DNA from: Asterionella formosa
Taxonomy: Eukaryota
Assembly: GCA_002256025.1 (NCBI GenBank)
Contig: NKIB01015391.1
Location: forward strand, 1-36,167
Direction: 5' to 3'
DNA length: 36,167 nt
The notes under the pieces are model-generated. The model did not search any database and was not told the DNA's origin. It saw only the letters and a program-made list of their open reading frames with translations. This document shows positions 1 to 36,167 of the stretch, one piece after another. Each line of letters begins with the position of its first letter. Within the stretch, counting starts at the first letter, position 1. A program made the translations under genes and the position numbers.

Positions 1-72
1 ATCTTTCAATGTCAGGGGAGGAGGCTCATCAAGTGTGTTGGAACTCACAGAAGAATTGTATTTTGTGGACAT
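1..72 (-). CDS. Possible 5' end of a gene running off the window (MSTKYNSSVSSNTLDEPPPLTLKD...)
   Basis: ATG at 72 in TTTACC-ATG context, preceded by an A/C-rich leader typical of diatom 5' UTRs, and open to the window edge. Only 24 codons; no recognisable domain. Confidence 0.25.
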   Translation of the reverse strand, partial: MSTKYNSSVSSNTLDEPPPLTLKD

Positions 73-1650
73 GGTAAAGTTCGCCGTGATAAGCAATGTG
101 TTGTTGTTGTGCTAAATGAATGTGGTTTAGAGGTTGAGATGTTCTCTCTCCGTTGATGTTGAACGCTTTAACTCGATCCAAGCAAGCGAAAGTATCAACC
201 AACGAAATAGTGAACTTATGTACGACAATTCTGGAACAGTATTAGCGGTACGTACATCTGCTTATGTACATTTTTATCCAAGATAAATATTTAGCAAATC
301 GAAACTAGGAAGGTTGTGAGCGAACAATCGTGACTTGACTGACACCAATGGTGCAGGTAGAACTGAGGATACCGCCAGGCAGATTAATTTATCTTGAATA
401 GTCATAGACACTCCCGATACCAGGGTCGCGCACCAGTAGTTGAATGTACTAATATATGAATATATAAATTCATAGCGAATAATTACATCTTGTTCCACAC
501 TTAAGAAGATCACCTTAATACTAACTGAATAAATATCTCCTAGGCAGAGTAATGACTCGGTTTAACAAATTAGAGCCATATTCCGGAAATACCAGTACAC
601 ATTTTCCCTGAACTAGTTCGCTAGAATTCATGGGAATTGACAAGGATTGTCGTCAGTCCTCACGCTTGTACAAGCCGGACAAAAGTATAGAGAAGTGTAA
701 TTTGTACTAGACTACCGGTAGTAGAAATTGACTAAAAAGAGGAGTATCAAAAACAGGCTAAATTTCTAGTCGCGCCTTTTGAGTCTCGAAAACTCGTCCA
801 TGTAATGATGCGGACAAGCAATCTGTTCGAGTGTATGTAGTGAGGACTCAATGCTGGGTGATGGTACCTGGTACGGTGTATGTGTACGAGCCCTGGTACC
901 TGGTAGCTGTCCCAAGTAAGCGTAGCGTGATGGTTGGCCGCGTGATGATTGTTTGTGTGAGAGGGGTACTATGGTGTGGTATACTATGGGTAAATTGTCA
1001 ATTCTACCGTAGGATTTTCGCGACAGGAGTACCGGTATCTGCTGTACACCCCCCACTCCCCTTCGACCTCCGTGATGGCCGTTAACACATGTGTGTATGG
1101 CATCTGATGGATATTGTAGTTACATTTTGTCTACCAGGGTACCAGGTACCGCGTTGTATGCTATGGATATGGTGACCGGTATCGTGGCTCAACCAATAAG
1201 TAGCCACAGGTATGATGCATATGTGTGCATCGGTAATATATACCGGCGGTACATAAAATTTTATATACATAGACAGGCCTTTGTCGGAATCGTCATACCG
1301 GTACCAGGTAATGTATAAAAATATATATTTAATATACACGCCACCCGTGGAGTGATATGCCTATACTACGGTTTGCTGGTTGTTTGTAGGCTGCAGCGCT
1401 GGAATATTTGTCCGGTTGGTGATGCAATGGTTTTATGAGTTCATGTGGATTTTGAAAAACGCGATGTCGGTGTTCGTTGGTTTTGTTGTTGTTTTATGGA
1501 ATGAAAGGGCGTCATTGAATAAGGGTTGTAGCGGAAAGGTACGTCGTCGTGGAGGTGGAGCGTACTGAGCAAAGAAATGGGCAAATAAACGCGATTTCAA
1601 TGGGCTGGTGTTGCTTATATTTTTACACTGACTACATGCGTTGCAATTGT

Positions 1651-2620
1651 TCAGGTGGGTAGAGGTGGGATACAACCGGAGTCTTTCACATTGGAGTATG
1701 TAGTGGTGCTATTGATGACTGAGACTTGTTGTTTGGCCATTGCTGGGAGGTGCCAGAGGTATTCTTTCCAGGAGTCACTCTTCCAACGAAGGCAGTATTG
1801 GATGATGTCTTTTGGCCTGTGGGCCAAGAACACAAGCGCCTACTCATGCAGAGTGATTTGAGTTTTTGCTAGGTCAAGGGGGTCATTGACTTTGTGTACA
1901 ATGCTTCCTAAGTCTTTCATCTTTTCTCATATTTCCAGGTCATTGATGAGTTTTACTGTGGAGGTTAGATGACAATCCACCACGGTGTATATACAGAGAG
2001 GGTGTAGTGGGGGTATGTGATGGTCTTTTGCTTGGACAAAAATTCGAAGGATAGAGAGTATTGGGCAACGTTCAGGATGGTTGTCATCTCTTACTAGGTT
2101 GCGAGTTTGATCAACTTCTGAATTTTTTGATGTTGCCAGGTTATTTCAATTTTGGTGATATTGAAAGGTGATAGTATGATGACTTGTGTTGCAGAGATTG
2201 TGTGTTCATTGGCAATAAAGAAACGGAAATCTTGTGCTAAGAATGCCTTTGGCTCATTGTCAATGTTGTAAGCTATTCTGCCCCTGTTTGTATGTGTTGA
2301 GTATTGGCAATAATCAGACAAGCATAAACCGGTGTACAGGGCCAGGGTTACTAGCAAATCAGCCAAGGATGCGGTTAGGCTGTTTGGGTTGGATTCTTTT
2401 TGTGCTTGTTTGCAGAGGAAATTTATCATTTCTTTGGTAAAAGGGTTTGCTTTTCGGGGCCGGTTTTGCCATCGAGCGATTTCCTCAAGGATTTTTTGCA
2501 ATTCATAGCAAAGTCCTGTGTGTTGAGAGATGATCTGAGGATCTAGGAGAATTTTTGTGTTGTCAACAATTAACTGTCGGAAATGGTTTAGTAACTGATG
2601 GGCAACATGACGGGTGTATC
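1651..2620 (-). pseudogene. Tyrosine recombinase (YR) domain of the retroelement, disrupted
   Basis: ALYTGLCLSDYCQ (GxRxSEY box, R->C at 2322-2324), WQHQK, CPILSILRI, HSA*VGACVL (HxxR box, stop at 1844-1846), IQYCLRWKSDSWKEYLW (W and catalytic Tyr, Tyr codon at 1759-1761). Confidence 0.85.
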
Positions 2621-2777
2621 CGTCAATTGTGTCTCATTTCACCAATGTAAATGGATTGTGTTTCTGAGGGCAACAAGGTGTTGGGCATAGACAGCATCTG
2701 GATGTTGCATTGGCATTGGGAGTATGTTGTCAGGTAAGGGTCAATCTGTTTTTGTCTGCAATATTTCATGTAATGTT

Positions 2778-4250
2778 TTACATGTGACTGAGCTGTCCTG
2801 GCTGAATTTTGGTTGTGGGAATAATTACAGATCCAGTAGAGAGTGTGGAGTTCATGAGTTTGAGTAACTCGGGACTCGGTCGAAAGCACCTCAAACCTTG
2901 GATCTTGGGAATCTGTTGTTTGAGGGATTGGGTAGTAGCAAAATGAAAATGTGAGTCAAGTTGAAAATGGGTGTGATCAAGTGTTTGTGAGATTTTGTCA
3001 GCTAAAACCATTTGAATTTTGAGGTTGCTACTTGGTCAAGCCAATCTTGGTGTGAGTTGGTCTCTGTGGAGATCCACGATTGGTCTTTTTCCTGCAGAAG
3101 TGTGTTGTACTCATCTGAGGTAAGAATATGTTTGAAATGCTTGCTTATTGTATTGTGGAGTGTGCTCATGAATGCAATGAACAGGAATGCTCCCCATCAG
3201 CAACATTGAGTTGCATTGACAAGGGTGCCTGCCAACTGGCTGGCTTCCAGGAGTGTGAAGCTTTTTCTTTGGGGGCCCCATGTAGTGGTTAGAGCTGTGT
3301 GTATTGCAACCCTTTTGTCAATGGGTAGACTCACTGTCATTGTCCTTGTGTTAACAATTTTTCCCAGGATGTTTCTGCAGTAGGAAATCTCTGTTTTGTG
3401 CTGGAGTTTATCCATGTCTGTGGCATCAGGTTTCAAGGTGTGATCTGGAAGACCAAGTACCAAATTTTTTGCTGTGATAGATGCTCTGGTGGCCCTGAGT
3501 ATGTGATCAATGGATGCTGCTGCATAGATTTTGTCGTCGACACGCATGGCAAAGTTTGGTGGGGAAACTCTGTTTTGGTCAGTAAGTTTTACAGGGTTGA
3601 ATTTGTCTTTGGTTGCTTCTGTGAAAGTGATGGATTTGTATTCTGGATCTGGGCTAACTTTTACTTTGTTCATGTATGTTTGGTGGGTTGGGATGTCAAC
3701 ATTCGTGTTGAGTAAATTGGATGCAATTTGACAGGTGGCTCTTGAGAATGGATCCCAATTTGGTGGGCTGGTTGTGTCACCAAAAGTTTGGGCAACTGCA
3801 GTATGTTTGACTGTGAAAATGTTCTCATGTGCATCATCTTTGTTCATGGCTTTGGTGACCAGGGTTGGGTTAGAGTCAATGGTTTTGTGGTTGCCATAGG
3901 TGCGATATTCCTTGACTTGTTGGGCTGAGAAATGAGCATTGATTTGGGCTGGGCATCCGAATGTAAGAATGCAGGCTATGTGTTGGTATGTGGGTTCATC
4001 AACTTTTCCCTTCAGTCGGGGCAAGATGATAGCTGTGCTGCAATAGGGGAGTCCAAGAAGGGTTCCTCCAACATATCAAATACATGCAGCAATCCAAAGT
4101 GAAGAAGGAGTGCTGACCTCATTTTGGTGCAATGAGGTGGAATAGCTTGTTGGGTGGTCCAGTTTGGGTCATGGGTTTGGAGTGGGCTAAAATTCACTGT
4201 GGATAATTCCACAATTTTTCGGCAGAGGTGTTTGACTCTTCGGTCCATGG
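2778..4250 (-). pseudogene. Reverse transcriptase/RNase H of the retroelement, disrupted and apparently internally deleted
   Basis: QTFGDTTSPPNWDPFSRA (RT motif B-like), FAMRVDD (YxDD-like), ILGKIVNTRTMTVSLPIDKR, FTLLEASQLAGTL (thumb) and VLADKISQ (RH C-terminal motif). RT motif A and the first RH aspartate block are not visible. Confidence 0.8.
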
Positions 4251-4501
4251 ACCAGAGGGCTTTGTAGTCATCCTTTTTCAGGTACTATGTGCACCTGATA
4301 TTTTTTGTATGGGACTAGTTTGCGCATGGTCCATGGTGAATGAGTTATTATTGCATTGTGAGGGTTTGTAGAATTGGAGGAGCCTTGCTTGTTTTTGGTG
4401 TTGTGGCATATTATTAGAGAGTTCTACAAATAAGATCATGGTGTGTTGTATGTTTAACTGTTTTTCTAGCTTACTCACATCTGTTGGATCCAATCCATGG
4501 T

Positions 4502-6997
4502 TTAATTTTTTATGTCTCTCACCCAAGTGATGGTGGAGTCATTTTCAACCCAACTGACGAATTTTTTGGCTTCGGCTATGGTGCCGATTTCAGACGGTTT
4601 GGTGGGGTGATGGTATCGGCAGTTTGTTTGATGGCATACTTGGTGCTCAGTTATGTGTCCAAAACACACAAACTCTTTGACATCATTTGATCCTGGGACT
4701 ACCAAAGGATTATGGTCCTGTACTTTCCAATTAGCCAGAACTGGGTGGACTAAACTGATGTAAGTTACTGTTGAGATGGGATTTTCAGCTCTTGGTTTCT
4801 TTGTTTGTGTGGGAATGTTTTTGTCGACATCTTTGTCAGTTACTTTTTGGCGATCTTTGGTTCTTTGTTTGTTTGTTTGCTGGTCATAACTCTTGAGAGA
4901 CTTGTTTGAATCTGTAGAGCTTGTTTTGTTCTGTGTGGGGCTTTGTTCTATGAAAAGCCTGCTGCACAACAATGAGTTAAAAGTTGGTGCACTGCATTGT
5001 ATGTCTGCATTGATATTGTTCACTGTGCAACAACTGTTGTAATAATCATCAAAGGCAAGGTGGTTGTCATAAATGGGTTGACCATGAAGAATAGCGTGAC
5101 AGATTTCTGGTTGTGGCTGATGTCTGAAACAGCTGCAACCGTGGTTGCAGCTACCTGGAGAATGTAAGGTACAGCTTTGGGTATGGCTTGAAAGCTGGTG
5201 CGTCTGGGGGCACTGGCGGTAACATGGTAAGTTGTATCAACCAAGCTTGACAAAATGTTTGTCAATGAAGACACCAGTGAGTTTGGAATTGTTGAAGCTG
5301 TTCTGACAAGTGTTTGGAGTAAGATTAAAAAGTTCATCAATGTTTTTGCAACTGATTTGATGGAGTCATCTCCCAAATTTGTGTATTGAATGTTTGTGGT
5401 TGACTTTGCTTGGTGGTGATCAGCTTCATTTGCTTGTGCATCCAAAGTGAGCCTTGTTTGGTGTTCCATTAGTTTTTGGTAACCTGCAGCGTGATCTGCA
5501 TGAGGGCATGCCATGTGGTATAGTGTGATTGGACCATTGAGGATGTCTTTGGGTGATTGTGCTTGTACTAACTCATCTAAAGTTGCAATTGAGCAGGCTT
5601 TCAGTTTCCCCACCATGGTGTTGTTTATAGCATGGATTGCAAGTTCAGAAATTTGCCAGGGACTCGTTAGGTCAGCTCCTGCGCTCTGGAGGGACTTTGT
5701 TGTTTGAGAAAGGAGGTGTCGAAATTGTACGACGGCTGCTGTGGTGGAGGTGGTGTTGAGGACCTCGCAGAATTGGGATGGGGTTGAGTGGAGCATATGT
5801 TATAAAATACCCTCAATTGTTTGGGTTACAAGGATAGTTGTCTGCTCGGCGGCGGAATCCAAAGACATTATATGTTGCAAGCCTGTCCAGCTGGTTTTGG
5901 ATGTTTGCTGGTTGATTTTGGTATTGTTGGCCAAAAAGAGCTTCAGTAGGGAATGGGGTAGTCATGGGGGTGCTGTTTGGCATAGGGGTGTGATTCGGGT
6001 GGAATAGTAGTTGTTGTGGAGTATCTGCCAGCTGGTAGTAGTGGAGGTTTGCCAAGGCTTGCTGGTACGCTATTTTATGGTGATCATCATGGTTTGCGGT
6101 ATGATAAACATTGTTGACTTGGGGATTGAGGGGGATGGGTATTCCAGTGAGCCTCGGGGGTGGTTGGTGGCAGTTGTTGGTGTTGGTCTCAGTGTAATGT
6201 AATGGTTGTGGGTTGTTTTGTTGCTGGGGGACGTGGTTGGAAGGGTGGAGTTGATTTGTTGGAGTGACTGTTGGGGGAGGTTCTGGTGATGTGTATGTGT
6301 TTGCTGTTGGATAGGATGTTTGGTACGGGAATCCTCTGTGTTGAAAAAGTGGATCTTCCTGCACCAACTTTTGGGTTGGGGTTGCTGGTGTTTGGAAGGT
6401 CCGTTGGAATGAATATGGGTCAACCGGTGCTGGCTGGAAAGACAGAGCAGGAAAAATTAAGGAAACTGATGGAGGAGGTAGATTCACAAATTAAGGTTAG
6501 ATGCAGATTTGATCAACAAAGGGTTAGGGAAAGCGATTAAAAAAAATGTCTGCTTCCAATGGAGGTGAGAATTAAACGACATACTTTACAGCAGAGGCGC
6601 TTGTGGGTGGAAACTGTGGATCTTGATTTTAATGCTTGGAATAATGATCAATCCGTAGTTGTTATCATGGGTGATGACAAGGATGGCTTCGGCATGACGA
6701 AGGGATTCGGTTTCTTCTTCAAGTGTTGGAGCTTGGAAAAAAGATGCAAAAGGGTGGTCCAGGTTGTAGGTTCCATCAGGGTGTCTTGGTGGAGTCTCGG
6801 TTGGTTGGTAGGATGAATTGACAAGGCTTGTTTGTAGGGTAGCTTTTTGAGCTGCAGTGAGGTTGGATGTGTGAAATAAGTTGTGGAGCGTCTGGTAACA
6901 TTTGAGCATTGGGTTTTGGTGGTGGCTGGTTGCTGGTGGCGGTGGCTGCTGTGGTGGCTGCTGTGGCAACGAGCTGATTGGCTGGTGGAAGCATCAT
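4502..6997 (-). pseudogene. ORF1/gag-like region of the retroelement, frameshifted into several pieces
   Basis: Abutting minus-strand ORFs (6586-6969, 5813-6487, 5020-5796, 4502-5023). The N-terminal part is Pro/Gln/Thr-rich, and a C-terminal C-x9-C-x4-C-x3-H motif (CFGHITEHQVCHQTNCRYHH) lies just before the RT. Confidence 0.65.
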
Positions 6998-7969
6998 GGT
7001 GGTTCGTGTGGGTTTTTTGTTTTTGTTTTTGTTTTTTAGACTATATAGACAATTCCAAGTTAAGGAATTATGAGTGAGTTTAGTTTGTTTTGTTTATGAT
7101 AGGAAAATTTAATGTGTTTCATTAAAACCGGTATTGTTTGTTTGAATGCTATACTCTGGAAATATTGGTGTATTGGTTAATATGTATATTGTGGTGTTGA
7201 TATTTATACTAAAGGCATTTGTCGAATATTTTATAAATTGACATAATTGCTTGTCTAGCATCTAAAGCTAATGATATTTTGAAGTTGTGGGGTTAGTATA
7301 GTAAAGAAAGAATGAATAGTATTCGCCTATTCTTGCCATAAATGTATATGCGGGCATACTATTAGACAGACTGTATGTACACATGGTTGTTTGTTGTGAT
7401 TACCATGACATGTAACTAATATTGGCAGTTGATGTTTTTCCTCGCTCATAGCAATTTTATATTGCAATATTTTGTAGTGCCATAGGCCAGGTGACGATGA
7501 CTGTTTTAGGTGTAGGTGCACCACCAAATTAAGTTCGTGATGTGTTTGGATTGAAATGTTTGGTTTTGGTTTGTTTAGAAATTATGCTGTTATGGTTGTG
7601 AAACTGGTTCCAAGCTAGGTTGAGTGGCATTTGTGTATGCACATATGTGTTGTGTAGATCGTATCATGTGATCTGTATATAGTTTCCTCGTCTCTCCGGC
7701 CGGTTTTGGAGAAAAACGGTGTATTGATAGCAAAACATTTTTTGTTCGATTGTTTGCTGTTGGTTGCTTGTTGTGTTTTGAAAAAACTCATCAGGTGTAT
7801 AGCATGGCAGGCATTCAGATTGGAGTGAGTGATTGTTGGCTGCTCCGATTGTGTGTGTGGCCACTGGTGTTGGCCGCAGTTTTGTGATTGAAAATGAAAA
7901 CACAATTGTTCGTCTGTGAATAGATTTTCTATTAGATCTAACGTTTCACTCAGCATACGTTAAAAAACT

Positions 7970-8430
7970 GATTGATTATTCAAATATCTTGACATGTTGA
8001 TGATAATTTTGATATATCAACGGCCGTGTCTGTATGATCAATCAAATTTGTTCGTCAGGTTACTAGCATACACATGTTAGGTTATGCGTATATATGAACT
8101 CGTATATGATAGTTGCCAAATCTAATCGGTAAATCCAAATTGTTGATATATTGATCAAATGTTTTGTTATGTTGATGATCATTTTGATTTATCAATGACC
8201 GTGAAAATGTGGTCAATCAAATTTGTTTGTCACATTGTTTTCTTACACATGTCAGCTTACGCATAGATAGAGGTCATATATATTAGTTATCAAAACTAAT
8301 ATGCTAGCTAAATGTTTTGATATATTGAAACGTTGTTTGATTTATCAATAGCTGTTGTTGTTCTTTGATCAATTATTGTTTTAGCGAAGGTTATGACTTT
8401 ACACAGATCACCTTATGTGTATGTAAACCT
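7970..8430. repeat. Diverged AT-rich tandem repeat, about 3 copies of 155-175 bp
   Basis: Recurring anchors TGAT(A/T)TATCAA, TCAATCAAATTTGTT and TACACA..(T/C)TA(T/C)G. The TACACA anchors are at about 8069, 8244 and 8400. Confidence 0.7.
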
Positions 8431-10206
8431 TGTACCCAACGATGCTATCAGAATGAATTCTGTGAATACAAGGGTGCGTTCCTTGTTGCCATTCCGATTT
8501 GAATGCTCTACCGGTACATTCTTTGATCCAATTCTTTTACCGGTAGTATTCATCATTGTTTAATCTCTCCATTTGCATATCAGTAGTCGAATTTCTTACA
8601 AGCCATGTGTGTTGGTTGAACAATCCCTGACGAGCTACTTCTTGCGGGGACGATGATGATCTCTGTCTTATAACGAATGATGTGGTCTCGATATTTATGG
8701 AGAATTATGCTGGCGAAGTTTGATAGTTTGTTGGCTACTCGAAATCAAAAGCTTTGGTCAATTTATACAACAGAATTGGAGAACGATGTATTGAAGGCCA
8801 TACCCGATTCCAATTCCAACCGAAATCAAGAAGATAGTACCTTTTGATCATAATTCGCCCATTGCGAACATCGATCCGTATTTCGAATCTGTTCTTCAAG
8901 ATGAGATGTGGATCAAAGTGAAGATGGACCAGATGGCGGCGCAGTTTGTTGCTCATGGCCTTAATTATGGGTCTTCCATTCTCATTGACTAGCGAGCATG
9001 TTTGTATGCTGCAGAATTAGAGCCACAACATCACTAATCAGGAAGTAGCTTCATTTCATTCAGGAAATAGTAGCATCACATGAACCTTGAATAGCAGGGG
9101 GTTCGAAATAACAATTGTAACTTCGCTTAATAACATTGTACTAAGTGACCGCTATATTTATATAGCTTATATATGCGTAGTGTACCTTGTCCCACACATA
9201 TGTTCTCGCCACTCTGAAGCAGTGTAAAATATTTATGAGGGTACCAGAACCATTATTCAATCAATAGCTGATTCCAATGTAGTACAGCAACAATGGTTGT
9301 CGAAATGAGTCCAATGATGTTCATAAACTTCTTCGTTATTGGGGCGTTTCAAATGATCCCTGTATTACTAATATTGTTGCTGCTGGTATTGCTACAGATG
9401 AAAAGAGGAACAAGCTTCTGTGCACCATTACGGCCACATTTGAGAAGCATCGCCAAAATTGAGAAACCTTTTTCCTGAAGAGCCGATGGAATTATTCATA
9501 CCTGTCATTCCAAATAAAGATCACCGATGTCGTGTATTTTCCCTTTATGTATTGACATAGGCAAATGAAAACGAAATAGTTGATGCCAGTTCATCTTTTC
9601 CCCCATACCATTCCAAGAATTAAAGATCGTGTTGCTTGTATGCCCGTGGTAGATCTTGTTTCTACTTCCTCAGAGCGTCTAATTGAGTCTATCAAATCTG
9701 ATAGACTTAATATGAGATCTCCCCCTTCCAAAGCAAAAGCAAAATGTAAATTAACTACAACTCCAGACATGGTTGCCAATCCGGAAGAAGCAGTCCATGA
9801 CTTGTCACCAAAGAGTTCTGAAATTTTAGGAGTGATTGGGAAAGTAAATGAAGAACAGGTTAAGGAGAAAAGTGATTTGTCCCATTTATCCAGTAAGGAG
9901 TTGGAAATATTGAAACAGGACATGGTTGCCAGTCTTGATGTACTTCATGGTGCATTTGGTGGCATATTGTTGTCTTTCTGATGTGGTCCAAAATCTCGAG
10001 GAAAGTGAGTTTTCCATAAAATTATCGCTGGTCCTATATGATTCCGAAATTTCCTTGAAGTTTCAAATGATGTTTTGTTAAACAAGCCAGACTCTAGGAG
10101 GACCAGATAGAATTGCTTTGTTGAGAACAAAATCCAGAACACTGTCATCTAAAGTAGTCATTCACAAGTTGTTTGTGATGTAAATAATTATTTCGTCTAA
10201 ACATAG

Positions 10207-10419
10207 AAACGTCAAAACGCGGCAAATGGCCGGAAAAATAAAATGACCATGACTGGGGCAATAGAGGGGCGGTCCAAATCAAAAGTAAGCAAATCTTGCT
10301 TGCGCTATTTTCATCACTTCGGCCGAAAAAGGAGAACGATTTGGAGATAATAAAGCAAAGTAAGCAAGACCTGCTTGCTTTTGCTTTGGCGCCCCAGTCA
10401 TTGTCATTTCTTGACGTTT
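10207..10419. mobile_element. MITE-like inverted-repeat structure
   Basis: AAATGACCATGACTGGGGC (10241-10259) pairs with GCCCCAGTCATTGTCATTT (10391-10409) with 1 mismatch. An outer pair is AAACGTCAA/TTGACGTTT. Two internal AAAGTAAGCAA..TGCTTGC quasi-palindromes. Confidence 0.5.
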
Positions 10420-10732
10420 TCCTGTTTTGAAGAATAATATTATCATAAAACCTAAATGGTGATCACCATGCATACAGATGATTTCGAAGAGTGCATTGAT
10501 GATGTTTTCTATACACCTGTCCTGCGTCAGGTTATAAATCTCAGGTACACATCGCAAGGTCTCTTTTTTTCCCAAAATAACTTTATGATGTACTTCAATC
10601 TACACAGTATGTACAGCTACATAAAATAGTTGAAGGAAAAATTAGCTTTCATCAATATGACCACTTTGCATATGCTTGGAGACAGTCATTGCTCGACTTA
10701 AAAAATATATTCAGATATGGTAGGGACCTCAT

Positions 10733-10841
10733 TTCTGGAGAGAAGTGGCAGTTATCCCCCTAAGAATCGTAACTATCTCAAAAAAGGGGATAGGAAGCTT
10801 TTAAAAAATCAACGGGGGACAACTGCCACTTCTCTGCAGAA
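10733..10841. repeat. 28-bp inverted repeat with 53-bp spacer
   Basis: TTCTGGAGAGAAGTGGCAGTTATCCCCC (10733-10760) matches the reverse complement of 10814-10841 at 26/28. Confidence 0.85.
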
Positions 10842-11277
10842 GTTCACTCCTGACAGTTTTAGGGTACTCGGCTATCTATTTTATACTTCATAAAAACCCG
10901 TAGATGTAGAGCAATCATCCATCAAAAAGTCGACCCTATTGGCTTTTTCAACAGTCACCAAAATATTGGAATTGGAATTAGTACATGCAAAAACGTTCTT
11001 GTAGACTTAGAGTCTTGCACAGGTACTTTTGCTGAATATTTCTCTGTCCGAGGACAACTCTGCTGTATGGTAAGGATATAGGATCTGTCGAGAAAGTACA
11101 GAAAGGAACTTCGGTCTTTAAACTATGCTGTAAATAGTGGATTTTACCGACTCAAACGGTTTATTTGGCCAACTAGTAAAAAACCGAACTTCCTTACTGA
11201 ACTTTCTCGACAAAAGCTGCCCCCTTTCCTATAAATATTTTGATTGGTGAGATTGAATAACTTACCATCATTTGAGG

Positions 11278-11360
11278 GAATGGCTGGCTTAGTGGTATTT
11301 TAGCACTTTTAGCACGTTGCCTTTGATTTGAGCGAGGTTGTGAGGTTCGATTCCCGCAAT
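11278..11360 (+). pseudogene. tRNA-derived sequence (tRNA pseudogene or SINE head)
   Basis: Pol III A box TGGCTTAGTGG (11285-11295), B box GGTTCGATTCC (11344-11354) and D-stem GCT/AGC. A 9-bp duplication (TTTTAGCAC x2) interrupts it, and the anticodon and acceptor stems pair poorly. Confidence 0.55.
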
Positions 11361-11610
11361 TTTTTTGAGAATCAATTGTTGGGATCAACTCCCTCACTCC
11401 TTTCTGTACCGCACCGTCTTGCCTGGTGCGCAAGAAATAGTGGGTTGCACCCCCCTAAAAGCAGCTTGTGCCGCCTTCCTAGGCGAAAGGAGTTTCCGCT
11501 AACAGTGATGTTTCAATAATTATATTGTTATTTAAATATGAAAAGTAAACACAATTTGTACACCTGTACTGGTAGTTGGTCTCTTCCTGTGTTCAAAGTA
11601 GGTTGCTTGA

Positions 11611-11767
11611 TGTCAGCATGTTGAAGTTAGCAGTCAGTGACTGCATGTCAGTAGTCAGCAAATGAAGTCAGCAGTCAGCGAATATTTCAAATTCTTTTCA
11701 GCAAAATCAAGTCAGCAGTTAGCAACAAGAAGTCTGCAGTCAGCAAGTTGAAGTTGGTAGTCAGCGA
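11611..11767. repeat. Degenerate minisatellite built from GTCAGCA (about 21-bp higher-order unit AAGTCAGCAGTCAGCAA...)
   Basis: Many variant copies of (A)GTCAGCA in tandem. Confidence 0.8.
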
Positions 11768-12517
11768 TTCTGCTGTGAAAGGTGGCAGCGCTATTCCATT
11801 TGAAACTTTATAATGGTTACAGGTAATATAAATAAATGGAAATATTTTAAGATTTTTCATCATTTCGGAATTGGTGAGCTGGTCAGACTTCGAATGAAGT
11901 ACCGGTAGATTGAAACCGCTACATGGAATTTTTAGTTTAGTGCATATGCAATTCGCTGATTACCGGACCTTCCAGCCATTTTGCTTGTCTACATAGAAAT
12001 CGGCCAACCCACAATTTTAAGGCTGGGGATAATCGAGGATCGGAGTTCAACCTCAAGTCACCCGCAAAGAATAAATGATTCTCTCTCTTTTGATTCGCCA
12101 ATTGCTTTTTTCTTTCTCCGCCGCCTGAAATTTCTTTCCATGGCTGTGACACGATGGTACCAGGTACCTGGTACCGTAGAGTACTGGTACCATGGTACTA
12201 AGCGTGCATTTTATAAATACAGTTATCATATATAACATGTACCGGTACATGTAATGATGGTGCTGCTTGCATAGAATAGTAGACAGGGCTAAAAATAAGT
12301 TGCGAAGCCAGCCGCGGTGTATCAGAAAATCCCAGAAATTCCTCAACGAAATCAGCAACCGCTCCCCGGTAGTACAAGTATAGCAAGACTGGACCTATTC
12401 CGGAGCAAGCATCCGCATCAGCCATTCATTTCATCAGCGGCACAACTATAAGCGGCGAGAAAGAGAGATAGAATTCGTTCCATTTGACTGCTAACGACAA
12501 AAAAGTGAAAGGATCCA

Positions 12518-13872
12518 ATGAAGCTCGCCGTTGGTGCTTTCCTGGTGGTACATGGCGCAACATCCGCCTTTACCACGCAGCGCCCGAGGTTTATCTCCAC
12601 TCACCTCAAGGTTTCACAGCAGCAGAAGGATAATCCGTTTACCGCATTTGCTGATTCTCTCGACGAAGATTTTGAGAACACCAATGGCAATTCAACCTGG
12701 CAGGCCAAGATTGATTCCTTGTTGGATCCTTCGACGCCCTTGGCGTCGAGACAACTATTGCTCAGTGAACTGTTGGCAGCCAATCAAGAGATTAGAGAGA
12801 GTGTGCGATCTGCCTTGAGTACTGGCAAGGTGAGTGTGCGATATAATGCCATGTTTTCGGGGGTTTAACTTGTGAACATTATAGAAATAAATTTGTAGCT
12901 CAACGAAAATGACTCACATGCTCGTTGCCGCAGATTGACGGACTTTTGACTCCCTCTCAAAAGAAATTGCAAGATGGCACCCGCGCTGTGGCTCGGCAGA
13001 TCACCAACGATATTCTGCCATCTCTAGGAAATCTCCCTCCCCCGAGCTTGCCTGATTTACAACTCTTTCCCAAAATTGGATCACGAGTTTTAGAAGCCCT
13101 TAGCAATCAAGCGAAGAACACCCTTAAAGATATTCAGGGCGACCTGGCTAACCCATCCCGCATTCCTCAGCGTTTAACACAGCAAACGGAAGATATTATA
13201 CAAGAAGCAAAAAACGTATTTTTAGAAACTCCCCTTGGCTTGGAAGGACCAGCTTATACTGTCGTGAAATCTTTTGACGAGTATGAAATCAGAGACTACC
13301 AAGGATACACGGTTGCTAGCACCGTCATGAATCCCATTGGTGAACCCTATAAGGAAGGAAACTTATCATCCAACGGGGCTGCCTTTAATGCTCTCGCTGC
13401 CTATTTGTTTGGGGCCAATACGGCAGGCAAGGCCATGGAAATGACGACTCCAGTTACCACCACATCGCTCGGGGAAATGAGATTTTACCTTGCCGAGGCG
13501 GAAGCTCCAAAGCCCCTCGACCAAGGGATGTACGATACTGGAGCCGTACAAATTGTGGACATTCCACCTGCCCGATTGGCGGTTCGGAAATTTACTGGAT
13601 TCGTCACGGAAGGGGAAGTGAGTCGACAAAAAGATGTCTTATTGAATAATTTAGCCTTGGATGGGATTGAAATTGATGTCCCACATGGGGCTGTTGTACC
13701 ACATGTGATATTTCAATACAATCCGCCGTATACTGTCCCCATGATACGACGAAATGAAATTGCTGTCCCGGTGCAATCACCTATGGTGGAACCTCCCAGC
13801 ATTGAAGAAGAATGGCTAGTCGGGAATGATGTGGAGGCAGATTGGGGTGAAAGTCCAAGCGATGTGGAATAA
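12518..13872 (+). CDS. SOUL heme-binding family protein, predicted plastid-targeted; exons 12518-12829 and 12934-13872 (416 aa)
   Basis: SOUL motifs LEGPAYTVV..YEIRDY, AFNALAAYLFGAN, MEMTTPV, AVRKFTGF, QYNPPYT..RRNEIAV. Signal peptide MKLAVGAFLVVHGATSA|F followed by a Ser/Thr/Arg-rich transit peptide. A phase-0 intron joins the two ORFs in frame. Confidence 0.92.
12830..12933 (+). other. Spliceosomal intron (104 bp) in the SOUL gene
   Basis: AAG|GTGAGT donor, CTCAC branch-like motif and CAG| acceptor; splicing restores the reading frame. Confidence 0.88.
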
Positions 13873-14026
13873 TATGGATTAGTGATGTGAAAATAAGGAG
13901 AAGAAACACGTGGGAAAATGAGAATTTAAAGGACGGACAATCATTAATATTTAGCAACATTAGAAATCTAAAATGGTGTCATTTTTCTAAAATCATTGCG
14001 AGCCCGACATTAAAACGCGTTTGCAA

Positions 14027-15679
14027 CTACGAAAGTCTACTTATAATCGGCTCGCCGCCACCTTTGACATCCTTGACAGTGAAGCCCAATTCAGTAATTC
14101 TCCCACGCAAGGAATCTGCAAGATCCCAATCCTGGGCTTCTTTGGCTGCAGTCCGTTGGCCTACCAAGTCCAGCACTTCATATGGAATAGCAGTCGATTC
14201 ATTGCCTTCTTTTGCTTGTGATTCGGTCAGTGGAACGTTATAAAAAATGCCAAGTACTTGATCCATTTGGTCAAGGGCGTCTTGAATGGCTTGGAGTCCC
14301 AGAATATCCACAGCAACGCCCTTATTGGCTTCCTTTAAAATGTTTTCTGCCTCTTTGATCAGAGCAAAGAATGAAGCCGCCGCTCGAGGCATAGACAAGT
14401 CATCGAGTAGGGCTGTGTCGAAACTCTTTAGTTCACCTGGTACTACAGTGGTTGCAATATCAGAATCTCCCTCCATTGCAAGGCCAGTTGCTGCTTTCGC
14501 CAACGTGTCTGCGAGCCCAGTCTTGACCTTGTCCATTCGCTTCAGAGCATTTTTGCTTGCCTCCATTGCTTGATCAGTGAAGCTAAGTGGATTCCGGTAA
14601 TGCGAACTTACCACCAAGTATCGATAGGCCCTAACATCGTCAGGTTTTGGACACGCATCCCTCAAAGTGAGAAAATTGCCTGTAGATTTGCTCATCTTTT
14701 CTCCCCCAATGTTGACAAATCCATTATGAATCCAACAATTGCAGAATGTTTTCCCCGAAAAGCCTTCAGATTGAGCAATTTCATTTTCATGGTGAGGAAA
14801 TTTGAGGTCAATCCCACCGCAATGAATGTCAATGGTATCACCGAGGAAAACCCTTGCCATGGCCGAACATTCCAAATGCCATCCTGGACGGCCATACCCT
14901 AATGGCGTATCCCAAGAACAGTCTGGCCGGTCCAGTCCCTCTTTGTATGCCTTCCACAAGCAAAAGTCTTGAAAATGAGCTTTCCCCGATGCCTCGTCCG
15001 TTCGTTCTTGCGGTTCCATTTCGTCCACCGTCAGTTGTATCAATTGCGTTCCATAGTTCGGTTGATTCCGTGTATTAAAGTACCAACTCCCATCTGTAGT
15101 TTGGTATGCTAACTCATTCTTGACCAATCCCTGTACCAAATCCACCATATCTTGAATGTGATTTGTGGCTCTGGGATAATGCTGTGCCGGAATAATATTA
15201 AGTGCTGCCACATCTTGTAAAAATACTTGTTCGTATTGCTTCGTTAATGTTTGCACATCAACTCCACGTTCCTTGCATCGTGCTAAAATCTTATCATCCA
15301 CATCCGTCAAGTTGCATACATGTTGAACTGAATATCCAAAGTACAGCAATACACGTTTCACTACATCATATGTTAAGAATGCTCGAAAGTTCCCCACGTG
15401 AGCTGAGTCGTAAATGGTAGGTCCACAAGTGTACATTTTAATATGATTTGGTTCCAAGGGGCACAATGGTTCTTTGGAACGTGACTTGGAGTTGTATAAT
15501 ACCAATGTGGGGAGAATTGGTTCTTGTTGTTGAGTGGCGGTCATGGAAAGGCGCGTGCGTGGTGACACTGTTCGTTGTAACAATCGAGAAGGAGACACTA
15601 GAATCCATGCATCCGTACTGACAGTCAGGAGGACTGCCATAATACTCGCCGTTGCTATTATCGAGTGCTTGTATACCAT
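14027..15679 (-). CDS. cysS: Cysteinyl-tRNA synthetase, organellar (bipartite presequence); alternative in-frame ATGs at 15718 and 15640
   Basis: MYTCGPTIYDSAHVGNFR (HIGH-like), NLTDVDDKI, DFCLWK, GRPGWHLECS, DLKFPHHENEIAQS, KMSKS and anticodon-domain WDLADSLR. N-terminal hydrophobic signal ending TDA|W plus an Arg/Ser/Thr transit peptide. Confidence 0.96.
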   Translation of the reverse strand: MVYKHSIIATASIMAVLLTVSTDAWILVSPSRLLQRTVSPRTRLSMTATQQQEPILPTLVLYNSKSRSKEPLCPLEPNHIKMYTCGPTIYDSAHVGNFRAFLTYDVVKRVLLYFGYSVQHVCNLTDVDDKILARCKERGVDVQTLTKQYEQVFLQDVAALNIIPAQHYPRATNHIQDMVDLVQGLVKNELAYQTTDGSWYFNTRNQPNYGTQLIQLTVDEMEPQERTDEASGKAHFQDFCLWKAYKEGLDRPDCSWDTPLGYGRPGWHLECSAMARVFLGDTIDIHCGGIDLKFPHHENEIAQSEGFSGKTFCNCWIHNGFVNIGGEKMSKSTGNFLTLRDACPKPDDVRAYRYLVVSSHYRNPLSFTDQAMEASKNALKRMDKVKTGLADTLAKAATGLAMEGDSDIATTVVPGELKSFDTALLDDLSMPRAAASFFALIKEAENILKEANKGVAVDILGLQAIQDALDQMDQVLGIFYNVPLTESQAKEGNESTAIPYEVLDLVGQRTAAKEAQDWDLADSLRGRITELGFTVKDVKGGGEPIISRLS

Positions 15680-15779
15680 GATGATGACGGTGTTTGTGTA
15701 TTGCTTGTTGTTTGTCATCAATTGTGATGAACAAGCAAAGGTAAAATAATGAAATAGTAAGAAGTACTAAATGTGACGA

Positions 15780-16210
15780 TTTGCATACATCATACTACCG
15801 GTAGGACCGATTACCGATCATGGATCATGGCATACCGGTAGTACATTCTTTTTATCATCGTACCAGGTACCAGGGTACTTGGTACCAGGTACCCTGGTAC
15901 CCGACCCTTGTCACCCCCCTCCCATGGATGTACCGGACTGTACCTGATACCCAGGTACCGGTGCCAGATACTGTCTGTCATGGTCCGCCCACACAAAAAA
16001 TGATGGCTGAGCTGTGCAAAGGAGAACAGACGACACCGATCAAATTGATGGTGAACGCAATCTCGAGTGGAAATCAATGATTGTTGGCAGTGGACATGAC
16101 GGACAAGCTAGCATCGAAAAAGTTTGTATCTGGGCGGGGTCGTATGTTACCAGGTGCCAGGTACCTGGTAGTCTACCAGTTTTGCTACGGGTACCTGGTA
16201 CCAGGTAGTC
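15780..16210. promoter_or_regulatory. Central part of the divergent intergenic region between CysRS and beta-adaptin, with dense GGTACC-type palindromic clusters
   Basis: The genes are head-to-head about 850 bp apart, with clusters at 15796-15962 and 16148-16208. The regulatory role is inferred from position only. Confidence 0.4.
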
Positions 16211-16535
16211 CACATCCCAATACAATTTGTACATGGCATTATTCTTACTGCATTGAAATCAGCGGTTACAGTTTGAGCTTTTGAACCAGCATTGTGGTTG
16301 TTGGTTGAATCCATTCAAGGCAATCCCTCAGAAGTCACATCACGCTCTTGCTCTACTTGTTTTCTAAAACCCACGAAACAGCGAGGTAAGAACAATGAAA
16401 GAAGAAGGAAGCGAGACGAGGCAACTGCTCTGGTTGGCATGCCCTTCGTAGAACGCCGTGAAGTTAGTACCAGCAGCTACAGAAGCTTTCACCACTCACC
16501 ACTAATCTACCGTCATTTCACCCACTCATCCCCAG

Positions 16536-19273
16536 ATGGCGGCCAAAATGCTAGGAAAGGACGCCGGAGGCTCCGACTCCCGCTTCTTTACCACCCAGAA
16601 GAAGGGCGAAATGCACGAACTGCGGCTGGAGTTGCACTCAACAGACCGCACCACCAAGGTCGACGCCGTGAAGAAGGTCATTGCTTCCATGACGGTAGGC
16701 AAGGACGTTAGCATGCTCTTCACGGACGTCTTGAACTGCGTGCAGACGGGGAACATTGAACTCAAGAAGCTAGTGTACTTGTATCTGATTAATTACGCAA
16801 AGTCGCAGCCTGAACTGACTCTCTTGGCCGTCAATACCTTTGTCAAGGACGCATCAGACCCAAACCCCCTCATTCGCGCCTTGGCCGTGCGGACCATGGG
16901 ATGCATCCGCGTTGACCGCATCACGGAGTACTTGTGCGAACCGCTCAGTAGGGCACTCCGCGACGAAGATCCATACGTGCGCAAGACAGCAGCAGTATGT
17001 GTCGCGAAGTTGTATGACATTGCTCCGGATTTGGTGCAAGAGAGAGGCTTTTTGGAAGTATTGCATGACTTGATCAGCGACTCGAATCCATCCGTGGTTG
17101 CCAATGGTGTGGCGGCTCTGTCAGAAATCGCAGAAACATCGGGACGCGATGTTATGAAGATTTCGGCCAGTGTATTGCAGAAGTTGTTGGCTGCCTTGAA
17201 CGAATGCACTGAGTGGGGACAAGTTTTTATTTTGGATAGTTTGGCCAAGTACACGCCAGCGGATGGACGTGAAGCAGAAGGGATCATTGAACGTGTCACT
17301 CCTCGTTTGCAGCACGCTAATTCTGCGGTTGTAATGTCGGCCGTCAAGGTCATTCTTTCCTACATGGACTTTCTAGGAAATCAGAATTCTGATGCTATTC
17401 GCAACTTGACCAGAAAGCTCGCTCCCCCTTTGGTGACACTGTTGAATTCGGAACCGGAGATTCAATACGTTGCGCTTAGAAACATTAACTTGATTGTTCA
17501 GAAGCGACCCAACATTTTGGAAAATGAAATTAAGGTCTTTTTCTGTAAATACAATGATCCAATCTACGTAAAGATGGAAAAGTTGGAGATCATTATCAAG
17601 CTGGTCAGCGAGAAAAACATTGATCAAGTATTACTAGAGTTGAAGGAGTACGCGACGGAAGTGGATGTTGACTTTGTACGGAAGTCGGTGTCAGCCATTG
17701 GTCGCTGCGCTGTCAAGTTGGAGCGGGCTGCTGAACGATGCATTGGGGTGCTCTTGGAATTGATTCAGACAAAAGTCAATTATGTTGTACAAGAGTCGGT
17801 TATTGTCATTAAGGACATTTTCCGCCGTTACCCCAATAGGTACGAGAGTATCATAGCCACACTTTGTGATAATTTGGATACGCTTGATGAACCTCTCGCC
17901 AAGGCCAGTATGATTTGGATCATTGGAGAATATGCAGAGCGCATCGATAATGCCGACGAGTTGCTCGATACCTTTTTGGAAACATTTGAAGAAGAGGACC
18001 CTGCTGTTCAGCTTCAGCTGTTGACGGCGACTGTCAAGTGCTTTTTGAAAAATCCAGAAGATACCCAAGACATGGTTCAGCGCGTCTTGGACATGGCAAC
18101 GGAAGAAAGTGACAATCCCGATTTGCGTGATCGTGGATTCATTTACTGGCGACTCCTATCGACTGATCCAGAAGCCGCCAAGATTGTAGTGTTGGGTGAC
18201 AAACCCGTAATTGAAGATGATACTTTTCGGTTGGACCCGTCCTTGTTGACTGTTTTGATTGGGCAGATTGCGACCTTGAGCAGCGTGTACCATAAGCCTC
18301 CAGAGGCGTTTGTAGTTCGGGGACCAAAAGGAACTGGAGGCTTTGCTGAAGAAGAAGAGGAGGAAGAGGAAGCGGGTATGTATTAGGCAAAGTGGATTGT
18401 CTGGGCGATTTTATCGATTACTCACGTAGCATTTTCTTCACTACTTTCACAGAATATGAAGACGAGAACGATGTTGGTGGAGATCTCTTGGATATGGGCG
18501 GTTTGAGTATGCAAAATGCTAGCTCTGATGTTGCAGATATTGTTCTCGCTCAAGTCTGCTCTGCTGAAAAGTCTGGTGGAATCGACATTTATGCTGGTTT
18601 CCGCCAGGTGAATGGAACCATCATGATGGAACTCGAATTCAGCAATGTCTCGTCCCAAGTTGCAGTTTCAACTTTGGCCATTCAGCTTAACAAAAATGCT
18701 TTTGGACTCTCTCCTGCCAACCAACAAATTTCCTTTACTCCTCCCATCTCTGTTGGTAATCGCGCTCGCAACTCCGTTGAGTTGGTGGTAACGCCCAACA
18801 TGTTGGCTCCAGCTGCATCTGGTCAACCTGCATCTCCTCAAGTTCAAGTGGCTATCAAGAACATGGCGACCAACGGAGTCTTTTACTTTGCCGCCAATTT
18901 CAACTTTGAAGCCTTGTTCACTCCTGATGGTGCTTTGGATCGATCTGCTTTTATTGAAGCTTGGAAATCGATTGATGACCGTAAGGAACTCTACGGAACT
19001 GTCTCGGACCTGCCTCCCGCTTCGACTGACATTGACTTAGTCCAGGCCAAGTTTAAAATTTCAAATGTGTTTTTTATTGCTCGTCGTCCTGTGCCAAATG
19101 CCGAAGGGCAAGAAGTCGTGTACTTTTCCATGCGCACTGTCACAGGCATGGACTTTCTGGCAGAATTAACTTTCAAGGCCGGTGTCAATGCCTGCAAGAT
19201 TTGCCTAAAGACTGAGTCTGCATCTTACGGTCTCTTGGCCAAGATGGCATTGGAGACATTGTTGCGAGAATAA
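16536..19273 (+). CDS. AP1B1: AP-1/AP-2 adaptor complex beta subunit (beta-adaptin); exons 16536-18375 and 18453-19273 (886 aa)
   Basis: Adaptin-N trunk ([45 protein letters not shown]), acidic hinge with DLLDM, and C-terminal appendage domains. A phase-1 intron joins the ORFs. Confidence 0.96.
18376..18452 (+). other. Spliceosomal intron (77 bp) in the beta-adaptin gene
   Basis: G|GTATGT donor, CTCAC at 18421, pyrimidine tract and CAG| acceptor; G+AA rebuilds a Glu codon in frame. Confidence 0.9.
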
Positions 19274-20789
19274 AGAAATTGCTTCTATCAGCCTGATGGT
19301 GAAAGGATAGTTAGCAGCGACAGCAAAAATGAATTCCGGATCACTTTAGGAGCTTGTCAACATATTCAAAGATAAAAACCTAGGAATGATCTCATTATCG
19401 ATAACTGCAATGGGTTAATTTGTCACTGTACTGATGAGCAGGATCACTATGGTACAACATTCACTCACTTTGTTTACTTGATTTGTAGTTTCTCATGATA
19501 ACAGCTTCAACAACTCCTCATATTGTTGAAATGAGTGTCTACAAAAGAAAGACCACAAAATATTTTGTCAAATATATAACACAATTGTTCTATCAGAATT
19601 CTCGAAATATTCCAAACAAGGTTGCCCACCCAGACAGAGTTACATATGTTGATAATTCAACAGAGAGCTTGTACCAATCACACGCCTGTCCATGAATACT
19701 GGTAGTCATTGAAGGTTTCCCATTTAATGGTGTCACTGCTTAGCAACCTTCCCAGTGTGCCCAACATACTGAGGTATACCAAGAATGTACTGGTATGACA
19801 ACTGTCACAGTAGCTGCGCAATCACTGCTGCAACAACAACAAAGACAATCACATGATAGACAGTAGGAAAATATGTGAAAAAAGCTATTTTTAAATGATA
19901 ATTGGTTGTTTGTATTGACACTGCAAAAGGATGCATTGGATGCCTTGGGTTTCTTGACAATGCACCCATATCATGAATTAAGGGGAAATTTCTCGTCATG
20001 ATGCACAGAAATCATAGCATGATTTGATTGGCTTGTGGAAATTCCAACACAACAGAACTTTGTAGAATGTACATAAGATAATATGTGTGAAGAAACAGGT
20101 ATACGTCTGCAAATAAAAAGTATCATGCATATAGGATCAAGGGTATCATATGCTAGCTAAGTGGCACAGGATTTTCGTATATATGATAATTATTGGATCA
20201 AAACTATGATCAAGGTGATGATTTATCAAAATTTTACCAATCTTGAAGTATAACGATAATAATTGTATTTCAATCCACATACCCATGAAATTTCAAAAAA
20301 CGATATTCGTCATTCTACTGGCTGATTTTGTCAACATTGGTGGCAAACCACATATCAAAATAGTGTGAGGGAAGAAAGTTCAGTTTCAAATGGTCTCACT
20401 GATCAATGGACCGATGATTTTCTTGTTTATTGTAAGGAAATCTATGCTGGACTTTCATAAAAGAATCGATCTGAATATGAAAGGAATCCTAGTGGAATTG
20501 CTACTTCCACCACAAATATCATCTACCCACACTCATACTTCTCATTTCCCAATGCGTTTGATGAGGATATGCATCAATATGTTGAACCACTTCAACCAAA
20601 TGTTCCAGGGAAGAATATTGCTGATTACAATGACCGCATTAATCAACAGAACATTGATGACGAGGTTGAATTTGAATGGATCTAATAGAATCCAATGCAT
20701 ACTTAGTTACATAAAAAATATAGTTAATTTTGAGACTTCTACAATGCAAAACATATCATAGATGTTAGGAAAACATTGACGCTGCTCTA

Positions 20790-22400
20790 TACTATGAGTG
20801 TTGCTGCCTGTACTAAATGTGGTGGTATACTTCTAGCAACCGTGTTTTTATGCATATGGTCACTGTCCACATTGCATGCAAGAACATCGAGTTCCTGGAA
20901 TACATAATGAAACTATGTATTGCGGTAGTGTATCGAATCATTCAAGGAAAGAGGTTAATGGCAGTGTAACTGCTGCAGCATTTAGGGAGAGTAGACAACA
21001 AGAAGAGATTATGTGTCCTATCCTTAAATCAAGTGGCCACAATCATCCATTTCATGACGACAGCGACAATTCAGTTTATAACAATATTCAGTCACAACAA
21101 GATGAACAATTGAGACTAAAAACTCTCCAAGGATTGAATTCAGAGACTATGCAATATTCAGATTTCCAATATCACACCGGCCTTCTCCCTGAAAATGCAA
21201 TGGAAATGCCCCTTCCTCCTCAATTTCAACTTCCAAGTCAACATTCCCTAAACATGCGCGCATCCAATCGAATTACCTACCTTCCACCAGTTTACTTTGA
21301 TCATCTATTGAAATGGCTGTTCAAGGCCAAAGCAATGAAATATTTTTGATGGAAGGTATCAAGCTCCATCCTACCAGACTTTGAAAAAACGCATGAATAT
21401 TTCATTTCTACCAACATTAGCTGGTGGTCAACTGTTGACCAAACAAATACAGATTGATAACAATTCAAACATGATCATCCTACAGCTTATGGCAGGATTG
21501 TTATGTGATTCCGACATCATGCAACATTTTGTATGTCACCCACAAGTAAAACTTACAACTTGTGGAGAACACATATATGACAAAGTAACTTCCGCAACTT
21601 GGTTTGAAAATGCATTCAACAATTATCCTGCATCAGAAAATGGAGTGTTGAAGACAGGGTATTTATTTGTTGCCCTAGCAGTGTTCAGTGATGGTTCACC
21701 TATTGATAAACAAATGAAACATTGCGAGCATCCGTTTTTGTTGACAATGTTAAACTTAACGTTAGAAGGAAGGAAAAAAGTTGATGGATGGCAATTGGTA
21801 TCTCTTTTAACAGACATTGAAGTCAGTGATCTGGAGAAACAAATGAACAATAAGTTATCTGGTGACGACTTGTCCTTATGTCGACTCAAATTATACCATT
21901 CTGTTACAGGATTTCTATTGTCGCCTGCCTTTCGAAGATCCAAACAAGTCATACGATATTTGGGTTCATGGTCTTGGTATGACAAAAGTTTATTTCCAGA
22001 TTGGAATGATCATTGGTGATACAGAAGATTTTCAGAGGTGGTAATGGATTATATCGACGATATGTTTGTCGTGATTGCCTGGTCTTAACTGAAGATGCTG
22101 ATAATCATAAAAATTCCAATTGTTTCGTGCATCCAGGGATGATGCAGTACCAGTACTTACGGGCAAGGTGAAATACTTGATCATAATGTTCATCCAAACT
22201 TGCATCTTTTCATGGATTACGGACTTGACATAATCCATCATTTATAGCAAAAAGATAATGCACAAAATGGTTGTTTTACTTCTCCTCTTATCTTTTGCAA
22301 TAAACAATTAGCACATAGTTACTGTCATGATGAAGTGGACGACAATCTCCTTGGTATATATACGGTTTTTATTACCCTTTTCTGGGTTCTCATCCAGATC
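20790..22400 (+). mobile_element. Degenerate Plavaka-type (CACTA/EnSpm-related) transposase
   Basis: IYDKVTSATWFE, VALAVFSDGSPID, EHPFLLTMLNL..RKKVDGWQLVSLL, then after frameshifts GMIIGD and CRDC. A possible decayed Cys/His finger lies near 20810-20875. Decayed coding-like DNA may continue to about 23.7 kb. Confidence 0.75.
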
Positions 22401-24045
22401 AAATATAACCTACCTTTACATCAGTTGGATGAAGTTCATGAATCATATAATGGATCATAGAGGTTATTGTTTCAAGGTCCCCATATGCAAGATCTTTAAA
22501 ATCTGAATATGATTTTTTGATACCTTTGACTCCATAAAATACAGAGGCGTAATTACATATTTCTTGTGGGGTACGTGTGTACAAATCTTTCCACAATTTT
22601 AGTTGTCCATGCGTTTTCGGCAAACTCAAGGAAAATGCAGTTTGCTTTGGCATAATAACTCTACACATTTCACATGCTGACTCTTCACAAAAGTAGCTAG
22701 CTGCCTTCGGAATTGTTCTCGATGATTTTACAAAGAAATACTAATCTTTTTCTTCCACGGATAGTTACAACAAGCAAATGACGATACGGATATCAAATTT
22801 TTCCTACGGCAAACCACAATGATAATGATGAAAAACATTTCTCCCTCTGTTGTTAATGATACCGATACTGGGCGGGTTTTCCATGAGCAAACAACAATGA
22901 AGAGAGCCTCTTGCTGTCGCTTTATTGATGATATAAAAGATGCGGACGGATTCAATATTAAATACAAGTGCAGCATGAGAAATGCGGAAAAGAGCAATAT
23001 GAAGAAGAAATTGTAATCAGAATCATTCTTTACCTATAACTATGTGGATAGCAGTCTGTTACATTTTCGTATCTCCTTCTATGCTGAATCTCAATAGTAG
23101 ATGTAGTATCATGTGAGAATTGAAAATGTCAACGAGATTAATTAGAATGTATTTGTTTATGGATTGATTGGCGAGATTTTAATGCTGGTGGTCGACAAAA
23201 CGGATTTACAATGTGCGCTGTGTGCGGAACCATTCCGAGTTTGAATGATTTCTTCTCTGTAAACTCTTAATTGAATGATTATGAACATAGGTTCATTGCA
23301 CATGACGATTACTCAAAGATGTAATGATCAACTTAACTACTAATTGAAGACAATGTCGCAAAACAATCATTCCACTTGTCATTGCTAGTATTTCGTTGTT
23401 GTTCCAAAAATCAGAGTGATGACGGATGGAAATGACGAGCCAAAATAAATTACTTTAGCTGGTACATTATTCTACCAAGAAATTGAAATACAGGAATCTA
23501 ATAGAAGCAATAAATATAATATTTAAATATGCATAGTGAAAAGGGTTACTATTTAAATTACAAGGGCATTTATCGAAATTATTAGATGATATAACGAAAA
23601 ATTATTATCAGATGATCACAATCCTATGATGCATCATGGAAATATGATAGTTTTTATTTGCAGACGTAAAACGCTGCGTCACCCTAGAAAAAATGTGCCT
23701 TGTTCTAATTTTCTGGCACAGAAGTGCGTCAAGATTTGGAAAAAAAGCAATTGATCATACATGTGTAGAAACCGATTCAACCAAGAACAATATCACTTCT
23801 TATTCGCATCTGTATGTTTTAAACAATGAAGAAGAAAATTGGTATGACGTTTTGATCAACAGAAGTGGGCAATGCCAAAATCGCCATCATCATGTCTCCC
23901 TATCTAAGTAAATCTAGTTGCGGCTGTGTTACTTTGAGGAGACTTGAGCATGGGATTGAAGGTAGTGAGCGAAAAAATTCGGAATAGAGCAAAAAGCAAT
24001 AAGGTTAGAGCAAAAGCAAAAAGTCATGGGCAAAAACGAAACCTA

Positions 24046-24490
24046 GTAATTGGGCTTTACGTTTGACAGCCTGTTCATGAGATAATTTAGGATAAAGGCA
24101 GAAGCAAGCGCACTGATTGACAGCAAAGGAGGGATTGGGGTGAGTGCTCAAGGTAATTTAATTGAGGATATCAATAGCAGAACAATGATTCAAGAGTTGC
24201 TTGCGAGTGGGGCCATCGATATCAGATTGTAAGAGACATTTATGAACAACTGGTGTTTTTGAGCCATCACGGATACCAAGGGGGATGTCAAGGACGCGTG
24301 GGATCAAAACAGGTTGGGTCAGATGGATGGTGCTGTCTGGATGTTTAGAGACGCGAATGCCAAGATAGTCAGCAACATCGCCCTAATCAGTAAGAATAAA
24401 ATCGGTTTGAAGGAACAGGATAAGGTAAGAGATGGAACCTTTGTTGGATCGAGAAAATAGAAGGCAATTGTTGAGTAATTAAGGCTGAAA
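24046..24490 (-). mobile_element. Ty1/Copia reverse transcriptase fragment (RVT_2 C-terminal half), decayed
   Basis: Manual translation: LNNCLLFS (YVDDC-like), FILTD*GDVADYLGI, TIHLTQPVLIPRVL, DIDGP, THPNPSFAVNQCACFCLYPKLSHEQAVKR (TRPDIxFAVxQCARF..PK..H..AVKR). Confidence 0.85.
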
Positions 24491-25739
24491 CAATATTGTC
24501 TTCATTTGTCGGAATTAGAGCAACAATTAAATACCGGTACCGGTAGTAAATTCTATGCAATACCGGCTATTGAGCAATTTTAATTATACCATCGTTATTT
24601 GCTTGCATGAGGGGCCACAAGATAGCTAGACCTCCTGTTGGGCTAGTATTAGCAAAAGCCTGACCATATGTAGGTATTTACCGGTAATATTTTGCGCCTA
24701 AAAACCCTTGTGAAAATCAAATTGACCGTGTCCGTATGATTATTTTGTTGGTTAACTCGACAATATTACAACCTCCCGCACCTCTGGATTTATCAACATG
24801 ACCACCATGATCAAGGTTTTCAGTAAACGCATCAAGCGGCGCGGGAGCACACGATTTCGTTTGTATACGACCTATTTAGTGTTGAGCATGATGGCGAATC
24901 CACGCCTACATGACCAACCAAATCACGTGCAAAACCTCTTGAGCTTGACAGTAGGGTATCTGCAGTTGAATCTGTAAAGGAATTCCTTAAGTTGGGAAAT
25001 ATAGCAGTTACAATATAGCTACTTCAGCGAAATTGCTGTGCAACGGACTTCGATTTCAAGCTCATCATGAATAAACTCAACCATGCTGACAACAACGATA
25101 TGGATGGTATAATCATTATTTAAATGTATGAAGAAAATTTATTCTTGTGTATGTTATTTATGCACAAAATATTACTGATGCTAAAATTATGTTGTACTGG
25201 TAGCTATGGTGGCTATCTAATGTAGTTTCAGGATGCAGCCAGCCGTATAATTTTTATTTTAGTGAAAATATTTCGTTCATAACTCTATATTGATAAAATC
25301 TGGGCCGCCTCCTGTTATTGCCGGTAACTATTTGAAAATGAAATACTAGTTTGTGACAATAAGCAAATTGTTTTAGCTAAGAACAAAAATTTGAGGTACT
25401 GAGCAAATTATTTTAACGACGTGAAATTTCTCTAAGTAATGAGCAAATGCTATGAGCGATAAATAAAAATATCGAATTCGAGGGTTTATTTTGGAGGGAG
25501 CGCCAAATCACTATGTACGGTTATATTTGAATTCACTTGCTTAGAAGGAGCAATGATCGGAAGCCACCCGACTCCAACGGTCAGTCATAGTTGCGAAGCC
25601 CTGCAGGCGGGCTGAAACCAAATAAGCACGCAGTTGGCGCAATAACCGCACTTTCCAGTATACGCTCATTCCAGTACCTGATATTCCCTTTGGTTGAAAT
25701 AGATAGTTGTGGCAATTTTTCTCCAGGTCAACTTGTTTT

Positions 25740-25975
25740 GGCACAGTCACTAATTTCGCAGAAATTTCACATATCAACAATAAAACATCCGAAAATATTG
25801 CAAATGAAATTCGAAAATGATTGGTTAACCTGATATCACTTTCCAGAATGTTGTATACATGACAATGGAGGTGAATTTACTGGTATTCCTTTCCTACACA
25901 TGTTAATGTTGAATAGAATTAAAGATGTCATTACTACAGTCAAGAATCCACAAGCTAATGCTATTTTTGAACAAA
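25740..25975 (+). mobile_element. Ty3/Gypsy-type integrase core (rve) fragment, decayed
   Basis: TVTNFAEISHINNKTSENIA, a frameshift, then FENDWLT*YHFPECCIHDNGGEFTG...TTVKNPQANAIFEQ, which contains the second D and the E of the DDE triad. Confidence 0.88.
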
Positions 25976-27398
25976 CCTTTTCATAGGTGAAAAGCTTTCC
26001 CTTAGTGTAGGAGACGAGTGAGTGATGATATGCACTTGAAGGATTTAGTATTACATATATTATAACAAACAGAGCTCTATCAAGAGCGAGCTTGTCTAAC
26101 CCCTTTTGAATACTTTGGTGTCAACCTAGGAGAACGAGCAGCACAGAAGAAGGATTTTCCAATAAGCATATATATTCAACAAATAATACTATGTCTGGTT
26201 AGGTATTTCACTAGTAGGTACCCTGATAGTATGAATTTAAGTTCACTCATGGCATCATCATTGTCATCAGGAGTTTAGAGGTAAGCCGACATCCTGGTCA
26301 GTGACTGGCTCTGGTGAAATTAGTATGGATCTCACATGGACAATGAACAAGAGGCAGCATAACATGCAAGAGGATGCATCGCTATGAGACTATAGCTGGT
26401 ATAAATTAAAGTTAAATTAATCTAAATGTCAGATAACTGATCGAAAATAACTTGATTATCAGAGAGTTACGACGTTATTATGTATCAAATCGCCAAAATA
26501 ATTTGTTATATTGCACACATGATATAGTAATTTTATAAATCAGAGCGCGCCCGCTACTAAACTTGTTTAGAGCCTGCATCAACTTCTCAATGACTTCCTG
26601 CAAGGTCTACCAAGTGCAATAAGCATTCTCCAAAAGGTTGATTTGTGGGAACAGTCATTGAGTCATGTAACAATGAATGGAAAATGGCTATGATGTGTGA
26701 GTGAGTTGATGGCGATGCATGTATCAAAAATCTTATCCAACACACATGTACTTACAAAAAAGCGTGCATGTGCAGGCCCACAACACAGGATTTCATGAAT
26801 TAATTTAGATTTTGGAAGGATAATACTATGATCTAGTACAAGGCACCTACCTGACAATCGTCCGGAAGAACGCCTTAAAGATGATCTTCACTGTACTTGG
26901 AGTAACTTCAACCGGAAAACACTCTACAGTAGCATCACCGTGTTTGTTTTGATGATCAACAGTTTCATCATTTTCTCAAAAACTGGGCGATTGTCCGGTG
27001 GAGCTCCATGGAATCCTGGTACCTCCTAAAAACTGTAAGCCACCGCTATGGCGACTTTGAACTGTAGACCACCGCTAAACGGAGTAAATGCACGGTTTGA
27101 ACTTAGTTTGCAAGTTACGTTATTTATTTGTCACGAACGAGTTATTCTACTTTATATAGCGAGTAAATGCTAATCCTACTTGTCTTGTTGCATTGTGTGC
27201 ATTGTTCATTTGGTATTATCGCCCAAAGGTTGCTGTCGAGACTCGAAATTGCAAAATTTGGATCTTTTTGCGTTTACATTTACGTTACGTTTTTGACCGA
27301 GGGAAAACGTCAATTAGAAATTCATGGCACGTCCAAATTATTAGTACAAAATTTAAATGCAAACACAACAATCACCCGCCCATCACAATACCAATCAT

Positions 27399-28470
27399 CA
27401 TGACCTGGAAAGCAACTCGATAAGGCAAAGCCTTGCCTCTAAAGAAGTCAACATTAAGATTTATCTTCACAATGTGATTAGGGAGCTAGAAGCTAAGAAG
27501 GCTATCAATGGTGTAAATATGCCTTATGGTGCAGTTTCTGGGACATTATTAGCTAAGTAACGCATTTTCCATTGGATATTTGTTAATCAAGTGAAGAATG
27601 AATTAAAACAAAGTGATAAACTAGAAGTTAAGTCTACTTCAATGTATACTACTACTCCTCTTTTGTCCCTCATTCAACCATCAACTGCAACCATGCCTAC
27701 ATTGACACCTGCCCTTCGTGGCCCTACTACACCACTTTTTTGAATGCTCATTATTTCCCTGCAACCTCATTCACAAGTTTTCGAAGAAGAAGAGTATTAC
27801 AACAATGAAGGTGTGAGGGAGCATTAAGATAGTCAGTTAGCAATCATAGGCACTTCGGCATATGAAACTTGAGACAATGGTTTGCTTACCTGGGGAAGTT
27901 TTGAGGCCAAGAATAAAAACAAAACCATTACAAATAAAATAACCCAACAACAACGAAACATCAATGCGCCTACATAAGATGAGTTAAACCTCCAAACTGG
28001 CTTTTCTGGAACACTTGTTGTACGAATTAACAAGTTTGGCAAACGTTAGGATGTGCGAAATGGAATCGACCTGGAGGCCAAAGCTAGAAAGAGAAAGGAG
28101 ATAGTAGATTCCCACATTGAGGGACACAAGAAGAAGATAACAATAGGATTACTGTCCTCTGCATAAAATTTTGCCCTTGGACCAGATATTCTTGCTGCTA
28201 CACTGGAACGGAAGCTAATTTCGTACAATGTCATTTACACAAAAGAAACAAAAACGCAAAAAGAATTCAATACTTTTCGCGGAAAAGTACTTACATTGAA
28301 TGAACAGAGGAACAGAACAAAAAAAAGGACAAATGTCAGTTGCAGAATTGAAAGTAATGCTGTATTGGTACAAACGATCTGGTGAATTTCTGGTTCCACA
28401 AACAAGACAAGACCTAATTACAAGATTCAACAACACCAATCACCATGGTGACCAGCAGCCGCCATTCCTC
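27399..28470 (+). mobile_element. Probable internally deleted, decayed DNA transposon ORF (pogo/Tc1-mariner-like), copy 1
   Basis: N-terminal MPYGAV...HW segment and C-terminal MSVAELKVMLYWYKRSGEFLVPQTRQDLITRF, resembling termini I recall from diatom pogo-like ORFs. No DDE core is visible; many stops. Confidence 0.4.
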
Positions 28471-28659
28471 TCCATACACCTCCTCCTGCTGTGGTGGTTG
28501 TTGCTGCGCCTCCTCCTGTTGCTATTCTTTCCCCTCCTATTACTGCTACTGCTGATCCACCATTCTATGATGAAGTTTGAGACACTGCAATTAATTGGAA
28601 ACAAGACTTGTGATTTATGCAATGCATCAGAAGAATTCTCCAACAACGATGCTGCCCAG

Positions 28660-29232
28660 CAAAAGTGAAAAACATTAAGGAATAAGAAACGAGTTTTTGC
28701 AGTATGAACGGATTATAAATACACATGGCTTGGGTGGACACTATAGAAAGGTAACGCAAGACTTAAGAAGGGCACACTCACCGTTATAGTTTTGAGGCAA
28801 AAGGAGTCGCTTGGTATTCCTCCCAAGACGAAGATAAATTTAGAAACAATCAAAAGCTGATTATTGCGCTCTCATGATTTGAACCTTTCTACCGGACTTT
28901 CAGGAATGCTGACAGATTCATTGGTTTAACATCGAAATCGCGAGAGTGCAAGGAAGGGAGTTAATTCGACAGAGCAGATACGACCCAGCAGCGACATGAT
29001 TCCCGTGGAGACTGTGAGAGCAAGCCCAAAGGAAAAAGAAGCCTTCAACATTTCCGAGTTGAGAACCCTTGTGTTGTGTTATAAACGTGATGGTGATGCA
29101 GCTATTCCAAACAAACTACAGGAGCTTCTTGAAAGGTATATTGCAACTTTTATGAGAGAAGAATTGGCCAGTCCCTTCCCTTTGACAGTGGTGGTGCAGG
29201 TGGGAAGAGAGGAGGGGGTTACAGGACTGTGA
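28660..29232 (+). mobile_element. Probable internally deleted, decayed DNA transposon ORF (pogo-like), copy 2
   Basis: RLKKGTLTVIV..K..LGI....INLETIKS* followed by FNISELRTLVLCYKRDGDAAIPNKLQELLERY, which is paralogous to the motif in copy 1. Confidence 0.4.
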
Positions 29233-29296
29233 AGCAGTGTTCAGCAATGAATTCTCATTGCAAGAACTATATTATGTTTTTTTGAGTGATATCATT

Positions 29297-29462
29297 ATTA
29301 TTATGAAACGTTGTAATCTGTCTTCCCTGTAGACCATAAATTAATTCTAGCTACTGTGGTTTTAAGATGTTTTAATATACCATTATTATGAAACGTTGTA
29401 ATCTGTCTTCCCTGTAGACCATAAATTAATTCTACTGTGGTTTTAAGATGTTTTAATATACC
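29297..29462. repeat. Near-perfect tandem duplication (85 + 81 bp)
   Basis: 29297-29381 and 29382-29462 are identical except for a 4-bp indel (TTCTAGCTACTG vs TTCTACTG). Confidence 0.95.
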
Positions 29463-30668
29463 ACTTTGAACCTCTTTAATGGGTAAATGTGTCATCATAT
29501 AGTACATTCATATCTTCTGTTGTCAATGGGATCTGGTGGAACCATTTGTCCAATCATAATCCCCCACCTCTCGTTGGTAACATCTGGAGCATCAAAGATG
29601 ATTGAAATGAATCCATATAGGAACCCGCAAAAAGACTGTTTGTCATTGGACAATGTCTGTGAGTCGCTACAAAGTACCCTGGTACAAAGCCCACCTGATA
29701 TCTGGTATCAGGTACCAGTCGCTACAAAGTACCAGGTACCCTCATGTTAAAGTATTACCTTTTTGATAGATCTATATCATTAGACAAAGAAGACTATAGA
29801 TAGAGATGTTCATTTCTCTTTCCGTTTCTATATTCTTATTGTGAGTTTACTAATCTAGTTTAGGTTGTTCTGTTTGAACAAACAAACGATCTATTCTCCA
29901 AATGCTGTTTGCATTTCTAGAAACATACAATCATAGATAGACCCATGTCTATCTCACACTTACTGATTATAGGTATTTAACCATGATCATTCATTTTCAA
30001 ACTATTGGTCTTCCGAAATAGCTTATATTGTCTGGCTCATTATACCGGTAGTTGGAGTAACAAGGTAGAATGTGTGGTTGATGAGAGCTTGGTACATCAA
30101 AGTTGACTCATTCGAATAATCGTTTGACTCGTTTGACTTCGAGTCCTAACTACCGGTACGTAGATGAGCTCACTGTAACACCCTCATACAAAGCCCACTG
30201 GGTGCTAGGGTACCAGGTACCAGGAACGGTACTTGGTACAGTACAAGTGTATTTGCTGGTCGTAAGTACTGGTGGCTGGCACCTGGTACCCTGGTACCTC
30301 ATGAAATCAATACCTTTGAGGAATGTTCCGCAACGGTTCGAATGCTCCTATGGGGTCGACCAACTACAGAATTGTCGGAGTTGAAAAATTGATATTCGGA
30401 GTGGACATTCCGAGGATGCCCACCTCATTGGACGGTTTCAATAAAACTACTTATCCTCGCCGTTTAAAAAAAGAATCGGAGTACCGGTACCGGAACCGGT
30501 ACAGACTACCGGCACCGGTATCCGAGTTTGATTGTATTTGAAAGGAGAAAGTTTAATAAATATCCAGAGGAAGGATCATGTTAGCGGAAGACATGTGAAG
30601 CTGTCTATTTATGATACCGGTACATGTTGGATATCTGATGTGTTCTGTCAAATCAATATAATGGAAGC

Positions 30669-30953
30669 TATCTCGACAGTGGGATTACATCTGCACCGTT
30701 GATTTCGGGAAAGGTGATCGCATGATCATGAGAAAAGCGACCAATTACGCGTTGATTTAGCTAGGACGGGCCCTCGCTATAAATGTTAGTTATCAAATAA
30801 ATATTATATAAAGTTATTTCGACATTGGGAGTACATCATCACCACAGATTTCGGTACAGGTGATCGCATGATCATGAGAAAAGTTAGCGATAAAGATTAT
30901 GCATCGATTCAGCTAGGATGGGCCCTTGCTATCAGCATTTAATCCGTCAAATA
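30669..30953. repeat. Diverged tandem duplication, period about 146 bp
   Basis: Identical 26-bp core AGGTGATCGCATGATCATGAGAAAAG at 30712 and 30858, with shared AGCTAGGAYGGGCCCTYGCTAT and TCAAATAA. Confidence 0.9.
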
Positions 30954-31092
30954 ATACAGTGCCGTAACAGTTAAGGCACTTCTTGAGATAACAACTTAGG
31001 ACTGCTTAAATTCCAACAGTTGTGTCGTTGCAGTCGTTCTTGACTGCATTAATATTGGTGCGTGGTTGAACTGTAATCAAGAATTCTGTCTT

Positions 31093-32535
31093 TTACCACC
31101 ATGTAACGTAGGAAATCGCTGCGTCAACAACAGATACGAAAGTAAAAACTGCGATTGCAGGAATTAGAAGCAAGATCATTACAATGGCGTGTTGGTTTAA
31201 ATACCATTCTGATAGCTTCTGAGGTAGGTCAACCCATAGAGACACGCCTTCGTCTGTGTAGGTTTCTTCGCCAATGCCAAACATACGTGAATAAACACGA
31301 TGAGGAGCCTGAGAAAGGTGGGACAGGTATTGGAAGCTTATCGGGGTTTTATATCCTCCAATTATGAGGTGACCTGAGTCTTGGAGAACGACATAGCTAG
31401 ATGCCATTATGCCACTGACCACAATTGTACCTGCGCCTGTGAACGGAGCGTAGACCCCTTGACGAAGCACCTTCGCAATCTCCTCGACCATCACATATTT
31501 CCCAGCGGCAGTCTCGAGGTGATCTCCGACTACAACATGTGATGCAGGAATAAAACCACGTTCAATCACCTTGACCAGGTGATTCCCGGTGATCTCCAGT
31601 CCAGTCGGAAGGAGCTGAAGGAACTCGGCCTCCACAGAGTGATGCTTGTGTCCAAACGAATATACCTTACTGTACGTACCAGCAGCAACCAGAACTTCGT
31701 CGTCGAGGGCAAGGTCTTTCATCTTTGTAGTTCCCTTGTTCTTGACTTCGACCGATGTCTCACTCGAAAAACAAGATTTGAACGAAGGAGCGCTCTGAAC
31801 CCCACTTTGGCCAGTCGTGCAGTATCCGGGAGCAAAAACTGCGTTTGTATCGGACCGAGTGCACACTCCAGTACAGCAGTCACCATATGCGCTACATTTT
31901 TGACCTGTTGCCAGACAAGCCGTAGTGGTTGAACCGGAACCGCCGCTGGAAGGGCCACTGTAGGTAATGGAGGTGCCCTGTGCGACCGATTGTAGAATGA
32001 AGTTGGAAACGTACCACTCCGACGATCCATAGCTGTAAACAGTTGACACAACTGTAGTAACATCCATATCGAGTGATTTTCCGGCCTGGGGAACATAGAG
32101 GGTTCCTGTAATCTCAGTCTTGACACTGCGACTGTTGTGACATAAACCACCGACGTTGATCATTTGGCAATATTGTGCAACCTGCACGTCTCCGTCTGAA
32201 GTGCTCAGGGCGTCTCCCATATCGGCTCCTGCGTTGTCTGCTAGTCGGATCAAAAATCCTCGCATGATATCTTGAGTGGCGACAAGCCTGATGGTGTGTC
32301 TCACTCCAGCGGTGAATTTAAATGCAGTATCTTCGTAGACCTGGTGACTGTCGATGTATAGCTTAAAGCCAGCACTGGAAATGCGTCCTCCACCAGAGTT
32401 TCGAGTTGATGCATGGGCTCCTTGAGCAACAGCTTGTCGTCCGGATAAACATGATTGGGTTCCTTGAGGAAACGCCGACACCATGTATGGTACGAGAGCG
32501 ACAAGGGAGATGACTTGCACCAGATAGGAGAGCAT
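31093..32535 (-). CDS. Secretory-pathway Hint (Hedgehog/intein, Hog-type) autoprocessing protein, 480 aa: signal peptide, Reeler-like domain, knottin-like 6-Cys module, Hint + SRR-like region, TM helix
   Basis: Hint: S|CFS (Cys255), KMKDLALDDEVL, LEITGNHLV (TxxH), VVVGDHL, GVYAPFTGAGTIVVSGIMASSY. SRR-like: YLSHLSQAPHR. Reeler-like: FPQG..SC, MRGFLIRL, C..GLCHNSRSVK. ATG at 32535 (the ORF-track start at 32601 is TTG). Confidence 0.9.
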   Translation of the reverse strand: MLSYLVQVISLVALVPYMVSAFPQGTQSCLSGRQAVAQGAHASTRNSGGGRISSAGFKLYIDSHQVYEDTAFKFTAGVRHTIRLVATQDIMRGFLIRLADNAGADMGDALSTSDGDVQVAQYCQMINVGGLCHNSRSVKTEITGTLYVPQAGKSLDMDVTTVVSTVYSYGSSEWYVSNFILQSVAQGTSITYSGPSSGGSGSTTTACLATGQKCSAYGDCCTGVCTRSDTNAVFAPGYCTTGQSGVQSAPSFKSCFSSETSVEVKNKGTTKMKDLALDDEVLVAAGTYSKVYSFGHKHHSVEAEFLQLLPTGLEITGNHLVKVIERGFIPASHVVVGDHLETAAGKYVMVEEIAKVLRQGVYAPFTGAGTIVVSGIMASSYVVLQDSGHLIIGGYKTPISFQYLSHLSQAPHRVYSRMFGIGEETYTDEGVSLWVDLPQKLSEWYLNQHAIVMILLLIPAIAVFTFVSVVDAAISYVTWW

Positions 32536-33971
32536 GATGAATTTCGAATGAAGGAGAATATGAGAGGATGAAGGTGCACCAGGCTGAAATTCGAAACTCA
32601 AAATCAGGCCTATGAAAAAGTGGTGCCGATTGAATGAGTAGCATTACTATCTGACGCGTTATGCTTGAAACTCCGACCTCTCAAGCTGGCAATCTTGGCA
32701 AGAATATTTCGCTATTTGACTTACAGAAGAAATTGTGCGATTCACATAAGTAAAACTCATTCTACCCTCTAAGTGACCTGAAATCCAACGGAGATATAAG
32801 TATTCAGATCATATATATCCAGTCAGTTGAAATAGTTAGCCACTGTGCAGTCTTAATAAACATTTGAATTTTTCAACAAAATAATAAGTTTGCGTGCGCA
32901 CTAAGACACAGCAACGGTAATTGGCGGGCTCCTTCCTGGCCAATAATTTTTTGTTACAGCTTTTTGAAAGACTAAAAAAGGGATTTCTCGTAGAATCCTA
33001 CAAACATGCTCGCTAATGTGTGTAGCATCCGGCAGTTCAGTTTTGAACTTAATGTGACGGTGATCACGTAGCGCGCTGGCCTGGCTGAACGATCGTTATT
33101 GAAATTGTCCATGTACGTAGTCGACAAATTCCTTTCCACGTGAAATTTAGAATATATAGGAAAATACCAGTACCGCAATACAAAAGTGCCGAGAATGCAC
33201 CTGCAAAGTAGATCGGCAGGTGACCTAATAGTCATTGCCTCGCTTCTTGTAGATACAAAATATCGCCAATTGGAAATTCCCTTTGTACAGGTGAAATACG
33301 TATCAGTCAGAGTACGGGTACTAGGTACTCCTTCCTACCTGTAAACAATTTGTCCTTGTACACATTTTTGATGTACACGACACAACTACCGTACTGTACC
33401 CAAGCTCGATTTTCAGTTCGATATCGACCTGAAAACCGCCGGCGTGTCGACGTTCACATCGTCACTATGTGGTAATTACATTGGTTGTAAATACCGGTCG
33501 TAGCTGAGTTAAGCGTCGTTGGTTGTTGGGCTACCGATTTTTTTTGTACACCGAAGGTAAGGCCGGTGCTAACCGTGGACCAAAACCAAAACCCCAAGAC
33601 AAAATTTTGGTTTGGTTTTTGGCTTGCTTCGGTCAGACTGACAAAAAAACGATCCTAACGGTTCTTGGGAAAACTTATGTAAACGCTGTCAGTCACCCAT
33701 CGACTGTGTCGTATCTAGGACGACAAAAATATGATAAAATTTTTTGGAATTCACATGCACCATGTTGTGCTTACATTGTTTACAGCTCTTAATTTCGTTT
33801 CGTCACTGCAATCAAGAGAAGGAAATGAGAGATGATGATAGTTCGATTGTTTTTCGACTAACGGTAGAAATAGTACAGCTTTACTTACTAGCGAATATGA
33901 CATAAAGTCACATGATGATTCATGAAAAACACATGACGAAGCTAGTAAATTCTGGTTCCACTATACTGTTC

Positions 33972-34628
33972 NNNNNNNNNNNNNNNNNNNNNNNNNNNNN
34001 NNNNNNNNNNNNNNNNNNNNNNNNNNNNNNNNNNNNNNNNNNNNNNNNNNNNNNNNNNNNNNNNNNNNNNNNNNNNNNNNNNNNNNNNNNNNNNNNNNNN
34101 NNNNNNNNNNNNNNNNNNNNNNNNNNNNNNNNNNNNNNNNNNNNNNNNNNNNNNNNNNNNNNNNNNNNNNNNNNNNNNNNNNNNNNNNNNNNNNNNNNNN
34201 NNNNNNNNNNNNNNNNNNNNNNNNNNNNNNNNNNNNNNNNNNNNNNNNNNNNNNNNNNNNNNNNNNNNNNNNNNNNNNNNNNNNNNNNNNNNNNNNNNNN
34301 NNNNNNNNNNNNNNNNNNNNNNNNNNNNNNNNNNNNNNNNNNNNNNNNNNNNNNNNNNNNNNNNNNNNNNNNNNNNNNNNNNNNNNNNNNNNNNNNNNNN
34401 NNNNNNNNNNNNNNNNNNNNNNNNNNNNNNNNNNNNNNNNNNNNNNNNNNNNNNNNNNNNNNNNNNNNNNNNNNNNNNNNNNNNNNNNNNNNNNNNNNNN
34501 NNNNNNNNNNNNNNNNNNNNNNNNNNNNNNNNNNNNNNNNNNNNNNNNNNNNNNNNNNNNNNNNNNNNNNNNNNNNNNNNNNNNNNNNNNNNNNNNNNNN
34601 NNNNNNNNNNNNNNNNNNNNNNNNNNNN
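33972..34628. other. Assembly gap (657 N)
   Basis: Run of N. Confidence 1.
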
Positions 34629-35721
34629 TTGGCTCCCAAATCACTCCAAGATCTCTTTCTGGCACTGGAATGAATAATATGCTTACTTTAATTACTGACA
34701 GAATTCTTTTGAAGATGGCTCAACTTTTTTGCTCGGATGAATTGGAAGAATGCCTTATCATTTGCGAATGTTATATATACTTATGATAAATAGATACTAT
34801 CGCCTCCTATGCACAGCACGACTTCTCAGAATGCTTTCTTCAAATGAATGAACATTTCTCATTATCCTATAACCTTTCCCTCGTCCCTCTCTAACACATC
34901 CACTTCTCCCATATTCACCTGGAAGTCTCCCAGCAGAACCTCTGGAAATTCCAAGAAATTGTTCTCTAGTATTGATGCCGCCCACCACACTACGACTATC
35001 TTCCACCAGTCACCAAAGGAAGGAGCACTTGTTTCCTCTTTTCTCGATCTCTAGTGAATTGGCAACCCAAGTGTTTCCTCTCTTGACTAGTATTATAACA
35101 TCGGATTCATGATTTAATCAATAGTTGTACATTTATTTCTTATCTTAACCTTTTAGCACTCCAATTCCAGTCATTTATACCCCAGAACAAGTTGATACCA
35201 GCACACGGGCTCCTTTTCAGCAATAATATGTCACCGTCCTCACTAATGTCGTGTTTTTCTTCAATTCTTTTGATTACCAGAAAATCAAATAAGCTTCCTT
35301 GCACTAGCTTCCAGAACTCCTTCAGCATTCAATTCTTTTTGACCGCAGCATTTGATTCATTGATATCTTCTCAATATCCTCACCAGCATCCTCAGCTTCA
35401 AGCCATTCTTTCATCGCTATCCATCTTTCTTCTCTTATACTACCACCACCATGATGCATCAAATAACTATTCTAGTTTTATAAATTTTGGGAAAGTCAGA
35501 TTGAGAGAAACCACCATACTACATTCTTCGCTCATTCCAGGACATGGCTATGAATACTGTTGACACAATTTTTTTACAAACTCCTGCCTAGATGATGAGG
35601 GAGGGATCACCATACCAACTGCACCCATCAAACAGCGGCAAGAAAACTTCGACAAATGACAACAACGAATGGACATACAGCTGTACAAATAAGAATAATG
35701 GCGACGAAAAATGGAGCAGTC

Positions 35722-35970
35722 GTGGCAGTGCTAGCAAGCTACCAGCAAGACAACCGGCAAAGCAGAGGATGCAACACAAGTGTCCCCTTCTAAGCAAGAA
35801 ACTATTATAACAACAATCAACCAATGCAAAAGAACAAAGACGCGTACTTGTGGCAGTGCTAGCTAGCTACCAGCAAGACAACCGGCAAAGCAGATGCAAC
35901 ACAAGCGTCCCCTTCTAAGCAAGAAACTATTACAACAACAATCGACCAATGGCAATAAAACAAAGACACG
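35722..35970. repeat. Tandem duplication, period 128 bp
   Basis: GTGGCAGTGCTAGC(A/T)AGCTACCAGCAAGACAACCGGCAAAGCAGA...TCCCCTTCTAAGCAAGAAACTATTA starts at both 35722 and 35850. Confidence 0.93.
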
Positions 35971-36167
35971 CACACGAAAACAACAAATGGACTCATAGCA
36001 GCACAAGCAAGAAGCGCAACGTAGAAAAATCACGAAGTGATGCTGTCAGAAATTTAACCGGCAGAGCGGCTGCAACACAATCGCTAGTACTAAACTGAAA
36101 CTAGTATCGCCTGCTGGCAATAGAACACCGGCAAACGACCAAAAAGAATGGATATACAGCAGCACAA

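Follow-up and report, generated by a model that had tools for sequence, protein, structure and literature searches.

The gene at positions 31,093 to 32,535 of the window, by which we mean the whole 36,167-nt stretch of DNA that was analyzed, encodes a protein in which a Reeler-type domain and a knottin-like 6-Cys module are followed by a Hedgehog-type Hint domain, SRR-like helices and a C-terminal transmembrane (TM) helix. Judged from its sequence, this protein is probably a Hog precursor of the non-Hedgehog kind, with self-cleavage at the Ser254|Cys255 bond that would free a Reeler and knottin ectodomain. Each of these elements had been named in an initial annotation of the DNA, and each was recovered computationally, the Reeler domain without a direct Pfam match and the knottin from its Cys spacing together with sub-threshold matches. 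The features and their coordinates are collected in Table 1.

The gene and its N-terminal modules

The ORF is intact, as first annotated, with 480 codons on the minus strand. An in-frame stop lies 5' of the ATG, and the stop-to-stop frame starts at 32643. Three full-length relatives, one 99% identical and two 53-54% identical, align over 99-100% of the ORF, and an identical protein is also encoded on a separate 1959-base contig, which together argue that the ORF did not arise by chance. Since the relatives align over nearly its entire length, the gene appears to be intronless. This protein, or a nearly identical one, is also encoded on contigs of about 2 kb, which are only a hint of expression. 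No second copy of the gene was found within the window by tblastn, and the ESM Atlas returned no usable match for the protein. The surrounding DNA is eukaryotic nuclear; neighboring genes in the window encode a SOUL protein, cysteinyl-tRNA synthetase and beta-adaptin.

Table 1 Features of the predicted precursor, with positions in the window
Feature	Residues (aa)	Positions	Strand	Basis
Complete CDS	1-480	31093..32535	-	480 aa + stop, uninterrupted, ATG start
Predicted signal peptide	1-21	32473..32535	-	hydrophobic aa 1-19, KD 1.95; cut predicted after VSA
Reeler-type beta-sandwich	22-185	31981..32472	-	aa 28-185 in the fold alignment; C29, C123, H41, H133, R97 and K139 conserved
Ser/Gly/Thr-rich linker	186-206	31918..31980	-	sequence; model pLDDT 73-78
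6-Cys module	207-239	31819..31917	-	C-x6-C-x5-CC-x3-C-x13-C, knottin/ICK-like
Hint fold	255-400	31336..31773	-	Pfam PF01079, AlphaFold model, Foldseek
Cys255, predicted nucleophile	255	31771..31773	-	aligns to fly C258; putative scissile bond Ser254|Cys255
His296	296	31648..31650	-	at Hedgehog general base (fly D303 / D46), per alignments to 6td6_B and 6tyy_A
TGNH, block-B TxxH	316-319	31579..31590	-	T316/H319 align to fly T326/H329
GVYAPFTGAGTIVV, Hog 'motif J' region	360-373	31417..31458	-	alignment to Hedgehog
SRR/ARR-like helical region	401-446	31198..31335	-	helices aa 401-408, 410-419 and 433-446 (model)
C-terminal TM helix	450-479	31099..31188	-	core aa 451-469, KD 2.85; single helix, pLDDT >90

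The predicted signal peptide ends at a junction of the form '..A|FP/YP' that is shared by the relatives. Behind it, a Reeler-like domain had been proposed at about aa 22-183. The 480-aa protein gave no direct match to Pfam Reeler (PF02014) at E<=1, and what upholds the proposal is the relatives and the fold. A HMMER search with aa 22-250, which found relatives at E 1e-10 to 1e-16, returned 323 at E<=0.001; 150 of these were listed, and 49 of the listed ones were scanned with Pfam. Eight of the 49 lie above the 21-bit gathering cut-off of PF02014, and 12 reach E<=0.01. The N-terminal part also has the Reeler fold, at about 15-17% identity to the known reeler domains (PDB 3COO/2ZOT/2ZOU). These sequence matches and the modeled fold support assigning the N-terminal domain to the Reeler type. 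Across its family (n=79) Cys123 is invariant (79/79), His41 and His133 are each kept in 76/79, and Cys29, Arg97 and Lys139 each in 75/79. A profile of this family compared with PDB sequences had NDC80 as its best match (E 0.051), which we judged to be chance, and gave nothing meaningful otherwise.

We next consider how Reeler-like relatives are built, using the query and the 150 listed of the 323 matches (n=151). A Hint domain occurs in seven of these proteins and an ICK-like Cys pattern in 10. Among the 144 without Hint, 37 have a strongly hydrophobic C-terminal tail and 76 have Pro/Thr/Ser-rich linkers, features which suggest that the Reeler domain is usually tethered at the cell surface. 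The Reeler cargo of the present protein thus seems to be a module that is normally held there.

The linker after the Reeler domain includes SGPSSGGSGSTTT (aa 193-205) and leads into the 6-Cys module, with cysteines at aa 207, 214, 220, 221, 225 and 239. This spacing fits the ICK consensus. Six PDB sequences match the module at E<=10, with a best E of 0.0042, and every one is a knottin peptide from venom. The Pfam knottin families matched by the 480-aa protein, Toxin_27 (E 0.21) and Toxin_29 (E 0.96), all fall below their cut-offs, as does Toxin_29 in one relative (P0031; 22.3 bits, cut-off 25). The model is less confident here, with pLDDT 69-78. On its Cys spacing and sub-threshold matches it is reasonable to call the module knottin-like, in line with the initial annotation; the term implies nothing about toxicity.

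The Hint domain, its predicted catalytic residues and the membrane helix

A Hedgehog-type Hint domain, for which PF01079 had been predicted, is matched by that family at aa 252-445 (E 8.2e-21). The score is 75 bits, where the cut-off is 29.7, and the match spans positions 10-211 of the 213 in the profile. The AlphaFold model of aa 245-480, built with 31 family sequences as input, has a mean pLDDT of 93.2. Its best Foldseek matches are the fly Hedgehog Hint structures 6tyy (D46H mutant, E 4.8e-11) and 1at0 (wild type, E 3.7e-9). The TM-score is 0.79 for each, with 28% identity to the Hedgehog domain, and PDB sequence relatives at E<=0.01 are Hedgehog chains only. Inteins and BIL domains occupy ranks 3-50 of the fold search, below the Hedgehog Hint. 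We rejected an intein reading, since the protein lacks both a C-extein and a splice junction at the C-terminal side and the Hedgehog Hint outranks all inteins.

The nucleophilic Cys and the TxxH motif had been placed at 31771-31773 and 31579-31590, and both positions are exact. Both fall in conserved columns that align to the corresponding fly Hedgehog residues. In an alignment of 31 family sequences, which are 33-61% identical to the query except for the 98%-identical copy P0002, Cys255, His296 and His319 are invariant, and position 316 is either Thr or Ser. The Hog-type GVYAPxTxxGTIVV motif of the initial annotation lies at aa 360-373 and aligns to motif J of Hedgehog. Two other Hedgehog positions differ. 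Ser380, C-terminal to GVYAPFTGAGTIVV, aligns to the second conserved Cys of fly Hedgehog, Cys400 (C143); the same motif-J change from Cys to Ser is reported for Hog domains of moss, red algae and dinoflagellates in the available part of Buerglin 2008 (PMC2362128). Where Hedgehog has Gly directly before the nucleophilic Cys, the present protein has Ser, and the family as a whole has varied, often bulky residues.

The general base is the third difference. In place of the Hedgehog Asp there is His296, and the corresponding 'SFGH' occurs in 32/32 of the Hint-bearing family members that we sampled by word-seeded searches. In the portion of PMC9163320 available, fly D303 is described as required for cholesterol transfer and dispensable for thiol-induced cleavage, and an engineered D303H enzyme keeps its structure and activity and accepts non-native sterols far better. 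Because the engineered enzyme is active, the chemistry may be kept with His296. Since the Asp is dispensable for simple cleavage, yet the His is found in all 32 members, a second, activated nucleophile likely matters to this family.

In the model, a beta-hairpin at aa 389-400 that is extra to Hedgehog precedes the post-Hint helices, and these are followed by the TM helix, in agreement with the SRR-like helix and C-terminal TM segment annotated at first. The first helices contain H406-x4-P411-x-R413, a motif present in 28/32 family members. Its spacing equals that of the HPR motif of human SHH, which the available text of PMC7906309 describes as critical in the first SRR helix, and the two motifs may be positionally equivalent. 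The profile alignment to fly and human Hedgehog ends with the Hint fold, before this region, so homology of the SRR-like part depends on a short motif and on how far the Pfam match reaches. The TM helix directly follows the post-Hint helices in 32/32 of the members sampled, which would place the active site at the membrane. A GPI signal was considered for the C-terminus and rejected, as the conserved helix spans 30 residues, and more distant members have tails of 17-45 residues beyond it; the tails inspected in distant members are rich in basic residues.

The Hog-TM half is common to many proteins with other N-terminal parts. The cargos in this family include trypsin, SASA esterase, M11 peptidase, PF22807 and GH114 domains, as well as a pectate-lyase-type beta-helix, aspartic protease and PBP-like domains. 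In a tree of 52 Hog domains, from which eight near-identical cluster members had been dropped, the query and three close relatives form one clade (support 97/69). Its sister group (98/94) consists of two proteins with another Cys-rich cargo, and it falls within a well-supported group of 34 proteins, the rest of which have no Reeler. The tree requires the Reeler label to change at least three times on well-supported branches, which, with the variety of cargos, suggests that the Hog-TM unit behaves as a portable cassette. The family occurs in diatom-type data, and one Hog-TM relative is labeled by its source as from the diatom Synedropsis. Both the replacement of the general-base Asp by His and membership in this larger TM-anchored Hog family, with its many cargos, go beyond what was first annotated.

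Proposed processing of the precursor

The arrangement of domains suggests the following order of events. The signal peptide would be removed after VSA21, and the protein would enter the ER as a type-I membrane protein held by its C-terminal helix, with the Hint domain lumenal. Cys255, aided by Thr316 and His319, would then undergo an N-to-S acyl shift that converts the Ser254-Cys255 bond to a thioester. A second nucleophile, activated by His296, would resolve the thioester and free the Reeler and knottin ectodomain (aa 22-254), while the Hog-TM part remains in the membrane. The 233 residues of this fragment follow from the coordinates and agree with the size first given for it. The freed ectodomain may serve in adhesion, defense or cell-cell signaling, as first suggested. 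If the nucleophile is a sterol or similar alcohol, the cargo would be lipid-tethered on the cell surface.

It is plausible that the second nucleophile is a membrane sterol or similar alcohol, a step in which we place roughly half the confidence that we place in self-cleavage. We lean toward such a transfer because the His in place of the general base is invariant, and because an SRR-like motif and a TM helix next to it are present. Against a strictly Hedgehog-like reaction are the non-Gly residue before Cys255, the missing second Cys and the weak sequence link of the SRR-like region, and His296 might equally activate water.

In the strongest competing explanation, the thioester would simply be hydrolyzed, and the TM-anchored Hog would be an autocatalytic shedding device that releases soluble, unmodified Reeler and knottin into the medium or cell wall. 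We regard this as possible, though considerably less likely than self-cleavage as such, which it would share. The same conserved catalytic residues speak for it, the second Cys of Hedgehog is absent, the SRR-like region was not aligned by the profile search, and many cargos of the family are hydrolases that would act as soluble enzymes. The adduct of non-Hedgehog Hog proteins has also not been established, which according to the available part of Buerglin 2008 (PMC2362128) is the reason for the region name ARR. Hydrolysis does not readily account for a His kept in 32/32 members when, in the text available from PMC9163320, the Hedgehog Asp is dispensable for simple cleavage, and it leaves the conserved H-x4-P-x-R helix and the adjoining TM helix without an obvious use.

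Two further explanations are much weaker. In diatoms, bipartite plastid presequences have a Phe after the signal-peptide cleavage site. The VSA|FP junction of the present protein and its first acidic residue only at D62 would suit this pattern, and the product would then reach the plastid or the periplastidial space instead of the surface of the cell. We consider this improbable. What follows the Phe is a folded, conserved Reeler domain rather than a transit peptide, with pLDDT 85-88 for the residues after Phe22 and with Cys29 and His41 among its near-invariant positions. The disulfide-rich modules and the wall-active enzyme cargos suit the secretory route, and the aromatic residue is absent in other family members, such as P0005.

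Catalytically dead Hint-like domains occur in other lineages. A type-I membrane protein that is not processed at all, in which a Hint-like domain serves as a structural stalk to display the Reeler and knottin head, would have a precedent in protist Hog-like sequences with lost conserved residues (Buerglin 2008, PMC2362128, in the part available), but is very improbable here, because 31 aligned sequences as divergent as those described above all keep the Cys, His296 and the His of TxxH, which is hard to reconcile with a non-catalytic role.

Returning to the self-cleaving precursor with transfer to a sterol, one broader proposal is speculative, and we put it forward as an unlikely but testable idea. 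The diatom TM-anchored Hog family, with its natural His base, could be a general machine that sterylates secreted proteins, among them Reeler and knottin modules, proteases, esterases and glycosidases. It would then do with sterols what GPI anchoring does with GPI, and would be the first case of protein sterylation other than that of animal Hedgehog ligands. The available portion of PMC7242414 describes these ligands as the only proteins with a covalently attached sterol, and the question of which adduct, if any, non-Hedgehog Hog domains transfer dates back to their naming, going by the available text of Buerglin 2008 (PMC2362128). The family offers a concrete test case for sterylation by non-animal Hog domains, as a compact, apparently intronless gene encodes all first-step residues, a conserved SRR-like motif and a built-in membrane anchor. 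His296 would be the natural counterpart of the D46H 'base swap' that, in the part of PMC9163320 available, broadened the sterol tolerance of the fly enzyme. If the cargo is sterol-linked, this would change the view of how algal surface proteins are anchored and would give enzymologists a natural sterylation domain of broad specificity. If the cargo is only hydrolyzed off, the family would instead be a system, not yet reported, by which many secreted diatom enzymes are shed autocatalytically.

Comparison with known systems

Hedgehog itself provides the closest comparison. The Hog parts of fly (Hh-C, 1AT0/6TYY) and human (SHH-C) share with the query the PF01079 match, the fold, the leading Cys, the TxxH and the GVYAPxTxxGTIVV motif. 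The post-Hint helices of the query, with an H-x4-P-x-R like the HPR of SHH as far as the available text on that motif goes, may correspond to the SRR. The Hedgehog N-terminal (Hedge) signaling domain, however, is absent in the Pfam scan, and a Reeler fold and knottin cargo take its place. Among PDB entries the query matches 6TYY best, an engineered D46H mutant whose altered base the query carries naturally. The query also differs by Ser380, by Ser254 and by the extra hairpin, and its family adds a true C-terminal TM helix in 32/32 members. Inteins and BIL domains have the same Hint fold and the same first-step chemistry of Cys1 and TxxH, whereas the query continues into Hog-type helices and a TM segment where these would have a splice junction or C-extein.

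The two cargo modules each depart from their known relatives as well. Compared with the Reeler domains of PF02014 and F-spondin (3COO/2ZOT/2ZOU), the query family has its own conserved His41, His133, Arg97 and Lys139, and the domain is fused to a Hog, a fusion that we did not find described in the literature searched. The 6-Cys module has the Cys framework of spider and scorpion ICK (knottin) peptides. It differs from these venom peptides in being embedded in a larger algal protein, with all its Pfam matches below the family cut-offs.

Hog proteins with diverse secreted N-termini are already known from many protists, as the available parts of these sources indicate. The non-Hedgehog Hog proteins of protists, algae, mosses and nematodes, among them the products of red-algal Kelch and Hog genes (PMC2362128; PMC13353863, each in the part available), share with the query a secreted N-terminal part with conserved Cys, joined to a Hog, and often have Ser for the motif-J Cys. 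Lipid modification is suspected for them, and their function is not known. Some diatoms have large numbers of Hint genes, which PMC12803021 only counts, with over 290 for Pleurosigma and 112 for Seminavis. In Seminavis, transcripts with a Hint domain were observed during sex (PMC3879662; both papers in the portions available). The literature searched, which was of limited coverage and did not extend to supplements, describes no Reeler or knottin cargo, TM-anchored Hog or natural base-position His for Hog proteins. This agrees with the initial annotation, which knew of no description of this exact architecture. The available text of Buerglin 2008 (PMC2362128) does not mention diatoms or stramenopiles, uses 'transmembrane' once, in another context, and reports distinct known N-domains only in GmGIN1 and Hoglet. 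Set against the Hog proteins in that text, the query has a cargo of a recognizable Reeler domain and a knottin-like module, and its family carries many enzymes.

Reeler and knottin-like modules without a Hog domain

The two-module cargo in the N-terminal half of the main protein, a Reeler-type domain followed by a six-Cys knottin-like module, also occurs without a Hog domain. Five related proteins encoded outside the window (P0020, P0029, P0030, P0032, and P0033) contain the pair and lack any Hog domain. What comes after the pair in these proteins is either another Cys-rich module or a long stalk, rich in Pro and Thr, whose end is hydrophobic. Judged from these sequences, the occurrence of the pair without Hog argues that the cargo is an evolutionary unit in its own right.

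Other features of the window

Features of the window outside the main gene.
Feature	Positions	Strand
Series of long stop-to-stop ORFs (179–292 aa each)	2094–6993	minus
Cysteinyl-tRNA synthetase gene	14027–15766	minus
Beta-adaptin gene, two overlapping reading frames	16506–19273	plus
Adaptin_N part	16506–18386	plus
Appendage domain	18350–19273	plus
Assembly gap (657 N)	33972–34628	

The stop-to-stop ORFs have a high content of Gln, Pro, Thr, and His, and a Pfam scan of five of them returned no match at E ≤ 1e-3. GC skew across this stretch is unusually high (0.2–0.5). The stretch may be a mobile element that has degenerated, or else one large gene of low complexity. The assembly gap accounts for both the apparent GC dip at 34–35 kb and the spurious ORFs that span it.

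Beta-adaptin and cysteinyl-tRNA synthetase genes

Since beta-adaptin is split over two overlapping frames, its sequence implies a putative short intron or frame change near 18350–18386. The cysteinyl-tRNA synthetase has approximately 100 extra N-terminal residues, including a hydrophobic segment, and this extension suggests an organelle-targeted form of the enzyme.
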